From: a virus
Taxonomy: Duplodnaviria > Caudoviricetes
Reading direction: 5' to 3' (one strand)
Virus record (IMG/VR): IMGVR_UViG_3300048590_000075
Location: 1 to 53,153 of that record
Length of the DNA stretch: 53,153 nt
Shown: positions 1 to 53,153 of the stretch, one piece after another
How positions within the stretch are numbered: the first letter of the stretch is position 1
How the letters are laid out: every line of letters starts with the position of its first letter
Notes under the pieces: generated by a model
What the model was told of the DNA's origin: nothing
Databases searched by the model: none
The model's input: only the letters and a program-made list of their open reading frames with translations
Program-made: the position numbers and the translations under genes

Positions 1-246
1 TCGCCTGATAGGTCAACAGCCCGGACATGGCTTCCTCGCCGAGCATCTGGCGCTGTTCTAGCGGCAGCTTCATCACATCGCCGCCCGCCTCGATCATCTG
101 GAAAGCGGCATCCCTTGCCCCGGCCAGTTCCGCCTTCCGCTCGCCGTCGGCGATGGACTGTTCCAGCGTGATCGCGTCAGCCATCGACTTGCGGATCGCC
201 GGGTCTTCCTCGGCCATCACCGTGTCCCACATCGACGGCCGCTCGC
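1..246. repeat. Terminal direct repeat, copy 1 (circular assembly overlap)
   Basis: 1-246 matches 52908-53153 with 4 mismatches. Confidence 0.95.
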
Positions 247-1378
247 CGATCGGCGATGTCACCGCTTCCGCCGCCCATTCCGGCAGCGTCTCGCGATGGT
301 AGTCCGCGCCCCACGCGCGATCCCCGCCCACATCGAAATGGAGCGCGTTGTCATAGACGCCGATGCCCGAAAACCCGGCCGCCCGTGCCTGCCGGATCAA
401 GTCCTGCCGCTGTTCAACCGACATGCCCGACACATCCACGTCGAAGGCGTTGCCGTGGACATGCTGCGAGCCCTTGGCGCCGCCGACCGCCTCGTTGTGC
501 GCCGCGTCGCGAAATGCCGAGTTGACCTTGAGCGGAAAGCCGATGGCATCCTCAAGCGCCTTGAACGACGCCATTGCCGGCGCCGAGACATTGGCGAACA
601 ACTCCCGGCCCTTCTGCCAGCCGATGAACTCCTTCACCGCTGGCTGAATCTTCGCCTCAAGGTTCACCACGTCCGCCGGCAACATGCTGTCCTGGTTCTG
701 GCGTAGATACTGCATTGCAGCGACAGGATCGGTGGACGCAATGCGGATCGTCTGGTCGTTGTAGACCTTCGACGTTGCCTTCTGCACTTCCAGATCAAGC
801 TTTTCCGGCGCCCATCCCTCATCCACCGCCCGGCCGCGCAACTCGCCCGTGATGAGGCCGATATTCGCCGCCGTGCTGGCGGGATCGGCCAGGCTGTCCT
901 GATATGCGCTCTCGATCCGTGCCGCCGAGGCGCCCGCCACCCACGTCTTGCGCGCGCTTGCCGAATGCGTGTCCACCGACAGCATGGCGCTCTCAATGCG
1001 CCGATCCAGCACGTCCTGCAGTTTCTTCTGTGCCGGCCGCGACAGTCCTTCCATGGCCTTCGACTTGATGCCTTCCAGTTGCCCGACGACCGCCTGACGC
1101 CTCTGGACCGCCGTTCCGCCTTCGAGGTTCATGAACCCGGCCGTCGGATCGTAAAGCAGCCCCCTGATCTGATCGGAGACAAGCGCGTCACGGTCCTTCG
1201 CTTCAGCCGTCGCCTCGCGGTCGATCATCTCGAAGCCGACACGGGACACTTCGTCGCCAAGCGACGTCACCGCGTCCGCCACCGCCGACGCAGCGCGCGG
1301 CGAGACTTGCGCAATGGCCCGTTGCGGCGCCGGGATCGGGCGCCGGCCCATGTCCGCGACTGTCGGAAGCGTAGCCAT
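1..1378 (-). CDS. Internal virion/ejection protein, N-terminal part with peptidase M15-like domain; continues at 52907..52279 (668 aa total)
   Basis: ATG at 1378 overlaps the upstream stop (TGATG). Frame is open to base 1 and in frame with ORF 52279..53139. Contains VNSAFR..HNEAVGGAKGSQHVHGNAFDV..GIGVY..LHFDV. Confidence 0.85.
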   Translation of the reverse strand, partial: MATLPTVADMGRRPIPAPQRAIAQVSPRAASAVADAVTSLGDEVSRVGFEMIDREATAEAKDRDALVSDQIRGLLYDPTAGFMNLEGGTAVQRRQAVVGQLEGIKSKAMEGLSRPAQKKLQDVLDRRIESAMLSVDTHSASARKTWVAGASAARIESAYQDSLADPASTAANIGLITGELRGRAVDEGWAPEKLDLEVQKATSKVYNDQTIRIASTDPVAAMQYLRQNQDSMLPADVVNLEAKIQPAVKEFIGWQKGRELFANVSAPAMASFKALEDAIGFPLKVNSAFRDAAHNEAVGGAKGSQHVHGNAFDVDVSGMSVEQRQDLIRQARAAGFSGIGVYDNALHFDVGGDRAWGADYHRETLPEWAAEAVTSPIGERPSMWDTVMAEEDPAIRKSMADAITLEQSIADGERKAELAGARDAAFQMIEAGGDVMKLPLEQRQMLGEEAMSGLLTYQA

Positions 1379-1857
1379 CAGCCGAAGCGCTCCATGAACG
1401 ACGATCCACCCGCCATAAGCGTCTTGGCCCCGGCCAGAAACCCGGCCCGCTTGTAAGACTTGCCTTCCATCCTTGCCGCCGCTGCCTGTGCCTGCCGGCC
1501 CTTGGCGCGTTCCTCGCCGCCCCATGTCGCCAGCATCTGGCGATAGGTGCCTTCCTCCTCGATGTCGCCGAGAAGCCCGATGTCCTGCCCGCCGCCGCTC
1601 GCCGCCGCCACCGCGCGCGCACGGCTCGCCACAAGGCGCTTCTGTTTTGCTTCCTGTTCGGCCTCAAGCGATGCGGAAGCGCGCTCTGCCGTCGCCTGGG
1701 CTTCGAGTTGCCGTGCCTGAAAGTCGGCCGTCGCCTTCTGCGCGTTGCCGGATGCGATCGACCCGGCGGCCGAAACCACGGAACCACCCGCCGCGAGAAC
1801 CTGACTGAGCGTCGCGCCCTTGATCGCGCCGACCGCAGCCGCGAATAGCTGTGCCAT
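1378..1857 (-). CDS. Small internal virion/ejection protein
   Basis: Ala/Gly-rich hydrophobic N-terminus plus coiled coil; lies after the tail tube genes as in podoviruses. Confidence 0.7.
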   Translation of the reverse strand: MAQLFAAAVGAIKGATLSQVLAAGGSVVSAAGSIASGNAQKATADFQARQLEAQATAERASASLEAEQEAKQKRLVASRARAVAAASGGGQDIGLLGDIEEEGTYRQMLATWGGEERAKGRQAQAAAARMEGKSYKRAGFLAGAKTLMAGGSSFMERFG

Positions 1858-1860
1858 ATC

Positions 1861-2199
1861 CTACCTCGGCTCGTATTTGTAGACGTTGCCGGCGACATGC
1901 CGCCAGCCAAGGCGCAACAGCATCGGCCCGGATGTCTCCGTGCATTCACAGAATGCCGGAAAGTCGATCATGGCCATCAACTGCTTCGCCTTCCGCCAGA
2001 CCGTCATCTTCGCCACACCGGGCTTCAGGTCACTGAACACAACCATATGCTCGCCAGCAACCCGCCAGCCCGCCATGCCGACAACCTCGCCATCGACTTC
2101 AAGCACCCACGCCCGCACCGCGTGATCCGGCTGGCGCCCATGGAACGCGTCGAAGTCCTCCGACCGCGCCGGCCTACTCGTTATCGTGCCGGTCGACAT
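1861..2199 (-). CDS. GNAT-like virion assembly protein (T7 gp13-like position)
   Basis: RPARSED..VDGEVVGMAG..LLRLGW pattern; synteny. Confidence 0.55.
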   Translation of the reverse strand: MSTGTITSRPARSEDFDAFHGRQPDHAVRAWVLEVDGEVVGMAGWRVAGEHMVVFSDLKPGVAKMTVWRKAKQLMAMIDFPAFCECTETSGPMLLRLGWRHVAGNVYKYEPR

Positions 2200-4828
2200 T
2201 GATCACCGCCGCCAGAACGGTGCAGGGCCGCGGCGCATTGGCGACCAGGCAGATGCGGTTGTCGGTATCCCAGTCGCCGGGAAACTCGATCATGTCCTGA
2301 TCGTAGGCCGCCCATACCGTGCCATCCGCCACGTCATCACCATCCTCGACAAGCGGCAGATCGTCCAGTGTGTTGAAGTCAGGCCCGAACTGAAGCCCCT
2401 GAGCGTGCGTGTCCGCCAAGAGCAGACCGATCTTGTTGACACGTGTGCGCTGCGTCAGGGATACGCCCATGCCGGTCTGGCCGATCAGCTTGGCGCTGCG
2501 ATAGCGCGCCTGATAGCCGAGTCCGGCGCACCATGTCGTGAAACTGGCCGTGAGCGTCGGCAGGGCGCCAGCCACAACCGCGTGCGTGCCCTGATCCGCG
2601 CCATCCGCCCACACCACCACGTCCTTGCCTTCCAGATGCGCCAGCCCCGACACGACGCCCGTCCCGGTGATGGAGCTGTCCGCGAGAAGACTGAGCGCGC
2701 CACCGGCACATTCGTCGATCCGCGCCAGTTCCTCATGATACCGCACGTCAACCCCGCCAATGGTGCGGCGCACCCGGAAGAACACACGATCCTCGATCAC
2801 CGCCGGCAGCACACATACATCCTCGATCACTCCGTCCGTCTCAAGCGGCACCCAGCACACGACATTCTCCGCATCGTCGCGCACCAGGAGCGCCACCGTC
2901 CCGTCCGACAGCACGCAGTAGAGGCGAAAGTCAGGCTCTTCCTGGGCTGCGATCTTGACGATGCCCGCGCCGGAGACTTCCGGCACGAGAATGTTCATCT
3001 TCGTCGCCGCGTAGTCGATCCCGGTCTGATCCGGGCGCAACTCATAGAGGCTGATCGTGTCGCCGCCCACGAAATAACCGACCTTGCCGGAAATGGCCGG
3101 CATCAGCGCAGCGGCTCCCTTCCCGGTAGCCGTCTTGACGTTGTAGTTCGACGGCGTGATCGGCTCGTCAAGCGACGACGACCGCACCACCTGCACCATT
3201 GCGCTTGTGCCGACGAACATCCGCTCGATCGCCATCGCCCAATTCACGTCGAACCCGGCCGCGTCGGAGACCGTGCGGTTGATCGGCGCGGCGTCTCCCT
3301 CATAGTCTGGATCGAACGACGCATAGGCGTCCGAGATCGACCCGAAGGCGCGGCCATTGCCGAACCACCATAGCCGGCCCTGCGATATTTCCACCGCACT
3401 CGGCCAGCCCCGCCAGTCCGACCACGCGCCTTCCGCCCAGATCGTCGTGGCGGAGTTGTCGCCCAAGTCCTTCAGCACGATCGCGCTGGCCGATGTTGCC
3501 GACGTGTAGCCCGTGATCCGCACCACGCCGATGATCGATCCAGCCGAAAATTCGAGGGTTACGTCTGCCGCCCCCGATGTGTAGTCGCCAGCATCGAACC
3601 CCATCCGGTAATAGGCTACCGTGTTGTCAAGCCCATCCGCGTAGTTCGCCGTGCCGTTGGCGGTATAGGTGTTCACCGTCACCCATGCGCCGACATCGCC
3701 GATGGAGCGCTGAAGCCTGAGCGTCCCCGCCCATGTGCCGGCAATGGTGAAGGTGAAGCGCCTGTCCGCGCCGACGCCAGTCACCCGAATGGGGTTGGTA
3801 TAGGCCAGATCAGCCACCAGAAGCCCCTTGACGCGCTGGCCCTGCGACGTGAGACGCCAGAGCGCCCCGACATGCGACGACCGGAACAGCGGCTGCGTCG
3901 CCGTGAGCGTGATAGCCCCGGAAATGGCCGACGGCGTGATCGACACGCTATCGACGTTCTCCACCAGGAACGGCCCGTCGTTCGCCTCGTAGAGCACGAG
4001 CGACCATGAATTGTTGTCGCGCCGCTCGATCCGCCGTTGCTGAACATTGGACGCGACGAAGATCACATCTCCGCTCTGGCGCCAGCGCAGCGTCTTGTTG
4101 TCGGCCGCCGTCGGCCATGGCGTCGGCAGCGTCACGACGCCGCTTTCAATGGCGATGCTGTCCACCAGCACCGGGTATTTCAGGATCGACGAAAACTCGA
4201 CATGGATCGTCGCGTTGCCGGATGGGTTGACGGCGATGCTGTGAACGCCCGTGCGCAGCACGATCTGCCGGAACACGTCATCCGCGCCGGCCGACGAGCC
4301 GATTCGCAGAACGACCGGACCACGCTGCACCGTGATCCGCAGCCCGTGAACCGTGCCGGTCTCCGTGACGCTGATTGACTGGCGCTGGCGCGCCGCAGAG
4401 AACCCGGTCCCGAGCAGCCGCATGTAGCCGCCGGACGACCATATCGAGGAAGCGCCAGCCTCATCCGCCGATGTCCACCCAGACAAATCGCTGTCGAACG
4501 TCCCGTTCGTGATCGTTGCGGCAACTGTCGGGCGACTAACCCGTGTCTCCCCATCGTCCCATATCCGCATCCCGAAGGACGACAGTTCCAGAATGGCGGT
4601 ATCGTCGCGGGAAAACACGAAGGGGATGTAGGAACCATCACCGCCCACCGTCGCGCCCGGCCCGTGCTTCTTCATGCCCGGCCGCAGCGACATCGGCCCA
4701 AGCACCCGCGGCAGCCAGTTCGTCTGTTCCTCGGCCGACAGCCGCACCCGCTCCACATCGACCCGCGCCACCGCCATCCGGCCGATCAGACCGCGGTTGA
4801 ACGTGGCGAGAATGTCGCGCGTCTTCAT
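2174..4828 (-). CDS. Tail tubular protein B / nozzle
   Basis: 884 aa, N-terminal FNRG motif, WPSAV..QGRLW; follows the adaptor gene. Confidence 0.8.
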   Translation of the reverse strand: MKTRDILATFNRGLIGRMAVARVDVERVRLSAEEQTNWLPRVLGPMSLRPGMKKHGPGATVGGDGSYIPFVFSRDDTAILELSSFGMRIWDDGETRVSRPTVAATITNGTFDSDLSGWTSADEAGASSIWSSGGYMRLLGTGFSAARQRQSISVTETGTVHGLRITVQRGPVVLRIGSSAGADDVFRQIVLRTGVHSIAVNPSGNATIHVEFSSILKYPVLVDSIAIESGVVTLPTPWPTAADNKTLRWRQSGDVIFVASNVQQRRIERRDNNSWSLVLYEANDGPFLVENVDSVSITPSAISGAITLTATQPLFRSSHVGALWRLTSQGQRVKGLLVADLAYTNPIRVTGVGADRRFTFTIAGTWAGTLRLQRSIGDVGAWVTVNTYTANGTANYADGLDNTVAYYRMGFDAGDYTSGAADVTLEFSAGSIIGVVRITGYTSATSASAIVLKDLGDNSATTIWAEGAWSDWRGWPSAVEISQGRLWWFGNGRAFGSISDAYASFDPDYEGDAAPINRTVSDAAGFDVNWAMAIERMFVGTSAMVQVVRSSSLDEPITPSNYNVKTATGKGAAALMPAISGKVGYFVGGDTISLYELRPDQTGIDYAATKMNILVPEVSGAGIVKIAAQEEPDFRLYCVLSDGTVALLVRDDAENVVCWVPLETDGVIEDVCVLPAVIEDRVFFRVRRTIGGVDVRYHEELARIDECAGGALSLLADSSITGTGVVSGLAHLEGKDVVVWADGADQGTHAVVAGALPTLTASFTTWCAGLGYQARYRSAKLIGQTGMGVSLTQRTRVNKIGLLLADTHAQGLQFGPDFNTLDDLPLVEDGDDVADGTVWAAYDQDMIEFPGDWDTDNRICLVANAPRPCTVLAAVINVDRHDNE

Positions 4829-5469
4829 CTGATCCGCGACCCGCGATCATAGTTGCCGCCGCGAGACGACGCCCACGCACCGACCGGACGAAACTTGACA
4901 CCTTCCTGCATGGCATCCGTCGACTTCGCCTGCGCCAGGTATTTGCGCTGATCCCGCTCGATCAGTTGCAGCTTGGTGTCCGAGTTGGTGATGCGCTCGC
5001 ACGATTCAAGCGCCATGCATGTCTCGAGATAGTAGCGGAAGCTCTCCGTCCACCGCGACGAGTCATGGCCGTAGCTGCCATGCGACGACACATAGCGGAT
5101 GAAGATCGTGTCGTTGTCAGACAGCCAGTATCCGCCTTCGTCGGTGTATTCCTCGGCCGTGAGCGGGCGGCGGAAATATTCGTCCGCCGACAGTCCGGCC
5201 AGGCGCCGGAAGTCGTCCGGCTTGTCAAATGCCCGGCGAAACCCGAAGCCGGGCGTAATGCTCGCGTTGTAGGCACCCTGCACCGATCGAATGGCAAAGT
5301 TCCACTCGCCGCGCTCAAGCGCGTAGTTGACCAGCGCGCCATTGTTCCAGATGCCATCCAGCACCCGCCGCGGCTCGCGGTTTTCCGTAAGCGAGGCCAG
5401 CCGGCGCGAACCAAGGCGCCGCAGCGCCCCGTTGTAGACATCCAGCCGGTCGCTGTTGGTGATCGCCAT
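4825..5469 (-). CDS. Tail tubular protein A / head-tail adaptor
   Basis: NGALRRLG..WNFA..PDDF motifs; 214 aa. Confidence 0.8.
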   Translation of the reverse strand: MAITNSDRLDVYNGALRRLGSRRLASLTENREPRRVLDGIWNNGALVNYALERGEWNFAIRSVQGAYNASITPGFGFRRAFDKPDDFRRLAGLSADEYFRRPLTAEEYTDEGGYWLSDNDTIFIRYVSSHGSYGHDSSRWTESFRYYLETCMALESCERITNSDTKLQLIERDQRKYLAQAKSTDAMQEGVKFRPVGAWASSRGGNYDRGSRIR

Positions 5470-5470
5470 G

Positions 5471-5923
5471 TCAGGCCGCAGCTTTCACATGGTTCAAGAT
5501 CCAGCGTTCCGCCTGTTCCCGAGTCTGGAAGTGATCCTTGACCACTTCGTTGTTGTCCCTGCGATGGACGCGGAACATGACGGACGGCGATCCGTACTTG
5601 GCATAGTAGGGCGCGTCGGCCGCAGCGATGGCTTCATGGCCACCGATTTCGGTGAACTCGATCATCTGCACGATCGCTTCCACCCGGCCGACCGCGCGCA
5701 CGAATACAACCGCGCGCCACGCCATATCCTCCGGGATGATCTTCACCTCGTCACACGGACGAAGTTTCTTGGCAACATGCGCCCACCATCCCGGTTGCAG
5801 CACGTCGTCCATCGTCGTCGTCGCCGGGACGAAGATCGCATAGCGCTGCGTGTAGTGCGCTTCAAGGTTGAGTTGCATCGGCCGCTGCACCTGGCGAGCC
5901 GGCGACTTCACTGCGTCGGTCAT
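5471..5923 (-). CDS. Hypothetical protein (structural operon)
   Basis: GAGG RBS, co-oriented, tightly packed. Confidence 0.7.
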   Translation of the reverse strand: MTDAVKSPARQVQRPMQLNLEAHYTQRYAIFVPATTTMDDVLQPGWWAHVAKKLRPCDEVKIIPEDMAWRAVVFVRAVGRVEAIVQMIEFTEIGGHEAIAAADAPYYAKYGSPSVMFRVHRRDNNEVVKDHFQTREQAERWILNHVKAAA

Positions 5924-5954
5924 GGAAAAACCTCATGAAGAAGGAGGGAGGGAT

Positions 5955-5975
5955 GCGGGGCCATGACAGCCCCGC
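5955..5975 (-). terminator. Hairpin after the second decoration gene
   Basis: GCGGGGC/GCCCCGC stem followed by a pyrimidine tract. Confidence 0.4.
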
Positions 5976-5981
5976 CTCATA

Positions 5982-6719
5982 TCAGTAGCCCCACATCGTG
6001 ATGGCGAACTTGCCCGCCGTGTAGGGCGCGTTGGCCGTGCCTTGCCCCACAAGGTAGAGGAACGCATCCGCAGCCGGCATGTTGGCGAAGAAGGACGTTG
6101 TGCCGAGCGACTGCGTTCCGGCGTTGATGATCTGCGTTCCCGAAAGCGTCGAGATCGCCACATCCTCAACCCCGGTTCCCGCAGCGGCCGAATAGAGATC
6201 GATGTCGGCATCTCCACCGATCGGAGCCTCAAGACACACCATACGGCCGGCAAAGATGGCGCCATTCCGCGCATCCGTGATCTGCGTGACATAGGCCACA
6301 CCAGCTCCATTGGTGCCGATGATGTCCCCGGCCGTGCCGCCGGAATTGAGGCCAGTCAGGTCCAAGATCAGCGTTGTTTCGATATAGTCGCCCTTCGGCA
6401 CGACGGACGACTTCATGACCGTGCCGGTCCCGCCGGTGATGCCGACCCCGGCCGCGCCTGCCTTCTGCGAGGCCGAGAGCGTGGCCGCGCCAGCCGCCAT
6501 TGACGACACCGTGAGCAACGCCGTGGCATAGCCGTTGTCGGTTTCCGAGATCACGACAGCATCGCCGACCCGAAGGCCGACGTTCTGCGCATTGGAGATG
6601 TAGCCGGCCCCGAGCACGACCGAAAGTGCATCGGTCGTGGCAAAGGCCCAGAGGGCCGGGGTGGCCCCGTCGTCCGCCGAAGCCAGAAGCCGCGGCGGGT
6701 AAGCGGTGTTGTAAGCCAT
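5982..6719 (-). CDS. Capsid decoration/spike protein (N-terminal domain paralogous to 6781..7041)
   Basis: MAY..PP.L..W..YI.NA..G...GD.V..NG.AT shared with the upstream gene. Confidence 0.6.
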   Translation of the reverse strand: MAYNTAYPPRLLASADDGATPALWAFATTDALSVVLGAGYISNAQNVGLRVGDAVVISETDNGYATALLTVSSMAAGAATLSASQKAGAAGVGITGGTGTVMKSSVVPKGDYIETTLILDLTGLNSGGTAGDIIGTNGAGVAYVTQITDARNGAIFAGRMVCLEAPIGGDADIDLYSAAAGTGVEDVAISTLSGTQIINAGTQSLGTTSFFANMPAADAFLYLVGQGTANAPYTAGKFAITMWGY

Positions 6720-6734
6720 AGCGGCCTCCGTTGC

Positions 6735-6771
6735 TGAAAATGATGCGGCAGGGCCGTCGCAGCCCTGCCGC
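6735..6771 (-). terminator. Intrinsic terminator after capsid/decoration genes
   Basis: 10-bp stem GCGGCAGGGC/GCCCTGCCGC followed by ATCATTTTC on the minus strand. Confidence 0.6.
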
Positions 6772-6780
6772 GCGCCGCCG

Positions 6781-7041
6781 TCAGGTGATGGCGGTCAGGG
6801 CCGTCAGGGTGCCGTTGCCGTCAACGTCGACCGTGACCTGCGCCATGGTGGCGAGGCCGTTGGTCGTGTCGATCACATGCACGAAGTCGCCGGTCGCCAT
6901 GCCAAGGTCGCGGGCATTGGTGATGTAGTCGGTGTCATCGAACGCCGTTTCCGGGTCCGCCGACTTGTACATCCACACTTGACCGCGACCACCGACCCCG
7001 GACGAGATCAGGGCCGGGGGGTTGGAAGCCGAGTAAGCCAT
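6781..7041 (-). CDS. Capsid decoration protein
   Basis: 86 aa, directly after the major capsid gene, GGAGG RBS. Confidence 0.6.
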   Translation of the reverse strand: MAYSASNPPALISSGVGGRGQVWMYKSADPETAFDDTDYITNARDLGMATGDFVHVIDTTNGLATMAQVTVDVDGNGTLTALTAIT

Positions 7042-7054
7042 GTGTCAGCCCTCC

Positions 7055-7903
7055 TTAGGCCGGAACGAAGGCGGACCCGTCGTGGTTCATCACGACGATA
7101 CCGCTGTTTTGCAGGATTTGGCTGCCCATGTAGACCGAGCACCGCGCCCACGACACGTCCTGCTTCTCGTCGTAGCCAACCGGCGACATGAGCCCGCCGG
7201 AGTTGACGGCATGGCCGATCGCAGACTTGTGGAACATGAAGCACTTTTCAGCATTGGTGCCCTTTCCCGGAAGGTTCGGGTGAACGATCCAGTTGACGCC
7301 GAGCCACTGGCGCACCTTCGGCCGATCCGACCACGCGCTCGCGTTGGCCGTGACAGGCTTCAGGTCCACGTAGTCGGCGCTGGCGTAGCTCTTGACCTTG
7401 AGCAGGTAGCCGTTGAACGCCGGAGTGACGACAGCGAACACGTTGTTGTCCCACGGCACATCGGCATTCTGAAGGATCGTGAGCGAACGGATCGCCACGT
7501 CTTCGGACGCCGGCGACGCGGTGCCGGTATTGACCGTGCCGGTGTTGAGTTCGGTGATGATGTCCGCGTCGATCTTGCGGTTGATCACCGCCATCGCGTC
7601 GCGTTGCATCAGCTCGCGCTGGTTGCCCTGAGACGCGAAGATGTTGAACCCGGTCTTTTCGACAAGCCGATGCCACTCGACCAGCGTCGCCGTGTATTGC
7701 GTGCTGTCGGTGATGCCGGCCGGGATCAGACCATTCACGCCGCGCGTGGTGGCTTCGCCACCGGAGCCAGCGACCAGGAACTCGGCCTGATTGCCCTTGA
7801 TGACGACTTCAGTCGTCACAGTATCGCGCAGGAGCGATTGATGCTGCTCGAAAACAGCGATCATTTCCTGCCGGTACTGCTTCTGGAAAGCAGTGTCTGC
7901 CAT
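7055..7903 (-). CDS. Major capsid protein
   Basis: 282 aa after the scaffold; AF.KQY..E..FEQ..S.LR N-terminus and FHKSAIGHA C-terminal motif; strong codon bias. Confidence 0.85.
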   Translation of the reverse strand: MADTAFQKQYRQEMIAVFEQHQSLLRDTVTTEVVIKGNQAEFLVAGSGGEATTRGVNGLIPAGITDSTQYTATLVEWHRLVEKTGFNIFASQGNQRELMQRDAMAVINRKIDADIITELNTGTVNTGTASPASEDVAIRSLTILQNADVPWDNNVFAVVTPAFNGYLLKVKSYASADYVDLKPVTANASAWSDRPKVRQWLGVNWIVHPNLPGKGTNAEKCFMFHKSAIGHAVNSGGLMSPVGYDEKQDVSWARCSVYMGSQILQNSGIVVMNHDGSAFVPA

Positions 7904-8055
7904 TGGATTACCTCATGGGTTGAAGGAGAGGCACATCCGACGCAGGGTATCCGAACGGCCGGCGGGCTCTTGCGAGGGTATCCGCCGCCCGCACGGGGCG
8001 TTGTCTTTCGTGCTGTCTGTCTTTGGTTTCGACGGGGCCGTTGCCGGGGTGTCCA
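7904..8055 (-). promoter_or_regulatory. Structured 5' leader of the capsid gene
   Basis: Repeated GGA(C/T)ACCC motifs and GCAA-tetraloop hairpins. Confidence 0.45.
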
Positions 8056-9027
8056 TCAGCGAGATGCCAGCTTCTCCTGGGCATCGTAGAGTGTGCGAAG
8101 GCGTTCTTGTGCCTTCGCGTCCTTGTTGTAGGCGGCGCGATCTTCGCGCATGTATTTCTCGATCTTGGCGACCTCTTCGGCCACGCTGTCCGCCTGCGAG
8201 CCGCCGCCCGCTGGGGCCACGAATCCGGCCGGGTTTTCCCGGTTGGCCATGTCCGCCATCCAGCGCAGGAACGCCGGGTTGTCGCCGAGCAACCGGCCGT
8301 CCGGTGTGCGCGCACCGCGCAGCATGTCTCCGAGCGTCACATCAGCGCCGGACTCGTCCTTGCCGACGACCGGCGCTGCGTCGAGGAAGTTCTTCACGGA
8401 ATTAAGCGTCATGCGGTAGTCGCCGCCGAACTCGCCGCGCAACTCATCCTCTGCCGCGACGCGAAATTCCTTGTCCGACTGCGCCGCGGCGGCGACCTTC
8501 GCCTCTTCGGTCTTGTAATACCAGTCGAGCGCCGCGCCGACGAAGGCCGGCGGCATGTTCGCGGCGTGCGCCGATTCAAGGAACGACCCGGCAATTTCCT
8601 TGTCAGCCTCGCCAATCACCAGCCCGTTCGGCAGGCTTTCAAGGTAGCCATCGGCCTTTTCCGGCACGCCGATCTGCTTGCGGTAAGCCGCCACGTCCTC
8701 CGGGCTTGCGTCCTTCGCCAGCGCTGGTTGCGCATGGCCGGCCGAAATCTTCTTCTGTGCCTCGCGCAAAGCCTTTGCCACGTCCAGAGGCGACTTGTAG
8801 CGGTCGAGCGACTTCATCGCGTCCTTGTCGTCGCCGGCCATGCGGGTGCGCCAGTCGGCGGGCCAGTCGGCCGGCGCAGCGGCTGGCTTGTCGCCACCGC
8901 CACCATCCGCCAGCGACTTGCCAGCACCCGCCGGTGCGGCACCATCGGCAGGTGCGGCAGGCTCACTCTTCGGTGCATCCGACGGGTTTCCGCCATCAAG
9001 CGGCGCGTCGATCACGTCATCGGGCAT
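8056..9027 (-). CDS. Capsid scaffolding protein
   Basis: Pro/Ala-rich acidic N-terminus and helical body; lies between portal and capsid. Confidence 0.75.
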   Translation of the reverse strand: MPDDVIDAPLDGGNPSDAPKSEPAAPADGAAPAGAGKSLADGGGGDKPAAAPADWPADWRTRMAGDDKDAMKSLDRYKSPLDVAKALREAQKKISAGHAQPALAKDASPEDVAAYRKQIGVPEKADGYLESLPNGLVIGEADKEIAGSFLESAHAANMPPAFVGAALDWYYKTEEAKVAAAAQSDKEFRVAAEDELRGEFGGDYRMTLNSVKNFLDAAPVVGKDESGADVTLGDMLRGARTPDGRLLGDNPAFLRWMADMANRENPAGFVAPAGGGSQADSVAEEVAKIEKYMREDRAAYNKDAKAQERLRTLYDAQEKLASR

Positions 9028-9310
9028 TCTGCTTCCTCATTTCAGCCACCAGTCGCGGCGGCAGGTTGACCATCTTGACGACCTGAAGTCCGACGAAGCG
9101 CCGACCCTCTCCGAATGCCGTCTCTCTCTCGCCCCCGTCGCTGTCCGAGCGGAAGGAAAGCTCATAGGTGCCGGCGGCCGTCGTGATCAGCCAGTCCAGC
9201 GCCAGCTTCTGTTGAATATCGTTGGCGGTTCCCGTCGCCAGCGACTTGAACGCCAGCACGACTGCCTCGCTGTAGTCCACCGGCTTCCATGCCGGATCGC
9301 GCGGTTTCAT
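9017..9310 (-). CDS. Bbp19-like protein
   Basis: ETAFGEGRRFVGLQ motif; directly after the portal. Confidence 0.7.
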   Translation of the reverse strand: MKPRDPAWKPVDYSEAVVLAFKSLATGTANDIQQKLALDWLITTAAGTYELSFRSDSDGGERETAFGEGRRFVGLQVVKMVNLPPRLVAEMRKQNAR

Positions 9311-10932
9311 GCCGCGAACGCCTTGGCGGCCACGCCGAGCTTCTGAGCCACGTCTGCGCCTTGCTGCATCCCGGCCAGCGCCTGCGAGGCGTCCTGTGCC
9401 TGAGCGTCACGGTCCATCGCCGCCGCCACCGCATCCTCGCTGCGCATCCATGCCTGCGGCGTGCCGGAGCCGGAGAGCGCATCCCGAAGCGCCACACCGA
9501 AGTCCACCGCGTAGCGCGCGGCCGGATCGACCTCGACGGCTTGCGCGATCATCGCCTTCATCTCGAGGAATTGCTGGCCCTTCTCGCGTTCCGCCGCCTT
9601 CGCCAGCGGGCTTTCGAAGGCAAAGCGCACGTCCGAGCCTTGCAGGCTTTCGGGGATGCGATCCGCGCCGCCGAACGCGCCCTCGCGCAACAGCGTCTCG
9701 AATGTCATGTCGCAGAGCGCCGCGTTGTAGTCCTCTTCGATCGGCTCGAAGAGCGGCAGCGCCTGGCGGATGTATTCCTGCACCCGTTGCCCAACCTCAT
9801 AGGCCGTCATTTCCGGGCCACCGACCGGCGGAAGCGCCAATTGGTTGATGTAGAACGCCTCGCGGATTTGCGCCGCGATCCGATCCGACATCTCGAAACC
9901 GTAGGGCAGGCCTGACTTGTCCTGCATCATCGGCCGAAGCACTTCACCGAGCCGCTCGTCATATTCCGCGTCGATGGCCGTAAAGCCACCCGCGTAGATG
10001 TTGAGATCGCCGCGGATCGCCTCCGACACGCCGATCATCGGCGGGTTTGCAGCCCGCTCGCCGGCGTCCAGCAGCGTCAGCGTCATCGCCTGAATGAGCC
10101 GCGCGTCAGGGATCGCCACCACGGTTGCCGGCGAATAGGGATACTGCGAGCCGGAGACCGTTGCCCATCGCGGGATCACATAGCGCCGCGTCCACGATCC
10201 GACATCCTCCATGATGTGATCGTTGTCGCAGTCGATATAGAGCGACACCCACGGCTGGCGCCACGCCTTCGTGCCGTATTCATCGGCGCGAACGACGATA
10301 TGGCGCACCGCGACCCGCTCATTCGGCTCCCTGTCAAGCCGTTCCGTCACCTTCGCATGGACCTTGCCGGGGAAGAACCGGCAGAGTTGCGAGACCGTGG
10401 GCTTCCAGTTGCGATGCACGCCGCAGATTTGGCCGTAGGTGTCCTCTTCCCACGCCACGTCGCGCAGGTGCCAGTTGCGATAGAGGAGCGCCGTGTCGCG
10501 GCGGTTGACCTCGACCGAAATGACGCCGCCGCCGAAGGCCGAGAAGTCGTGATCCGTCTCCTTCGTCGCCCGCGTCAGCATCGCCTTGTGATCATACATC
10601 GCCCGGCGCATGACGCTGGCGCTCCATTCGAGCCACAGCTTGGCCTCATGGTCCTCGCGCTCTTCGCGGTCGGCCCGGACGGCAAACCAGTTGCGCCCCT
10701 TCGGACGCAGCATCGAGCCGATGGAATTGCCCAAGTCGCGCCGCACCATCACAGGATAGCCTGTCATCAGATGACCGGCGAAGTCATCGCCCACGTCGCG
10801 CGCTACGGTGAAGTCCGCCCGCTCTGGATAGAAATTCTCGGCGATGTCCTGATTGCGCCGGTCGAAAGACGTCTTGGCCGAGAATAGCCGGTCCCCGCGC
10901 TCCTTCAGCGACTTGGCGTCGGTGTGCAGCAT
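9307..10932 (-). CDS. Portal (head-to-tail connector, T7 gp8/Bbp21-like)
   Basis: 541 aa; PRW..G..Y..SP, MTAYEV..R and FESPLAKA motifs. Confidence 0.9.
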   Translation of the reverse strand: MLHTDAKSLKERGDRLFSAKTSFDRRNQDIAENFYPERADFTVARDVGDDFAGHLMTGYPVMVRRDLGNSIGSMLRPKGRNWFAVRADREEREDHEAKLWLEWSASVMRRAMYDHKAMLTRATKETDHDFSAFGGGVISVEVNRRDTALLYRNWHLRDVAWEEDTYGQICGVHRNWKPTVSQLCRFFPGKVHAKVTERLDREPNERVAVRHIVVRADEYGTKAWRQPWVSLYIDCDNDHIMEDVGSWTRRYVIPRWATVSGSQYPYSPATVVAIPDARLIQAMTLTLLDAGERAANPPMIGVSEAIRGDLNIYAGGFTAIDAEYDERLGEVLRPMMQDKSGLPYGFEMSDRIAAQIREAFYINQLALPPVGGPEMTAYEVGQRVQEYIRQALPLFEPIEEDYNAALCDMTFETLLREGAFGGADRIPESLQGSDVRFAFESPLAKAAEREKGQQFLEMKAMIAQAVEVDPAARYAVDFGVALRDALSGSGTPQAWMRSEDAVAAAMDRDAQAQDASQALAGMQQGADVAQKLGVAAKAFAA

Positions 10933-11105
10933 TACGCGCCCAGCGTCTCGCGCCCGGCGCCGGTCAGCACCGTCGAAGCCGAGCCAGACGATCGCGTCTC
11001 CTGCGCCACGACACGCTTGCGCGCCGCCGTCAGGGCCTTTTCATCCGGCAGCGGAGTCGGCGGTTCGATCTTCGGCATCTTCGGCTTGGAAAACAGCCCG
11101 CTCAT
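10932..11105 (-). CDS. Small conserved pre-portal protein (57 aa, not in ORF track)
   Basis: MSGLFSKPKMPKIEPPTPLPD..STVLT..TLGA; TAATG coupling to the portal. Confidence 0.75.
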   Translation of the reverse strand: MSGLFSKPKMPKIEPPTPLPDEKALTAARKRVVAQETRSSGSASTVLTGAGRETLGA

Positions 11106-11117
11106 GTCTCGCCCTTC

Positions 11118-12719
11118 CTATCGCTTCAGCCGCGCCGAGGCCCGGCCCATGTTTACCGTCACCGACGATCCGCTGCGCTTCGCCGCCGCGTAGCCGCGCC
11201 ACTCGTTGCCGTGCGTCATCAGCTTCGGCCCGTAGGCGTTGGCCATGATCACCGCATCTCCCCGGTCTGGCGAGCGGCCGAGCTTGGCCACCAGGTCGAC
11301 CTTTGGCGTCACCTTGATCCCGGAGGACGTGACTTCAAACCGCAGCGCCGTCAGGTCGGAGATCAGCACCGGATCATCCGGCAGGGCGATCCTCGCGCCG
11401 CCGTCCTGCGCCGGATCAAGCGCTTCACGCAGCCGCCACGCATCCTCGGCCCGTTTGTTGAAGAAGCCGAATTGCTGGTCCACCGTGCGCCGCACCGACT
11501 TCTCCGCGCCCTTGTGCCCGATCAGAGGCGCGATCGCGTTGTCCTTGAGCCGCATGTAGGTAGCGCCGCCATAGCCGCCGCCCATGTCCACCACGACCGT
11601 GGCGCCGTTGCGCCGCGCCGCGATGATCAGTCCGGCGACCTCGTTGCCGGTGGGCGTCTCCACCCCCGCCACCACCTGCAGCGGCGCGAACCACGCGTCA
11701 TAGCGCGCCGATATCGTGGTGTTGTCAGCCCCGCCCTGCGCCACGTCCGCGGCGATCGTGGACATGGGCGCATGTTCCGGCGGCTCTGGCGTCCACCGCG
11801 CCTGCGCCTCGCGCAGCCATGCCGTCGGAAAGACCTGAAAGGCGTCGTCCTGCCGCCCGACCATGAAATTGCCGTCGCGGATCGCCGAGCGGTATGGCTC
11901 GGGAAGCGCGTCGAGCTGCTTCTGGTAGTCGTCCGTCTCGATGAACGGGTTGTCGGTCAGCCGCGACGGAATGAATGTCCGCGATGTCGGGATGAACACG
12001 TCGCCGTCGCGCTGCACCGGATCCGGACCATCAACCTCCAGGTCTTTCGACGTGTAGCCGTCCGCCACAGTGATGAACCAGCGCAACTCGCCCGGCCTGG
12101 CCGGCTTCGGATGCGTCAGGTCGAGCCACGGCCGAAACATGCCGACGATCCATTCGCCCTCGGACGTGACCGGCGGGTTTGTCGCCAGCACCGTCCGCGT
12201 CCGCTGGCCCTCCTTTACCGTGCGGACCCATCCCATGAGGAACCGCACCTGCGTTTCGCCGAACTGCGTTGCCTCATCCAGCCCGAGCAGATCGCGCGCC
12301 CGGCCCTGGTATTTCATTTCGTCGCCGTGGTCCTTGGCAGCGCCGAACGTGATGATCCGGCCTTCGGGGGTCCGCAGCGTCGGCGGCGCCTTGCCGGAAA
12401 AGCCGTCGCGCGAGCCGTAAATGCGCAGCAAGTCCTCGATGAGCCCGCCGCCGCCCTCGAGATCGACACCATTGCGCCGCATCAGCAGCGACTGATGATG
12501 CTCCTCCAATGCCAGACCGCAGAGCAGGCCGGACTTGCCGCCACCCGCCTCGCCGCCGAATAGCAGCACGTCGGCCTTGGAAAACCACGCGGCCGTCTGC
12601 GGCCCCGGCGACGGAATGAACTTGCGTCGCGCGAACCGCTCGGCCGCCAGATTCTCCAATTCCATGCGGCTGGCCTGCGGCAGCCCCTCGACCGCCGCCA
12701 GAACTTCCCGGAGGTTCAC
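11118..12719 (-). CDS. terL: Terminase large subunit
   Basis: Walker A GGEAGGGKS, Walker B LGLDEATQF, nuclease ADVAQGGAD and SPDRGDA; GTG start overlaps the upstream stop. Confidence 0.92.
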   Translation of the reverse strand: MNLREVLAAVEGLPQASRMELENLAAERFARRKFIPSPGPQTAAWFSKADVLLFGGEAGGGKSGLLCGLALEEHHQSLLMRRNGVDLEGGGGLIEDLLRIYGSRDGFSGKAPPTLRTPEGRIITFGAAKDHGDEMKYQGRARDLLGLDEATQFGETQVRFLMGWVRTVKEGQRTRTVLATNPPVTSEGEWIVGMFRPWLDLTHPKPARPGELRWFITVADGYTSKDLEVDGPDPVQRDGDVFIPTSRTFIPSRLTDNPFIETDDYQKQLDALPEPYRSAIRDGNFMVGRQDDAFQVFPTAWLREAQARWTPEPPEHAPMSTIAADVAQGGADNTTISARYDAWFAPLQVVAGVETPTGNEVAGLIIAARRNGATVVVDMGGGYGGATYMRLKDNAIAPLIGHKGAEKSVRRTVDQQFGFFNKRAEDAWRLREALDPAQDGGARIALPDDPVLISDLTALRFEVTSSGIKVTPKVDLVAKLGRSPDRGDAVIMANAYGPKLMTHGNEWRGYAAAKRSGSSVTVNMGRASARLKR

Positions 12720-13099
12720 TTTCCGCTCGGGTCCGCCAGCACGAGGATCAGCGTCCTGTCCGCCCCCTGCGCCACCGGACTTGCCGACGTGCCGGAGCGC
12801 ACCTTGAGATAGCGCAGCGCGCCAAACCACGCAGTCGGGCTGATCGCGACGAAAGCCGACGCCGCCGCCGTGATGGCAACCTCCGTGCCACCGCTGTCAA
12901 ACATCGGCACGAAATTCGTGCCGTCACGGGACGCGAGGAATGTCAGGGACGCGGTCGTCCACGAGTCGGGCATGTAGATGCCGGTCAGAACGCGACCGCC
13001 CATGTTGACAGATTCAGTCTGATCATCGTCCACCGCGATGACGAATTTCGCCTCGACTTCGTTCGAGATGTTGTGGACGGGGTTGAGGTTGTTTGTCAT
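12716..13099 (-). CDS. Hypothetical beta-rich protein between terS and terL
   Basis: Translationally coupled on both sides. Confidence 0.75.
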
Positions 13100-13653
13100 T
13101 CGCCGTGATCCTTTATGCCCTGCGCCAGCAGAAACGCCACGCGGCGGGCCAGTTCCTTGTCGCTCAGCTTCACGTCATCGACCTCGATCGGGCCACCGTC
13201 ACGCCCCGTCAGTTCCGACCTGTCGGCAAGGCCGAGATCGCGGGCGATGATGTTGGCGTTGAGAAGGTCGGCCGACGCGCCCTCGAATTTCTGTTTTCGG
13301 ATGATCGCCTCGGCTCGCGTGATGACCCCAACCAAATCGGCCCGGAACTTCTCATGCCCTCTGGTTTTCCACCCGCGCCACGCCTCTTCCGTCACGTCCA
13401 GGAACAGACACAGCCCGCCGATGGTCATTGCCCGCATCTTGGCGACAGCTTTTTGCACGACGACGCCCTGATAGGCGAACGGCTTCATCTCGTAGAGCGG
13501 GTTTTCGGCGTTCCACTCGAAATATTCGACGCAGGCGCTCCACAGATCATCGGCCGTCTCGAACTTCGGCGCGATCCCGTGCGAGCTTCGCGCCTCCCAG
13601 AAGCGGTTTCCCGGCAGGAAGCGCCCGGTTGTGGCGTCCCGGTCGTCGCTCAT
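13096..13653 (-). CDS. terS: Terminase small subunit (P22 gp3-like)
   Basis: [47 protein letters not shown]. Confidence 0.88.
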
Positions 13654-13794
13654 GTGTTCGCCTCATGCTGTGGATAGCTGCGCGTTGGCCTGTCGCGCCC
13701 CAGTCGCGCGGTGCGCCGCACTTGTCGGGATGGGCCTTGTCGCCGATAGGGGCGCAGGTATCCGGGCCGACCGCCCTTGCCAGTCTCCCGGCGA

Positions 13795-13830
13795 ATGAGA
13801 AACGCCACCGTCCGGGAGGGAGGTGGCGTC
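13795..13830 (-). terminator. tR'-like terminator downstream of the late promoter
   Basis: GACGCCACC/GGTGGCGTT stem followed by TCTCATT. Confidence 0.6.
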
Positions 13831-13850
13831 TTTGCAGGGTATCGCCTGCG

Positions 13851-13888
13851 ATTATGACCGAATGTACCCGGCCCGCGTGAAACGTCAA
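13851..13888 (-). promoter_or_regulatory. pR'-like late promoter with downstream -10-like element
   Basis: TTGACG-N16-TACATT then CATAAT. Confidence 0.5.
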
Positions 13889-14517
13889 CCCCTATCCACC
13901 ACCTGCCGCATCGAGCGCATCGCAGCGACGAATGCGCTGCCCGTGGTGCTGAGCCGGCCGCCGATGACAAGCGCGCCGCATGTCTGGCGCGAGGCGCGCA
14001 TGATGAGGCTCGCGTCATGGGCGCCGAGTGCCTGCAATGCGCCCTGCCAGCGCATCCACAGTGACACCGCATCCCTGTCGCGCTCATCCTCGCTGCGGAT
14101 GTCCGGGCGGTCATCTGCGCGCGTCTCGAAACGCTCGGGAAGCATGTCGAGGCGGGCCACGTTGGCGAAACGGTGCCGGCCGATGATGCGCCGGAAATAC
14201 GTCTCGTCTGCCGCGTCGTAGCGGGCGAATACGTCCCAGAGCCTGGCAGCCTCATCCGCGTCCCGTGCGCCGAGGTGGATGGCCTGGCCGGCCGGGTCCG
14301 CGAGCATGACGCTGGCGGCGTCGACCTCGGGACCGAAATGCCGGGTGCGGGCGTTGAGCACGACGACGCGCGGGTCTTCGGCCGGCCGGCGCGTCGACTC
14401 CACGTAGCGCCCGTCGCGATGGCGCTTTGGTGTCTCTGCCAGCCCCGGCATGTCAGCGCCGCCATCCGCGGCACGCGCCCGCCGCAATGCCCGCTTTGCC
14501 CGCTTGCTGTATGCCAT
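13885..14517 (-). CDS. Hypothetical protein, positional late antiterminator candidate
   Basis: GGAGG RBS; last gene before the late promoter/terminator. Confidence 0.6.
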   Translation of the reverse strand: MAYSKRAKRALRRARAADGGADMPGLAETPKRHRDGRYVESTRRPAEDPRVVVLNARTRHFGPEVDAASVMLADPAGQAIHLGARDADEAARLWDVFARYDAADETYFRRIIGRHRFANVARLDMLPERFETRADDRPDIRSEDERDRDAVSLWMRWQGALQALGAHDASLIMRASRQTCGALVIGGRLSTTGSAFVAAMRSMRQVVDRG

Positions 14518-14766
14518 GTCCTGCCTCCATGTCAGTTTCTGTCACCCACGCCAGAGGCGCTGTGCCCGTCTCGCGTTTTCCTGCCGTGGGTAGCCGCCAT
14601 GCCCGGCTTTCCGCCTGTAGCGCCGCCTGACGCGGTTTCCGCAGCCGCATCGCCCCCACCGCCGCACCAAGACGGCGGGGGCGGGCCACGACAGGGGCGT
14701 GATGGCCTTTCACGGTTGCCGGATGCGCTCCGGTGGGCGATGCCGCCTGCATGGCGGATGCGATGC

Positions 14767-15120
14767 TCATGGCAGCCGCCACAGAGTGGTCCGGGCTATC
14801 ACACGGTCGCCGACAATGGCGCCCTCCGTCCGCATGATGCCGAGAAGTTTGCCAAGCGCCGGACCAGGCAGTCGCACATGCCCGGCCATGTCGCCGAAAT
14901 ACATCGGCCCCTCGGCCAGGAGGCGCAGAATGGCGGCGCGGGCCACGTCATAGACACCCCCTGTGTATGGGGCGTTGACGTAGCCATTCCGCGGCGTCTC
15001 GGGCCGCTTGCGCTCGCGCTTCACCACCGCCAGCATTTCCCGGCCGATGGCAGCCTCAAGGCCGGGCGTCATGGCGCCGAGCCGGAATGCGTTGCCGATG
15101 ATCCGCGTGTGAATGCTCAT
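14767..15120 (-). CDS. Hypothetical protein, possible winged helix
   Basis: AILRLLAEGPM...L..M...G.I pattern; ATGA coupling. Confidence 0.6.
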   Translation of the reverse strand: MSIHTRIIGNAFRLGAMTPGLEAAIGREMLAVVKRERKRPETPRNGYVNAPYTGGVYDVARAAILRLLAEGPMYFGDMAGHVRLPGPALGKLLGIMRTEGAIVGDRVIARTTLWRLP

Positions 15121-15362
15121 GCCTGTCCCTCCATTGCCACTGTCTCGCTCGCATTCACCGGGCGCCACGGCCACGGCTCGCCCGCCTCGATAGCCCGCCG
15201 CCGCAGCTCCCGCGCCTGTGCCCGCGTCCCGCTCCACGCATAGGCCGGGTCTTTCGCCACGCCGCGTCCCGAGAGGTGCAGCCGCGCGCCGGTCGCTGGA
15301 TCCACGAGGCGAATTTCCGGCGCCCATGACGTGCGCCAGTGCCTGGGGGTGAGGACGCTCAT
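15117..15362 (-). CDS. Hypothetical protein
   Basis: ATGA coupling on both sides. Confidence 0.6.
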   Translation of the reverse strand: MSVLTPRHWRTSWAPEIRLVDPATGARLHLSGRGVAKDPAYAWSGTRAQARELRRRAIEAGEPWPWRPVNASETVAMEGQA

Positions 15363-16294
15363 GCCTGCCGCCTCCGCCGACGCTGCCACACGTCATTCCA
15401 GTCCTCGCCTGCCACGTCAGGGATATGCACCGTCACCCGCGCCTTGCCCGAGAGGCTGTAGGCCAGCCCGTAGGCCGCCGCCTGCCCGGCAAAGCCCGCG
15501 TCATTGTCGCCGAAGATCGCCACTTCGTCGCAGCCATCCGGCGGCGTCCACTTGCGCAGCATCGGCGCATTGAGCGCCGCCCACACCGGCATGTCGTAGA
15601 GCGCGGATGCACTCATTGCCGTCTCGATACCCTCGGCAATGCCGAGCGGCCCGCCGCTGTAGTCGCTGAGCATGACGCAGGCGCCATCGGGCAGCGTCCC
15701 CGGCATGAGCTTGCGCGGCGCGGCCATTTCCGCCTTGCCAGAGCCATCCGGCTTGAGGAATGTCCGGTGCATGGACACCGGCTTGTCCTGACCGGCAACG
15801 CCCACCATCGCCACCATGCACGGCCGCACCCCGCCATCGCCGTCGCGCAGCCGCGCGGCAAAGCGCAGCGCCGCAGGGTAGAGCATTTCCTCGACACCCC
15901 GGCTGGCGAGATAGCGATGCGCCAGATCGCCGGGCTGCACCGGCACCGTCGCCCGCCACGTGTCGCGCAGCAGATCGCGCGTCTCATCCGGCGTCCGCGC
16001 GGCCTTCGCCGCCTCGAATTTGACGTTGCCGACCATGCCGTCGATCAGCGCGGCGACCTCGGGAAACCCCTTGCCGGTGTATTTCTGCGCCAATGCCATG
16101 CCGTCGCCCGCGCCGCACTGGTTGCATATCCACGTGCCCCGGCCTTCCGTGTCGTCAAAGCGGAAGCGATCCGTGCCGCCGCAGATCGGGCATGGCCCAT
16201 GCCGGTTGCGCAGCGCGGTTTCGGGCAGGCCGAGTTGCAGGAGAATACCCCGCCACTTGCCGCGCGCCACATTCGTCGTCTTGTCGAAAAACAC
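15359..16294 (-). CDS. Primase (P4 alpha-type Zn-binding domain plus TOPRIM)
   Basis: HGPCPICGGTDRFRFDD..WICNQCGAGDG; IAEGIETA..DND. Confidence 0.88.
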   Translation of the reverse strand: MFFDKTTNVARGKWRGILLQLGLPETALRNRHGPCPICGGTDRFRFDDTEGRGTWICNQCGAGDGMALAQKYTGKGFPEVAALIDGMVGNVKFEAAKAARTPDETRDLLRDTWRATVPVQPGDLAHRYLASRGVEEMLYPAALRFAARLRDGDGGVRPCMVAMVGVAGQDKPVSMHRTFLKPDGSGKAEMAAPRKLMPGTLPDGACVMLSDYSGGPLGIAEGIETAMSASALYDMPVWAALNAPMLRKWTPPDGCDEVAIFGDNDAGFAGQAAAYGLAYSLSGKARVTVHIPDVAGEDWNDVWQRRRRRQA

Positions 16295-17787
16295 TATGCC
16301 GCCCCCCTTTCCTGCCGCTTCGCCCACCGGATGTCCTTGAATTTCACGAAATTCCACACTTCCGGCGACGGCTCGCCCGGCCAGTCCGCCAGCCCCTTCG
16401 GCCAGACGCCGGTCTTTTCCCGGTAGGTATGCGCTGCCCAGCCACGCGTGCGGCCGCGCTTCGCGGCGATGGTCAGCAGCCCCGACCACCACGCCTGCTT
16501 TTCCTCGCGCGCCAGCCCCTTTGGCTTGCCCGTGATCTCGATCAACTCGCCGTCGACCGTCTCCACCCCCGCCACCGGCTTGCGCACATGGCCGCAGGAC
16601 GGGCAGGTAAGCCCGGTATGCAGCACCCCGCAGCCGACGCACTCCTTTGGCAACCGCTCGGCCTTGGCGCGCGCCTTCTGAGGCCCACGCTCGGTATCGT
16701 CCAGCGCGTCATGGCCGATGTCCGTGACCAGCCCGAGGCGCAGCGAATTGCCGGCATGATCGAGCACCACCAGGTCTTCCGTGCCGGGGTTGATCCGCAG
16801 GCCACGGCCAATTTTCTGCACGTGCAGCATTTCCGACTTTGTGGGAGCCGCGTCGATGATGCAGGACACCGGCCAGTCAATGCCCGTTGTCAGGGTCCGC
16901 ACGGAGCAGGCCACCTTGACCTCGCCGGCCCGGAACCGCCGCTCGATCAACTGCCGCTCCACAACGTCGGTGTAGGCGTCGCAGTAGGCCGCCGCCACGC
17001 CGGCGCGCTCGAATGCCTCGAATAGCTGGCGGGCATGGGCGCGGTTGACGCCAAAGAGCAGCGTCGGCCGGTTTTCCCCGCGCTCAAGCCACGTCTCGAC
17101 CACCGACGCCGTGATCGTCGCGCCTTTCATGAGGTCGGCCGTCTGACCCTCGTGGTAGTCCCCCGCCACGGTCTTGACGCCCGACATGTCCGGCACGTCC
17201 GGCGCGAAGACGCGGAATTGCGAGAGGTAGCCCGCGTCGATCAGGTCGCGGATCGTCACTGGCACCACCAGGTCCTGCCACCAGCGGCCCATGCCCTTCG
17301 CCCACGGGGTCGCCGACAGGCCGACGAAAAACACGTCCGGCCGCTCGGCCATGAGCTTTTCGACGACCTCGGCCCGGTGATGGCATTCGTCGACGATGAC
17401 CAGCGCCGCCGGCGGAATGTCCCGCCGCGCCAGCGTCTGCACCGATGCCACCTGCACCCTAGCCAGAGGATCGGTGCGCGGATGGCTCGCCTGCATGACG
17501 CCGATGCCGGAAATGCCCTCAGCCTCGAAAGCGCTCACGGTCTGGTCGATCAGCGAGACGGCCGGTGCCGTGAAGATCACCCGGTTGCCCTTGTCCAAAG
17601 CCCCCTCGATGATCTTCGCGGCGATCAGCGTCTTGCCCACGCCTGTCGGTCCCTGAACCACCACACGACGGTTTCCCCTAGCCAATGATGAGCGAAGCAT
17701 GGCGATGGCATTCGACTGGTGCGGACGAAGTTCCTTCTTCCTGGCTTGGGCTTCTTCGGGCTGAAACCTGTGGAACAGATCAGTCAT
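16294..17787 (-). CDS. SF2 DEAD/DEAH helicase with C-terminal Zn finger
   Basis: PTGVGKT, DECH, SATP, QKIGRGLR and CxxC..CxxC. Confidence 0.92.
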   Translation of the reverse strand: MTDLFHRFQPEEAQARKKELRPHQSNAIAMLRSSLARGNRRVVVQGPTGVGKTLIAAKIIEGALDKGNRVIFTAPAVSLIDQTVSAFEAEGISGIGVMQASHPRTDPLARVQVASVQTLARRDIPPAALVIVDECHHRAEVVEKLMAERPDVFFVGLSATPWAKGMGRWWQDLVVPVTIRDLIDAGYLSQFRVFAPDVPDMSGVKTVAGDYHEGQTADLMKGATITASVVETWLERGENRPTLLFGVNRAHARQLFEAFERAGVAAAYCDAYTDVVERQLIERRFRAGEVKVACSVRTLTTGIDWPVSCIIDAAPTKSEMLHVQKIGRGLRINPGTEDLVVLDHAGNSLRLGLVTDIGHDALDDTERGPQKARAKAERLPKECVGCGVLHTGLTCPSCGHVRKPVAGVETVDGELIEITGKPKGLAREEKQAWWSGLLTIAAKRGRTRGWAAHTYREKTGVWPKGLADWPGEPSPEVWNFVKFKDIRWAKRQERGAA

Positions 17788-18224
17788 TTCGCACCGCCTG
17801 AGTTTCGAGCCTCTGGCGAGGGAAATTCGATGACAGAAACGCCCTTATTATATATCCCCCTATACTGCGCCCCCGTCTGCGCACGGTGACCGTGCGCCCC
17901 CGTCTGCGCACGGTGCCGTGCGCCCCCGTCTGCGCACGGTTTCACCTTTGGCGCGCAAAAAAGCCGGTATGTCGTCTGCTGGAATTTGCCCCCCGTTCGG
18001 GCGACTGTCCGGCGAATGAATCCTTGGCTTTCGAGCATGGTGAGGCTGTCTTGGACGCGCCGACGGCGGTAGCCTGATAGCAGGGCGACACGCTCTTGTG
18101 ACGGGAAACACCCACCTGCGTCGGTGTGTTCCCAGCAGAGCGCTAGCAGCACGGCCCGCTCTGCCGGCGGGATGTCGATGACCTCGAAAAGCCCGTAAGC
18201 CCACCGCATTGCCTTAACGCTCAT
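17784..18224 (-). CDS. Replication initiator (N-terminal HTH) containing the origin
   Basis: AERAVLLAL..CFPSQERVA..L..LE..G.I motif; internal iterons. Confidence 0.75.
   Translation of the reverse strand: MSVKAMRWAYGLFEVIDIPPAERAVLLALCWEHTDAGGCFPSQERVALLSGYRRRRVQDSLTMLESQGFIRRTVARTGGKFQQTTYRLFCAPKVKPCADGGARHRAQTGAHGHRAQTGAQYRGIYNKGVSVIEFPSPEARNSGGAK
17844..17940. repeat. Replication origin: three 22-bp iterons plus AT-rich tract
   Basis: TGCGCCCCCGTCTGCGCACGGT at 17866, 17893 and 17919; TTATTATATAT adjacent. Confidence 0.75.
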
Positions 18225-18235
18225 CGCCCCGCCCC

Positions 18236-18616
18236 TCAGAATGGAATGTCGTCGTCTAGGTCGTTGCGCCGGCCGCTCCCGGCGTCCTCGCGCGGCCGGT
18301 CCCGTGGCGCGTCGTCCCGCCGCTCGCCGCCGCCCTGCAACGTCACCTCGGCCACCCGGACGGTCAGATACGTCCTGCCCTCGTGCTCGCGCGTCGAGAG
18401 GTCGCCAGCGACGGTGACGCGGCTGCCCTTGGTGAGGTATTGCGCCAGCCCTTCGCCGCGCTTGCCCCAGAGGGAGCAGTCAAACCAAAGCGTGCGCTTG
18501 TCCTGGCCGTTGCGCTCTTCCACGGCGACGGGAAAGCCAGCCACGGCGTCCCCGGCATTGGTGCGGCGCACAACCGCGTCCTTGCCGATATTGCCGGCGA
18601 TGATGATCTGCTTCAT
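18236..18616 (-). CDS. ssb: Single-stranded DNA-binding protein
   Basis: IAGNIGKD..YLTKGSRV; acidic tail DDDIPF. Confidence 0.93.
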   Translation of the reverse strand: MKQIIIAGNIGKDAVVRRTNAGDAVAGFPVAVEERNGQDKRTLWFDCSLWGKRGEGLAQYLTKGSRVTVAGDLSTREHEGRTYLTVRVAEVTLQGGGERRDDAPRDRPREDAGSGRRNDLDDDIPF

Positions 18617-18819
18617 GTCGTCTCCCAATAAGCCTGTGTCACGTCCTCGCCGCTCTCCGCCGCGTCGGCCCGCCTGATCCTGTCCGTGGTGACGCGGACG
18701 CTGGCGCCCGTGCGGCCAAGCGCCTCGCCAATGGACGTGCTCGACATGCCAGCGCAGCGACGGCGCAGCATGACGAGCGCCAGTTCATCATCCTCGCGCG
18801 TCGGATAGCGGCCGCTCAT
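18613..18819 (-). CDS. Small HTH protein
   Basis: GMSSTSIGEALGRT..SVR pattern. Confidence 0.55.
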   Translation of the reverse strand: MSGRYPTREDDELALVMLRRRCAGMSSTSIGEALGRTGASVRVTTDRIRRADAAESGEDVTQAYWETT

Positions 18820-18820
18820 T

Positions 18821-19243
18821 TCACGCTCCCCCTGAGCGGGAGCCGCGCCAGGAGCCGGCCTCCCGCGTCGGAATGCCCCACGCCTCGAAAACCACCCGTC
18901 CGCGCTCCACAGGCGCACCCACGGCGTAGGTCGGCACCCACAGCGCATCGTCGACGCCAAGCACGTCGGCGATGCCGTCCGCGCCGGCCTTGAAGGCGGC
19001 GATGAGGTTGTCGCGGTCCCGACGGCGCGCGTCGGGCGGGTGGAATGTGATGCGCACCGCCAAGCTGTCCGCCTCTATCCGCCGCAGCCCCGCCGCCTTG
19101 GCTTCCCACGCGCAGCCGGTGCGGTAGGCTTTAACCGCGCGGGCCTTGACGAAGTGATGCACGCGGGCATTCGGCGACAGTTCGCGCTTTGGCCACGGGA
19201 GCGATACCCGGTGGATCGGCCCCTCGGCGTCACGGCGGGTCAT
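18821..19243 (-). CDS. rusA: RusA-like Holliday junction resolvase
   Basis: LPWP..LSPN..PPD.RRRDRDNL..K...DGI..LGVDD. Confidence 0.8.
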   Translation of the reverse strand: MTRRDAEGPIHRVSLPWPKRELSPNARVHHFVKARAVKAYRTGCAWEAKAAGLRRIEADSLAVRITFHPPDARRRDRDNLIAAFKAGADGIADVLGVDDALWVPTYAVGAPVERGRVVFEAWGIPTREAGSWRGSRSGGA

Positions 19244-19422
19244 GCCAGCCTCCGAAACAGCCGCCTGAGCACGAATTGCCGGGCCGTCGAGAGCGCGAAG
19301 AACATCGCCGTCACGCCCACGCTCTGCACCGGCGAGAAGCCAAGCACCGCCCATGTCGCCGCCCATGAAACCGCGAGGCCGACAAGCGCGTTGGCAAGGA
19401 CTTCGGCGAGGTCGTGGGTCAT
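19240..19422 (-). CDS. Small two-TM membrane protein
   Basis: E..AN..VG..VS..S.AR.FVLRRLF; coupled to neighbours. Confidence 0.65.
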   Translation of the reverse strand: MTHDLAEVLANALVGLAVSWAATWAVLGFSPVQSVGVTAMFFALSTARQFVLRRLFRRLA

Positions 19423-20453
19423 AGCAGCCGCCCCTGCGCCGGATTGTCGATACAGTGCGGCGAAAACCACAATCGCTCTTTCGTCGCGTTTTCCTCGCCA
19501 CGCCCGCCTCGGCCAGCGCCATAGCCGCCAGCGGTCGACCACTCGTGGACGCGCCATCCGAGCGCCTGAAGGTCGTTGTGTTCGCCGTCATATCCAGCGA
19601 GGACGATCCGCAAGGCCGGGTTGGAGCCGTTGGCCGCGCACCAGCGAAACACGTCCGCTGCGCATCCAGACTCATTTGCATAGACCGCCGCGCGCATGGT
19701 CAGGTCATAGGGCGGGTCGAGAAATACACCGGTCACGCCGCCAGCGGATCGCAGCACCGAAGGGCCGCATACTCGCGACCAGTCGCCGCAGGCAACGCGG
19801 GTGTCATGCAGCCTATCGCGGAGGCCGCAGAACCATTCGGTGAGGAATTGCTTCCGGTTGACGCCCTGCCCGGTGTTGCCGAGGTGGGGAAGCTGCCGGT
19901 TGACGCCCCGCCCGGTGTTGCCGAGGTGGGGAAGCTGCCGGTTGACGCCCCGCCCGGTGCCGCCGAGGTGGGGAAGCTGCCGGTTGACGCCCTGCCCGGT
20001 GCCGATCTTCGTGAATACCCCGTCAACATTGACCCACGGCCCGTCGCCGGAACAGAAGCCGCTGCCGATCCAGCAGTTGATGCCCCACACCCACCAGCCC
20101 GCCGCCTTGGCGTCGTGCCAGTCCGGGTCGGCCATGAGCCGCTCGGTAATGCCGTCCTTGGCGTTGACCAGCCAAAGGTGGCGGGCGTGCAGGTCAGCCT
20201 CGTTGACCGGGTGCGCCGCATGGTGCGCCACCGCATCCGGGTCAGCGGAGACCGCCCGCCAGAAGTTCGCCAGCAGCCCGTCCGCATCGTTGACCGTCTC
20301 GCATCGTGCCGGATGCGGGCGCGCCAGCAGCACAGCGCCCGAGCCGAAAAATGGCTCGACGTAATGCTCTACGTCGCCGATGGCGTCCCATATCAGGTGC
20401 GCAACGCGGGACTTGCCGCCAAACCAGACGAACGGTGGGCGCATGTCATTCAT
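19419..20453 (-). CDS. DNA adenine methyltransferase (Dam/D12 class)
   Basis: WFGGKS, YVEPFFGSGAV, VND, FLDPPY. Confidence 0.9.
   Translation of the reverse strand: MNDMRPPFVWFGGKSRVAHLIWDAIGDVEHYVEPFFGSGAVLLARPHPARCETVNDADGLLANFWRAVSADPDAVAHHAAHPVNEADLHARHLWLVNAKDGITERLMADPDWHDAKAAGWWVWGINCWIGSGFCSGDGPWVNVDGVFTKIGTGQGVNRQLPHLGGTGRGVNRQLPHLGNTGRGVNRQLPHLGNTGQGVNRKQFLTEWFCGLRDRLHDTRVACGDWSRVCGPSVLRSAGGVTGVFLDPPYDLTMRAAVYANESGCAADVFRWCAANGSNPALRIVLAGYDGEHNDLQALGWRVHEWSTAGGYGAGRGGRGEENATKERLWFSPHCIDNPAQGRLL
19854..20001. repeat. 42-bp tandem repeat, about 3.5 copies, inside the methylase gene
   Basis: Units start at 19854, 19896, 19938 and 19980; encode GVNRQLPHLG(N/G)TG(R/Q). Confidence 0.92.
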
Positions 20454-20603
20454 GCCCCACCCCCTGTCGCGGGGGCGCGCCGCCCGGCACCGGCCCCCGC
20501 TTCGGTGAATGACGCGCCGAGGGAGGCAGCGCGCCGGGCGGTATGGTATTCATGGCTTGCGGCCAGCGCCGCCTCACGGCAGCGTGAGGGACAGGCAAGA
20601 CAC

Positions 20604-20837
20604 CTACCGGGCATTGGACGCCTCCGATGAGGAGGCCGGCTCGGAGGTTTTCCAGTTGAATGCAGACATGGGGCAGTCAACGCCGCTGTCTTTGGCAAGT
20701 GCAGACACGACCGGATACCAAGATGCGGGGAACGCCCCCCGCACCACTGCGTTGCCGATGGCGGTCTCGCCCACTTCAAGCGCCGCCGCCAATTTCTTGC
20801 GCCCTATGGCGCCTGCGATCTCGAAAGGTATGCTCAT
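20604..20837 (-). CDS. cro: Cro-like HTH protein
   Basis: IGRKKLAAALEV..AI..A..RG.FPASW; divergent from the repressor. Confidence 0.75.
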   Translation of the reverse strand: MSIPFEIAGAIGRKKLAAALEVGETAIGNAVVRGAFPASWYPVVSALAKDSGVDCPMSAFNWKTSEPASSSEASNAR

Positions 20838-20844
20838 GACAGAG

Positions 20845-20888
20845 CATTATCCACTTTTTGTGGCTCGCCGCAAGACCACATTTGGTAG
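20845..20888 (-). promoter_or_regulatory. Leftward promoter and operators
   Basis: TTGCGG -35; operators CCAC-N5-GTGG at 20851-20863 and a variant at 20876-20888. Confidence 0.7.
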
Positions 20889-20925
20889 TTTGCCGAAGGG
20901 CGCCTCATCAAGCACTCATGTGCCC

Positions 20926-21183
20926 ATGGGCAACGGTGCTGAATATGCTGAGATAGGCGCGCGGCTTGCGGCGATCCGTCGCGGCTTTTCCGGCCTCAAC
21001 CAGAAAGAATGGGCCGCGAAGCACGGTTTCCCGACCACCAGGTGGAACAACTGGGAGACGGGAACGCGCCGCATCCCCGTCGAGGAAGCCGAGAGGTTGT
21101 GCAACCGCTACGGCTTGACGCTTGACGCGATATACCGGGGCAAGCTCGACGGGTTGTCGGAGAGCGTCCGAAACATCTTCTGA
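20926..21183 (+). CDS. CI-like XRE repressor (no S24 peptidase domain)
   Basis: IGARLAAIR..LNQKEWA..WNNWETG.RRIP..LC..YG.TLD.IY.G. Confidence 0.85.
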   Translation: MGNGAEYAEIGARLAAIRRGFSGLNQKEWAAKHGFPTTRWNNWETGTRRIPVEEAERLCNRYGLTLDAIYRGKLDGLSESVRNIF

Positions 21184-21281
21184 TCACACCTGCCCATGTG
21201 CTTGACGACGTGATCCAGCGGAACGTCTAGCGCGTCCGCGATCTCGATCATCCGGTCGAGTCGCCTGTCGATCTCTTGCAT
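21108..21281 (-). CDS. 57-aa ORF antisense-overlapping the repressor 3' end
   Basis: AGGGG RBS; upstream TTGACG-N18-TACGCT; IEIADALDVPLD motif. Confidence 0.4.
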   Translation of the reverse strand: MQEIDRRLDRMIEIADALDVPLDHVVKHMGRCDQKMFRTLSDNPSSLPRYIASSVKP

Positions 21282-21351
21282 GTCCGTACCCCTATATCGA
21301 ACAGAGCGTAAACGACGCTTCCGGACCGCGTCAATAGTGCGCAACAGCGAA

Positions 21352-21401
21352 CCACAAGATGTGTTTTTCTGCTTGCGCGAGCCACAAAAAGTGGTTAGCG
21401 T
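21352..21401 (+). promoter_or_regulatory. Rightward early promoter and operators
   Basis: TTGCGC-N17-TAGCGT with CCACAAAAAGTGG in the spacer and a second site at 21352-21364. Confidence 0.75.
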
Positions 21402-21423
21402 CCTCTCATACCCGGAGGACACC

Positions 21424-22077
21424 ATGACCGACACCGCCACTGCCGCCCCCGCCGACGAAGCGCCCGCGCCCTATGACCAGACGCTGACTCTGGCAGGCAT
21501 TCGCAAGCACGGTCCCTGCGAGGACGGCTGGCGCAAGCTTCTGGCGCATCTCGGCAAGACCCGCGCCGACGATGAGCCGCTGACCATCGCCACCGTCTAC
21601 GCCAGCAATGGCTTTGACGACGCGCTGTGGTGTCTGCGGGCCATGCCGGACGACCGCCTGTCGCGGCATTTTCAGGCGTGGTGCGCAGAGCAGGTGTTGC
21701 ATCTTTTCGAGGCTGAGCGCCCTGACGACGCGCGCGTCCGTGAGCAGATCGCCATGCTTCGCAATGACGCCGCGAGGGACGCCGCGAGGGCCGCCGCGTG
21801 GGACGCCGCGAGGGCCGCCGCGAGGGACGCCGCGAGGGCCGCCGCGTGGGACGCCGCGTGGGACGCCGCGAGGGCCGCCGCGAGGGACGCCGCGAGGGCC
21901 GCCGCGTGGGCCGCCGCGAGGGACGCCGCGAGGGCCGCCGCGTGGGACGCCGCGTGGGCCGCCGCGATGGCCGCCGCGAGGGACGCCGCGAGGGACGCCG
22001 CGAGGGCCGCCGCGTGGGACGCCGCGTGGGACGCCCAAGAGCGTCAATTCCGTCGCATGATCGGACTGGACCAATGA
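21424..22077 (+). CDS. Phage protein with (D/A)AA(R/W) repeats
   Basis: GGAGG RBS; PCEDGW.KLL..LGKT..DDE..NG.DDALWCL. Confidence 0.8.
   Translation: MTDTATAAPADEAPAPYDQTLTLAGIRKHGPCEDGWRKLLAHLGKTRADDEPLTIATVYASNGFDDALWCLRAMPDDRLSRHFQAWCAEQVLHLFEAERPDDARVREQIAMLRNDAARDAARAAAWDAARAAARDAARAAAWDAAWDAARAAARDAARAAAWAAARDAARAAAWDAAWAAAMAAARDAARDAARAAAWDAAWDAQERQFRRMIGLDQ
21766..22035. repeat. 12-bp tandem repeat, about 22 copies
   Basis: G(A/C)CGCCGCG(A/T)GG units. Confidence 0.95.
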
Positions 22078-22385
22078 CCGCTCACGCCCCCATTCCCGAC
22101 GCCCGCGACTGGACGCCCTTCGTGCCGCTCCACGATGCCGAGGACGACGCCGACGACTGGCGCGACGAATTGGGCGCGGCCGATGGTGACGTGCTCCGCG
22201 CGCTCTACGCGACGTGGACGGAGACGGACGGAGGCCACACCTGCACCCTGCACCGGCTCATTGGCGTGACCGCCGAGAATGCCGACGAGCGGCTGTTTCT
22301 CGACCGCGAGACGGTGATCGCGCGCGTCGGCGAGGGCACCGTCGGCCATGCCGAAAACCTCATGGACGAGGACGCAAACCAATGA
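22074..22385 (+). CDS. Hypothetical protein
   Basis: ATGA-coupled, acidic. Confidence 0.65.
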   Translation: MTAHAPIPDARDWTPFVPLHDAEDDADDWRDELGAADGDVLRALYATWTETDGGHTCTLHRLIGVTAENADERLFLDRETVIARVGEGTVGHAENLMDEDANQ

Positions 22386-22615
22386 TGCACACCCCCGACA
22401 TTGACCGGCTCATGGCCGAGGCCCGTCGCCGCGAGGATGCGGAGCGCGTGGAGCGTGAGCGCCGCGAGGCTGCCATTCTGCGCCGCTGGGAGGCCGAGGC
22501 CGAGGACAGCATCTCGGCCGAGGCGTGGCACTACGCGCTGACCCGGCTGGCGGCGATCTTCGCCGTGGGCTCCGCGCTGCTGGCGCTGGCGGGCGCGCTG
22601 GCGGTGCTGCCATGA
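22382..22615 (+). CDS. Hypothetical protein with C-terminal TM helix
   Basis: Coupled; hydrophobic C-terminus. Confidence 0.65.
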   Translation: MMHTPDIDRLMAEARRREDAERVERERREAAILRRWEAEAEDSISAEAWHYALTRLAAIFAVGSALLALAGALAVLP

Positions 22616-22827
22616 CGCGCGAGGCCGAGGCCCGGATCATGGCCAAGCTGCGCGCCGGGCAGGATGTCACACGCGAGGATCACGTCGCCACCATAGACGA
22701 CCTCGCCGAACTTGAGGCTTTCCGCCAGGGCGTCGCCGAAGCCGGGCGCATGACGGCCGATCTGACGACCGCGATCCTGCGGCGCCAGGTGCAATTGCAG
22801 ACCCCATTGGCGCGGCGAGCGCGCTGA
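22612..22827 (+). CDS. Hypothetical protein
   Basis: ATGA-coupled. Confidence 0.65.
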   Translation: MTREAEARIMAKLRAGQDVTREDHVATIDDLAELEAFRQGVAEAGRMTADLTTAILRRQVQLQTPLARRAR

Positions 22828-23178
22828 TACCGGGGCGGGTCCGCGTTCCCGCCCGCCCCGGTCCACATTCGAGGAGAGAGACATGGAAATTCGAGGGCTT
22901 GAGAAGCTTCCGTCGCACATGCGCGACGGCGTGGAGCGCTACGTCCTGCACGGCATTCAGGGCGGCTCATTCCTGACCGAGCTTTTTGCCAACCGCCTCG
23001 TGCAGGCATTCGGCCGCGCGGACGAGGAAAACACCGCCGCCATGCGCGACTGGGCGTCGTGGCTCTACAACGACGCGCCGCGCACCTGCTGGGGATCGCC
23101 AAGGGCTGTCTCCGAGTGGATCGCGAATGGCGGACTGATGGGCCGCGATCCTGCGGCGTGAGGTGCAATTGCAGACCC
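22769..23178. repeat. 36-bp direct repeats (22769-22804 and 23143-23178) flanking an inserted gene
   Basis: CCGCGATCCTGCGGCG-NN-AGGTGCAATTGCAGACCC, 2 mismatches. Confidence 0.9.
22883..23161 (+). CDS. Hypothetical protein (inserted cassette)
   Basis: AGGAG RBS; RYV.HG..GSFL..N..RAD..N..YN.AP..CWGS. Confidence 0.8.
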   Translation: MEIRGLEKLPSHMRDGVERYVLHGIQGGSFLTELFANRLVQAFGRADEENTAAMRDWASWLYNDAPRTCWGSPRAVSEWIANGGLMGRDPAA

Positions 23179-23194
23179 AACAGCGGAGGAAGCC

Positions 23195-23479
23195 ATGACC
23201 GATCCCACACTCACCCCCGAACTCTACGGCCCGGACCATGCCAACCCGCTCGGGCTGGCCGTGGCGAAGGCACGCGCGGACAGCGCGGCGAAGCGCGAGC
23301 CTATCAGCGGCTTGGACTTTGTGAGCGCGCGCGCCCATGCCGGCGACATCGGCGACCGCTGTATCGTCGCCTACTGGATAGACGCCAGGGGCGGCGACAT
23401 CACCTTTCATCGCACCGAGGCCGAGAAGTCGCTGCACCGCCTCGCCGACCTCTTCGGCTATCGGCTGGAGGCGAAGTGA
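23195..23479 (+). CDS. Hypothetical protein
   Basis: GGAGG RBS; coupled to erf. Confidence 0.65.
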   Translation: MTDPTLTPELYGPDHANPLGLAVAKARADSAAKREPISGLDFVSARAHAGDIGDRCIVAYWIDARGGDITFHRTEAEKSLHRLADLFGYRLEAK

Positions 23480-24189
23480 TGGACGGGGGAATGCAGCCCG
23501 CCATCGCCCCATGCGGCGAAGTGCTCGCGGCCATTGCCAAGGCGATGGGTGCCGTCAAGCGCATCGCGCGGGATGGCAAAAACACTCACGACAATTACGG
23601 TTTTGCCAGCATCGACAGTTTTCTCGCGGCGGTAAACCCGATCTGCGCGGATGCGGGCATCATCATCCACATGGATGAGGTTGCGACCGAGGACTTCACC
23701 CGCAAGGGCAAGTTCGGCGAAAGCCCGTGGATGCGCGTCAGGTTTTCCATCGCCGTGCTGCACGTCAGCGGCCAAGGGCTTCCGCCCGTGACGCGATCCG
23801 TCGAAGTGCTGCGGAACGGGGCACAAGCCTATGGCTCGGCTCAGTCCTATGCGCTCAAGCAGTTTCTGCGTGCGCTCCTGCTGATCCCGACTGGAGACAA
23901 GGACGACGCTGACTTTCGCGCGTCCGACGATGGCGAGATCGTCCACGCGAAGGCCGCGCCGAAGGATGAGCCGAAGCGCCCGACGCGTGGCGCGGGTGCC
24001 GAAGCCGCGCAGATCGCCTGTGACAGCCTCGGCGCCGCCGACGACTTGGACGCCCTCGCGGCGATCTGGCGCGACCTCCCGGCTGGCGTGAAGTCGTTGC
24101 CCACCGTGACTGCCGCCAAGGATGCCCGCAAGGCCGCCCTGACGCCCAAGCCCGCTGACGACCTCGGCGGCGACGAAATTCCTTATTGA
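23479..24189 (+). CDS. erf: ERF-family ssDNA annealing recombinase
   Basis: K.G.N..NY.FA..D; QAYGSAQSYALKQ.L..L..IPTGD; acidic tail DEIPY. Confidence 0.82.
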   Translation: MDGGMQPAIAPCGEVLAAIAKAMGAVKRIARDGKNTHDNYGFASIDSFLAAVNPICADAGIIIHMDEVATEDFTRKGKFGESPWMRVRFSIAVLHVSGQGLPPVTRSVEVLRNGAQAYGSAQSYALKQFLRALLLIPTGDKDDADFRASDDGEIVHAKAAPKDEPKRPTRGAGAEAAQIACDSLGAADDLDALAAIWRDLPAGVKSLPTVTAAKDARKAALTPKPADDLGGDEIPY

Positions 24190-24203
24190 TGGAGAAAAGC
24201 GCA

Positions 24204-24410
24204 ATGTTCGTGGCTGTGAAATTCAACCCGTCTGACGTTCGCCATTACACGTATACATATAGCGGCGCCGCAGAAATTTCACCGGGCGATTTCGTTGTGG
24301 TGATGACGCGAGAAGGGCGGAAAGCCGTCGAAGTGTCCGCTGTTGACGTGCAGCCGCCGGCCTTCGAGTGCAAGGAAATTGTGGCCGTTCTCACTGAGAA
24401 GGGCGTGTGA
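24204..24410 (+). CDS. Hypothetical protein
   Basis: VAVKF..YTY..GD.VVV pattern. Confidence 0.65.
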   Translation: MFVAVKFNPSDVRHYTYTYSGAAEISPGDFVVVMTREGRKAVEVSAVDVQPPAFECKEIVAVLTEKGV

Positions 24411-24411
24411 C

Positions 24412-25101
24412 ATGACGCTCGCCGCTCGCGACCACAACAACCCGCCGGACCCGCTTGACGAGGCCATCGCGCCCTTCGGAGACGCCATTTCCGAGGCGGA
24501 AAACTGGCTCGACGGCGAGCCGGTGCAGAACGAGGCGCAGATGAAGGCGATCGACGCACTGTTGCGCGACGTGAAGGCGGCGAAGAAGGCCGTCGCCGAG
24601 GCCGAGGAAAGCGAAGCCAAGCCGATCTATGACCAGTGGAAGGCGGCGAAGGCCCGCTTCGCGCCAACGATCACGGACCTGGACCGCATCGCCAAGGGCC
24701 TCATTGCCATCGTGGACGCATTCAAGCGCAAGTTGGCGGCTGAGAAGGCCGAGGCCGAGCGGAAAGCCCGCGCCGAGGCCGAAGCCCGGATGCGCGCCGC
24801 CGCCGAAGCCGCGCGTCAGGCGGACGCCGGGAATATCGAGGCGCAGCGCGCTGCCGCCCAGGCTCAGGCCGAGGCGGATGAGGCTGTCCGCGCCGCCGCC
24901 CTCGCCAGCAAGGACACCGTGAAGGGCCTGCGTCAGGTGACGCGCTACGCGGTCGACGATCACAAGGCGCTCCTGAACTGGATCGCGCGCAACCGGCGCG
25001 ACGACCTGACGGCATTCATCGACGACTTCGCCAAGAAACATCACAGCGAGGTTCCGGTGGGAAATGGATTGAGGACGTGGAAAGAGCGGGTGGCCTTCTA
25101 A
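24412..25101 (+). CDS. Coiled-coil protein (recombination module)
   Basis: HNNPPDP N-terminus, long coiled coil. Confidence 0.75.
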   Translation: MTLAARDHNNPPDPLDEAIAPFGDAISEAENWLDGEPVQNEAQMKAIDALLRDVKAAKKAVAEAEESEAKPIYDQWKAAKARFAPTITDLDRIAKGLIAIVDAFKRKLAAEKAEAERKARAEAEARMRAAAEAARQADAGNIEAQRAAAQAQAEADEAVRAAALASKDTVKGLRQVTRYAVDDHKALLNWIARNRRDDLTAFIDDFAKKHHSEVPVGNGLRTWKERVAF

Positions 25102-25643
25102 TGACCGAGATCAATCCATCATTGCTGTCAACGCTTCTTGATTACAACCAGAGCACAGGGAATTTGACGTGGCGTCGTCGGTCCGTGGATATGTTCCATG
25201 GAAATTGCCGAATTGCCTCTGCGTGGAATTCTCGATATGCGGGTCGTCCTGCATTTTCAGCGATGAGAAATGGATATAACTGCGGGTCGATATTCGGCAA
25301 AGTTTTTCAGGCTCATCGAGTAATATGGGCTCTTGTTAACGGAACATGGCCCGAAAGTGAAATTGACCACATAAACCATGACCGGAGCGATAATAGAATC
25401 GCAAATCTTAGGCTTGCGTCCAGAGGAGAAAACGCCAGAAACCAAGGCCAAAACAGAAATAACACTAGCGGCGCATCCGGGGTCTATTTTGTGAAAAGAC
25501 GCAGCAAGTGGTTGGCAAGGGTCATTTGCGATGGGGTCTCTGTCTACGAAGGCTATTTCCACACGCGCGATGACGCCATAACCGCGCGCGAAGCGCAGAT
25601 GGCTGCCTTCGGGTATCATCCAAACCATGGGAGGGCCTTCTGA
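25101..25643 (+). CDS. HNH homing endonuclease with AP2-like C-terminus
   Basis: AHRVIW..IDHINHDRSDNRIANLR..N..N..NTSG..GV..W.A; visibly AT-richer than flanks. Confidence 0.92.
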   Translation: MTEINPSLLSTLLDYNQSTGNLTWRRRSVDMFHGNCRIASAWNSRYAGRPAFSAMRNGYNCGSIFGKVFQAHRVIWALVNGTWPESEIDHINHDRSDNRIANLRLASRGENARNQGQNRNNTSGASGVYFVKRRSKWLARVICDGVSVYEGYFHTRDDAITAREAQMAAFGYHPNHGRAF

Positions 25644-25831
25644 TGACCCCCGAGACCGCCCGCGCTGTTGTCGCCGCCTACAAGCGCCGTGAGGACGATG
25701 CGGGCGGCTATGCGCTGGCCGACATGATCGAGTGCGTCCGGCTCGCGGCTGAGGACTGCGGCGTGAGCTATGAGGACGCGCGCGGCGCGCTCTTGGACGC
25801 ATGGGCGGCACCGATGGGGAGCGGCGGGTGA
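25643..25831 (+). CDS. Hypothetical protein
   Basis: TGATG-coupled. Confidence 0.6.
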   Translation: MTPETARAVVAAYKRREDDAGGYALADMIECVRLAAEDCGVSYEDARGALLDAWAAPMGSGG

Positions 25832-26295
25832 TGGCGTCCCGCATTCTCCGCAACGCTGAGGACGTGGACGGCTTCGTCAAGCTCCTGTGCACACTCAAGC
25901 TGCCCCTCACCCTGTCATGGGTGCAGGGCGCGGACAGGAGCACGGAACAAAACGCGCTCATGTGGATGTGGGCGACCGAGGTTGCCGCGCAACTCGGCGA
26001 CCGCACCGTGTCCAGACAACAGGCCGAGTGGAAGTTGACCATCGGCGTGCCGATCCTTCGCGGCGACGACCCCGACTTCCGCGCCAAATACGACAAGTCG
26101 CTGCGCTGGCTGCCCTATGAGACCAAGCTCGACATCATGGAAGCCTTCTTCCCCGTCACCAGCCTCATGAAGGTGCGCCAGATGTGCCGCTTCCTCGACG
26201 GGGTCGAGCGGCAATGCCTTGGCATGGGCTTGTCCCTGACGCAGCCGTCCGACGATCTGGCGTCCTACAACCGCCGCTACGGGAAGGCCGCATGA
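25831..26295 (+). CDS. NinB-like protein
   Basis: RSTEQNALMW.W..EVA.Q..K...GVPIL..VTS.M. Confidence 0.7.
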   Translation: MASRILRNAEDVDGFVKLLCTLKLPLTLSWVQGADRSTEQNALMWMWATEVAAQLGDRTVSRQQAEWKLTIGVPILRGDDPDFRAKYDKSLRWLPYETKLDIMEAFFPVTSLMKVRQMCRFLDGVERQCLGMGLSLTQPSDDLASYNRRYGKAA

Positions 26296-26434
26296 CATTC
26301 CCCGCCCACATCATTCACGCCCCGCAGGCCAGCCGCACGGGCGGGCGGCGCACCCTGCGTAACGACATGAAGGCTCTGCCGACCGGGAGGCGCCTGGCTC
26401 TGGGCAGGCCAGGCTGCCAACATTGGAGGATGGC

Positions 26435-26812
26435 ATGACGCGCGCGCTCCCCGAGTGGATCGGCAAGACGCCGGACACGGCCATTCCCGCCCGCGTGCGG
26501 GTGCGGGTTTTCGAGCGCTACGGCGGCGTGTGCCAGGAGACCGGCCGCAAGATCGCCGCTGGCGAGACTTGGGACTGCGACCACGCGCTTGCCATCATCA
26601 ACGGCGGCGAGCACCGGGAAAGCAACCTGCGCCCCGTCCTGCGTGCCGCCCACCGCGCCAAGACGAAAGACGACGTGGCGATGAAGGCCAAGACGGCGCG
26701 GGTGCGGAAGAAGCACCTTGGGCTGGCGAAGGCCAGGTGCCCGCTCCCCGGCTCAAAGGCCAGCGGGTGGAAGCGAAAAATTTCAGGCGAGACAGTCAGG
26801 AGGGACGAATGA
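26435..26812 (+). CDS. HNH endonuclease
   Basis: VF.R..G.CQ..WDCDH..GG.H.ESNL. Confidence 0.85.
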   Translation: MTRALPEWIGKTPDTAIPARVRVRVFERYGGVCQETGRKIAAGETWDCDHALAIINGGEHRESNLRPVLRAAHRAKTKDDVAMKAKTARVRKKHLGLAKARCPLPGSKASGWKRKISGETVRRDE

Positions 26813-27048
26813 CAGACATTTCCGATCCGCTGACCGACGCGGATGCGCGCATCCGCAGTGCGCTGTGGGCGGCATGGCACGCGCTGGACAACATTGCCGA
26901 AGCGGCGGCGCACACCGTCGGCCAAGTCAGGATCGGCCCGGACGGCGAGGGCCAGGACTTCGCGGACGATCTTGAGGCGATCCGCGACGAAGCTAGCGCC
27001 GCCAGCGCCGCGATCAATGCGTTGATGTACCCTGGAGAGGCGGCATGA
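26809..27048 (+). CDS. Hypothetical protein
   Basis: ATGA-coupled. Confidence 0.6.
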   Translation: MTDISDPLTDADARIRSALWAAWHALDNIAEAAAHTVGQVRIGPDGEGQDFADDLEAIRDEASAASAAINALMYPGEAA

Positions 27049-27101
27049 GCGCCCGTGTCCTGATAGCGTGCGAAACCAGCGGGATCGTGCGGGAGGCATG
27101 A
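27045..27101 (+). pseudogene. 18-aa remnant of a different phage DNA methyltransferase N-terminus
   Basis: [18 protein letters not shown] matches the VL.ACE.SG.VR.A N-terminal motif. Confidence 0.6.
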
Positions 27102-28423
27102 CGAATGTGGTGCTACGTCCCAGAAACGGGCTCTCCCTCTGCGCAGGCGGCGGAGGCCTGGATATGGGCCTCATGCTCGCAGAGCCCGGATTTCACACCC
27201 GCTGCTTTGTCGAGTGGGAGGAATACCCCCGAGACGCCCTCATCGCCGCCCAGCGGGCCGGATACTTCGCGCCAGCCCCGATATGGGATGACCTCACCAC
27301 ATTCAACGGACGGCCATTCCGTGGCGCATTCGACACCATCCTTGCCGGATACCCGTGCCAGCCATTCAGCCATGCCGGGCAGCGGCGGGGCCACGACGAC
27401 GAGCGCCACCTGTGGCCCGACGTTGCCCGGATCGTCCGGGAAGTCGAACCGGAATGGGTATTCCTCGAAAACGTCGCCGGGCATGTCAGCCTCGGCGCAG
27501 AGACCGTGCTGCGAGAGCTACGAGAAATGGGTTTCACGCCTGCGGCTGGCCTCTTCTCAGCGGCTGAGACAGGCGCGCCGCATGAAAGGCTCCGCTGGTT
27601 CTGCGTGGCCCACCGCCGCCACGCGGGACCATCACGCGCAGGGGGCTGGGCACAACACGGCAGCGCAATCCGACAGTCTGGCGACGATGGTCGAGGCGAA
27701 GTGGCCCACGCCGATGGCGGGCACCCCGGCGCAGAACGGGAACAGCGCGGCGGGGAGCAGCGACTTCAGCCGGAAGGCGGAGGAGTTGGCGCGGGCGATG
27801 TGGGGCACCCCGCGCGCATCGGACGCGGAGAAGGGCGGGCCGAACCAGGCATTCGGAGCGGGCGGGACGCCCCTGCCGGCACAGGCAGCGCAATGGCCCA
27901 CTCCGATGGCCGGAACGCCAGCACAGAACGGCAACAGCGCGGCGGGGAGCAACGACTTCACCCGGAAAGCCGACCTTCTGGCGGCGGGTGTGCTGGCCTC
28001 GTCATGGCCGACGCCAGCGGCGCAGAACGTGAAGGGCAGTTCCGAGGGCAGCATCACGCGCGCGGATGGCAAGTCAAGGATGGACATCCTGCACTACCGC
28101 GCGGAGCAGGGCTTTTCCCACCCGGCCCCGGAGACGCAGCCGCATGGGCGGCCGTCCTCCGATCCTCGCCAGACATGGCGCCGGCTGCGGCGGCTCGTGA
28201 TCTCCACGCATGGGCGCGCCGTCTGGAAGCGGATGGCCGCGAGTGGTGGCAAGCGGAGGCTGAACCCGCTTTTTGTAGAATGGTTGATGGCCTTTCCCAT
28301 AGGTCACAGCCTTTGCGGCTTCTCGGGAACGCCGTCCACCCCCTCACCGCCGGCCTTGCATGGCGATCACTCGCCGCAGCGCACGGCCTCCAGCCAATCG
28401 ACCTCGGAGGAACTGAACGATGA
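27098..28423 (+). CDS. C5 cytosine methyltransferase, catalytic (alpha) frame
   Basis: Motif [44 protein letters not shown]; no motif IX in this frame. Confidence 0.92.
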
Positions 28424-28961
28424 TCGAGAAGACGTGCGCCCACTGCGGGGCGACCTTCCAAGCGGAGAGGGCGAGAAACAGATTCTGCGGGAAGCCGTGC
28501 CAGCACGCGGCGTCGAGGTCGGGAAAAGGCTACGTCCAGACGAGCGAGGGACTGGAACACCGGCTGGTCATGGAGGCCCATCTTGGCCGCAAGCTGCGCC
28601 GCGACGAGCACGTCCACCACAGGAACGAGGACAAGAGGGACAACCGTATCGAGAACCTGGAGTTGCTGACGGTTCGGGAGCACGCGAGTCTGCACAAGTC
28701 GAAGCACCCGAAGACGAAGACCTGCGTCGTCTGCGGCGAGACCTTCATCCCGCATCCGGAGACCCGAGGGCGGGTCAAGACGTGCTCGAAGGTCTGCCGC
28801 TACAAGTCGCAGGCGCGGTCGATGCTCGCGCGAGCTTCCTGACATGGCGGCGGCACATGCGTGGCGCACTTTGTCGGCTGCCCACGGCCTCCGGTGCGTG
28901 GATATGGGCGCCGCCGAAGGAGATGCCGAAGCCGGTGCAAATCGAGATGTTCGGAGGATGA
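27105..28961 (+). CDS. Overlapping-frame (beta) subunit of the C5 methyltransferase with TRD-like modules and motif IX
   Basis: 618-codon open +1 frame; five W(P/G)T modules; [15 protein letters not shown]; internal duplication diverges synonymously in this frame. Confidence 0.75.
28420..28842 (+). CDS. HNH endonuclease with Zn-ribbon domains, inserted in the methyltransferase 3' end
   Basis: [30 protein letters not shown]; CxxC..FC..C ribbons. Confidence 0.9.
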
Positions 28962-28969
28962 CGAAATGA
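28844..28969 (+). pseudogene. Orphaned original C-terminus of the alpha frame
   Basis: [17 protein letters not shown] vs [17 protein letters not shown]; same frame, 501 bp downstream. Confidence 0.75.
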
Positions 28970-29024
28970 CAGCACACCAATGGGGCGATCATGCCGCACG
29001 GGCCTATCAGCGGAGGGCGGCGTG

Positions 29025-29243
29025 ATGCGTTCTGACCTGCACGACCTGCCCGTGATCTACCAGCACATGACCGACCGCGCCGTCTGCGTGCGCGAGACCG
29101 AGGACGGCCCGGACATCTGGATCCCGCTCAGCCAGTGCGAGATCGCGCCGCGGGAGGCCGACCCCCTCGGCGGGCTGGCGCGCGGCCGGGTGGCGATCCT
29201 CACCGCACCCGAGCGGGTGCTCATGGAGAAGGGGCTGATATGA
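29025..29243 (+). CDS. Hypothetical protein
   Basis: T.RAV..WIP.SQ.E..PE..EKGLI pattern. Confidence 0.7.
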   Translation: MRSDLHDLPVIYQHMTDRAVCVRETEDGPDIWIPLSQCEIAPREADPLGGLARGRVAILTAPERVLMEKGLI

Positions 29244-29497
29244 AACTGCGCATCGCACTCCGCGCCGAAGGGAATTTCTGGAACGCCTATCTGGCGCTGC
29301 CCGACACGATGGACGGCGCGCAGATGATCGGCTCGATCGCGCTCGGCTCGGCCAAGCGGAACCCGAAGATCAAGCAACGCTTCATCGACCTCATGCAGAT
29401 GGTGTTTAAGGACGCACTGAAGACTCAGACGGGCGTGACGGCGGAAGAATTTACCATCGAGCGCGCGCCCGAGCACGAGCGCGCCGGGAACGCATGA
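29240..29497 (+). CDS. Hypothetical protein
   Basis: ATGA-coupled. Confidence 0.7.
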   Translation: MKLRIALRAEGNFWNAYLALPDTMDGAQMIGSIALGSAKRNPKIKQRFIDLMQMVFKDALKTQTGVTAEEFTIERAPEHERAGNA

Positions 29498-29862
29498 TGA
29501 CGCGCTATCGCATTCAGGACGCAGAGGGTCGCGGCCCGTGGCGCCCCGGCTTCTCGCATCGGTGGATCGACCCGATGAAAGATGACAGCCTCTGCCCGCC
29601 GATGATGATGGAATTCCCCGACTGGCGGAAGTGCGTGGCACAGCATCCGTGGGCTATCCATATCGGATGCTGCGTCGACGGCATGGCTGGCATTCATCGC
29701 TGGTTCACGCCGGGCGAATTGGCGCGTTTGCAAGGCCTTGGCTTTCACCTTGTGGACGCCACGGGTCTGACGCCGCTCATCATTGGCCGGAGCCAGATCA
29801 TCGGCGGGTCGCGCTTCCCGCTCGCCTATCTGCCGCGCGTCGAGTGGAGCATCGCCGCATGA
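29494..29862 (+). CDS. Hypothetical protein
   Basis: Coupled; YRIQD..GRGP motif. Confidence 0.65.
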   Translation: MMTRYRIQDAEGRGPWRPGFSHRWIDPMKDDSLCPPMMMEFPDWRKCVAQHPWAIHIGCCVDGMAGIHRWFTPGELARLQGLGFHLVDATGLTPLIIGRSQIIGGSRFPLAYLPRVEWSIAA

Positions 29863-30122
29863 CCCGCCTCGCCATCATCCTCGCGTGTCTCGCCACGCCC
29901 GCCGCCGCCGAGACGGTCTGCGTCCCCGGCGCCGACCTGACCGCCGCCGCGAAGGCCGAGGGCCTCGCGCTCACCTTCGAGGGCTTTCTCGCCGACGGCG
30001 CCGTGCTGATCTTCACCGCCCGCGACGGCGAGTGGGTGATGGTCATCCTCAAGGCCGATGGCAGCGCCTGCCCTGTGGCGGCGGGCGACGCCCACGACAT
30101 CACACTCGGGAGCCTGATGTGA
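29859..30122 (+). CDS. Small secreted protein
   Basis: Signal peptide ending ATPAAA-E; two Cys in the mature part. Confidence 0.65.
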   Translation: MTRLAIILACLATPAAAETVCVPGADLTAAAKAEGLALTFEGFLADGAVLIFTARDGEWVMVILKADGSACPVAAGDAHDITLGSLM

Positions 30123-30760
30123 CAGACAAGCCCATTATCTTCTCCGCGCCGATGGTGCGCGCCTTGCTCGCGGGCACCAAGACGCAGACGCGGCGGCTGT
30201 TAAAGCCGCCATACGGCACACTGGAATGGCTCGGTAATAATCAGTGGCGGCCGATCTGCACCAAGGTTTTCCCCGGCGACCGCCTATGGGTGCGTGAGGC
30301 GCACAGCCTGCACCATGCCCACGGACAGGGCCGAAGAGACGGCAAACGGTGGGGGCCGTGGGGCGGACTGCCGACGACAGGCAGCCCAGATGGAACGCAA
30401 ATTGCCTACTACCGCGAGGGGTTCGACAGATGCGATCACGGACGCTGGAGGCCCTCCATCCACATGCCACGCTGGGCGTCCCGCCTGACGCTCATCGTCA
30501 CCGATGTGCGGGTGCAGCGGCTGGCGGAGATCAGCGAGGAAGACGCGCGGGCGGAGGGAGCGCCACCATTCGGGGGCGATAGTGCGGACGCCAGCCGAGG
30601 TGTCATGGCGAGCGGTCACGCGGGAAATTACCGGGCCACATTCCGCGACATCTGGAACACCATCCACGGCCCCGGCGCATGGGATGCAAACCCGTGGGTC
30701 GCGGCCCTGACCTTCACTGTCCACCGCCAGAACATCGACCAGATGGAGCCGACCAAATGA
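30119..30760 (+). CDS. ASCH/PUA-like phage protein
   Basis: PIIFSAPMVRALL.G.KTQTRR, GDRLWVRE, WRPSIHMPRWASR, W..NPWV. Confidence 0.8.
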   Translation: MTDKPIIFSAPMVRALLAGTKTQTRRLLKPPYGTLEWLGNNQWRPICTKVFPGDRLWVREAHSLHHAHGQGRRDGKRWGPWGGLPTTGSPDGTQIAYYREGFDRCDHGRWRPSIHMPRWASRLTLIVTDVRVQRLAEISEEDARAEGAPPFGGDSADASRGVMASGHAGNYRATFRDIWNTIHGPGAWDANPWVAALTFTVHRQNIDQMEPTK

Positions 30761-30930
30761 CACATCCCACGCGCTTTGAACATCCCGTCCCGCTGTCCGT
30801 CACCGTTGAAAGGATCAGCGACGACGAGATGACCAAGATGTGCCTCGCCGTGAATCAGCTATTTGGCAGCGCAATGGCGAGCAAGCTCATGGACCTGATC
30901 GTCGCCGCACGGAAGGAGGTGAAGGAATGA
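30757..30930 (+). CDS. Hypothetical protein
   Basis: ATGA-coupled. Confidence 0.5.
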   Translation: MTHPTRFEHPVPLSVTVERISDDEMTKMCLAVNQLFGSAMASKLMDLIVAARKEVKE

Positions 30931-31202
30931 CGCGCGCGGAAATCCGCATAGAGGCCGCGAAGCGCCGCGCCAAGACGGCGGAAGCCGCGTTGTCCAGTGT
31001 AAACGAAGCCGCCCCACGCCAAGATACCGGAATCCGGCCAACAATGCGCTTTTCATCCGGCGCCTGTTCCCGGTTTGGCCCGCGTTTCCGGGTTCACGCA
31101 GGTTCAGCGAACCAGAACGCACTTCGTATGGCGGCGCTTGGAACGTCTGCCCGACATGCAAATGCCGCCCGTGCCAGTGCGGGCGGGGAGAAGGAGGACG
31201 GA

Positions 31203-31556
31203 ATGACTGACGCACCGAAAACCATCGACCTTGTCCACCCCGGCTTTGGCGGCTGGCGGCTCTGGACGGCAGACGACGCCGACGATCCGACCGTGGTCGC
31301 CGCGCCCTACATCCTCGCCGCCGAGCACGAGCGGCTGATGGCGGAGCGGGACGCGGAGATCGCGCGGCTGTGGGAAGCTTTGCTGGACGCAACAGCGTAC
31401 TTGGTCGGTGCGGCTTCATCCTACCGGACCTACGCCCGTCGTGGCGGTGACATCCGGCCGAGGGCTGAAGTGGATGCGTTTTTCACCACTCGCGTCGGGG
31501 ACTATGACAGAGCCGCTGAACGCGCCCGCGCAGCCTTGGGAGACGACAATGGATGA
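31203..31556 (+). CDS. Hypothetical protein
   Basis: AGGAGG RBS. Confidence 0.6.
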   Translation: MTDAPKTIDLVHPGFGGWRLWTADDADDPTVVAAPYILAAEHERLMAERDAEIARLWEALLDATAYLVGAASSYRTYARRGGDIRPRAEVDAFFTTRVGDYDRAAERARAALGDDNG

Positions 31557-31812
31557 TGGTGGACCGGCCTTCCCGCACCAAGACAGTGGCGACACGGGAA
31601 CGCGATCCGGCATGACCCTGCGCGACTGGTTCGCGGGGCAGGCGCCTGTGACGATGGGGGACGCTGCAAGAGTGTGCGGGTGGCCTCCAGAATTTAATCT
31701 CACGCAAGACAGTGATCGCGCTGCATTTTGGGCGGTCATGGCGATGCTTCGCTTTGAATACGCAGACGCCATGATTGTGGCACGGAGCATCAAAGGAGAC
31801 GACAATGCCTAA
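31549..31812 (+). CDS. Conserved phage protein (GGPAFP..GMTLRDWFA family)
   Basis: DGGPAFP, GMTLRDWFAGQA, YADAMI. Confidence 0.8.
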   Translation: MDDGGPAFPHQDSGDTGTRSGMTLRDWFAGQAPVTMGDAARVCGWPPEFNLTQDSDRAAFWAVMAMLRFEYADAMIVARSIKGDDNA

Positions 31813-32011
31813 ATGCATAAATGCCCACGACCGCTGTTATGGCGGGGCGGGCGGCCCCTGCCCTGAGTGTGAACTCACCTACGACGAAGCATTTGAGAAG
31901 GACTATTCCCGCGTGTGCGAGGTCTGCGGGGCCAATCCTGTTGTGCGGGCTACTGGTCTGTGTGGTCCTTGCACATTCGGAGAAGCCGACACTGCCGATG
32001 GAAATTGGTAA
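31805..32011 (+). CDS. Small Cys-rich Zn-binding protein
   Basis: CxxC pairs; TGLCGPCTFGEA. Confidence 0.65.
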   Translation: MPKCINAHDRCYGGAGGPCPECELTYDEAFEKDYSRVCEVCGANPVVRATGLCGPCTFGEADTADGNW

Positions 32012-32022
32012 GGGAGACGACA

Positions 32023-32319
32023 ATGGATAATCTGGTAGCACGGCTGCTGACATTTGCCGGCATTGAAGACGCAAGTGGTGGAACCTGCGATTATCGACTG
32101 AGTGTGTCACTCTTGCGCGAAGCCGCCGACGCCATCGAGGCGCTACAGGCGCAGCTTGCCGATGAACGCGACAAGGCGCTGGAGGAAGCGGCGCAGACGG
32201 CCGAGACACGCCACGGAGTGTGGCTCGGGCTTGGGGCTGACTGCTTGGTAGATGACGACATTTCTGCGTGCAGCGACATCGCCGCCGCCATCCGCGCCAT
32301 GAAGGGAGAGCGGGGATGA
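32023..32319 (+). CDS. Hypothetical protein
   Basis: EAADAIEALQ..ALEEAA..IAAAIRA phage motifs. Confidence 0.65.
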   Translation: MDNLVARLLTFAGIEDASGGTCDYRLSVSLLREAADAIEALQAQLADERDKALEEAAQTAETRHGVWLGLGADCLVDDDISACSDIAAAIRAMKGERG

Positions 32320-32651
32320 GCGATCTGCCATACCTGACCAAGCAACGGTGGGCGTGCCTGCACGCGCTCAGGCGCCAGCCGCGCATGCTGGATCGCGCCT
32401 TTCTGGCGAGGGAATTGCTGATCCATTACCGCGACAACGGCCCGCTGAAGCCCGCATCCGGCGCGATGATGGACAGCCTGCGCGATGCGGGGTGGGTGGA
32501 GCGCGTCGTCTATGACTTCGGCGGTTCCGGTGCGCCCTTCCGCATGGGCAAGCCGCCGACTGCATGGCAGATCACCGAAGCCGGGCGCGAGGCGATCCGC
32601 CAGTGCCCCGACATATTCCCCGGAGAGCCGGTATATAGGATGACTCCATGA
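32316..32651 (+). CDS. Winged-helix-like hypothetical protein
   Basis: L..AGWVE..WQITEAGR. Confidence 0.6.
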   Translation: MSDLPYLTKQRWACLHALRRQPRMLDRAFLARELLIHYRDNGPLKPASGAMMDSLRDAGWVERVVYDFGGSGAPFRMGKPPTAWQITEAGREAIRQCPDIFPGEPVYRMTP

Positions 32652-33511
32652 AAGACACCGCCGCTCCGCTCTTTCCCGACGCGCCCGTGTGGCGCGAGCC
32701 GCAATGGCTCTACGATGCCGGATGGCACAAGAGCGGCGCGTTGTGGCTCTGGATGCGGAAGCATGGGCATCTGATCCGGCAGGCCGAGGCGGATGGTATC
32801 CGGCAAGTGGCCCCGATCTGCGTCGCCTACCGCCGGCCCCCGGCCGAGGTCCGGGCGATCATCGGCGCCGGGCTGTGGAGGCGCGTCCACCACAGCGACG
32901 TGATCGACAATGCGTGGCGCGCGAAGATCAAGCTGACGACGAAACTGCCTTTCGCCACGATCATGGACATTCCACGCGGCGCCTTCCGTGAAGTTAATCG
33001 CATGATCGCGCATCGCGGCGAGGCGGCAGTCGCCATCGCCGCGCGGATCGCCAGCAACCGCGACCAGATGCGCGAGGCCGTGATGCTGGCGCACGATACC
33101 GTCCGCATGGGTGGCGCGGCCGATCCGGCGTGGTCGCTGCGCCGGCTGCGCGAGGAACACGACCGGCTGGCGCGTGAGCACGCGCGTCGCAGCGCCGATC
33201 CGACGCCCTTCGCCGAGCCGTGGCGCTGCGAGATCGACGGCTTCATCTTCACGCGGCTTGTGAGCGCGGCCGACTTCGCCGAGGAAGGCGCTATCATGCG
33301 CCATTGCATCGCCGGCTATGCTCGTGACGCGAAGGCATGGCGGGAGACTGCCTTCAGGATCGAAGGGCCCGAGCGTGCGAGCGTCAGCTTCTCTGCGGGC
33401 GGTGGTGTCGAAATTCGCGGGCGGCTCAACAGCAGGGTCACGGAGCCGTGCCGTCGCGCCGCGATGAAGGCGTGGGCGATATTCAAGGCCGCGCCCAGCA
33501 CCCCGCGCTGA
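32648..33511 (+). CDS. PcfJ-like domain protein
   Basis: HDRL..EEG..MRHCIAGY..RG..N. Confidence 0.7.
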   Translation: MKDTAAPLFPDAPVWREPQWLYDAGWHKSGALWLWMRKHGHLIRQAEADGIRQVAPICVAYRRPPAEVRAIIGAGLWRRVHHSDVIDNAWRAKIKLTTKLPFATIMDIPRGAFREVNRMIAHRGEAAVAIAARIASNRDQMREAVMLAHDTVRMGGAADPAWSLRRLREEHDRLAREHARRSADPTPFAEPWRCEIDGFIFTRLVSAADFAEEGAIMRHCIAGYARDAKAWRETAFRIEGPERASVSFSAGGGVEIRGRLNSRVTEPCRRAAMKAWAIFKAAPSTPR

Positions 33512-33554
33512 AGCCGATCACCACGTCCGCGCCTGCCTCGCCCATAATTAATGT

Positions 33555-33605
33555 CGCAATTATTGCGTATCACCCCTTGCATTACCAGCAGCCATTGCGT
33601 ATATA
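33555..33605 (+). promoter_or_regulatory. Sigma70-like promoter with operator palindrome
   Basis: TTGCAT-N17-TATATA; CGCAAT-T-ATTGCG at 33555-33567. Confidence 0.7.
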
Positions 33606-33650
33606 GGATGCATGAGCAACGGGGATCGCCCCGAGGGAATGGAGAGAGAG

Positions 33651-33881
33651 ATGACCGACGACATGGAGCAGATGGCAAGGGAACGCGCAGAGCTTCAGAT
33701 CACCCGCGGGCAGGTGGCGCTGGTCACCGCCGAGGCGGAAAAGCGCGGCATCGCGGTCCCGGAGGACGTGATCTATCTGGCGACCCTCATGGTGGATCAT
33801 GCTCGCGGCGCTGGCGCGATGCTCGATGCCGCGCTGAAGATTCTGGCCGAGGATGAGGCGTATGAGGAGGCCCACAAATGA
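33651..33881 (+). CDS. Hypothetical protein
   Basis: GGAG RBS; first gene after the promoter. Confidence 0.65.
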   Translation: MTDDMEQMARERAELQITRGQVALVTAEAEKRGIAVPEDVIYLATLMVDHARGAGAMLDAALKILAEDEAYEEAHK

Positions 33882-34219
33882 AACGCACACTCCATTTCGA
33901 CGCTGACCGCGTAGCTCCCGGATCGCCCTATGTGGACGTGTTCGTCGAGACCGACGATGGGTCGGCATCGCACAGCGCGACGTTCCCGTGGCATTCGGTC
34001 GACGAGTTCGGCAACCAGCGGGGGCCGATGGACGCGGAGTTTTACGGTCTGACGCAGTTCTGCGCCCGGCATGGCATCGACTGCGACAGGGAGGCCATCG
34101 TTGCCCGCGTGTTCGACCGGCTGGTTCCGATGATGGAGCGGGATAGGCTCAGGCCCGGCAGTCTGCGCGCCGACTCGCTGTATGGCGCGGCCCTGCGCAG
34201 GCGCGAGGAGGCGGCATGA
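33878..34219 (+). CDS. Hypothetical protein
   Basis: GAGGAGG RBS; ATGA-coupled. Confidence 0.65.
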   Translation: MKRTLHFDADRVAPGSPYVDVFVETDDGSASHSATFPWHSVDEFGNQRGPMDAEFYGLTQFCARHGIDCDREAIVARVFDRLVPMMERDRLRPGSLRADSLYGAALRRREEAA

Positions 34220-34398
34220 CCCCCGCGCAATTCCGCGCCACCCGCAAGCGGCTCGGCCTCACGCAGGCCGAGCTTGCCGCCATCTTCGGCACCGGCGCAC
34301 GCACCATCGCTGCAATCGAGGCTGGCACCACGCCCAAAGCGCGGCTCTACGAACTGGCGCTGCGCGGGCTGCAGGTCGAGCGCATGATGGATGCCTGA
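34216..34398 (+). CDS. XRE HTH regulator
   Basis: MTP.QF..RKRLGLTQAELA..G..RTI..E.G. Confidence 0.85.
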   Translation: MTPAQFRATRKRLGLTQAELAAIFGTGARTIAAIEAGTTPKARLYELALRGLQVERMMDA

Positions 34399-34584
34399 TC
34401 AGCACCCCGCGTCGATGGTGGCGATCAGCGTGCGGCCCGCGGCCATGCTCTGCGGGCCACCATCCGCCACCAGCGCGGCGGCAAGCGCCGTCCGCTGCGG
34501 CTCCGTCCGCGAGCAGATCGCCTCACTCGTCCGACCGCTCACGCAGCCACTCGCGATCATGGTCAGCATTGCCGCGCGACACAT
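34399..34584 (-). CDS. o-spanin (Rz1-like lipoprotein)
   Basis: Lipobox IASGC, terminal Cys; overlaps the i-spanin. Confidence 0.6.
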   Translation of the reverse strand: MCRAAMLTMIASGCVSGRTSEAICSRTEPQRTALAAALVADGGPQSMAAGRTLIATIDAGC

Positions 34585-34759
34585 CCGCGCCGTCCATTCG
34601 CCGGTTTGCATCCCTGTCAGCCTCCAGGTTTTTTCGATCCGCGTCCCGCCGCGCCTCGCGCTTGCCCGCCGCGAATGCGCCGAGCACCGCCAGCGCCAGC
34701 GCACCGAGGGCGAGCGCCGCCCGGCGCAGCCAGCCGGGAATGAGCCAGCCCCAGATCAT
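34523..34759 (-). CDS. i-spanin (Rz-like)
   Basis: N-terminal TM followed by a charged helix. Confidence 0.65.
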   Translation of the reverse strand: MIWGWLIPGWLRRAALALGALALAVLGAFAAGKREARRDADRKNLEADRDANRRMDGADVSRGNADHDREWLRERSDE

Positions 34760-35103
34760 CGCAGATACCTCTCGATATGCCGCCGCGCCTCGTATCGCGT
34801 GATCCCGAGCCGGTAGCTGGATCGCGCCAGCCGCTCGGCCATCGCGTCAAGATCGGAGCGATCCGGCTTTACCTGTCGCGCGAAGGCGACCGCCTCAGCC
34901 CAAAGCCGATAGGACTGGCAGAATGGATAGAGCACCAGGTGCAGCCCGAATGTGACCCAGAATTGCCGGGCGTGCTCCATCTCATGCGCCAGCAAACCCT
35001 TGTCGCCGCGGTAGCGCTTCTGAATGAGCACGACAGGGCCGATGGTCAGCCCGGCTTTCCGCTCGGGCAACAGCCGCGTGTGGACGACGAGTGCGAGCGG
35101 CAT
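34756..35103 (-). CDS. HEXXH metallopeptidase-like protein
   Basis: LLAHEMEHARQ..EA.AF. Confidence 0.65.
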   Translation of the reverse strand: MPLALVVHTRLLPERKAGLTIGPVVLIQKRYRGDKGLLAHEMEHARQFWVTFGLHLVLYPFCQSYRLWAEAVAFARQVKPDRSDLDAMAERLARSSYRLGITRYEARRHIERYLR

Positions 35104-35309
35104 CAGTCGTCGCTCCCCTGTGCCACCAGCCGTCCGACGATGCCGCCGGCCAGCACGGCGAGCGTGATCCACCGGAGCCAGCCCTCGGGGATCGCGTCGC
35201 GCAGCTCGCCGGGCAGCGCACCCCACGCGAAAGGGATAGCCGCCGCCGCCGCCATCGCCTGCATGGACCACCACCGCCACGCCCGGCGCGCCCCTTTCAC
35301 CATCCGCAT
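35103..35309 (-). CDS. Holin-like protein
   Basis: Two TMs; W.WWS.Q..W..LP..GRLV.Q; follows the endolysin. Confidence 0.7.
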   Translation of the reverse strand: MRMVKGARRAWRWWSMQAMAAAAAIPFAWGALPGELRDAIPEGWLRWITLAVLAGGIVGRLVAQGSDD

Positions 35310-35392
35310 GTCACAGCCCTCCGAAGAGCCATTCGATCCAGCCCATGACGTGGGCCACGATATAGAGCGTCACCGCCGCGAGTCTTTCCATG

Positions 35393-36187
35393 TCACCACC
35401 CCATTGCTGCCTTGATACCGTCCCACCATTCCGTGATCGCCACGCCGGCCCCGGCCAGGATGAAGCCGATGACGGCGGCGAGGCCGAAGCCCGGCCCCGG
35501 TTTTTTGCCCGCTGGCGGCGAAGTCGGCTGTCCGGGCACCGTGAGCGCCACATCCGCGATACGCGGCTCAGTGACGATATTTCCGGGCGTATACGGCGTG
35601 TCTTTGATGCGCTGCCACTTGTCGAAGGCGGCGGCGAGCTTCCGGTCATAGCCATTCGCGGCAAACCCGGCGCCGTTGTAGCCCCGCGCGAAGCCCGCCC
35701 AGTCACGCGCCCGCAGAAAGCGATCCAGCTTCGCCGAGACGATGAATGTCACCATCGCCTCAAGGTGCCGCTCTTCATCGTCAAGGAAGTCCTGCACCAT
35801 CGCCCGCGCGGACGGATACCCGGCCAAGATGCAATTGAACCCCATGATCTGGCCGAGGCCCCACGACGCCGAGCGCAGCGCCGCCTCTTCGTTGATGCTC
35901 ATTGCCGAGGCGAGCCGGGGATAGCTGTCATTGGGATAGTCCCGCCGCCACTTCGGATAGGCGAGGCCCTTCCTTTCGGCGATGTCCCTGCCCTCGCCCT
36001 TGCCAAGTTCGCGCCAGAACACATGCGGCTCGAAAAGCATTCGCGGCCGGCCCTTGGCGTCAAAGCCGCGCCCGTTGGTTTCCACATCAAGCACCGCGTG
36101 GAGGGTGTCTTCATCAACCCCGATGCGCGCGCCGATGCGCGGCAGGTCGATATCGTCAAGCCGCTTGGCCTTGCCCTTGAAATTCAT
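35393..36187 (-). CDS. Endolysin, N-acetylmuramidase (DUF3380-like) with C-terminal TM
   Basis: AV..VET.G.GF..LFEPHVF, SASWGLGQIMGFN, WAGFARGYNG. Confidence 0.88.
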   Translation of the reverse strand: MNFKGKAKRLDDIDLPRIGARIGVDEDTLHAVLDVETNGRGFDAKGRPRMLFEPHVFWRELGKGEGRDIAERKGLAYPKWRRDYPNDSYPRLASAMSINEEAALRSASWGLGQIMGFNCILAGYPSARAMVQDFLDDEERHLEAMVTFIVSAKLDRFLRARDWAGFARGYNGAGFAANGYDRKLAAAFDKWQRIKDTPYTPGNIVTEPRIADVALTVPGQPTSPPAGKKPGPGFGLAAVIGFILAGAGVAITEWWDGIKAAMGW

Positions 36188-36648
36188 GCCCCTGCCCTCA
36201 CGGTAAAGATGTTGCTCGTCGCGCATGTCGTTTTCGACGGCAGGATGCCCCACATCGGATACAGCACCGTCCGGCACGTCTCCGTGTAGTAGGCCCCCGG
36301 CTCGATCCGCGCGCAGGCGGCCTTGCCGTCCGTCCACTCGACGAGGCTCATGGTCTGCACCCCGGAGATGCCGCCCCGGTAGCGCAGCCGGTCGGTGCCG
36401 GTGCAGCCGCCGGCGACTTCGTTGGTCAGCACGTCGCGCGTCGTCGCGGTGTATTCGCCGAGGAACGAAAACCGGATGGTGCGATCCTCCACCACCGTCG
36501 GCGCGGAGCCTGCCGTGGCGTCGGAAATGGCGATGCTATGGCTGTCAAACCACACCCGCGCCGGCATGGCCCACAGGGCGAGGTAAAGCCCGAGCGCGGG
36601 CCAGAAAACCCACCACCTGTTCAGCGTCCTGCGAACCATAGCCATCAT
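36184..36648 (-). CDS. Membrane-anchored hypothetical protein
   Basis: N-terminal TM; coupled. Confidence 0.65.
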   Translation of the reverse strand: MMAMVRRTLNRWWVFWPALGLYLALWAMPARVWFDSHSIAISDATAGSAPTVVEDRTIRFSFLGEYTATTRDVLTNEVAGGCTGTDRLRYRGGISGVQTMSLVEWTDGKAACARIEPGAYYTETCRTVLYPMWGILPSKTTCATSNIFTVRAGA

Positions 36649-36908
36649 CCGAGCCACCCTCGCCATGCCGCCGCGATGCGGTCCCATTGGGTCAGCACGT
36701 AAACCAGCCCCGCGAGCACCCATTTGCCCCATCCGAAAAACCAGCGCGCCGCGTCGATCCGCGCGAAAAACAGCACGCCGCGGCGAATTGCCTCCCGCTC
36801 TTCCGCCGTAAGCGGCACGGCGGCGGGGTTATTCTCCGCCGCTGCAACCAGCTTTTCCGAGGCCTTGGTGAATTGGTCGATGATTTCGAGCGGGCCTTTG
36901 TCACGCAT
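36645..36908 (-). CDS. Small membrane protein
   Basis: C-terminal TM; GAGG RBS. Confidence 0.65.
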   Translation of the reverse strand: MRDKGPLEIIDQFTKASEKLVAAAENNPAAVPLTAEEREAIRRGVLFFARIDAARWFFGWGKWVLAGLVYVLTQWDRIAAAWRGWLG

Positions 36909-36909
36909 G

Positions 36910-39900
36910 TCACCTCACCGTGTTGATCAGCGTGTTCGGGAAGAGCGCGTTGAAGTTGATCATCGGACGCAGGTTCATCAGCCCGTCGCCGGGAACCCCG
37001 ATGTTGACGCAGGGCACGCCCTTCCAGACCGCGTTCTGCATATCCTCGGGGTATTTCAGCGAGGCCCCGGCGCCGCCCGGCAGGAGCATGATCGTGTCGG
37101 TGTTGATGAACTTCTGCGTGCCATTGCCGTAGTAAAGCTCGATGTTGCCGCCAACGAGTTCTGCCCGCTGCGCCGGCTGGCCGTTGATGTAGAAGCCCAT
37201 CGCCTGCGTGTAGTGCGGGAAGGTCGCGGGGTTGAGCTGGCTCTCCGACCGCGCCGCAAACACGTTGGTGATGGCACCAGCCGCCGCGCTGATCGTCACC
37301 TTCGTATCGGCCCAGGTCACGGAGGTGATCTCCGGCTGGGTCGTGACCAGCCCGAGCGCCTCGCACATCGCATAGGCAAGATGCCCCGCGAACCTCTGGC
37401 CGCCGTCCGCGTTCTTTCGGCTCGGGTGCGGGATGTCGGTCCAGCCCCCGCCCGAGGCATAGCCGTTGAGGTAGGAGCAAAGCTCGATCCCCCGCAGCGA
37501 CGGCCCGACACTGGCGCCGGCGAAGAACGTATCCACCGCCTGCCTGCATCCGTGGATGTTGGCGCTTGTGTAGTCGGTATGGGCGCCGCCGCCGGTCGGG
37601 GTGTCGTAGCTGTCGTTGTCCTGCCGCACGTCGAACTTGTGCTGCCCGAGGACCGGGATCGTCACGGCCGGGTTGAACTGTTCCGGCATCAGGTGCGCGA
37701 CCGAGAAGGCTGTGGCACCGCTCTTGTTCTTGACGTTCCACGGCGCGCTGATCGCCGCGCCGTTGTCCTTGCCGAGCCAGAGGTTCTCGAAGGCCCGCGC
37801 ATAGGCGGTGTCGAGGTTGCGGTTGGCCGAGAGCCACGACTGGTATTGCAGGCCGGGCGTTCCCGAGAGCGCGCCCTTAATCGCGGCGACGGTCGAGAAC
37901 GGGAAGGACGCCGAGCCATCGTTGAAGAGCGTCTGCCAGCCCATGCCGGTGTAGGTGATCCAGCCGACCTCCCAGGTATCGAGCGGCCCGCCAATGGCAA
38001 TGAGCATGTTGGCGAAGGCGATCATCGGCCCGGAGAGGCTGGCGTCTGACGCCACGATCCATTTCGAGACAACCGGGCGAGGGTCGCCGACGCGCGGGTT
38101 GTGATAGACGAACTTGACCCGGTTGTCGGCGGTCAGCGCGGGCTTCGACGGCGCTCCGGCCGCATCCGCGTTCAGGATGTGCTCGATTTCCGACTGGCCG
38201 TAGAGCACCATGATCCGGTGCGTCCCGGCAGGAGCGGCGACATTGATCTGGTTCGAGGATGCCGACCATGCCCCTGCGCCGATCCCGTTCACCGCGCGGA
38301 ACTGGATGCGGTAGTTGCTGGCGGCGGTCACGGGGATGTTGCCAGCCGTCCTCGACACGTCCTGCACCGTGGTCCAGTTGGTGCCGTCGGTGGACCAGCG
38401 CAGGTCGTAGCGGGTAATCAGCGAGCGCATGTTGAGGGGCCGCGCGTTCGCGGCCCAGGCGATTGCGCCGGGCGCGGCCGAGATGACCGGCGCTGCCATC
38501 GTCGCGGGCACCTGCGCCGGCTGCGCGGCGAGATAGGGGTAGGGCACCGGCGCACCGATGCCGACGACCTTCCCCGCCGCAACCGAGGCAGCGTAGTCGA
38601 AATAGCGCACATACCAGTCGTCGAACCGCGCCGACGAATGCATCAGGGTCGGGTGATACCGAAGATCGACCAGCACATCGTAAAAGACGTTCCCCGCCTT
38701 GCCACCGTTGCCAACGCTGAGGAATGTGCTCTGTGCCGCCGGATCGTCGTGGCCGACGAGGATATTTTCCTCGACGATCAGCCCGGCGCCACCGGCGCCG
38801 CCGAAATCGGATGGCGCCTGACGGATCGCGTTGTTGAAGCCGGTGCCGCCGCCCGGCGTGACGCTCGTGGGCGTCCTGTTGCCGACCATGAGGTTCCGCC
38901 GGATGAAGCTGCCCGGCTCGGCCAGCCGGAAGTCGATGCCGTCGATATGCGCCCCGGACGTGAGGTGGCAGCCGAACAGCAGGTTGTCTCTGGCCTGAAG
39001 ATAGTTCCCGGCGCCGGGCCCCTTGATCGGGTCTTGCCCGGCCCAGTCCCGCAGATCGTTATTGTGCGCGACAGCGGTGCCTGTGGCGTCGTTGAAGGAC
39101 AGTTCCACGATGCCGCCACGATAGCCGGGATTGGTGATCCGGCAGTATCGCACGGTCGGGTTGAGGCCGCCGATGCTCCACTGGCGACCCTGACCGCCGG
39201 CACCGTTGGCGTTCACGTCGCCAAGGCAGTCCTCGAAGATGTTGTTTGCCCCGGAGTTGACCAGCTTGAAGCCGGAAAAATCAACGCCGGTGATGGTCTT
39301 GTTCGAGCCGGTGACGGTGATGGTGGAGCCGTTGTTCGAGACGCCGGACTGCCCCGCCGCCCATGTCGCGGCAGACGTAAGTGGGCTTACCCTCGGGCCA
39401 ACGCCGGTGCCGCCGTCATAGGCGAAAACCTCGTCATACCAGACGCCGCTACCGCCGGAGGCGATGGCCGTGGTCCAGGTCCAGGTATCGTCGGTTCCGG
39501 CAGCGATGCCGTTCCCGGCAACATCCGTGACCACGCCCGCGTCCCAACGCAGCGAATACTGTCGGATGTCGTTCTGCGACATGGTGGGCGTGAACGAGAC
39601 GGTATTGCCCGCGATCACGGTCTGACCGACCGGGAAGGTTTCCAGCACCGCGCCGCCGGTCATGTCGTAGACGATGAAGTTGCCGGCCCCGGCGACGACC
39701 GGCTCGCTGAGAGTAACGGTGACGGGCGCGTTCTGCTCGATCCCCGTGCCGCTCGGCGTGACACTCGAAACCGTCGGCGCGGTGGTGTCGATGGCAACCG
39801 AGGTTCCCGTGACCTTGATCGTCAGCGACCCCTTGGCGGCCGACACCACCGAGCCGTCTTCAAGCGCCCAGCGGTGCGAGGTAATCGTGAGGAGCGTGAC

Positions 39901-40362
39901 GGTCTGGCCCTGCGCCGGGGCCAGCGCCGCATCGGCTGCGTTGTAGCTAACCTGCACGAAGCCCCAGAAGCCGAGGGTGATGGTGAAGATGCCGGAAGTG
40001 AAGACGAAGGATTCCGCATGGGTCGCATCGGTCGCCGCGTCGTCCATCGTGAAATTGTAGGTCGTGCCTCCCACCACCATGTCATACATTCGGACGAAAA
40101 CCCCGGCTTGCGGATAGGGGAAAGGAATGAGGCGGTTATGGATGGCTTCGATGGTGCCGTCGGTCATGATGTTGAACTCCAGATCGGGGGTATCACCGGG
40201 AAGCGGATCAGATGGAGGCGCGGTCTCGGAGACGCGGGTGATGCGCATGCCGGGGCCGACCTGTGCGCCGTTCGAGACGTAGACCGGCTCGCCCGCCGCG
40301 TTGAGCTTCAGATCGCGCCAGGACCCGGCGCTCTCCACCCATATTTCCAGCTTGCGGGTCAT
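36910..40362 (-). CDS. Tail spike/receptor-binding protein (Ig-like, beta-helix, FN3, SGNH-esterase-like)
   Basis: DTTAPTV..LSEPV; beta-helix repeats; RAVNGIGAGAWS; VLYGQSE..DIPHP; start coupled by ATGA. Confidence 0.75.
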   Translation of the reverse strand: MTRKLEIWVESAGSWRDLKLNAAGEPVYVSNGAQVGPGMRITRVSETAPPSDPLPGDTPDLEFNIMTDGTIEAIHNRLIPFPYPQAGVFVRMYDMVVGGTTYNFTMDDAATDATHAESFVFTSGIFTITLGFWGFVQVSYNAADAALAPAQGQTVTLLTITSHRWALEDGSVVSAAKGSLTIKVTGTSVAIDTTAPTVSSVTPSGTGIEQNAPVTVTLSEPVVAGAGNFIVYDMTGGAVLETFPVGQTVIAGNTVSFTPTMSQNDIRQYSLRWDAGVVTDVAGNGIAAGTDDTWTWTTAIASGGSGVWYDEVFAYDGGTGVGPRVSPLTSAATWAAGQSGVSNNGSTITVTGSNKTITGVDFSGFKLVNSGANNIFEDCLGDVNANGAGGQGRQWSIGGLNPTVRYCRITNPGYRGGIVELSFNDATGTAVAHNNDLRDWAGQDPIKGPGAGNYLQARDNLLFGCHLTSGAHIDGIDFRLAEPGSFIRRNLMVGNRTPTSVTPGGGTGFNNAIRQAPSDFGGAGGAGLIVEENILVGHDDPAAQSTFLSVGNGGKAGNVFYDVLVDLRYHPTLMHSSARFDDWYVRYFDYAASVAAGKVVGIGAPVPYPYLAAQPAQVPATMAAPVISAAPGAIAWAANARPLNMRSLITRYDLRWSTDGTNWTTVQDVSRTAGNIPVTAASNYRIQFRAVNGIGAGAWSASSNQINVAAPAGTHRIMVLYGQSEIEHILNADAAGAPSKPALTADNRVKFVYHNPRVGDPRPVVSKWIVASDASLSGPMIAFANMLIAIGGPLDTWEVGWITYTGMGWQTLFNDGSASFPFSTVAAIKGALSGTPGLQYQSWLSANRNLDTAYARAFENLWLGKDNGAAISAPWNVKNKSGATAFSVAHLMPEQFNPAVTIPVLGQHKFDVRQDNDSYDTPTGGGAHTDYTSANIHGCRQAVDTFFAGASVGPSLRGIELCSYLNGYASGGGWTDIPHPSRKNADGGQRFAGHLAYAMCEALGLVTTQPEITSVTWADTKVTISAAAGAITNVFAARSESQLNPATFPHYTQAMGFYINGQPAQRAELVGGNIELYYGNGTQKFINTDTIMLLPGGAGASLKYPEDMQNAVWKGVPCVNIGVPGDGLMNLRPMINFNALFPNTLINTVR

Positions 40363-42329
40363 GCGGGCCTCAGCACGATGGAGAAACCGATCCACGAGCA
40401 CGAGGCGCTCGTCTCGCCGCCGGTGAAAGCGTCGGGATCGAAGGCGCCGGCGGTCCAGTCGGTCTTGACGGCTGCGCCGATCACGCCGCCACGGGTCGAG
40501 CCCGCGCCCTGCGCCTGGTGAAAGCCGGTCATGTTCGCTGGCCCGGTGAAGGCGACAGGCGTGGGGTCGGACGATCCGAAGCCGCCTGCGAGGATCAGCG
40601 CGCCGGCCGTCACCGGCGTGATCGCCGGGGGGTTGACCATCGCCGAGTTGACATCGCTCGTCGTCACCACCGCGACATCGAGCGCGGTTGCCGCATCGAT
40701 GCCGCGCGCGACGAAGGCGATGGCACCGCCGCCACCAGCTGAGTTGTTGACCAGCGAGACCGTGACGGAAGTGTCGGGCACCGCCCCCATGCGCTTGCGC
40801 CAAGCCCGCAAGTTCGACTTGAAGCTGTCGCTGATGAAGATGTTGGCGATGATCTCGGTCCAGGTGCCATCCGGGCCAGCCGGCGCCGTGTCGATGCCGG
40901 AGGAGCCACCCGCGATGAGGATCACCTCGTCGCCCGTCGTCGCCGCCGATGCGATGCCGTCAACAAGCGCGGTGAGGTCAATGTTGGCCGAGCCGCCGTT
41001 GTTCGCGCCCACGCCTTTCCATCCGACGATGGAGATGCCCGCCGCCGCCGTAGTGAAGCCGTCGCCGGATGCCACAGTGGATTGGTTCGCCGCCGCGTCC
41101 TCGTGCATGAAATGGATCGTGTAGGCGGTCGATGCGGTCAGACCCGATGGCGCCGGGGAAAGCGTCTGGACGCCCGTTGCGGCAACCGCCTGCGATCCCG
41201 CATCCGCCGCTGCCGCGCCAGTGTGATCCTGCCCTGCCTTCACCTGAGCCTTCGTCGGCGCGGTGCCAGAGGTCGAGACCACCCACCAGAGCGTGCCATT
41301 GCCCTCGTCCGTGCTTACCGATCCAGTCGCAGCCGTCGCGCCGTTCGCTGCATCTACCGGCGAGGACAGCACGGGCGCAGTCGCATCGGCCAGCGTCGTC
41401 GTCACGCTCTTGGTGTCGCTGTCCGCGCCGTTCCCCTTCGCATTCACCGCGCGGATCAGCACGTTCGTCGCCGCGCCGTCGGTGAAGCCCGCGACATCGT
41501 AATTGCCGGTTGTGGTGCCGCCGAGGCTCGTCCACGCGCCCGCGCCGACTTTGCGCTCAAGGTCCATGATCGCCGAACCGTTCGCCGCCGGAAGCGAGGA
41601 AATGGCGATCCGCGCATCGCCGCCGGTGACAAGATCGGTGACGGTCCACTGGCCCGAGGTGAAGGCGTCGGGAGCGCCGGTCGTGGTGACGGACTTCGTG
41701 TCCGACCATGCGCCGGGGCCGCTGGCGTTAATGGCGCGCACCTGAATATCGGTCGCCGTGCCGTCCGGCAGGCCGCCGATGCCATACGTTCCAGTCGCCG
41801 CCGCGCCCCACGACTGTGCCGCGCCAACACCGATCCTGTATTCCAGATCGGTGAGCGCCGAGCCGTTGTCGGCCGGAAGCGTCGAGATCGTGACTGTCGC
41901 ATCGCCGTTCGTGCCTGCGTCTGCGATGGACCAGTTCCCGACGACGAAGGCATCCGGCACCGCGCCGCCACCCGGCGGAACAGTCCACTCAAGGTCCGAC
42001 GTGGCATAGCTGAAGTCGATGATCGTGCTCGGCTCGGCGTAGTAGTCCCGCGTCGCCGCCCCGGCCGTCAGGTGGACCAGCGCCGCGCCCACCACATCGC
42101 CAGCCTGCAGGACGTAGGTTGAGAGCACCGGCCCGCCGTCGACGGTGTAGGCGACGCTCGCCTCAACAACCGGGATGCCATCGAAGTCGGGATAGACGCC
42201 CGCCGTGAAGGCGCTCCCGATCACGTCGCCAACGCGCATCTTCGCCGGATCGAGATACGCGGGCGTGGTGATCTGGATCGTAGGCACCACGATCCCGCCG
42301 CCAAGCATCAGGAACAGGTTGATGTTCAT
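40359..42329 (-). CDS. Tail-associated protein with tandem FN3 domains
   Basis: Two PDAF..W..LPA.NGSA..DLE..RA.NA.G.G..SDTKSVTTT repeats. Confidence 0.75.
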   Translation of the reverse strand: MNINLFLMLGGGIVVPTIQITTPAYLDPAKMRVGDVIGSAFTAGVYPDFDGIPVVEASVAYTVDGGPVLSTYVLQAGDVVGAALVHLTAGAATRDYYAEPSTIIDFSYATSDLEWTVPPGGGAVPDAFVVGNWSIADAGTNGDATVTISTLPADNGSALTDLEYRIGVGAAQSWGAAATGTYGIGGLPDGTATDIQVRAINASGPGAWSDTKSVTTTGAPDAFTSGQWTVTDLVTGGDARIAISSLPAANGSAIMDLERKVGAGAWTSLGGTTTGNYDVAGFTDGAATNVLIRAVNAKGNGADSDTKSVTTTLADATAPVLSSPVDAANGATAATGSVSTDEGNGTLWWVVSTSGTAPTKAQVKAGQDHTGAAAADAGSQAVAATGVQTLSPAPSGLTASTAYTIHFMHEDAAANQSTVASGDGFTTAAAGISIVGWKGVGANNGGSANIDLTALVDGIASAATTGDEVILIAGGSSGIDTAPAGPDGTWTEIIANIFISDSFKSNLRAWRKRMGAVPDTSVTVSLVNNSAGGGGAIAFVARGIDAATALDVAVVTTSDVNSAMVNPPAITPVTAGALILAGGFGSSDPTPVAFTGPANMTGFHQAQGAGSTRGGVIGAAVKTDWTAGAFDPDAFTGGETSASCSWIGFSIVLRPA

Positions 42330-42360
42330 GGCGCCTCCTTTTGTTCGCGTATCGTCATGA

Positions 42361-45300
42361 TCAGATCGGTTTCACGGTGATCTCGGCGCGGCCGTCGGGC
42401 AGGATGCGGCGCACCCGGCCGACGCTCAGCCGGTACTCGGCGAAGGTGACGGCATCGTCATCGACGAACCTGGCGCCGATGCGGCCGTCTCCGGCGCGCT
42501 CCGGCACGATCCAGTCGCCGGGCTTCGCGCCCGTGACGTTGACCGGCACCTTGCCGCAATAGGCGATGCGGTCGACGCGCTGGCGGGCGGCCTCGGCGGC
42601 CGCGCGGCGGGCCGCCAGCGCCGCCTCGTGGGGCACCAGCACGGCGGCGCGCCAGTCGGCGAGATGCGCATCGCGGGCGGCCTGCCAGGCCGCGTGCGCC
42701 GCGTCCCAGTCCGCCGCCCGCGCCGCCACGTCGGCGGCGTCGCTCGTGCGCGTGTTGACCATCGGCCGCTCGCCGAGGCCGTGGGCGCGCAGATGCACGG
42801 GCTCCTCATAAGCCGGCTCCACCGGCTCGGCCGCATCGCCGCCCCAGGTGTCGCCGCCGACGAGGTTGGGGCTGGTGGACTTCACCGCGAAGGAGATCGC
42901 GAGGTCGAAGCGATCGGTCAGCAGGCCGTCGGCATCGAAGCCGACGATGGCGCCCTTGGCGATGTGGCCGCAGTCCGCGTGTTTGGTCTCGTATTCGGCA
43001 TAGTCCGCACCGCTCGCGTTGATCGTGCCGCCGGCATTGATCGAGCGGCCGGTGGTGCTGTTGGCGCGCATCCGAAGCGCCGCGTCGGCGGTGTTGGCGA
43101 CGGTGCCGGCGGCGAGATATGCGCGCAAGCCCTCCTGCCCGTCCGAGGCGCGGGCAAGCGCCAGGATTTCGTTGCCCTCGGCGCTGGCGTTGGTGAGGAC
43201 CAGCCGTGCCTGGTTGTCGAGCACCATCGCGCCCGAGACGGAGTTCTTGTAGAGCACCGCGTCGGAACCGCCGCCGCTGAGCTTGATGCCGTGGGTGGCG
43301 CCGGCGCCGAGATGGATCGCGGCGTCCGAGAAGGTCGCGGCCTGGCTGTCGTAGCCCACCACTCCGGCGAAGGTGCTGCCGAGCCAGATGCCGCGCCCCG
43401 AAATGTTGCCGAGCCAGAGGCCGGTCGCGAAGGTGCCGCCGGCCGAGCCGGCCACGGCGACGGCCGCGAAATTCACCGGATCGTCGAAGCAGTTGACCAG
43501 CAGCCCCGCGCCGTTCTGCGCGCCCGTGCCCGCCGCCATCTGAATGTCGATCTCGTGGCCGAGCACCGCCGTCGGATTGCCCTCCGGGTAGTCGAGCCCG
43601 CGCGAGTTGCTGAGCACCGAGACATGGCCCCAGAGGTTCTGCGGCCCGAGCCCGATGGTGCAGGCGGCAGAGCCACCCACGTTGCCGTTACCCTCCGGCA
43701 GGCCGATCGAGAAGGCGTGGAGCGTGGTCTGAGGCGAGTCCGGCGCGGTCGCCCCCCACTCGCGCGAGAAGGCATGGTCGGAAACGGCCATGACGTTGCC
43801 GGGCCATTGGCCCTTGGTGTCGCGCGCGCGGAGCTCGTCGGCCAGCTCGACCAGGCTGTTCATGCCGCGCACCGAGGTCAGGGTCGCCTCGTTGGCGCGG
43901 TCGAAGCGCAGGATTACCCCCTGCGGCCGCGTGGGCGTGAACACCGCGCCGTCGGTCACCCAGGCGCGGTGGCGAAAGCCGCTGACCGCGAAGAACTGGT
44001 CGCCGAAATCGTAGGGCAGGTTGCCGAGCATGGCGGCGGCGAGGTTGCTGCCGAGAAGCCGCGATCCCGCCGCCGTGGTGCGGTGGCTAGCCAGCTGATA
44101 CCCGGTGAGGCCGGGGATGAAGGTGGCGCGGATCGTCCACTTGTGGATATGGGCAAGCGCGAGGTCAACCGCGCCGCCGGAGCCGGAGAACTCGGTGATG
44201 AAACGCGCCACCACGAGCTTCGCTTTCGCGGCCCCGGCGATGCCGGCGCGCAGCCCGGTCATGAGACTGTTCAGATAGCCGCCGGCCTGCGCCTCGGTCG
44301 TGGCGCCGGTGGCGTCGGCATAGCCGCCCGCCCAGGCGACGCCGATGAAGCGGTTGGTGCCGCCCCCGTGCGCGAGGGCCGCGTTGATGCCGGTCACCGC
44401 GGCGGTATAGGCCGCACCCCCCGACTGCCAGGCCGACATGGTGCCGGCGACGGTGCCGGCGGCGGCGACGATGATGATGCCGCGGTTGGCGGGGGTTTTC
44501 GCCAGCATCCCCTTGGCGAAGTTGAGGCCGGGGCTGACGCCCGCCGCCGGTCCCGGCCCGCCGAGCGGCTGGCCCGCCGCGGTGATGCCCGGAAGATCGT
44601 AAGAATACTGCAGGATGCGCGCGTCGGGCGCATCGAGCACGCCGTCGATCGGGCCGGGGTTGTCGCCCGCCATCCAGTCGTCGCCGGCCAAGAGGTAGAC
44701 GTCATAGCCTGCCGGCGTCGGGAAGGCCCATGTGCCGGCCGGGATCACGCATTCGCGCTGGCCGGCGAAGTCCCACATCCGCTGGAAGGCGGCGCGGTCG
44801 TCGGTGACACCATCGCCCTTCGCACCGAACATGCGCGGCGTGATCAGAAGGTTGCCGGGAGAGACGTAGAGCTTCACCCCGCCCGCCGTGGTGGCGTGAT
44901 GATCGGATGCGCCCGAGGCTGCGACCGTGAAAAGCGCGCCCCCGGCGTAGACGACTTCGCCAGTCGCGGCCATGAGAGACGTAGACGCCAGAAGGTCGGT
45001 GACGCTGCCGAAGTGAAGCCCGCCCATGCTGGCGAGCATGGTGAACGCCACCGCCGCAGCACCGATCTGCGGGTCATCGGTGGTGACAGACCATTCGGTG
45101 TTTCCGTTGGCAGCACCGCTCACCACATAGACGCGCGTCCCCTGTACCGCGTCCCTAACCCCGTTGAAGTCCTCGGCGCGCGACCACGATCCGGTGGAGA
45201 CATTCCAGATGCCATTGTCGATCGCGCTCGCCTGATCCTTGACCAGCACACGATCGCCGCCGGCAAGCGCCACGCCGTCGACGGTTTGCTCGCCCGACAG

Positions 45301-45393
45301 CGTGATGTTCGCCGTTGTCGCCACGCGAACCGGCGCCTTCACCGCCACGGAAGTCTCGATTCCTTCCAGCCGGTCCAGATAGGTTGATGCCAT
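42361..45393 (-). CDS. Tail fiber with C-terminal autocleaving chaperone (peptidase G2-like)
   Basis: N-terminal VRVATTANITLSG anchor; FGAKGDGVTDD; GADYAEY..IAYCGKVPV. Confidence 0.82.
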   Translation of the reverse strand: MASTYLDRLEGIETSVAVKAPVRVATTANITLSGEQTVDGVALAGGDRVLVKDQASAIDNGIWNVSTGSWSRAEDFNGVRDAVQGTRVYVVSGAANGNTEWSVTTDDPQIGAAAVAFTMLASMGGLHFGSVTDLLASTSLMAATGEVVYAGGALFTVAASGASDHHATTAGGVKLYVSPGNLLITPRMFGAKGDGVTDDRAAFQRMWDFAGQRECVIPAGTWAFPTPAGYDVYLLAGDDWMAGDNPGPIDGVLDAPDARILQYSYDLPGITAAGQPLGGPGPAAGVSPGLNFAKGMLAKTPANRGIIIVAAAGTVAGTMSAWQSGGAAYTAAVTGINAALAHGGGTNRFIGVAWAGGYADATGATTEAQAGGYLNSLMTGLRAGIAGAAKAKLVVARFITEFSGSGGAVDLALAHIHKWTIRATFIPGLTGYQLASHRTTAAGSRLLGSNLAAAMLGNLPYDFGDQFFAVSGFRHRAWVTDGAVFTPTRPQGVILRFDRANEATLTSVRGMNSLVELADELRARDTKGQWPGNVMAVSDHAFSREWGATAPDSPQTTLHAFSIGLPEGNGNVGGSAACTIGLGPQNLWGHVSVLSNSRGLDYPEGNPTAVLGHEIDIQMAAGTGAQNGAGLLVNCFDDPVNFAAVAVAGSAGGTFATGLWLGNISGRGIWLGSTFAGVVGYDSQAATFSDAAIHLGAGATHGIKLSGGGSDAVLYKNSVSGAMVLDNQARLVLTNASAEGNEILALARASDGQEGLRAYLAAGTVANTADAALRMRANSTTGRSINAGGTINASGADYAEYETKHADCGHIAKGAIVGFDADGLLTDRFDLAISFAVKSTSPNLVGGDTWGGDAAEPVEPAYEEPVHLRAHGLGERPMVNTRTSDAADVAARAADWDAAHAAWQAARDAHLADWRAAVLVPHEAALAARRAAAEAARQRVDRIAYCGKVPVNVTGAKPGDWIVPERAGDGRIGARFVDDDAVTFAEYRLSVGRVRRILPDGRAEITVKPI

Positions 45394-45481
45394 GTCGTTA
45401 TTGCCTCATGGTAAAGCCCGCCCAAAGTGGACGGGTTGCCTGCGTTCAGGTTTTGGGTTGCGAGCCACTCAGGAGGAGCGG

Positions 45482-45667
45482 ATGACGAAGTTGCTCAGGA
45501 TCGCGTTTGCCGCGGTGAGCCTGTTTCTGGCCTTCGGGCTTTTCATTAGCGCCGGGCGCGACCCCGGCCATGCGTCAGGTCTGCTTTTCATGGCCGCGAT
45601 GTTTGCGACCAACGGCTTTCTTCACTGGACCGCGCGATCAGCGGGCCAGCGGGTTGCGCCCGAGTAG
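45482..45667 (+). CDS. Small two-TM protein, opposite strand
   Basis: AGGAGG RBS; two hydrophobic segments. Confidence 0.65.
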   Translation: MTKLLRIAFAAVSLFLAFGLFISAGRDPGHASGLLFMAAMFATNGFLHWTARSAGQRVAPE

Positions 45668-48600
45668 CGCCTCGGACATCGGCACATCATCGCTCAGCGC
45701 GCCCTCGATCGCGCGCATCGGCCCGGTTGTCGGAAGCCCGGTGATCATGCCGACGCTATCGGCGATGGCCCGGCGAAGTGCCGCGTCATTCTCGCCCTGT
45801 GCCGCCTGCGTCAGCAGCCGCGCCGGCGCATCGGCAACCGAGCCGTAGATGCCACCGCCGCCGAAACCCATGAGCGCCGAATACACGTCGCGGATGATCG
45901 GGATGCCACCGACGATCGCCGAGCCGGTTTCCCGCAGCAGGAAGCCCTTCAGGTCATCATCGTCGTCATCGTCGGAGAGCGCAGACCACAGAAGCGCCGT
46001 CAGTATCGCCTCCGTCCAGTAGAGCAGCGCCAAATTGGTCGCCGCCGTCAGCACCACACCGACGCGCTGCGCGCCCGCATCGGCATCGCGCCATCCGATC
46101 CTGGCCCGCATGGCTTCCACATGGGCGCGATTCATCTTCGTCAGCATGTAGCCGCCGAGTGTGGTGAAAAATCGCACCACGTCGGCTTGCCGCGTCGTCT
46201 CCGACAGGGTGCCGCGCTCGAAGGCGGCACGATCTGCCATGAGGCCGCTGTCCTGCGACCGCGCCACCATGCGATCCGCGTAATGGGCAGCCTTGCCTTC
46301 ATCCCCGAACCTCTCGACACCCGAGCGGAACGCGCCCAGCCACGTCGGCATGTCCACCGCCCAGAACTGCGTCCAGACGATCGGCGCGAAGCCGATCTTG
46401 CCGACGACCGCCTTGCCTTTCTTGTAACCGGACGCCACCGGCCCGGCGAGTTGCGTGTCGTCCATGAAGTCGTGAATGTCCTTCTGGAACGTCGACCGCC
46501 GCTCGCGCATGAACACCGACATGGCGACCACCGCCGCCGCAGTGCCGCGCGGGTTCCGCAGGTATTCCAGATAGCCGCGGACCATGTTGCGCTTGCCGAT
46601 GACCACCGCCGACTGCCCGACGCCAGTAACTTGCATCGCCACCGTCTTGAAGTTCAGAGCCAGCCGCGACAGCGTGAAGTTGTTCTTGACGATGCGGAAC
46701 ATGGTGTTGAACGCATCCGGCGATGGCGACGGCCCCTTCGCCACGTCCTTCAGCCACAGCTTCAGGATGTCGTGCTGATCCTTGGCGCCGGCATCGAGAA
46801 ACGCATTCATCACGTCCGGGTGCGAGATCAGCCGGTAGGTGTTATCCACCGCCTCCGATAGCGCGATGTATCGGATCGTGTCGCGCATGTGGGCGAAGGC
46901 TACCGACACGTCGAGCCGCAGCGTGCGCCCGCCACCGGACTTGGCACGCTGCTTCGTCATGCCGTTGCGGATCGCTGCCGTCGCGCCCCGTCCCGTCGCC
47001 GTGAACTTGTCCCATGCCGAGGCTTCATCCGCCGCCGCTGCCGCCGAAAGCGTCGGATCGTAGCTGATCGGGTAGTAGCCGCCCGTCACGAAGGAAGGCG
47101 CGCCCACCATCAGCTTCGCCTCGACCTTCTTGGGCACGACACCCGTCCGGCGATGCGCAACCTCGGCCAGCCCGGACCAGTAGGAGTTCACCATGTCCCA
47201 CATGTCTTGCACGAACCGCCAGTCGGTATCGTCCATCGTCGCCAGAAGCGCGTCAACTTGGCCCTTCGTCAGCCGGTTTTTCATGGCCGCATCCGGCGCG
47301 GTCAGCCGCAGGTAGTTATCCTCGTTGCCGGCGTTGAGCGCGACGGCGAGAATTTCCAGCTTCGACCACGCCCGGTCGTTCGCGCCGGGAATGTCGCGTT
47401 CCACCTTCATCCGACGAATGTCGGCGGCGCTGTAATGGCTCTTGAACAGCGCATCGAGACGCTCGGCCATCTCGACATTCATCCGGTGCTCTTCGCTTGT
47501 CGCCTCGTCAATGGAGCGCTTTACCTCATCATAAGCGCCGCCGAGTTCCTCGCCGCCATCCATGCGGATCAGGAGCGTGTCGGTGCGCCACAAGAGGTTG
47601 AACGCCTCCGCGATCCGGTGCCGCTCACCCGCCTTTCCGGTGCCGAGGTTCTTGCGGATCAGCCCGGAGACGCGATCCGCCGACGCCTGCAACTCGCGCT
47701 TGCGCTTGCGGTCGATCAACGCCTGCTTGAATCTGCCCATGTGGTCGATATTGGCGACGGTATCGAAAAGGCCGCGCAACTCGTCCACCGACAGCTTCGT
47801 GTAATGGCGGCGGTTCACCGCGTCGATCAGCCGCGCGTCGACATTCAACTCGCCCTCGCGGCCTTCCTCGATCATGCGGTCCACGAACGCCTTCAGGCTT
47901 TCCGCCCGTGCGATCTGGCGCTGGCCACGGATGCGGAAGTCGTAGTCCTCAAGAATGGCGTCGATCTGTTCGATATAGCCGCCGTCCAGTTTTTCCCTGA
48001 CCGACTTCTTCGTATAGGCGCGCATCTTCTCGCGCCCCTTCTGGACGTATTCGGCGACATTGCGGGATTCGTCGTAAATGAAGCCGTTGAGGATCTGCTG
48101 TTCCTTGGCTTGCAGCGCCTCGGCGAGCGCCTGTTCCGCCTTGCCGGTGCCGCGCGCCACCGTGGCGAATGCATCCTGTGCCGCCCGCGCCGCCTTGCGT
48201 TCCGAGGCAAGGAACCGCTCCGGCCGGATCACGTCGCGCACCATCATCCGGCCGACCATCTCGCGCGCCCGGTGACGGTATATCTTCGCCGTCATGCCGG
48301 CCGTGTCGCGTCCGAGCCGCCGCGCCATGTGCCGCGCTTCGGCGACCGACAGGTTCGCCTGTTGCTCGCTGTGAATGGCGGCCAGCGCCTCTTCCTCGAT
48401 CGTGCCGTCGTTGAGCGGATCGCCGTGCCGCTCGACCATCCGCCGTTCGACTTCCGCGGCGATGGCATCGCGCTTGCGCGGCGTGTTCTGCAAGGTCCGC
48501 ACCATCTCGGCCGCCGAGGCGAAGCCGAAGAACTGCGCCACTTCTTCCGGCGCCGTGCCGTTGTCGCCGTAGATCGCCCGCTTGCCGCCGAGCTGCTGGC

Positions 48601-51600
48601 GCGACACTTCAGCCAGAACGCCGTCGCCGAACTGTTCCACCAGTGCCTTGCGGTCGATCTGCATGTCGGGAATTTCGGCACCATCCACCGCGCCTTGCCA
48701 AGACTGGTTGGCGAGCAGATCGACAAGCCGGTATTCGCGCCGCCGTTCCACATCCGCCGTGACTTCCGCCAGCACCGCCTTCTTCTCGGCCCGATACCAC
48801 GCCTCGCGCTCGCGCCGCACCTTTGCCATCACCCGCGCCATCAGCGACTGTTCGGCCTGATCCACCGCCCGCCGCGCCATGCGCTGATATGTGGTGAAGT
48901 CGGTTTGCGACATGCCGGGAGGGGCATCGGCGAAGAGCGGACGCATCGCCTGTTCCTCGCGCGCCGCCTTTATCTCGGCATCCGTCGCCAGCATCCGGTC
49001 CATGACCTCGCGGATTTCCGGCGTGATGTTGACCTTGAGGCCGCGCGCCGTGCGGTAGATGCGCGTGAGCCACGCCTTGAACCGCGCAAATGCATCGGCC
49101 AGCGCCAGCGACGGCGCCTTGCCTTCCATGACGTAAGCCTCGAACCCGCGCGCCCATTGCTCATGCTGCGGCACGCCGACTTGCCCCCATCCCTTGACGC
49201 CAAGCCAGGCGAAGATCGCCGCCAGATCGTCCTTCATCGCCTGCGGGGCATGTTCTTCCGACGCCAGCGCGTTGAAGGCCTCGAGGAAGAAATGCCCCGA
49301 CTCATGAATGAAGGTGCTTAAATTGGCCGACTCGAACAGGTTGATGACGGTCTGCCCGGCGCGAACGCCACCCTGTGGCAGGACGATGGAGCCGCGGTTG
49401 CCGATGGAACCGTCTGGTTGGAACATGGTTTTGTCAATTTTTACGCCGCCCTTCACCCCTACCGAGTACCCGGCGGCGATGAAGTCCTCAGCGGTGCGCA
49501 GATCATCTCGACCCAGATACGCCGACGCTTCTTCTGGTGACAGAAGCCGCGCGCCAGGCATATCAAGATCAACCATGATGTCGGATAGCGGCACATCGAC
49601 GGGAATCACCACGCCATCCGGCCCCGCGTAATCTTCCGCGACCGATCTTCTCGAAGTAAAAAACGCAGGTCCGCTTATTTCCCCTGCGTCTTTTATGCTG
49701 TCCGCTGCCTCCGCGCTTGTGCCATGATAGAGACGCACCAGCCCCGGTTGCCCGTATTCAGCGCCGCCGGCCGCATCCAGCGCCGCGGCGATTTCGTCAT
49801 TCGTCATCGTCGCCGGATCAAGCGCCCGCTCGCTGAGCGCGTCCGCCAGCGCCTGCATGTCAGGGTCCGGGCCCTCACCCTCGGCATAGACCTTGCGGCC
49901 CGCCACGTCCTCGCTCAGCGCGTCCAGCAGCCGCGCCGCGAAGTCTGACGCCTCGCCCTTGGTCCCGATGTTGACCTCGCCTATGAGATCGGGGAAATAC
50001 CCCGCCTCGGCTGCAAGCCGTCCCATCTCGTCAAGCGACATTCCGCGCCCGGCTGCCGGCATCACCCCGCCGAGCGACGGCTGCGATGCGCGCGCCTTCA
50101 TCTGCGCCGCCGTTTCGGCCACCACGCCCTTCGGCGCGTCCATCGCCGCCACGTCGCCGCCGGCGTCCTGCACACCGCCCTTCGCCTTGACGAACTCGGC
50201 GAGCGACAGTCCGCGCGGCTTCAGCGCTTTCTCGCCCTTCGTCCGCAGCGTGTTGAGCGCGATGTCGAGTGCATCGCGGCGGCGAAACTCTGGCGACTGC
50301 GGCCCGCGCACCCGAACCGGCATGTCACGCGACATGTCCAGCGGGTCTTCGCCATAACGCTCGCCCATGGTGCGCCAGAACGCCGCCCACATCGTCGCTT
50401 CCTGCCGCGCCGCGTCCGGCGAGCGGCCGGCCTCGCGCAGTTGCGAAAACATGTCGTCGTATATCTGCACATCCGCCGCGCGGGTGGCGTCCTGATCAAG
50501 CCGCGCCGCCTCGGCTTCCTCGAATGCGTCCTGCATGATGTCCTGCACGCGCATGTTGAACGCGCGGACTTCCGCCAGCGACAGTTCCTCGGGATCGGTC
50601 GTGGCGTTCTCGGCGAACCACGCCGCCGCGTCCGTCCCGGCGATGTAGGTGGCATAATTCGACGCGGGCACCGCCACGGCATTGCCGGACTGCGCCGCCT
50701 CGTCGAACGTCACCGGGTCAATGCCCCACGCGCGCATGGTATCTTCGTCGAACGCCACGTCCTTGGCCTGGAAATACTCCCGCAAGGCATCGGCCGGGAC
50801 ATGGATCGTCTTGTCGCCGAGTCCTTGCGCTTCCAGCGCCTCGCGGAACTTCTCCGGCGCGCGCACCTTCAGCCGGGAGGCTGCCGCCTGTGCGTCCGCC
50901 TCGGCCAGCGTCTCCGCCGTCTCCCCGGCGGTCCCCGCCTTGACCGCGCCGCGCAGCAACCTGCGTCCACCGACACCGATAACCTCGATCGGGGCCGTAA
51001 CCAGTTCGGCCAGCCCCTCGATCACGATGTCCTTCCATGACACATTCTGACCCGACGCCAGTTGCCCGAGGGCTTCGCCGCCGCCGCCAAGGCCGACCTG
51101 TGCCAGCCCTTGCGCGATCATGTCACCCGCCGGAGACTTCATCAGCGTCTTGCCGGCAACCCCGCCGGAGATCGCGTCCATCATGCCGATGACGAGACCG
51201 CGCGTCAGTCCGCGATCACGGGCCGCTTGCATCAGGTCCGCATCCTGCAAGGCCGCCATGGCGTCTTCCGGCGTTTCCATCCTGACGCCGCGCTCGGCTA
51301 GGAACTCCATCGTGGACGCCGCGTTTTCCGTCAGCCCCGACACCGTGCCGAGCGTCAGAGCGCCCGCCGCTGGACTGCGCGTCACCACCGTCACCGCCGA
51401 GGCGCCGAGGATCGCCGGCAGGAACTCGCCCGCGACCTCGGCCGCGAAGGCCGCGCCGCGGATCGGATCGCTGGCAAAGGCGCCGAGCGCACCGAGGAAG
51501 GTATCCTCGGCATTGGCGAGGGTTTCGTCGCGGAACGCCGTCGCCGGCCCGGACATCGGAATGGAGGCGATCTTGTCGGACCGCTCCCGCGCCGACAGGA

Positions 51601-52282
51601 GCGCCGCAGAACCGCGATCCAGAAGCCGCCGCACATCCTCGGGGGAGAGATCACGGGCGGCATCAAAGCGCACCTGCGCCGCCATTAGCGCCATCGACCT
51701 CATGGGGGCAGGCGCCGAGTCACCGCCGACCTGTGCCAGTTCCTCGGCGATGAGATCGTCCAGCGAGCGGCCGACATCGGCGATCCGCGCCGACGTGCCC
51801 TGCACCGACAGCACGTCGCCGGCCATCGGAATGCGCCGCACGCCGCGCTCTATCATGCGCCCGGCCGCAGACCCTTCCGCAGCATCGCCCATCTCGACAA
51901 GGCCCTGAGATGGCGCGTTGAGGACGCGCTCCCACCACGTCAGGTTGTCGAGATCGTCCTTTGCAAGAACGCCGTTCTCCCGATCCGCCAGCCATGCCGC
52001 CGTCTTCGGCGCTCGCCGCAGCCCATCTGCCGCCTGCTTCATGCGCAGTTGCAGATCGTAGGCTTCCGGGTCGGCTCCGACGACCACCGGGTTGATGCCA
52101 AGCGCCGCGCCAACCTGCCGGCTTTTCGCCTCTGCGTCAGGATCGCGCTCGTCATAGGTCAACGCCATCCCGACCTGGCCAGCCTGTTGCGCCTTCATTG
52201 TCTCGGCCGCACGGGCGAGCGGCGAAACTGCACCGGTCTGTTGCTGTTTCAGAAGTTCGGCGGCGGCGGTAAAGTCGTTCAT
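45638..52282 (-). CDS. Large internal virion/ejection (polyvalent) protein
   Basis: 2214 aa; LYHGT ART-like module, FIHESGH..HEQWARGFEAY zincin-like motif. Confidence 0.8.
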   Translation of the reverse strand: MNDFTAAAELLKQQQTGAVSPLARAAETMKAQQAGQVGMALTYDERDPDAEAKSRQVGAALGINPVVVGADPEAYDLQLRMKQAADGLRRAPKTAAWLADRENGVLAKDDLDNLTWWERVLNAPSQGLVEMGDAAEGSAAGRMIERGVRRIPMAGDVLSVQGTSARIADVGRSLDDLIAEELAQVGGDSAPAPMRSMALMAAQVRFDAARDLSPEDVRRLLDRGSAALLSARERSDKIASIPMSGPATAFRDETLANAEDTFLGALGAFASDPIRGAAFAAEVAGEFLPAILGASAVTVVTRSPAAGALTLGTVSGLTENAASTMEFLAERGVRMETPEDAMAALQDADLMQAARDRGLTRGLVIGMMDAISGGVAGKTLMKSPAGDMIAQGLAQVGLGGGGEALGQLASGQNVSWKDIVIEGLAELVTAPIEVIGVGGRRLLRGAVKAGTAGETAETLAEADAQAAASRLKVRAPEKFREALEAQGLGDKTIHVPADALREYFQAKDVAFDEDTMRAWGIDPVTFDEAAQSGNAVAVPASNYATYIAGTDAAAWFAENATTDPEELSLAEVRAFNMRVQDIMQDAFEEAEAARLDQDATRAADVQIYDDMFSQLREAGRSPDAARQEATMWAAFWRTMGERYGEDPLDMSRDMPVRVRGPQSPEFRRRDALDIALNTLRTKGEKALKPRGLSLAEFVKAKGGVQDAGGDVAAMDAPKGVVAETAAQMKARASQPSLGGVMPAAGRGMSLDEMGRLAAEAGYFPDLIGEVNIGTKGEASDFAARLLDALSEDVAGRKVYAEGEGPDPDMQALADALSERALDPATMTNDEIAAALDAAGGAEYGQPGLVRLYHGTSAEAADSIKDAGEISGPAFFTSRRSVAEDYAGPDGVVIPVDVPLSDIMVDLDMPGARLLSPEEASAYLGRDDLRTAEDFIAAGYSVGVKGGVKIDKTMFQPDGSIGNRGSIVLPQGGVRAGQTVINLFESANLSTFIHESGHFFLEAFNALASEEHAPQAMKDDLAAIFAWLGVKGWGQVGVPQHEQWARGFEAYVMEGKAPSLALADAFARFKAWLTRIYRTARGLKVNITPEIREVMDRMLATDAEIKAAREEQAMRPLFADAPPGMSQTDFTTYQRMARRAVDQAEQSLMARVMAKVRREREAWYRAEKKAVLAEVTADVERRREYRLVDLLANQSWQGAVDGAEIPDMQIDRKALVEQFGDGVLAEVSRQQLGGKRAIYGDNGTAPEEVAQFFGFASAAEMVRTLQNTPRKRDAIAAEVERRMVERHGDPLNDGTIEEEALAAIHSEQQANLSVAEARHMARRLGRDTAGMTAKIYRHRAREMVGRMMVRDVIRPERFLASERKAARAAQDAFATVARGTGKAEQALAEALQAKEQQILNGFIYDESRNVAEYVQKGREKMRAYTKKSVREKLDGGYIEQIDAILEDYDFRIRGQRQIARAESLKAFVDRMIEEGREGELNVDARLIDAVNRRHYTKLSVDELRGLFDTVANIDHMGRFKQALIDRKRKRELQASADRVSGLIRKNLGTGKAGERHRIAEAFNLLWRTDTLLIRMDGGEELGGAYDEVKRSIDEATSEEHRMNVEMAERLDALFKSHYSAADIRRMKVERDIPGANDRAWSKLEILAVALNAGNEDNYLRLTAPDAAMKNRLTKGQVDALLATMDDTDWRFVQDMWDMVNSYWSGLAEVAHRRTGVVPKKVEAKLMVGAPSFVTGGYYPISYDPTLSAAAAADEASAWDKFTATGRGATAAIRNGMTKQRAKSGGGRTLRLDVSVAFAHMRDTIRYIALSEAVDNTYRLISHPDVMNAFLDAGAKDQHDILKLWLKDVAKGPSPSPDAFNTMFRIVKNNFTLSRLALNFKTVAMQVTGVGQSAVVIGKRNMVRGYLEYLRNPRGTAAAVVAMSVFMRERRSTFQKDIHDFMDDTQLAGPVASGYKKGKAVVGKIGFAPIVWTQFWAVDMPTWLGAFRSGVERFGDEGKAAHYADRMVARSQDSGLMADRAAFERGTLSETTRQADVVRFFTTLGGYMLTKMNRAHVEAMRARIGWRDADAGAQRVGVVLTAATNLALLYWTEAILTALLWSALSDDDDDDDLKGFLLRETGSAIVGGIPIIRDVYSALMGFGGGGIYGSVADAPARLLTQAAQGENDAALRRAIADSVGMITGLPTTGPMRAIEGALSDDVPMSEALLGRNPLAR

Positions 52283-53153
52283 TGCACCACCATGCCAAGG
52301 ATCGTCACAAGGTTTTCCGCCGTCACCGGCATACCGGCATCACGCAAAGCGGCAGCCGCTTCATCCACGCGGGCGGCGGGATAGGTCACATCGCCGATGG
52401 TGATGTCCGCGCCGCCGAGGGCGCTTTCGGCAAGGCCGAGGCCACCCAATTCGAACGCCAGCACGTCCTTTTCGTTCATCGGGCCGGGCGGGTTGATCGT
52501 CACCGGCGTCAGCATCTTCGCCACCCGCCGGTCGATATCGAGTTGCGACGGCGCCTCGCCCTTCTCCTTGATGTAGGTGTCCTGCCATTGCAGGAGTTGC
52601 ATCTGGATCGTCGCCACCTTCTTCGCCGCCGCCGTGCCTTCCTTCGGCGAGGCGTCGATACCTGCCGCCACCATCTGGCGCTTCGCCGTCTCCATCATCG
52701 TGGATGCAGCAGCAGCCGTCACCTTGGTGGCAGGGTCCGGCGGCGCAGTCTGCGCATCGGCGAACTTCTTCCAGTCTGTTTCGGACAGCGATCCGACATA
52801 GGGCGTCAGGTCGGTGTTGCGGAAGCGCTCAGGCTCGTTCGCCTGCATCTGGCGGAGCGTCAGGTAGGTCTGCGGGTCCGTCTCGACAGGCTCGCCCGCG
52901 AAGCGCTTCGCCTGATAGGTCAACAGCCCGGACATGGCGTCCTCGCCGAGCATCTGGCGCTGTTCGAGCGGCAGTTTCATCACATCGCCGCCCGCCTCGA
53001 TCATCTGGAAAGCGGCATCCCTTGCTCCGGCCAGTTCCGCCTTCCGCTCGCCGTCGGCGATGGACTGTTCCAGCGTGATCGCGTCAGCCATCGACTTGCG
53101 GATCGCCGGGTCTTCCTCGGCCATCACCGTGTCCCACATCGACGGCCGCTCGC
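52279..53153 (-). CDS. C-terminal part of the join-spanning internal virion protein
   Basis: In frame with 1..1378 through the terminal repeat. Confidence 0.85.
   Translation of the reverse strand, partial: ERPSMWDTVMAEEDPAIRKSMADAITLEQSIADGERKAELAGARDAAFQMIEAGGDVMKLPLEQRQMLGEDAMSGLLTYQAKRFAGEPVETDPQTYLTLRQMQANEPERFRNTDLTPYVGSLSETDWKKFADAQTAPPDPATKVTAAAASTMMETAKRQMVAAGIDASPKEGTAAAKKVATIQMQLLQWQDTYIKEKGEAPSQLDIDRRVAKMLTPVTINPPGPMNEKDVLAFELGGLGLAESALGGADITIGDVTYPAARVDEAAAALRDAGMPVTAENLVTILGMVVQ
52908..53153. repeat. Terminal direct repeat, copy 2
   Basis: Matches 1-246. Confidence 0.95.

Follow-up and report, generated by a model that had tools for sequence, protein, structure and literature searches.

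The window, by which we mean the whole stretch of 53,153 nt that was analysed and whose numbering is used for the alpha, beta and motif IX-like positions, contains two long open reading frames on top of each other. The list of open reading frames gives frame A as 27068..28423 (+), with 451 aa when read from a GTG and with an in-frame ATG at 27098, and frame B, offset by +1, as a frame of 618 aa with an ATG start. The overlap spans the whole of the frame A product (alpha), and both frames are open, so that the original prediction of two fully overlapping frames with 618 codons of frame B from 27105 is borne out by the list. The stop codon of alpha overlaps the start codon of an HNH gene (ATGA), which is nested in the frame encoding the second chain (beta). 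The positions of all features are given in Table 1. A Shine-Dalgarno-like sequence precedes the start codons of both frames. Counted from its GGAGG, the frame-A ATG (27098) follows after a spacer of 1 nt, the frame-B ATG (27105) after 8 nt and a frame-A GTG (27107) after 10 nt. Since the spacing of 1 nt is poor, the real start of alpha is uncertain, and it may be the GTG at 27107 or 27110 instead of the ATG at 27098. The start of frame B lies within 7 nt of the 5’ end of the gene in 52 of 54 loci (ATG in 49, GTG in 3), and a ..TGAATG.. junction is conserved among related loci.

Table 1. Features of the two-frame methyltransferase locus in the window.
Feature	Position	Strand	Remarks
Shine-Dalgarno-like GGGAGG, putative	27091..27096	+	5’ of both start codons; read from the sequence
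Alpha ORF (frame A)	27098..28423	+	motifs I-VIII, unconstrained linker, PPGPGD..PDMAPA segment, motif X (GNAV)
Beta ORF (frame B, +1)	27105..28961	+	leader, five W-x-T-P modules, motif IX-like, HNH read-through, tail
A-selected segment	27128..27610	+	catalytic/AdoMet domain, motifs I-VIII; entropy highest at A third positions
B-selected segment	27606..28115	+	five W-x-T-P modules up to HYRAEQGF; entropy highest at B third positions
Internal module duplication	27696..27973	+	86 nt, 85% identical, 192 nt apart (family D1)
Second A-selected segment, short	28112..28189	+	alpha PPGPGD..PDxAPA region; reference nt 751-810
B-selected motif IX-like segment	28173..28325	+	reference nt 811-930
Motif X region (frame A)	28301..28372	+	low entropy at all three positions, reference nt ~900-990
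Inserted cassette, 501 nt	28346..28846	+	diverged second copy of the alpha 3’ end (to 28423) plus HNH gene; relative to uninterrupted locus L004
HNH endonuclease gene (third frame)	28420..28842	+	nested in the beta ORF; PF13392 E=6.6e-13; PHROG HNH families
Remnant of native alpha 3’ end (frame A phase)	28844..28969	+	severed by the cassette; translation equals the alpha end of L004
Native beta C-terminal tail	28847..28961	+	back in phase 3’ of the cassette; matches the ends of P0003, P0007, P0098 and others

Alpha matched the Pfam profile PF00145 with 113.4 bits and thus belongs to this family by the curated cut-off (22 bits). The match is restricted to residues 22-185 (profile positions 4-164 of 324) and covers motifs I-VIII. 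Against NCBIfam TIGR00675 alpha reached 73.4 bits, below the cut-off of 100.65. By eye, frame A contains ..LCAGGGG.., PCQ, ENV, ..RLRWF.. and GNAV, which we take to be motifs I, IV, VI, VIII and X, the names being our own assignment and not that of a tool. The same five motifs had been noted in frame A before, and the PF00145 match (I-VIII) together with PCQ, ENV and GNAV agrees with them. Compared with methyltransferases of solved structure, an alpha profile gave E=2.5e-18 with M.HhaI over motifs IV-VIII and E=1.5e-12 with M.HaeIII from motif I to VIII. Among 50 aligned alpha sequences P86 C87 Q88, E124 N125 V126 and G410 N411 V413 are invariant. The motif X region has the invariant columns L408, L409, G410, N411, V413 and P415 and aligns to LKALGNGVCP of gp82 of Arthrobacter phage PrincessTrina; in the short second A-selected segment, part of the interface predicted below, L333, G338, P341, P342, P344, W350 and P362 do not vary. 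The middle of alpha (~residues 179-345) is unconserved in the alpha alignment and predicted to be disordered (pLDDT ~30), in line with the earlier description of a variable region of low information without motif IX. A target-recognition domain (TRD) and motif IX between motifs VIII and X of one chain were not found in frame A; because nothing is conserved between motif VIII and PPGPGD, alpha lacks a recognisable TRD. When alpha was folded alone only the N-terminal domain was confident, with a weak C-terminus (pLDDT 40-71).

Beta consists of an unconstrained leader, a core and a conserved tail with the invariant columns L589, P593, W599, W601 and Q612. The motif IX-like stretch of 15 residues that had been placed at 28254-28298 is an exact match to frame B residues 384-398. 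The segment around it contains the invariant columns R376, L386, N387, F390, V391, W393, L394, P398, H401, C404 and S407 and aligns to RLNPAFVEWMMGLNPGH of PrincessTrina gp82. Beyond this element, frame B also holds conserved W-x-T-P modules, which were absent from the original prediction. No relative of beta was found in Pfam, NCBIfam or the PDB sequences, where the sole match (E=1) was taken as chance; the terms motif IX and TRD are therefore used for beta as assignments by position and by homology to gp82. Likewise, neither alpha nor beta showed a sequence match to the TRD or motif IX of M.HhaI or M.HaeIII. Folded alone, the beta core had a mean pLDDT of 54.8, too uncertain for a fold comparison. 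With PrincessTrina gp82 the beta core aligned over residues 37-242 (E=1e-12, 29% identity; 98.4% in hhalign) and the C-terminus of alpha over gp82 residues 346-415 including its GNGV (E=0.002). Since both align to gp82, the order of the alternating segments is the same in this single-frame relative. With a beta profile, 14,628 cluster representatives were obtained at E<=1e-3, the number falling to 4,038 at E<=1e-10. In uninterrupted loci the beta ORFs comprise 322-511 codons, and the native beta stop lies 16 nt after that of alpha in most relatives and 8 nt before it in L004. In the window, beta carries a foreign insertion of 167 residues and a phenylalanine in place of the consensus C406, and this copy could therefore be impaired.

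Because none of the 14 DNA-level relatives among deposited phage records covers 80% of the gene, we turned to searches at the protein level. In 78 of the 80 viral loci found with a piece of frame B, the B match is shifted by +1 relative to the A N-terminal match, and each of the two frames, measured from stop to stop, covers the gene; the remaining two (L072, L081) have no A match. We counted stop codons in 55 non-redundant loci and obtained the expected numbers and the probability of an open frame by synonymous resampling per locus. Over the 160 A-selected codons frame B is free of stops in 55 of 55 loci (2.9 expected, mean P(open) 0.025), while the +2 control frame over the same codons has 2.87 stops and is open in only 4 of 55. 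Over the B-selected middle frame A is free of stops in all 55 (2.5 expected, P 0.09), compared with a single open locus among the 55 for the third frame. In both frames, stops are missing also from parts whose amino acid sequence is unconserved. The openness of the two frames is not due to chance. The 55 loci are related and hence not 55 independent events. When synonymous codons were permuted 500 times within the A gene, a +1 open stretch of the observed length (322 and 326 codons in L002 and L085) occurred in none of the 500 permutations for L002; for L085 the fraction was 0.002. The same layout was present in distant phages of lower GC content, namely Erwinia vB_EhrS_59, Tunturiibacter Tunturi_1, Bordetella PHB09, Komagataeibacter phiKX1 and L087. 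At the outset, +1-frame stops upstream of motif IX in homologs had been named as evidence against a second subunit; they occur in 0 of the 55 loci.

In the reference numbering, the column entropy of the alignment is highest at A third positions for nt 31-510, 751-810 and 931-990; for nt 511-750 and 811-930 it is highest at B third positions. Selection alternates along the gene: motifs I-VIII in A, the W-x-T-P modules in B, PPGPGD..PDxAPA in A, the motif IX-like segment in B and motif X in A. Frame B is merely kept open across the catalytic segment, and frame A, here a linker, merely across the module segment; the region of alpha corresponding to a TRD is under no amino acid selection according to the entropy and the module copies. 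GC3 agrees with this pattern, with values of 0.77–0.93 in the B phase across 27570-28290. A frame-specific analysis of selection had been proposed as a check, and by codon-position entropy purifying selection is indeed frame-specific in the 55-locus alignment. The bases in the 5’ part of the motif X region are constrained in both frames, since this part overlaps the end of the B-selected segment. The earlier estimate of ~1.3 kb of dual coding therefore needs to be divided: both frames are open over ~1.3 kb, whereas constraint on the same bases extends over only ~100–150 nt.

We also carried out the proposed structure prediction of alpha together with beta. An interface was predicted with ipSAE values of 0.89, 0.88 and 0.89 (pLDDT 54–55 for the partner and 62 for the other chain), in comparison to 0.00 for the best of three controls, and the runs agree in at least 50% of the contacts. 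The ipSAE mark is reached by 116 of 157 solved complexes and by 2 of 215 mismatched pairs, counts that apply here only roughly, since we used our own alignments. The predicted interface joins alpha 339-378 and 393-416 with beta 349-406, exactly the conserved segments. However, the score may stem from single-chain C5 methyltransferases that the model has memorised and whose motifs IX and X are in contact.

Taken together, openness, selection, homology to gp82 and the predicted interface back the heterodimeric phage methyltransferase in overlapping frames that was originally proposed, and we consider it probable that the locus encodes an alpha/beta C5 methyltransferase of the M.EcoHK31I kind in two co-extensive, +1-offset frames of one mRNA. 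Alpha would supply the large domain, with motifs I-VIII at the N-terminus, motif X at the C-terminus and the short PPGPGD..PDxAPA segment, its conserved parts being joined by an unconstrained linker of ~160 residues. Beta would share the Shine-Dalgarno sequence of alpha, start 7 nt downstream of the alpha start and contribute, after an unconstrained leader of ~160 residues, the five W-x-T-P modules, which are likely the target-recognition part, a motif IX-like helix and the conserved tail. Assembly would take place between the motif IX region on the beta side and the PPGPGD and motif X segments on the alpha side, and the pair would restore the usual two-lobed enzyme. That both frames are translated from their 5’ starts, that the chains assemble and that the enzyme is active is what we infer from these data.

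Alpha could instead be the whole methyltransferase, as it holds all AdoMet-binding and catalytic motifs as well as motif X, with beta as a separate accessory protein, be it a modulator of specificity, a regulator or a DNA binder without relation to the enzyme, or as a short form made from an internal start. Internal beta starts are often called, including 248-aa forms such as P0098 with 380 member sequences, and beta of M.EcoHK31I tolerates N-terminal deletions of 42–67 residues according to passages of PMC2836561. Still, we regard this arrangement as improbable. The missing TRD and the lack of conservation between motif VIII and PPGPGD speak against an alpha that acts alone, and the homology of beta to the TRD/motif IX part of gp82 against an accessory role. 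A short internal-start form would not need the 160-codon leader, through which frame B is open in 55 of 55 loci, and there is no conserved start codon before the first module (consensus ..ARRTSG.ASSSWPTP..).

The selected segments follow each other on the DNA in the order of the single-frame relative, as would be expected if programmed frameshifts (A>B>A>B>A) produced a single polypeptide. This would require four efficient shifts and would leave the upstream part of frame B with its own ATG and the open middle of frame A unexplained. The 55-locus alignment contains only one invariant stretch of at least 8 nt, GCGCCGCA, and this is part of motif VIII; the switch points thus lack a conserved slippery site, and we judge such frameshifting to be very unlikely. 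Returning to the two-subunit enzyme, a possible although rather doubtful history is that the segments of one ancestral single-chain enzyme were distributed in turn over two co-translated frames (A,B,A,B,A and the B tail), with their mRNA order kept. If so, paired indels could transfer segments between the chains without any loss once both frames were translated end to end, and ribosomes in the two frames would produce the segments in the temporal order of the ancestor, so that assembly could proceed co-translationally. This would amount to a general, unannotated gene organisation in thousands of phage methyltransferases, and an invading HNH gene would be forced to respect both frames.

The module region is rich in repeats, and the number of copies differs between relatives, as seen in the range of beta lengths among uninterrupted loci and in contig joints that skip 111, 180 and 183 nt; conservation of frame B could accordingly reflect a DNA or RNA constraint, such as recombining repeats or structure, and not a protein. 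The two 86-nt module copies in the window differ at 13 sites, 10 of which are B third positions, resulting in residue changes at 3 of 28 positions in B versus 12 of 28 in A. Such a concentration of variation at B third positions is a protein-coding signature, protein homology reaches into unrelated phage DNA (29% identity to gp82), and Rfam found nothing in 26900-29300, which leaves little room for a constraint of this type. Fused A-to-B proteins are rare (2 of 120 database matches listed; 3 of 82 longer-protein matches) and were rejected as a family: among the 82 longer matches at E<=1e-10 no conserved single-chain fused form was found, as only three contain PF00145, each of them a singleton with a different junction. 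The fused forms (P0054, P0120, P0142, P0151, P0165) were read as indels or errors. Finally, a decayed or mis-sequenced single-frame gene, with the +1 ORF as a by-product of 66% GC, is hardly credible: high GC (0.65–0.68), many long spurious ORFs and frame-swapping indels in a few relatives (L011, L077) may suggest it, but the same offsets in 78 of 80 loci and in phages of 53–56% GC, the frame-specific selection, an otherwise stop-prone +1 frame open in 55 of 55 loci (P 0.025) and the reproduction of the sequence by independent contigs from DNA and RNA libraries all contradict it.

The 3’ end of the gene is occupied by the inserted cassette, whose repeat (family D4) has a spacing of 501. A homing-type HNH gene appears to have inserted 3’ of motif X. 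The cassette is absent from the close relative L004, and in one DNA contig (run X2) 28149 is joined to 28845 via 194 other letters, which corresponds to an HNH-less allele; in L098 a 100% identical HNH gene adjoins a beta core of 76% identity. This patchy distribution among close relatives is that of a mobile gene. Among 11 loci with HNH relatives in viral contigs only L087 has a methyltransferase upstream, a distant one, and among 56 loci in metagenome contigs only L098 and L099 have the layout of the window. Neither frame was broken by the insertion of the mobile nuclease near the end of the gene. Alpha stays whole because the duplicated 3’ end precedes the HNH gene, and beta because the HNH gene has no stop in the phase of beta: in the window (HNH in phase 1, beta in phase 0) we found 0 stops versus 4.2 expected (P=0.009), and with L098 and L099 (70% identical) included the count is 0 in each locus versus 3.6–4.2 expected (P 0.009–0.017). 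The frame B of 618 codons is open as originally described, but its last third (~28346-28846) is read-through of the inserted cassette and not native methyltransferase. A group I or II intron around the HNH gene was considered, and Rfam gave no match at E<=1 in 26900-29300; no tRNA or tmRNA was found in the window. The sequence from the alpha 3’ end through the HNH gene to the beta tail recurs in independent contigs from DNA and RNA libraries, those from RNA libraries crossing the HNH junctions unspliced, with DNA carry-over possible. Some part of the 2-kb stretch was present in 20 sequencing runs, with 0.14–0.48 of its sampled words; the contigs come without transcription level, strand or ends, and our reading is restricted to the covered parts.

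The second subunit had been expected to escape gene callers. This did not hold: frame B is often called, and 2549 database proteins matching beta were found. In some database records alpha and not beta is the uncalled frame. Current annotation keeps one of the two frames, and since only one is recorded many “DNA cytosine methyltransferases” in the databases have a meaningless middle and many “hypothetical proteins” are their recognition subunits. An EcoHK31I-like overlap would be standard in a very large family of phages and prophages, judging from the cluster representatives found with beta at E<=1e-3. As a same-strand overlap of more than 1 kb with both frames kept open by selection it would be among the longest in DNA viruses and offer a natural system for the origin and maintenance of overlapping genes, the exchange of specificity modules and the adaptation of a homing endonuclease to a doubly coding target. 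In practical terms it changes the prediction of phage methylomes and anti-restriction functions.

M.EcoHK31I was reportedly described as an alpha/beta C5 methyltransferase by Lee, Kam and Shaw in 1995. Passages of PMC2836561 and PMC3404938 describe this enzyme of E. coli HK31 (recognition sequence YGGCCR) as consisting of alpha and beta with beta encoded in another frame of the alpha gene, in agreement with the heterodimer named as precedent in the original prediction. According to passages of PMC3404938 nearly all characterised C5 methyltransferases are monomers, the two exceptions being M.AquI and M.EcoHK31I. Compared by description only, M.EcoHK31I and our locus share two polypeptides with beta in the other frame of the alpha gene and the distribution of motifs, I-VIII and X in alpha and IX in beta, assigned here by its position next to motif X in gp82. 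The dispensable N-terminus described for M.EcoHK31I beta fits the unconstrained leader found here. In contrast, M.EcoHK31I beta is described as lying entirely inside alpha, whereas here the ORFs are co-extensive with starts 7 nt apart, and M.EcoHK31I alpha is described as holding the predicted TRD, whereas here the only conserved candidate recognition modules are in beta. Literature searches for a published phage C5 methyltransferase in two frames gave only papers on M.EcoHK31I and ShiLan (PMC8788219 makes no mention of methyltransferases), and M.EcoHK31I is the sole published precedent we found for the two-frame layout.

With the M.AquI-type split and with gp81/gp82 of PrincessTrina (L084) the locus shares an enzyme split after motif VIII, and beta is homologous to gp82, having the L/W-P-T-P modules and RLNP.FVEW.MG in common with it. 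In gp82, by eye, and in M.AquI, according to passages of PMC3404938, motif X is in the chain and frame of motif IX, and the genes of both systems overlap only at their ends. Here motifs IX and X are not together in the second subunit: frame A, which encodes motifs I-VIII, also has GNAV, and the motif IX-like element is read from frame B, the bases of the two overlapping. With motif X transferred to the frame of motifs I-VIII, the overlap of the two ORFs is complete. M.HhaI and M.HaeIII, with their solved structures, are single chains read from a single frame, unlike the two chains and two frames described here. The insertion resembles that in ShiLan, where a phage methylase gene encloses an HNH gene in another frame and the host frame is stop-free through the HNH gene; as there, the distribution is patchy as expected for homing. 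In ShiLan no intron or intein signature is found; here Rfam gave no intron match at E<=1. Unlike in ShiLan, the HNH ORF is an ordinary, visible one whose ATG overlaps the alpha stop, and the host gene is double-coding, one frame being kept by the duplicated 3’ end and the other by stop-free read-through.

The window has a GC content of about 66% and encodes a terminase, a head-tail adaptor, tail proteins, a primase, a helicase, an Erf-like protein and an exonuclease; it represents a phage genome or prophage. It also holds a 2214-residue ORF (45638-52282, minus strand) matching PHROG 9880 (unknown function, E=1.3e-295), a giant phage protein. At the methyltransferase locus two ORFs lie on the same strand, as the original prediction had stated, and its 15-residue motif IX-like peptide lies where it had been placed, at frame-B residues 384-398 (28254-28298). 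GGGAGG at 27091-27096 is followed by an ATG of frame A (27098), the ATG of frame B (27105) and a GTG of frame A (27107). The Pfam C5 DNA methylase model matches frame A at residues 22-185 only, corresponding to profile positions 4-164 of 324 (113.4 bits). Pfam and NCBIfam searches with frame B gave no match.

Features of the methyltransferase locus in the window and frame under selection along the related reference locus L042 (reference nt)
Feature	Coordinates	Strand	Remark
Frame A ORF	27068..28423	+	ORF listing; ATG chosen in the original prediction at 27098
Frame B ORF	27105..28961	+	618 codons; offset of one base from frame A
HNH gene	28420-28842		PF13392 match
Native alpha tail remnant	28844-28969		41 codons
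Selected frame A	reference nt 31-510		motifs I-VIII; column entropy
Selected frame B	reference nt 511-750		W-x-T-P modules to HYRAEQGF; column entropy
Selected frame A	reference nt 751-810		PPGPGD..W..PDLAPA; column entropy
Selected frame B	reference nt 811-930		contains a 19-residue stretch; column entropy
Selected frame A	reference nt 931-990		RLLGNGVHPLAAAHAWR; column entropy
Selected frame weakly B	reference nt 991 to end (1093)		beta tail; column entropy

For a comparison of the layout we fetched 80 viral contigs with a frame-B piece. In 78 of them the B match was shifted by +1 relative to the N-terminal A match, and each of the two stop-to-stop frames covered the whole gene; the remaining two (L072 and L081) were without an A match. 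Frame B opens about 10 nt downstream of the beginning of frame A, and its stop typically lies 16 nt past the A stop. The 5' junction ..GGGGTGCGGTGAATGGCATGGTG.. is conserved: a TGA in B phase is immediately followed by the B ATG, with a GTG or ATG of frame A beside it. The B start is at most 7 nt from the 5' end of the gene in 52 of 54 non-redundant loci (ATG in 49, GTG in 3). The same two co-extensive frames are found in the distant relatives Erwinia phage vB_EhrS_59 and Bordetella phage PHB09, as well as in Komagataeibacter phage phiKX1, Tunturiibacter phage Tunturi_1 and the contig L087. In two of the 80 viral loci (L011 ~3800-3842, L077 ~3540-3596) a late indel joins frame A to the beta tail (..AHAWRSSQLPMASGPWIW..); either the sequences are in error or the copies are decaying.

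The frame under selection was assigned by column entropy per codon position, using 55 gene regions with less than 93% mutual identity out of 75 aligned. At reference nt ~900-990 all three codon positions are quiet, and the bases are therefore constrained in both frames. The GC3 profile of the window agrees with the entropy-based assignment. An internal 86-nt duplication in the window has 10 of its 13 differences at B third positions, so that its copies differ in 3 of 28 residues in B versus 12 of 28 in A.

The methyltransferase of Arthrobacter phage PrincessTrina (L084) consists of two genes: gp81 carries motifs I-VIII, and gp82 carries eight LLPTP modules, RLNPAFVEWMMGLNPGH and GNGV in a single frame. 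The beta core of the window aligns to gp82 residues 168-382 (E=1e-12, hhalign probability 98.4%) and the alpha C-terminus to residues 346-415 including GNGV (E=0.002). There, a single frame therefore holds the frame-alternating segments of the window with their order unchanged. We call the frame-B element motif IX-like because it was placed by its position relative to gp82; no curated model confirms it. Among solved structures the alpha profile matched M.HhaI over motifs IV-VIII (E=2.5e-18) and M.HaeIII over motifs I to VIII, and the beta profile gave no match.

Whether a frame stays open where it is not conserved is what chiefly distinguishes one-product from two-product models. Expected stops were obtained by synonymous resampling with background codon usage. 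Stops in the +1 frame of homologs, a point raised by the original prediction, were absent over the 160 codons selected in A at all 55 loci (expected 2.9 per locus, mean P(open) 0.025). These loci share ancestry and are thus not 55 independent events, although their DNA identity to the window is still just 65-73%. The +2 control frame had 2.87 stops over the same codons and was open in 4 of 55 loci. Over the B-selected middle, frame A had no stop in any of the 55 loci (expected 2.5, P(open) 0.09) and the third frame was open in one. The phage relatives L002 and L085, at 53-56% GC, have open +1-frame stretches of 322 and 326 codons; when the A-gene codons were permuted synonymously, none of 500 trials attained the observed length for L002, and a fraction of 0.002 did so for L085.

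Fused A-to-B proteins do occur in the database (2 of 120 listed in one set of relatives, 3 of 82 in another). Since all are singletons with differing junctions, we read them as indels. A four-fold programmed frameshift would also yield one product, but no conserved slippery site is present and such a mechanism could do without an open leader and linker. Readings as a pseudogene or as sequencing error are excluded by conservation. There would be no reason for the B leader and the A linker to stay open unless both ORFs are translated from end to end.

Judged by its relatives, frame B appears to be a real protein family. Its middle matches PHROG 27243 (unknown function, E=8e-65) and has 2549 relatives at E<=1e-3 in a large protein collection (8000 candidates scored), nearly all without Pfam domains and, where named, mostly "hypothetical protein". 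With a profile of this part, 14,628 cluster representatives are recovered at E<=1e-3, and 4,038 at E<=1e-10; tblastn locates it in 29 deposited phage genomes, where it mostly falls under features annotated as methyltransferase or hypothetical protein. Public annotation of the two frames is inconsistent between records: the records of the Bordetella and Erwinia phages (L001, L002) label frame A "cytosine methyltransferase", those of Tunturi_1 (L085 1408-2379) and RefSeq plasmid pRA03 (L086 2537-3286) label frame B "DNA methyltransferase". In the PLSDB gene table, which is incomplete, pRA03 has beta without alpha. The number of W-x-T-P modules differs among relatives (window 27606-28115; loci L004-L083), which suggests exchangeable recognition cassettes. 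The beta ORF spans 322-511 codons among uninterrupted loci, most commonly 362, 389 or 420, and contig joints in the module region skip 111, 180 and 183 nt.

Predicted alone, alpha folds confidently in residues 1-178 only (residues 179-345, pLDDT ~30), and the beta core is uncertain (mean pLDDT 54.8). When alpha (441 aa, alignment of 50) was combined with beta residues 160-409 (alignment of 56), ipSAE was 0.89, 0.88 and 0.89 versus 0.00 in all three controls. Of 157 solved complexes 116 attain the ipSAE mark, as do 2 of 215 mismatched pairs; these counts are rough here as own alignments were used. Partner pLDDT was 54-55 and that of the other chain 62, and runs agree in at least 50% of contacts. 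The confident interface joins alpha 18-23, 46-56, 155-164, 339-378 and 393-416 with beta 299-309, 329-343 and 349-406, the segments preserved by selection; the closest pairs link alpha 360-363 and 405-415 to beta 385-396. The predicted interface supports alpha-beta binding, and the score may partly reflect what the model has learned from single-chain C5 methyltransferases. Conserved layout, frame-specific selection, openness, gp82 homology and the predicted complex together back the phage heterodimeric methyltransferase in overlapping frames that had originally been proposed. On this wholly comparative and predicted evidence we hold with fair confidence that the locus encodes a two-frame, two-subunit phage cytosine methyltransferase, the confidence applying to the two-chain reading.

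In the close relative L004 the gene is uninterrupted, alpha ending in a 30-residue tail and beta in ..WQQHMRGALSALPTASGPWIWAPP..FGG*. Two repeat copies in the window (28357-28391 and 28858-28892) enclose 501 nt, comprising a diverged second copy of the alpha 3' end, which closes alpha at 28423, and the HNH gene. Beta stays open through the entire cassette and then resumes its conserved tail (invariant columns L589, P593, W599, W601, Q612). Inside the HNH ORF the beta phase has no stops versus 4.2 expected by synonymous resampling (P=0.009). We searched metagenome contigs with the HNH protein, a query blind to the state of frame B: two of 56 HNH loci (L098, L099) combine methyltransferase, HNH gene and beta tail. 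In both, alpha is closed at the HNH start and the beta phase is likewise stop-free through HNH (P 0.010 and 0.017), the HNH of L099 being just 70% identical; the other phase has 2-4 stops in the three HNH ORFs. In-frame insertions of ~90-260 residues at the same site occur in seven further beta proteins from the databases (P0020, P0129, P0131, P0134, P0138, P0147 and the window-like L098), a set biased to long ORFs. A DNA contig of run X2 connects 28149 to 28845 through 194 other letters, an HNH-less allele, and DNA and RNA-library contigs cross the cassette junctions unspliced, although the RNA-library contigs may stem from carried-over DNA.

The HNH protein of L098 (2001-2420) is 100% identical to that of the window, the adjoining beta core just 76%, a pattern that fits either a recent horizontal spread of the cassette or a recombination event within the methyltransferase gene. 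In phiKX1 (L003 2625-3143) and L087 (1664-2056) an HNH gene lies between the B end and A motif X, and the read-through frame is A, the mirror image of the window; in L087 this frame is protein-like in appearance and the sequence looks AT-richer than the window. Upstream of the locus a small ORF (26423-26812) gives a weak, sub-threshold match to the HNH family PF01844 (E=0.0069; 17 bits, cut-off 21.4), so two nuclease genes may flank the methyltransferase. Alleles that carry the HNH gene have their doubly coded 3' end (28346-28969) "unzipped" into two copies: the one before HNH reads well in frame A only, and the one downstream of it serves frame B, a natural experiment in how a dual constraint is relaxed.

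According to the available text of the M.EcoHK31I papers, characterised C5 methyltransferases are monomers except M.AquI and M.EcoHK31I; in the latter, motifs I-VIII and X are on alpha together with the predicted TRD, and motif IX is on beta, which is encoded wholly inside another frame of alpha (PMC2836561, PMC3404938). As far as that text goes, the window follows the same principle, a second chain from another frame of the alpha gene, but its ORFs are co-extensive, beta holds the conserved modules and the selected frame alternates. Our literature search found no description of this phage two-frame family, and the locus would be a new, very common variant of the M.EcoHK31I kind. The HNH insertion matches the "ShiLan domain", in the available text an out-of-frame HNH within actinophage methylase genes through which the host frame reads (PMC11855218). 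Here the target gene is itself doubly coding, and the ShiLan-like insertion respects both frames.

Follow-up and report, generated by a model that had tools for sequence, protein, structure and literature searches.

A probable mobile HNH cassette in the doubly coded 3′ end of a phage C5 cytosine methylase gene

Introduction

To our knowledge, homing endonucleases have been thought to persist within genes only by way of self-splicing introns or inteins. The seg and mob endonucleases of bacteriophage T4 are thought to cut the allele that lacks the endonuclease and to be copied in with flanking DNA. Their genes lie between genes or split a gene and, unlike the gene considered here, neither overlap a host frame nor bring a substitute gene end. 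This intronless homing, as outlined in PMC2790892, shares with our locus a stand-alone endonuclease ORF placed next to or within a conserved gene.

Nearest to our locus among described systems is the "ShiLan domain", an HNH encoded out of frame in mycobacteriophage methylases. Arsenault, Gosselin & Gogarten (2025) described hidden out-of-frame HNH endonucleases in mycobacteriophage DNA methylases and proposed a third way, in which the HNH lies out of frame and the host protein reads through it (PMC11855218). The principle of an out-of-frame HNH with a host frame reading through is already published for these methylases in that account, which leaves two questions, namely by what means the nuclease is translated and if the read-through is under selection.

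Two further systems are relevant. M.EcoHK31I is described as a C5 methylase of two chains, with beta encoded within the alpha gene in a different frame and both chains needed for activity (PMC2836561). In fungal mitochondria, mobile endonuclease ORFs are reported in atp6 of Allomyces macrogynus and in atp6, atp9, cox2 and nad3 of Glomus (PMC3630166).

Results

Three reading frames at one locus

The window is the whole stretch of DNA analysed, IMG/VR virus record IMGVR_UViG_3300048590_000075 (53,153 nt; Duplodnaviria; Caudoviricetes), of which the locus at 27,102–28,969 is presented. One DNA stretch appears to serve three reading frames there. The alpha ORF (27068–28423) and a tail ORF (28844–28969) lie in frame 2, the beta ORF (27105–28961) in frame 0 and the HNH gene (28420–28842) in frame 1. 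These coordinates confirm an initial annotation of the window, which had held that the beta frame stays open across the whole HNH gene to 28961 and that all three plus-strand frames are used. A pseudogene or sequencing-error reading was dropped, as more than 20 loci repeat the alpha/beta frame pattern. The features are as follows.

27091–27112, plus strand: shared translation start region; GGGAGG at 27091–27096, beta ATG 27105 8 nt behind it, alpha starts at 27098/27107/27110
27098–28423, plus strand: alpha ORF, C5 DNA methylase; frame 2, open from 27068; PF00145, phrog_363
27105–28961, plus strand: beta ORF; frame 0 (+1 relative to alpha); phrog_27243, phrog_1008
28150–28844, plus strand: tract variable between forms with and without HNH in wastewater and activated-sludge runs; 695 nt, against 194 other letters in the empty form
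28303–28423, plus strand: 5′ part of the cassette, an imported and recoded alpha 3′ end from motif X to the stop; left junction by the L009/L021 register
28406–28411, plus strand: Shine-Dalgarno sequence GGAGGA, 8 nt 5′ of the HNH ATG, within the last codons of alpha
28420–28842, plus strand: HNH endonuclease gene, 140 aa; frame 1; PF13392, E 6.6e-13
28845–28961, plus strand: native methylase 3′ end, displaced by the cassette; 89.7% identical to L003 5271–5455

A C5 methylase of two overlapping ORFs

Alpha has start candidates at ATG 27098, GTG 27107 and GTG 27110. It runs from catalytic motifs I–VIII through a linker that passes off-frame over the WPTP region of beta to FPPGP...motif X (LLGNAV) and its stop. 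PF00145 matches alpha residues 22–185 (E 2e-32) and phrog_363 residues 21–438 (E 4.7e-56). Beta matches phrog_27243 (E 6.5e-64) and phrog_1008, a DNA methyltransferase (E 9.6e-28). The N-terminal part of beta overprints the alpha catalytic domain and is without protein-level conservation; its functional part begins at ~27582 with WPTP repeats and an LNPxFVEWLMG(W/F)P motif and continues past the HNH gene to a conserved tail ending in ...EMFGG. Motif names were assigned by eye from the translations, and the Pfam and PHROG matches fall in separate frames.

Alpha and beta may use one ribosome binding site, the GGGAGG ahead of their neighbouring starts; the related loci L009, L022 and L034 likewise have paired starts a few nucleotides apart. 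A beta start at ATG 27582, inside alpha motif VIII, was considered and rejected: this ATG is missing in several relatives, and since the beta frame is already open at the 5′ end a start there is preferred.

Codon-position entropy over 14 HNH-less alleles switches from alpha to beta to both frames along the gene (L015, with its frames split, L019/L020, L021, L023, L024 and the more distant L025–L033 were left out of this set). The most variable third codon position is that of alpha in the N-terminal part and that of beta in mid-gene. Over the beta target recognition (TRD) region the alpha frame has no stops against ~4 expected (P 0.006), and over the alpha N-domain the beta frame has none against 3.1–4.5 expected (P 0.0008–0.0098). 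This mutual freedom from stops also holds in relatives at 50–55% GC. The beta C-terminal motif is kept in 20 aligned relatives. The last ~130 nt of the HNH-less alleles encode alpha motif X and the beta tail simultaneously, and this DNA is very conserved because it is doubly coding.

Like M.EcoHK31I, compared by description, the host has two overlapping ORFs in different frames of one DNA, alpha bearing motifs I–VIII as well as X, and the other-frame ORF with the motif IX region. In M.EcoHK31I the TRD is said to belong to alpha, and its short beta lies entirely inside (PMC2836561); here the WPTP repeats are in beta, both ORFs span the locus from neighbouring starts, and beta passes alpha motif X. 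A literature search for a family of two-frame phage C5 methylases found no description of one. One family member, in Xanthomonas phage PhiXhv-18, is annotated as two overlapping "DNA methyltransferase" genes.

A predicted alpha-beta complex

The modelled complex of alpha with beta reached an ipSAE of 0.89 in three runs, compared with 0.00 for the best of three controls. Of the calibration pairs, 58 of the 80 solved complexes reached the ipSAE mark, as did 2 of the 110 mismatched ones. The runs share at least 36% of contacts, with a partner pLDDT of 46–47. The predicted interface comprises beta 139–247 and 411–441 (28812–28904, after the HNH), with nothing from beta 248–410. The model supports alpha-beta binding, and its score may reflect likeness to solved single-chain C5 methylases. 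Beta alone in AlphaFold2 (20-row alignment) gave a mean pLDDT of 47.5 and a pTM of 0.24, too weak to call the insert disordered or to serve in fold searches.

Alpha and beta would be separate polypeptides that assemble. The competing proposal, one chain produced through two programmed frameshifts (+1 following motif VIII, −1 ahead of motif X), would make the open beta frame irrelevant. We consider it quite unlikely, as both frames are stop-free over the entire locus, including parts that would never be read under frameshifting, and as one stretch of ~130 nt shows conservation of alpha motif X and of the beta tail alike. The beta frame also stays open through the HNH, and M.EcoHK31I is, by its description, a proven two-chain precedent (PMC2836561). 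In favour of frameshifting, an alpha-beta-alpha joining gives the canonical order I–VIII, TRD, IX, X, and single-frame related methylases exist, phrog_1008 matching beta at profile positions 127–279 of 329.

A replacement 3′ end precedes the HNH gene

The initial annotation had noticed that the alpha C-terminus recurs in the same frame after the HNH gene. The repeat is real: at an offset of exactly 501 nt (167 codons), 28343–28411 matches 28844–28912 with 56.5% identity across 69 nt. Windows of 69 nt compared at offsets of 300–799 within 27100–28400 give a background of 28.2% ± 5.6%, and 3 of 93,000 such comparisons reach 56.5%. A by-eye count on the translations gives 12 identical residues out of 20, and blastn-short between both alpha-end copies returned a single 10-nt exact match.

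Alignment with the HNH-less allele L003 distinguishes the two copies. Window positions 28845–29029 are 89.7% identical to L003 5271–5455 over 185 nt, the native alpha end of L003 matching the window tail. The upstream copy keeps the alpha motif LLGN(A/G)VxP(L/I)(T/C)A with different codons and has lost the beta-frame motif EFxxWQxxMRGAL, which is present in all HNH-less alleles; in the beta frame, 28303–28423 reads as a linker. The downstream tail is therefore the native 3′ end and the copy before the HNH an imported, recoded one, in agreement with the earlier proposals that an HNH gene had invaded the methylase and supplied a replacement 3′ end, and that the segment is recoded. In the native tail, the beta frame encodes the conserved beta C-terminus and the alpha frame (ORF 28844–28969) is a remnant, whose ATG at 28844 is absent from L009, L022 and L045.

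These three loci (L045 being a Sinirhodobacter populi contig) and the window are the four alleles found with the HNH, and they have a common design. In all four, alpha ends soon after HGL(Q/H/E); empty alleles continue through ..VDL.. for 12–30 residues more. L009 and the HNH-less L021 are 90–95% identical, diverge sharply after ...GTGCTTTCCGCCCG and rejoin at TTGGCAGCGGG, with 538 nt in L009 where L021 has 40 native nt. In the window, a core cassette at ~28303–28844 (about 541 nt) likewise stands in place of 40 native nt. The element thus takes the place of 40 native nt and is not a simple insertion. Its left edge in the window has two placements, ~28303 by the L009/L021 register and 28150 in the contigs of the wastewater runs, and does not fall exactly at the ~28270 first proposed. 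The AT-richness claimed from that point is weak in the window, with a GC content of 0.647 at 28298–28843 against 0.681 in the body of the methylase and 0.648 downstream. The three relatives L009, L022 and L045 show it clearly, their cassettes (0.571, 0.536, 0.533) lying 8–14 points below flanks of 0.62–0.67.

Could the insert be spliced out as a group I/II intron or an intein, so that neither host frame needs read-through? At its 5′ end the insert is similar to the DNA that follows the insertion site, a trait that the ShiLan authors called intron-like (PMC11855218). We nevertheless regard splicing as exceedingly improbable. It could not restore alpha, because the 40 native nt encoding motif X are missing, and the insert is not an intein, because alpha stops before the HNH and the HNH is in another frame. 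An Rfam scan of 26000–30000 at E ≤ 1 gave no intron family match, its two chance-level hits lying elsewhere. Moreover, a contig of RNA library X15 spans 28161–29001 unbroken and runs unspliced through the HNH, as the non-splicing reading had predicted; this contig may derive from DNA in the library. The same library has a joint of 27099 to 28972 with 30 letters on the shorter side, which was not relied on.

The HNH gene and its translation

The HNH protein has an HNH_3 core between two CxxC...C..C zinc-finger-like pairs, the CxxC pairs being invariant across the aligned HNH proteins, and is matched by 24 PHROG families, mostly named HNH endonuclease. Its ATG overlaps the alpha stop (ATGA) in the window, L009 and L022; in L045 the overlap is 11 nt. 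At the other end, three of the four alleles have the HNH stop no more than 4 nt from the native TGGCAGC. Because the ATG overlaps the alpha stop behind GGAGGA, translation of the HNH is probably coupled to that of alpha.

The HNH would cut the empty site, and the recoding would protect the filled allele from that cut. The four cassettes share 48–66% amino acid identity in the HNH and ~65% nucleotide identity; present HNH activity is uncertain because the cassettes are old. A second HNH gene of the same phage lies at 26423–26812.

Scans of four collections found four full cassettes. A metagenome scan with the alignment of the four HNH proteins yielded 80 loci and no closer full-length cassette; eight of the 80 had any alpha or beta match, four of which (L145, L148, L152, L154) were examined in detail, with L147, L160, L172 and L224 outside that examination.

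Empty and filled alleles coexist

Alleles joining motif X straight to the tail had been named beforehand in the initial annotation as the test of an invasion. Such alleles were found: the HNH-less L003 and L021 join motif X directly to sequence corresponding to window 28844–28969, and a wastewater contig does likewise. Wastewater DNA run X3 holds both forms. Its record 28 is a contig with the HNH, unbroken over 28078–28962 (depth 18), and its record 26 passes from 28149 to 28845 through 194 letters, the difference between 28344 and 28150 (depth 25.7), all four runs being contigs whose depth and uncovered parts are uninformative. This joint has exactly the length that an empty allele should have. 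In run X1, record 7 covers 28151–28867 with one difference, and record 6 breaks off at 28149, its loose end being the same, in a by-eye comparison, as L003 5077–5106.

The distribution of the cassette is scattered. It is present in 2 of 31 methylase loci in one related-locus set. A tree of alpha N-domains (35 rows; L065, L066, L067, L020, L026 and L027, repeats of other loci, and L021 and L152, too short, were omitted) requires four changes of the HNH label. The empty L003 is the sister of the window (99/96) and the empty L016 that of L009 (100/93), and a single clade of HNH-bearing alleles was rejected (AU p 0.0026).

This pattern bears on whether the HNH has been domesticated and now works for the methylase or the phage, for instance as a nuclease that attacks unmethylated DNA or as a packaging protein. 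The tight translational link to the methylase through the ATGA overlap fits such a role, as does the frequency of HNH genes beside methylases in this family, and phage HNH proteins with packaging roles are known (PMC11855218, as described there). Domestication in place of selfish homing is nonetheless very unlikely, given a cassette found in so few methylase loci and so scattered, with filled and empty forms in one run. Its GC content looks foreign, and the phage already owns another HNH.

An open beta frame across the HNH gene

The beta frame has no stops across the HNH in any of the four alleles. In 20,000 synonymous-codon shuffles of the HNH per allele, the mean number of beta-frame stops was 1.78, 5.32, 6.57 and 5.85, and the share of shuffles without a beta stop, as printed, was 0.116, 0.001, 0.000 and 0.000. 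The alpha frame has 2, 6, 6 and 7 stops over the same stretch, in line with chance. Taken by itself, the window gives no significance for the open beta frame (P 0.116), and the four alleles are not four independent trials because the three lower-GC relatives share ancestry with the window; the case rests on those three. With this qualification, the earlier claim that the element preserves both overlapping host frames has statistical support. Zero beta stops against the 1.8–6.6 expected further suggest that the tail is probably still the working C-terminus of beta and not a dead remnant. Conservation of the beta tail after the HNH could also be merely that of fresh native sequence left by each conversion event. 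Finally, L034 and L154 carry a different HNH in the alpha linker, where the alpha frame has no stops against 4.5–5.3 expected.

Passive mosaicism has to be weighed against these data. Here a methylase 3′ end and a free-standing HNH would have been joined by illegitimate crossover, with a decaying tail, no homing and a functionless open beta frame. The methylase body is indeed a mosaic block, ~75% identical to L003 where its flanks are 90–93% identical, and short-form relatives of the HNH (L145, L069, L148) simply sit downstream of related methylases, without a remnant. The lack of significance in the window alone points the same way. We consider mosaicism unlikely, since one junction design recurs in four alleles whose N-domains are not mutual closest kin, since beta is stop-free across the HNH in relatives at 51–56% GC, where 5.3–6.6 stops are expected, and since the beta-frame motif of the tail is kept and the alpha-frame remnant ORF is not.

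Discussion

The anatomy of the locus, the empty alleles, their occurrence with filled ones in a single run, the scatter of the cassette and the absence of beta-frame stops are probably best explained by a mobile HNH cassette in the doubly coded 3′ end of a methylase gene, which splits the overlap and spreads by gene conversion. The host is a phage C5 cytosine methylase of two overlapping ORFs, both spanning the locus. The cassette brings three pieces, namely a recoded alpha motif X and C-terminal end closed by a stop of its own, an HNH_3 gene occupying the third frame, and an HNH stop abutting native sequence. The doubly coded overlap would thereby be split into two singly coded copies, the upstream one for alpha and the native downstream one for beta, and beta, keeping to its frame, would pass through the entire HNH gene as a linker of ~165 aa. 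The cassette would be kept free of beta-frame stops because beta reads through the HNH to the native downstream copy. The element would spread among methylase alleles by gene conversion, most likely following HNH cleavage of the conserved empty site, which is missing from the filled allele; cleavage and immunity both belong to the proposed scheme. Around such homing, the observed pattern consists of empty and filled alleles with common flanks, a variable tract reaching into the flank (28150–28302), a scattered distribution and the loss of a 40-nt native site. Every structural part of the interpretation first offered for this locus has stood. It is amended in that the tail is probably no dead remnant, that 40 nt are replaced and that the principle of an out-of-frame HNH was already published.

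The likeness to the ShiLan system, as far as PMC11855218 describes it, is extensive. In both, an other-frame HNH with flanking zinc fingers lies within a methylase gene of a phage, its distribution over closely related alleles is disjunct and no intron or intein signature is seen. In both, the first residues of the insert resemble host sequence just 3′ of the insertion site, and the HNH stop lies in the last 4 nt of the insert (TAAC in ShiLan; TGAC, TAAT or TAGA here). A stop-free host frame is also common to both, here that of beta; alpha instead ends at 28423 and has 2–7 stops across the HNH. The present locus thus shows each trait of the ShiLan type: presence and absence among close alleles, a stop-free host frame (beta), a homologous zinc-finger HNH and no splicing features. 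The window HNH is 35.6% identical over residues 2–107 to the interior of ShiLan gp65 (E 2e-10), two bases out of the gp65 frame. A tblastn search with the window HNH found matches inside the Mantra, ShiLan, Bipolar and other methylase genes at 33–37% identity (E 1e-10 to 7e-13).

The differences concern the host gene and the junctions. The ShiLan host gene, an N6/N4 methylase (PF01555), uses one frame only and belongs to an actinophage; the host here is a C5 methylase (PF00145) of two frames, with three in play, in a proteobacterial phage. Here alpha is ended and given a substitute 3′ end, only beta reads through, and 40 native nt are replaced. Moreover, the HNH here has an ATG, a GGAGGA and a stop/start overlap, which offers an answer on the translation of hidden HNH genes.

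The order of parts, substitute C-terminus, endonuclease ORF and displaced native C-terminus, is that reported for fungal mitochondria (PMC3630166), where likewise the native copy is near uninvaded relatives and the inserted copy is divergent in DNA and similar in protein. Those enzymes, as described, are LAGLIDADG or GIY-YIG endonucleases of organelles in single-frame hosts, often in phase with the host gene, and the native end is a dead remnant; here it probably codes in a second frame. We found no example in the phage literature searched of an endonuclease with a substitute gene end and a displaced native end, and supplements and the ShiLan repository may list similar cases.

A wider reading, to which we give about even chances, is that two full-length overlapping C5 methylase chains with tolerated "junk" stretches form a haven for third-frame, read-through HNH genes throughout a phage methylase family. 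Both chains would begin at neighbouring starts, each being dispensable junk where the other works, and the nuclease, which neither splices nor disrupts the host gene, would evolve to lack stops in the frame that has to pass through it. L034 and L154 would be an independent case, and this would be a third general route of colonisation. If true, ~420 nt would be translated in two frames (HNH and beta), beside ~120 nt serving as alpha end and beta linker, and read-through nesting would stand beside introns and inteins as a third general route of homing endonucleases into coding DNA. The locus bears on how such nucleases are translated, through an evident ribosome site and an HNH start that overlaps the stop of the host ORF, and on selection for read-through, through a measurable lack of stops in the four diverged alleles. 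Wastewater metagenomes contain empty alongside filled alleles. The locus would illustrate how a mobile element can enter a stretch coding in two frames, by duplicating that stretch with one copy per frame. The host family would be a widespread natural case of long same-strand overlapping phage genes, to which simple methylation assays could be applied.

Organization of the methylase-HNH locus

In the window, which is a viral record, four plus-strand ORFs meet between 27.1 and 29.0 kb, the first two of them overlapping methylase frames that begin in a shared start region:

27068-28423, plus strand, frame 2: alpha, C5 cytosine methylase (PF00145 over residues 22-185, E 2e-32; phrog_363 over residues 21-438)
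27105-28961, plus strand, frame 0: beta (phrog_27243, E 6.5e-64; phrog_1008, a DNA methyltransferase family)
28420-28842, plus strand, frame 1: HNH_3 endonuclease (PF13392, E 6.6e-13)
28844-28969, plus strand, frame 2: tail ORF of 41 codons
27091-27096, plus strand: the single GGGAGG of the shared start region
27105, plus strand: beta ATG
27098, 27107 and 27110, plus strand: start candidates in the alpha frame

PHROGs files beta ORFs in phrog_27243, a family with unknown function. The alpha and beta starts lie a few nt apart behind the same GGGAGG, and the related loci L009, L022 and L034 are similar. As the initial annotation had claimed, the alpha C-terminus recurs in the same frame exactly 501 nt downstream, and the beta frame stays open across HNH to 28961. 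The two copies share 56.5% identity over 69 nt; background identity is 28.2 +/- 5.6%, and only 3 of 93,000 comparisons are as high. The AT-richness that the initial annotation ascribed to the segment from ~28270 is weak in the window (GC 0.647, against 0.681 upstream and 0.648 downstream) and clear in the related cassettes of L009, L022 and L045, whose GC lies 8-14 points under both flanks.

The host methylase is read in two frames

Alpha and beta were compared by tblastn with 31 related IMG/VR loci. In nearly all of them, motifs I-VIII occupy one frame, the WPTP-repeat region and LNPxFVEWLMG(W/F)P the +1 frame, and motif X the first frame again; a pattern so recurrent is neither a sequencing error nor an isolated pseudogene. 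Codon-position variability was profiled in 14 HNH-less alleles. The most variable position is the alpha third position over the first ~540 nt and the beta third position in the middle of the gene. Over the last ~135 nt both third positions are variable and the alpha second position is the most conserved, the pattern that constraint on both frames would give. L015 was left out of this profile; its alpha match (1186-2542) is split over two frames (1186-2343 and 2339-2542) and its beta ORF is short, which points to a genuine frameshift or to misassembly.

Synonymous shuffles led us to expect 3.1-4.5 beta-frame stops across the alpha N-domain, where none occurs (P 0.0008-0.0098), including in loci at 50-55% GC. 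Similarly, the alpha frame has no stop across the beta repeat region against ~4 expected (P 0.006), while the third frame of the methylase carries 3-10 stops, matching expectation. The beta C-terminal motif (E/A)(F/W)xxWQxxMRGALSxLPTASGPWIW...Q.EMF is kept in 20 aligned relatives and overlaps alpha LRLLGNGVCPLAAxxAWRxLxxAHGL. Throughout the family (window 27098-28961; L003-L024, L034, L069, L145, L148) two frames are open from adjacent starts to the end, even at 50% GC. The GenBank entry of Xanthomonas phage PhiXhv-18 holds two overlapping CDS in +1 register, each annotated DNA methyltransferase, and M.EcoHK31I, as described in PMC2836561, is a precedent for a two-frame, two-chain C5 methylase.

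Across three runs, models of an alpha-beta complex scored an ipSAE of 0.89, whereas the best among 3 controls scored 0.00. Of 80 solved complexes 58 reach the mark, as do 2 of 110 mismatched pairs. The runs share at least 36% of their contacts, and the partner pLDDT is 46-47. The modelling supports alpha-beta binding, with a score that may only mirror likeness to solved single-chain C5 methylases.

In the region covered by window 27616-27800 and 27700-27985, a 24-residue unit is present twice in beta. Contigs of three public runs skip ~180-250 nt there (joints 27616 to ~27798 and 27643 to 27893) and the number of WPTP units differs among relatives; the number of repeats in this putative recognition region thus varies.

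Filled and empty alleles

The initial annotation, reading HNH as an invader, implied HNH-less alleles, and these were found in L003, in L021 and in a contig of DNA run X3. L003 is syntenic with the window and its native alpha end is nearly that of the window tail (window 28845-29029 and L003 5271-5455 are 89.7% identical); the copy preceding HNH also aligns with L003 5271-5317, less well. The cleanest filled/empty pair is L009 (HNH+) and L021 (HNH-), 90-95% identical and forming the two ends of one IMG/VR contig (3300024344_000042, 40,231 nt). They are near-identical up to ...GTGCTTTCCGCCCG, directly after beta LMCFPP and directly before alpha motif X, and rejoin at TTGGCAGCGGG, L009 having 538 nt in place of 40 native nt (L021 788-827). 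By register with this junction, the core cassette of the window spans ~28303-28844. Beyond the 90-95% region identity falls to 75.6%, and the contig may be an assembly running from one strain into another and not a true repeat.

In ~14 wastewater and activated-sludge runs, ~0.6 of the words sampled from 27900-29300 were present. X3 yielded an unbroken HNH+ contig (28078-28962, depth 18) and a second contig (depth 25.7) linking 28149 to 28845 via 194 other letters, exactly the difference between 28344 and 28150 and hence the length expected for an empty allele. Run X1 has a contig spanning 28151-28867 with one difference, and a second that leaves the window sequence at 28149, its next 30 letters being those of L003 5077-5106. 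Both forms therefore coexist, and the tract that varies between them starts at 28150. Such a tract fits co-conversion of ~150 nt of flank; a mosaic boundary would look alike.

Just 3′ of the cassette site, a 468-nt block with two small ORFs (window 29030-29497; ORFs at ~29025-29243 and 29240-29497) is missing in L003, where position 5455 is followed directly by the match to window 29498. A contig of X3 also skips it (joint 29026 to 29502), and the block is a second presence/absence polymorphism. A contig of the RNA-library run X15 joins 27099 to 28972, as if from a relative without the whole methylase-HNH module; the shorter side of this joint is only 30 letters, making it weak evidence.

Design of the cassette

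The searches yielded four HNH+ alleles, in the window, L009, L022 and L045 (a Sinirhodobacter populi contig). In all four, alpha has a recoded motif X and ends early (three ends read GAHGLQGIVK, AAHGLHQ and SAHGLEPCF before the stop), while in empty alleles alpha runs on through ..VDL... The recoded copy lacks the beta EFxxWQ motif (e.g. alpha GGA GTT becomes GCC GTC), and in its place the beta frame directly 3′ of HNH encodes S(F/Y)xxW(Q/R/L)R... The doubly coded overlap has thus been split: the upstream copy would serve alpha and the native downstream copy beta.

Judged from its start signals, HNH is probably coupled to host translation. Its ATG overlaps the alpha stop as ATGA in three of the four alleles and by 11 nt in L045, and in the window lies 8 nt behind GGAGGA. 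In three alleles the HNH stop falls within the last 4 nt before native (C/T)TGGCAGC (TGAC, TAAT, TAGA).

The beta frame remains open through HNH

No beta-frame stop occurs across HNH in any of the four alleles. This was compared with 20,000 synonymous-codon shuffles per allele; since the alleles are related, these are not four independent trials.

Beta-frame stops in shuffled HNH genes (allele; mean number of stops; share of shuffles with none)
Window; 1.78; 0.116
L009; 5.32; 0.001
L022; 6.57; 0.000 as printed
L045; 5.85; 0.000 as printed

The alpha frame contains 2, 6, 6 and 7 stops over the same DNA, near expectation. The open beta frame of the lower-GC cassettes could not be due to chance. 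In the complex model, the interface includes beta 411-441 (28812-28904, 3′ of HNH) and none of 248-410. L009, L022 and L045 lack an alpha-frame ATG for the tail ORF, an argument that the tail is important in the beta rather than the alpha frame. Each conversion event leaves fresh native sequence 3′ of HNH, so tail conservation by itself carries little weight; the lack of stops in the cassette is the stronger sign.

Mobility and related HNH genes

A 35-row maximum-likelihood tree built from the alpha N-domain requires 4 changes of the HNH+ label. The window is sister to empty L003 (99/96) and L009 to empty L016 (100/93), and grouping the four HNH+ alleles is rejected (AU p 0.0026). Short-form HNH relatives lie directly 3′ of related two-frame methylases, without a remnant, in L145, L069 and L148, and one gene away in L034; they may represent the free-standing state that gave rise to the cassette. 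No intron family matched the region, and an X15 RNA-library contig spans 28161-29001 unspliced, with DNA carry-over into the library possible. In L152 (2998-3779; metagenome contig, 70% GC), a methylase N-domain match 55% identical to alpha residues 20-142 ends at ~residue 142 and a short-form HNH follows within ~130 nt; HNH may sit at a different methylase position there, or the gene may be truncated.

A second, different HNH lies in the third frame within the alpha linker, directly after the beta stop, in L034 (3164-3556) and L154 (2958-3374). The L154 copy matches PF01844 (E 2.7e-5) and that of L034 gives weak HNH_3 and HNH_2 matches only. Across these genes the alpha frame has no stop, against 5.3 and 4.5 expected in the two loci, the share of stop-free shuffles being 0.0000 as printed and 0.0022, respectively. 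It seems that here, independently, a host frame has been held open through a nested nuclease gene.

Two genes 5′ of the methylase is another HNH gene (26423-26812; phrog_333, E 6.3e-20; PF01844 match weak, under the Pfam cut-off). At DNA level it matches HNH genes in phages of Paracoccus, Sinorhizobium, Rhizobium and Bradyrhizobium, a hint that the host is alphaproteobacterial.

Comparison with known systems

Among described cases the ShiLan domain comes closest: PMC11855218 presents it as a zinc-finger HNH lying out of frame within a mycobacteriophage methylase, with a stop-free host frame, a disjunct distribution and neither intron nor intein features. The paper reports that the initial 11 residues are similar to host sequence 3′ of the point of insertion and that the final four bases, TAAC, contain the stop. 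The window HNH matches the interior of the ShiLan methylase gp65 and relatives at 33-37% identity, out of frame with gp65. The ShiLan host, an N6/N4 methylase, is read in a single frame, whereas the window host uses two. Nothing is replaced in ShiLan; in the window one host frame is ended and re-supplied while the other reads through. The two also differ in HNH expression, probably coupled to host translation in the window; for ShiLan, the authors of PMC11855218 saw no ribosome site and proposed leaderless initiation. Substitute gene ends are known from mobile endonuclease ORFs of fungal mitochondria, in Allomyces atp6 and Glomus atp6, atp9, cox2 and nad3 (PMC3630166). No phage example was found in the literature searched, supplements and the ShiLan repository being outside its scope.

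The finding is real, and the overall reading of the initial annotation was essentially right. What the locus adds to the ShiLan type is that three frames are in play and a doubly coded overlap is split into two copies. HNH cleavage, homing and two separate methylase chains are proposed. The locus also offers a practical system in which read-through nesting of homing endonucleases can be tested.
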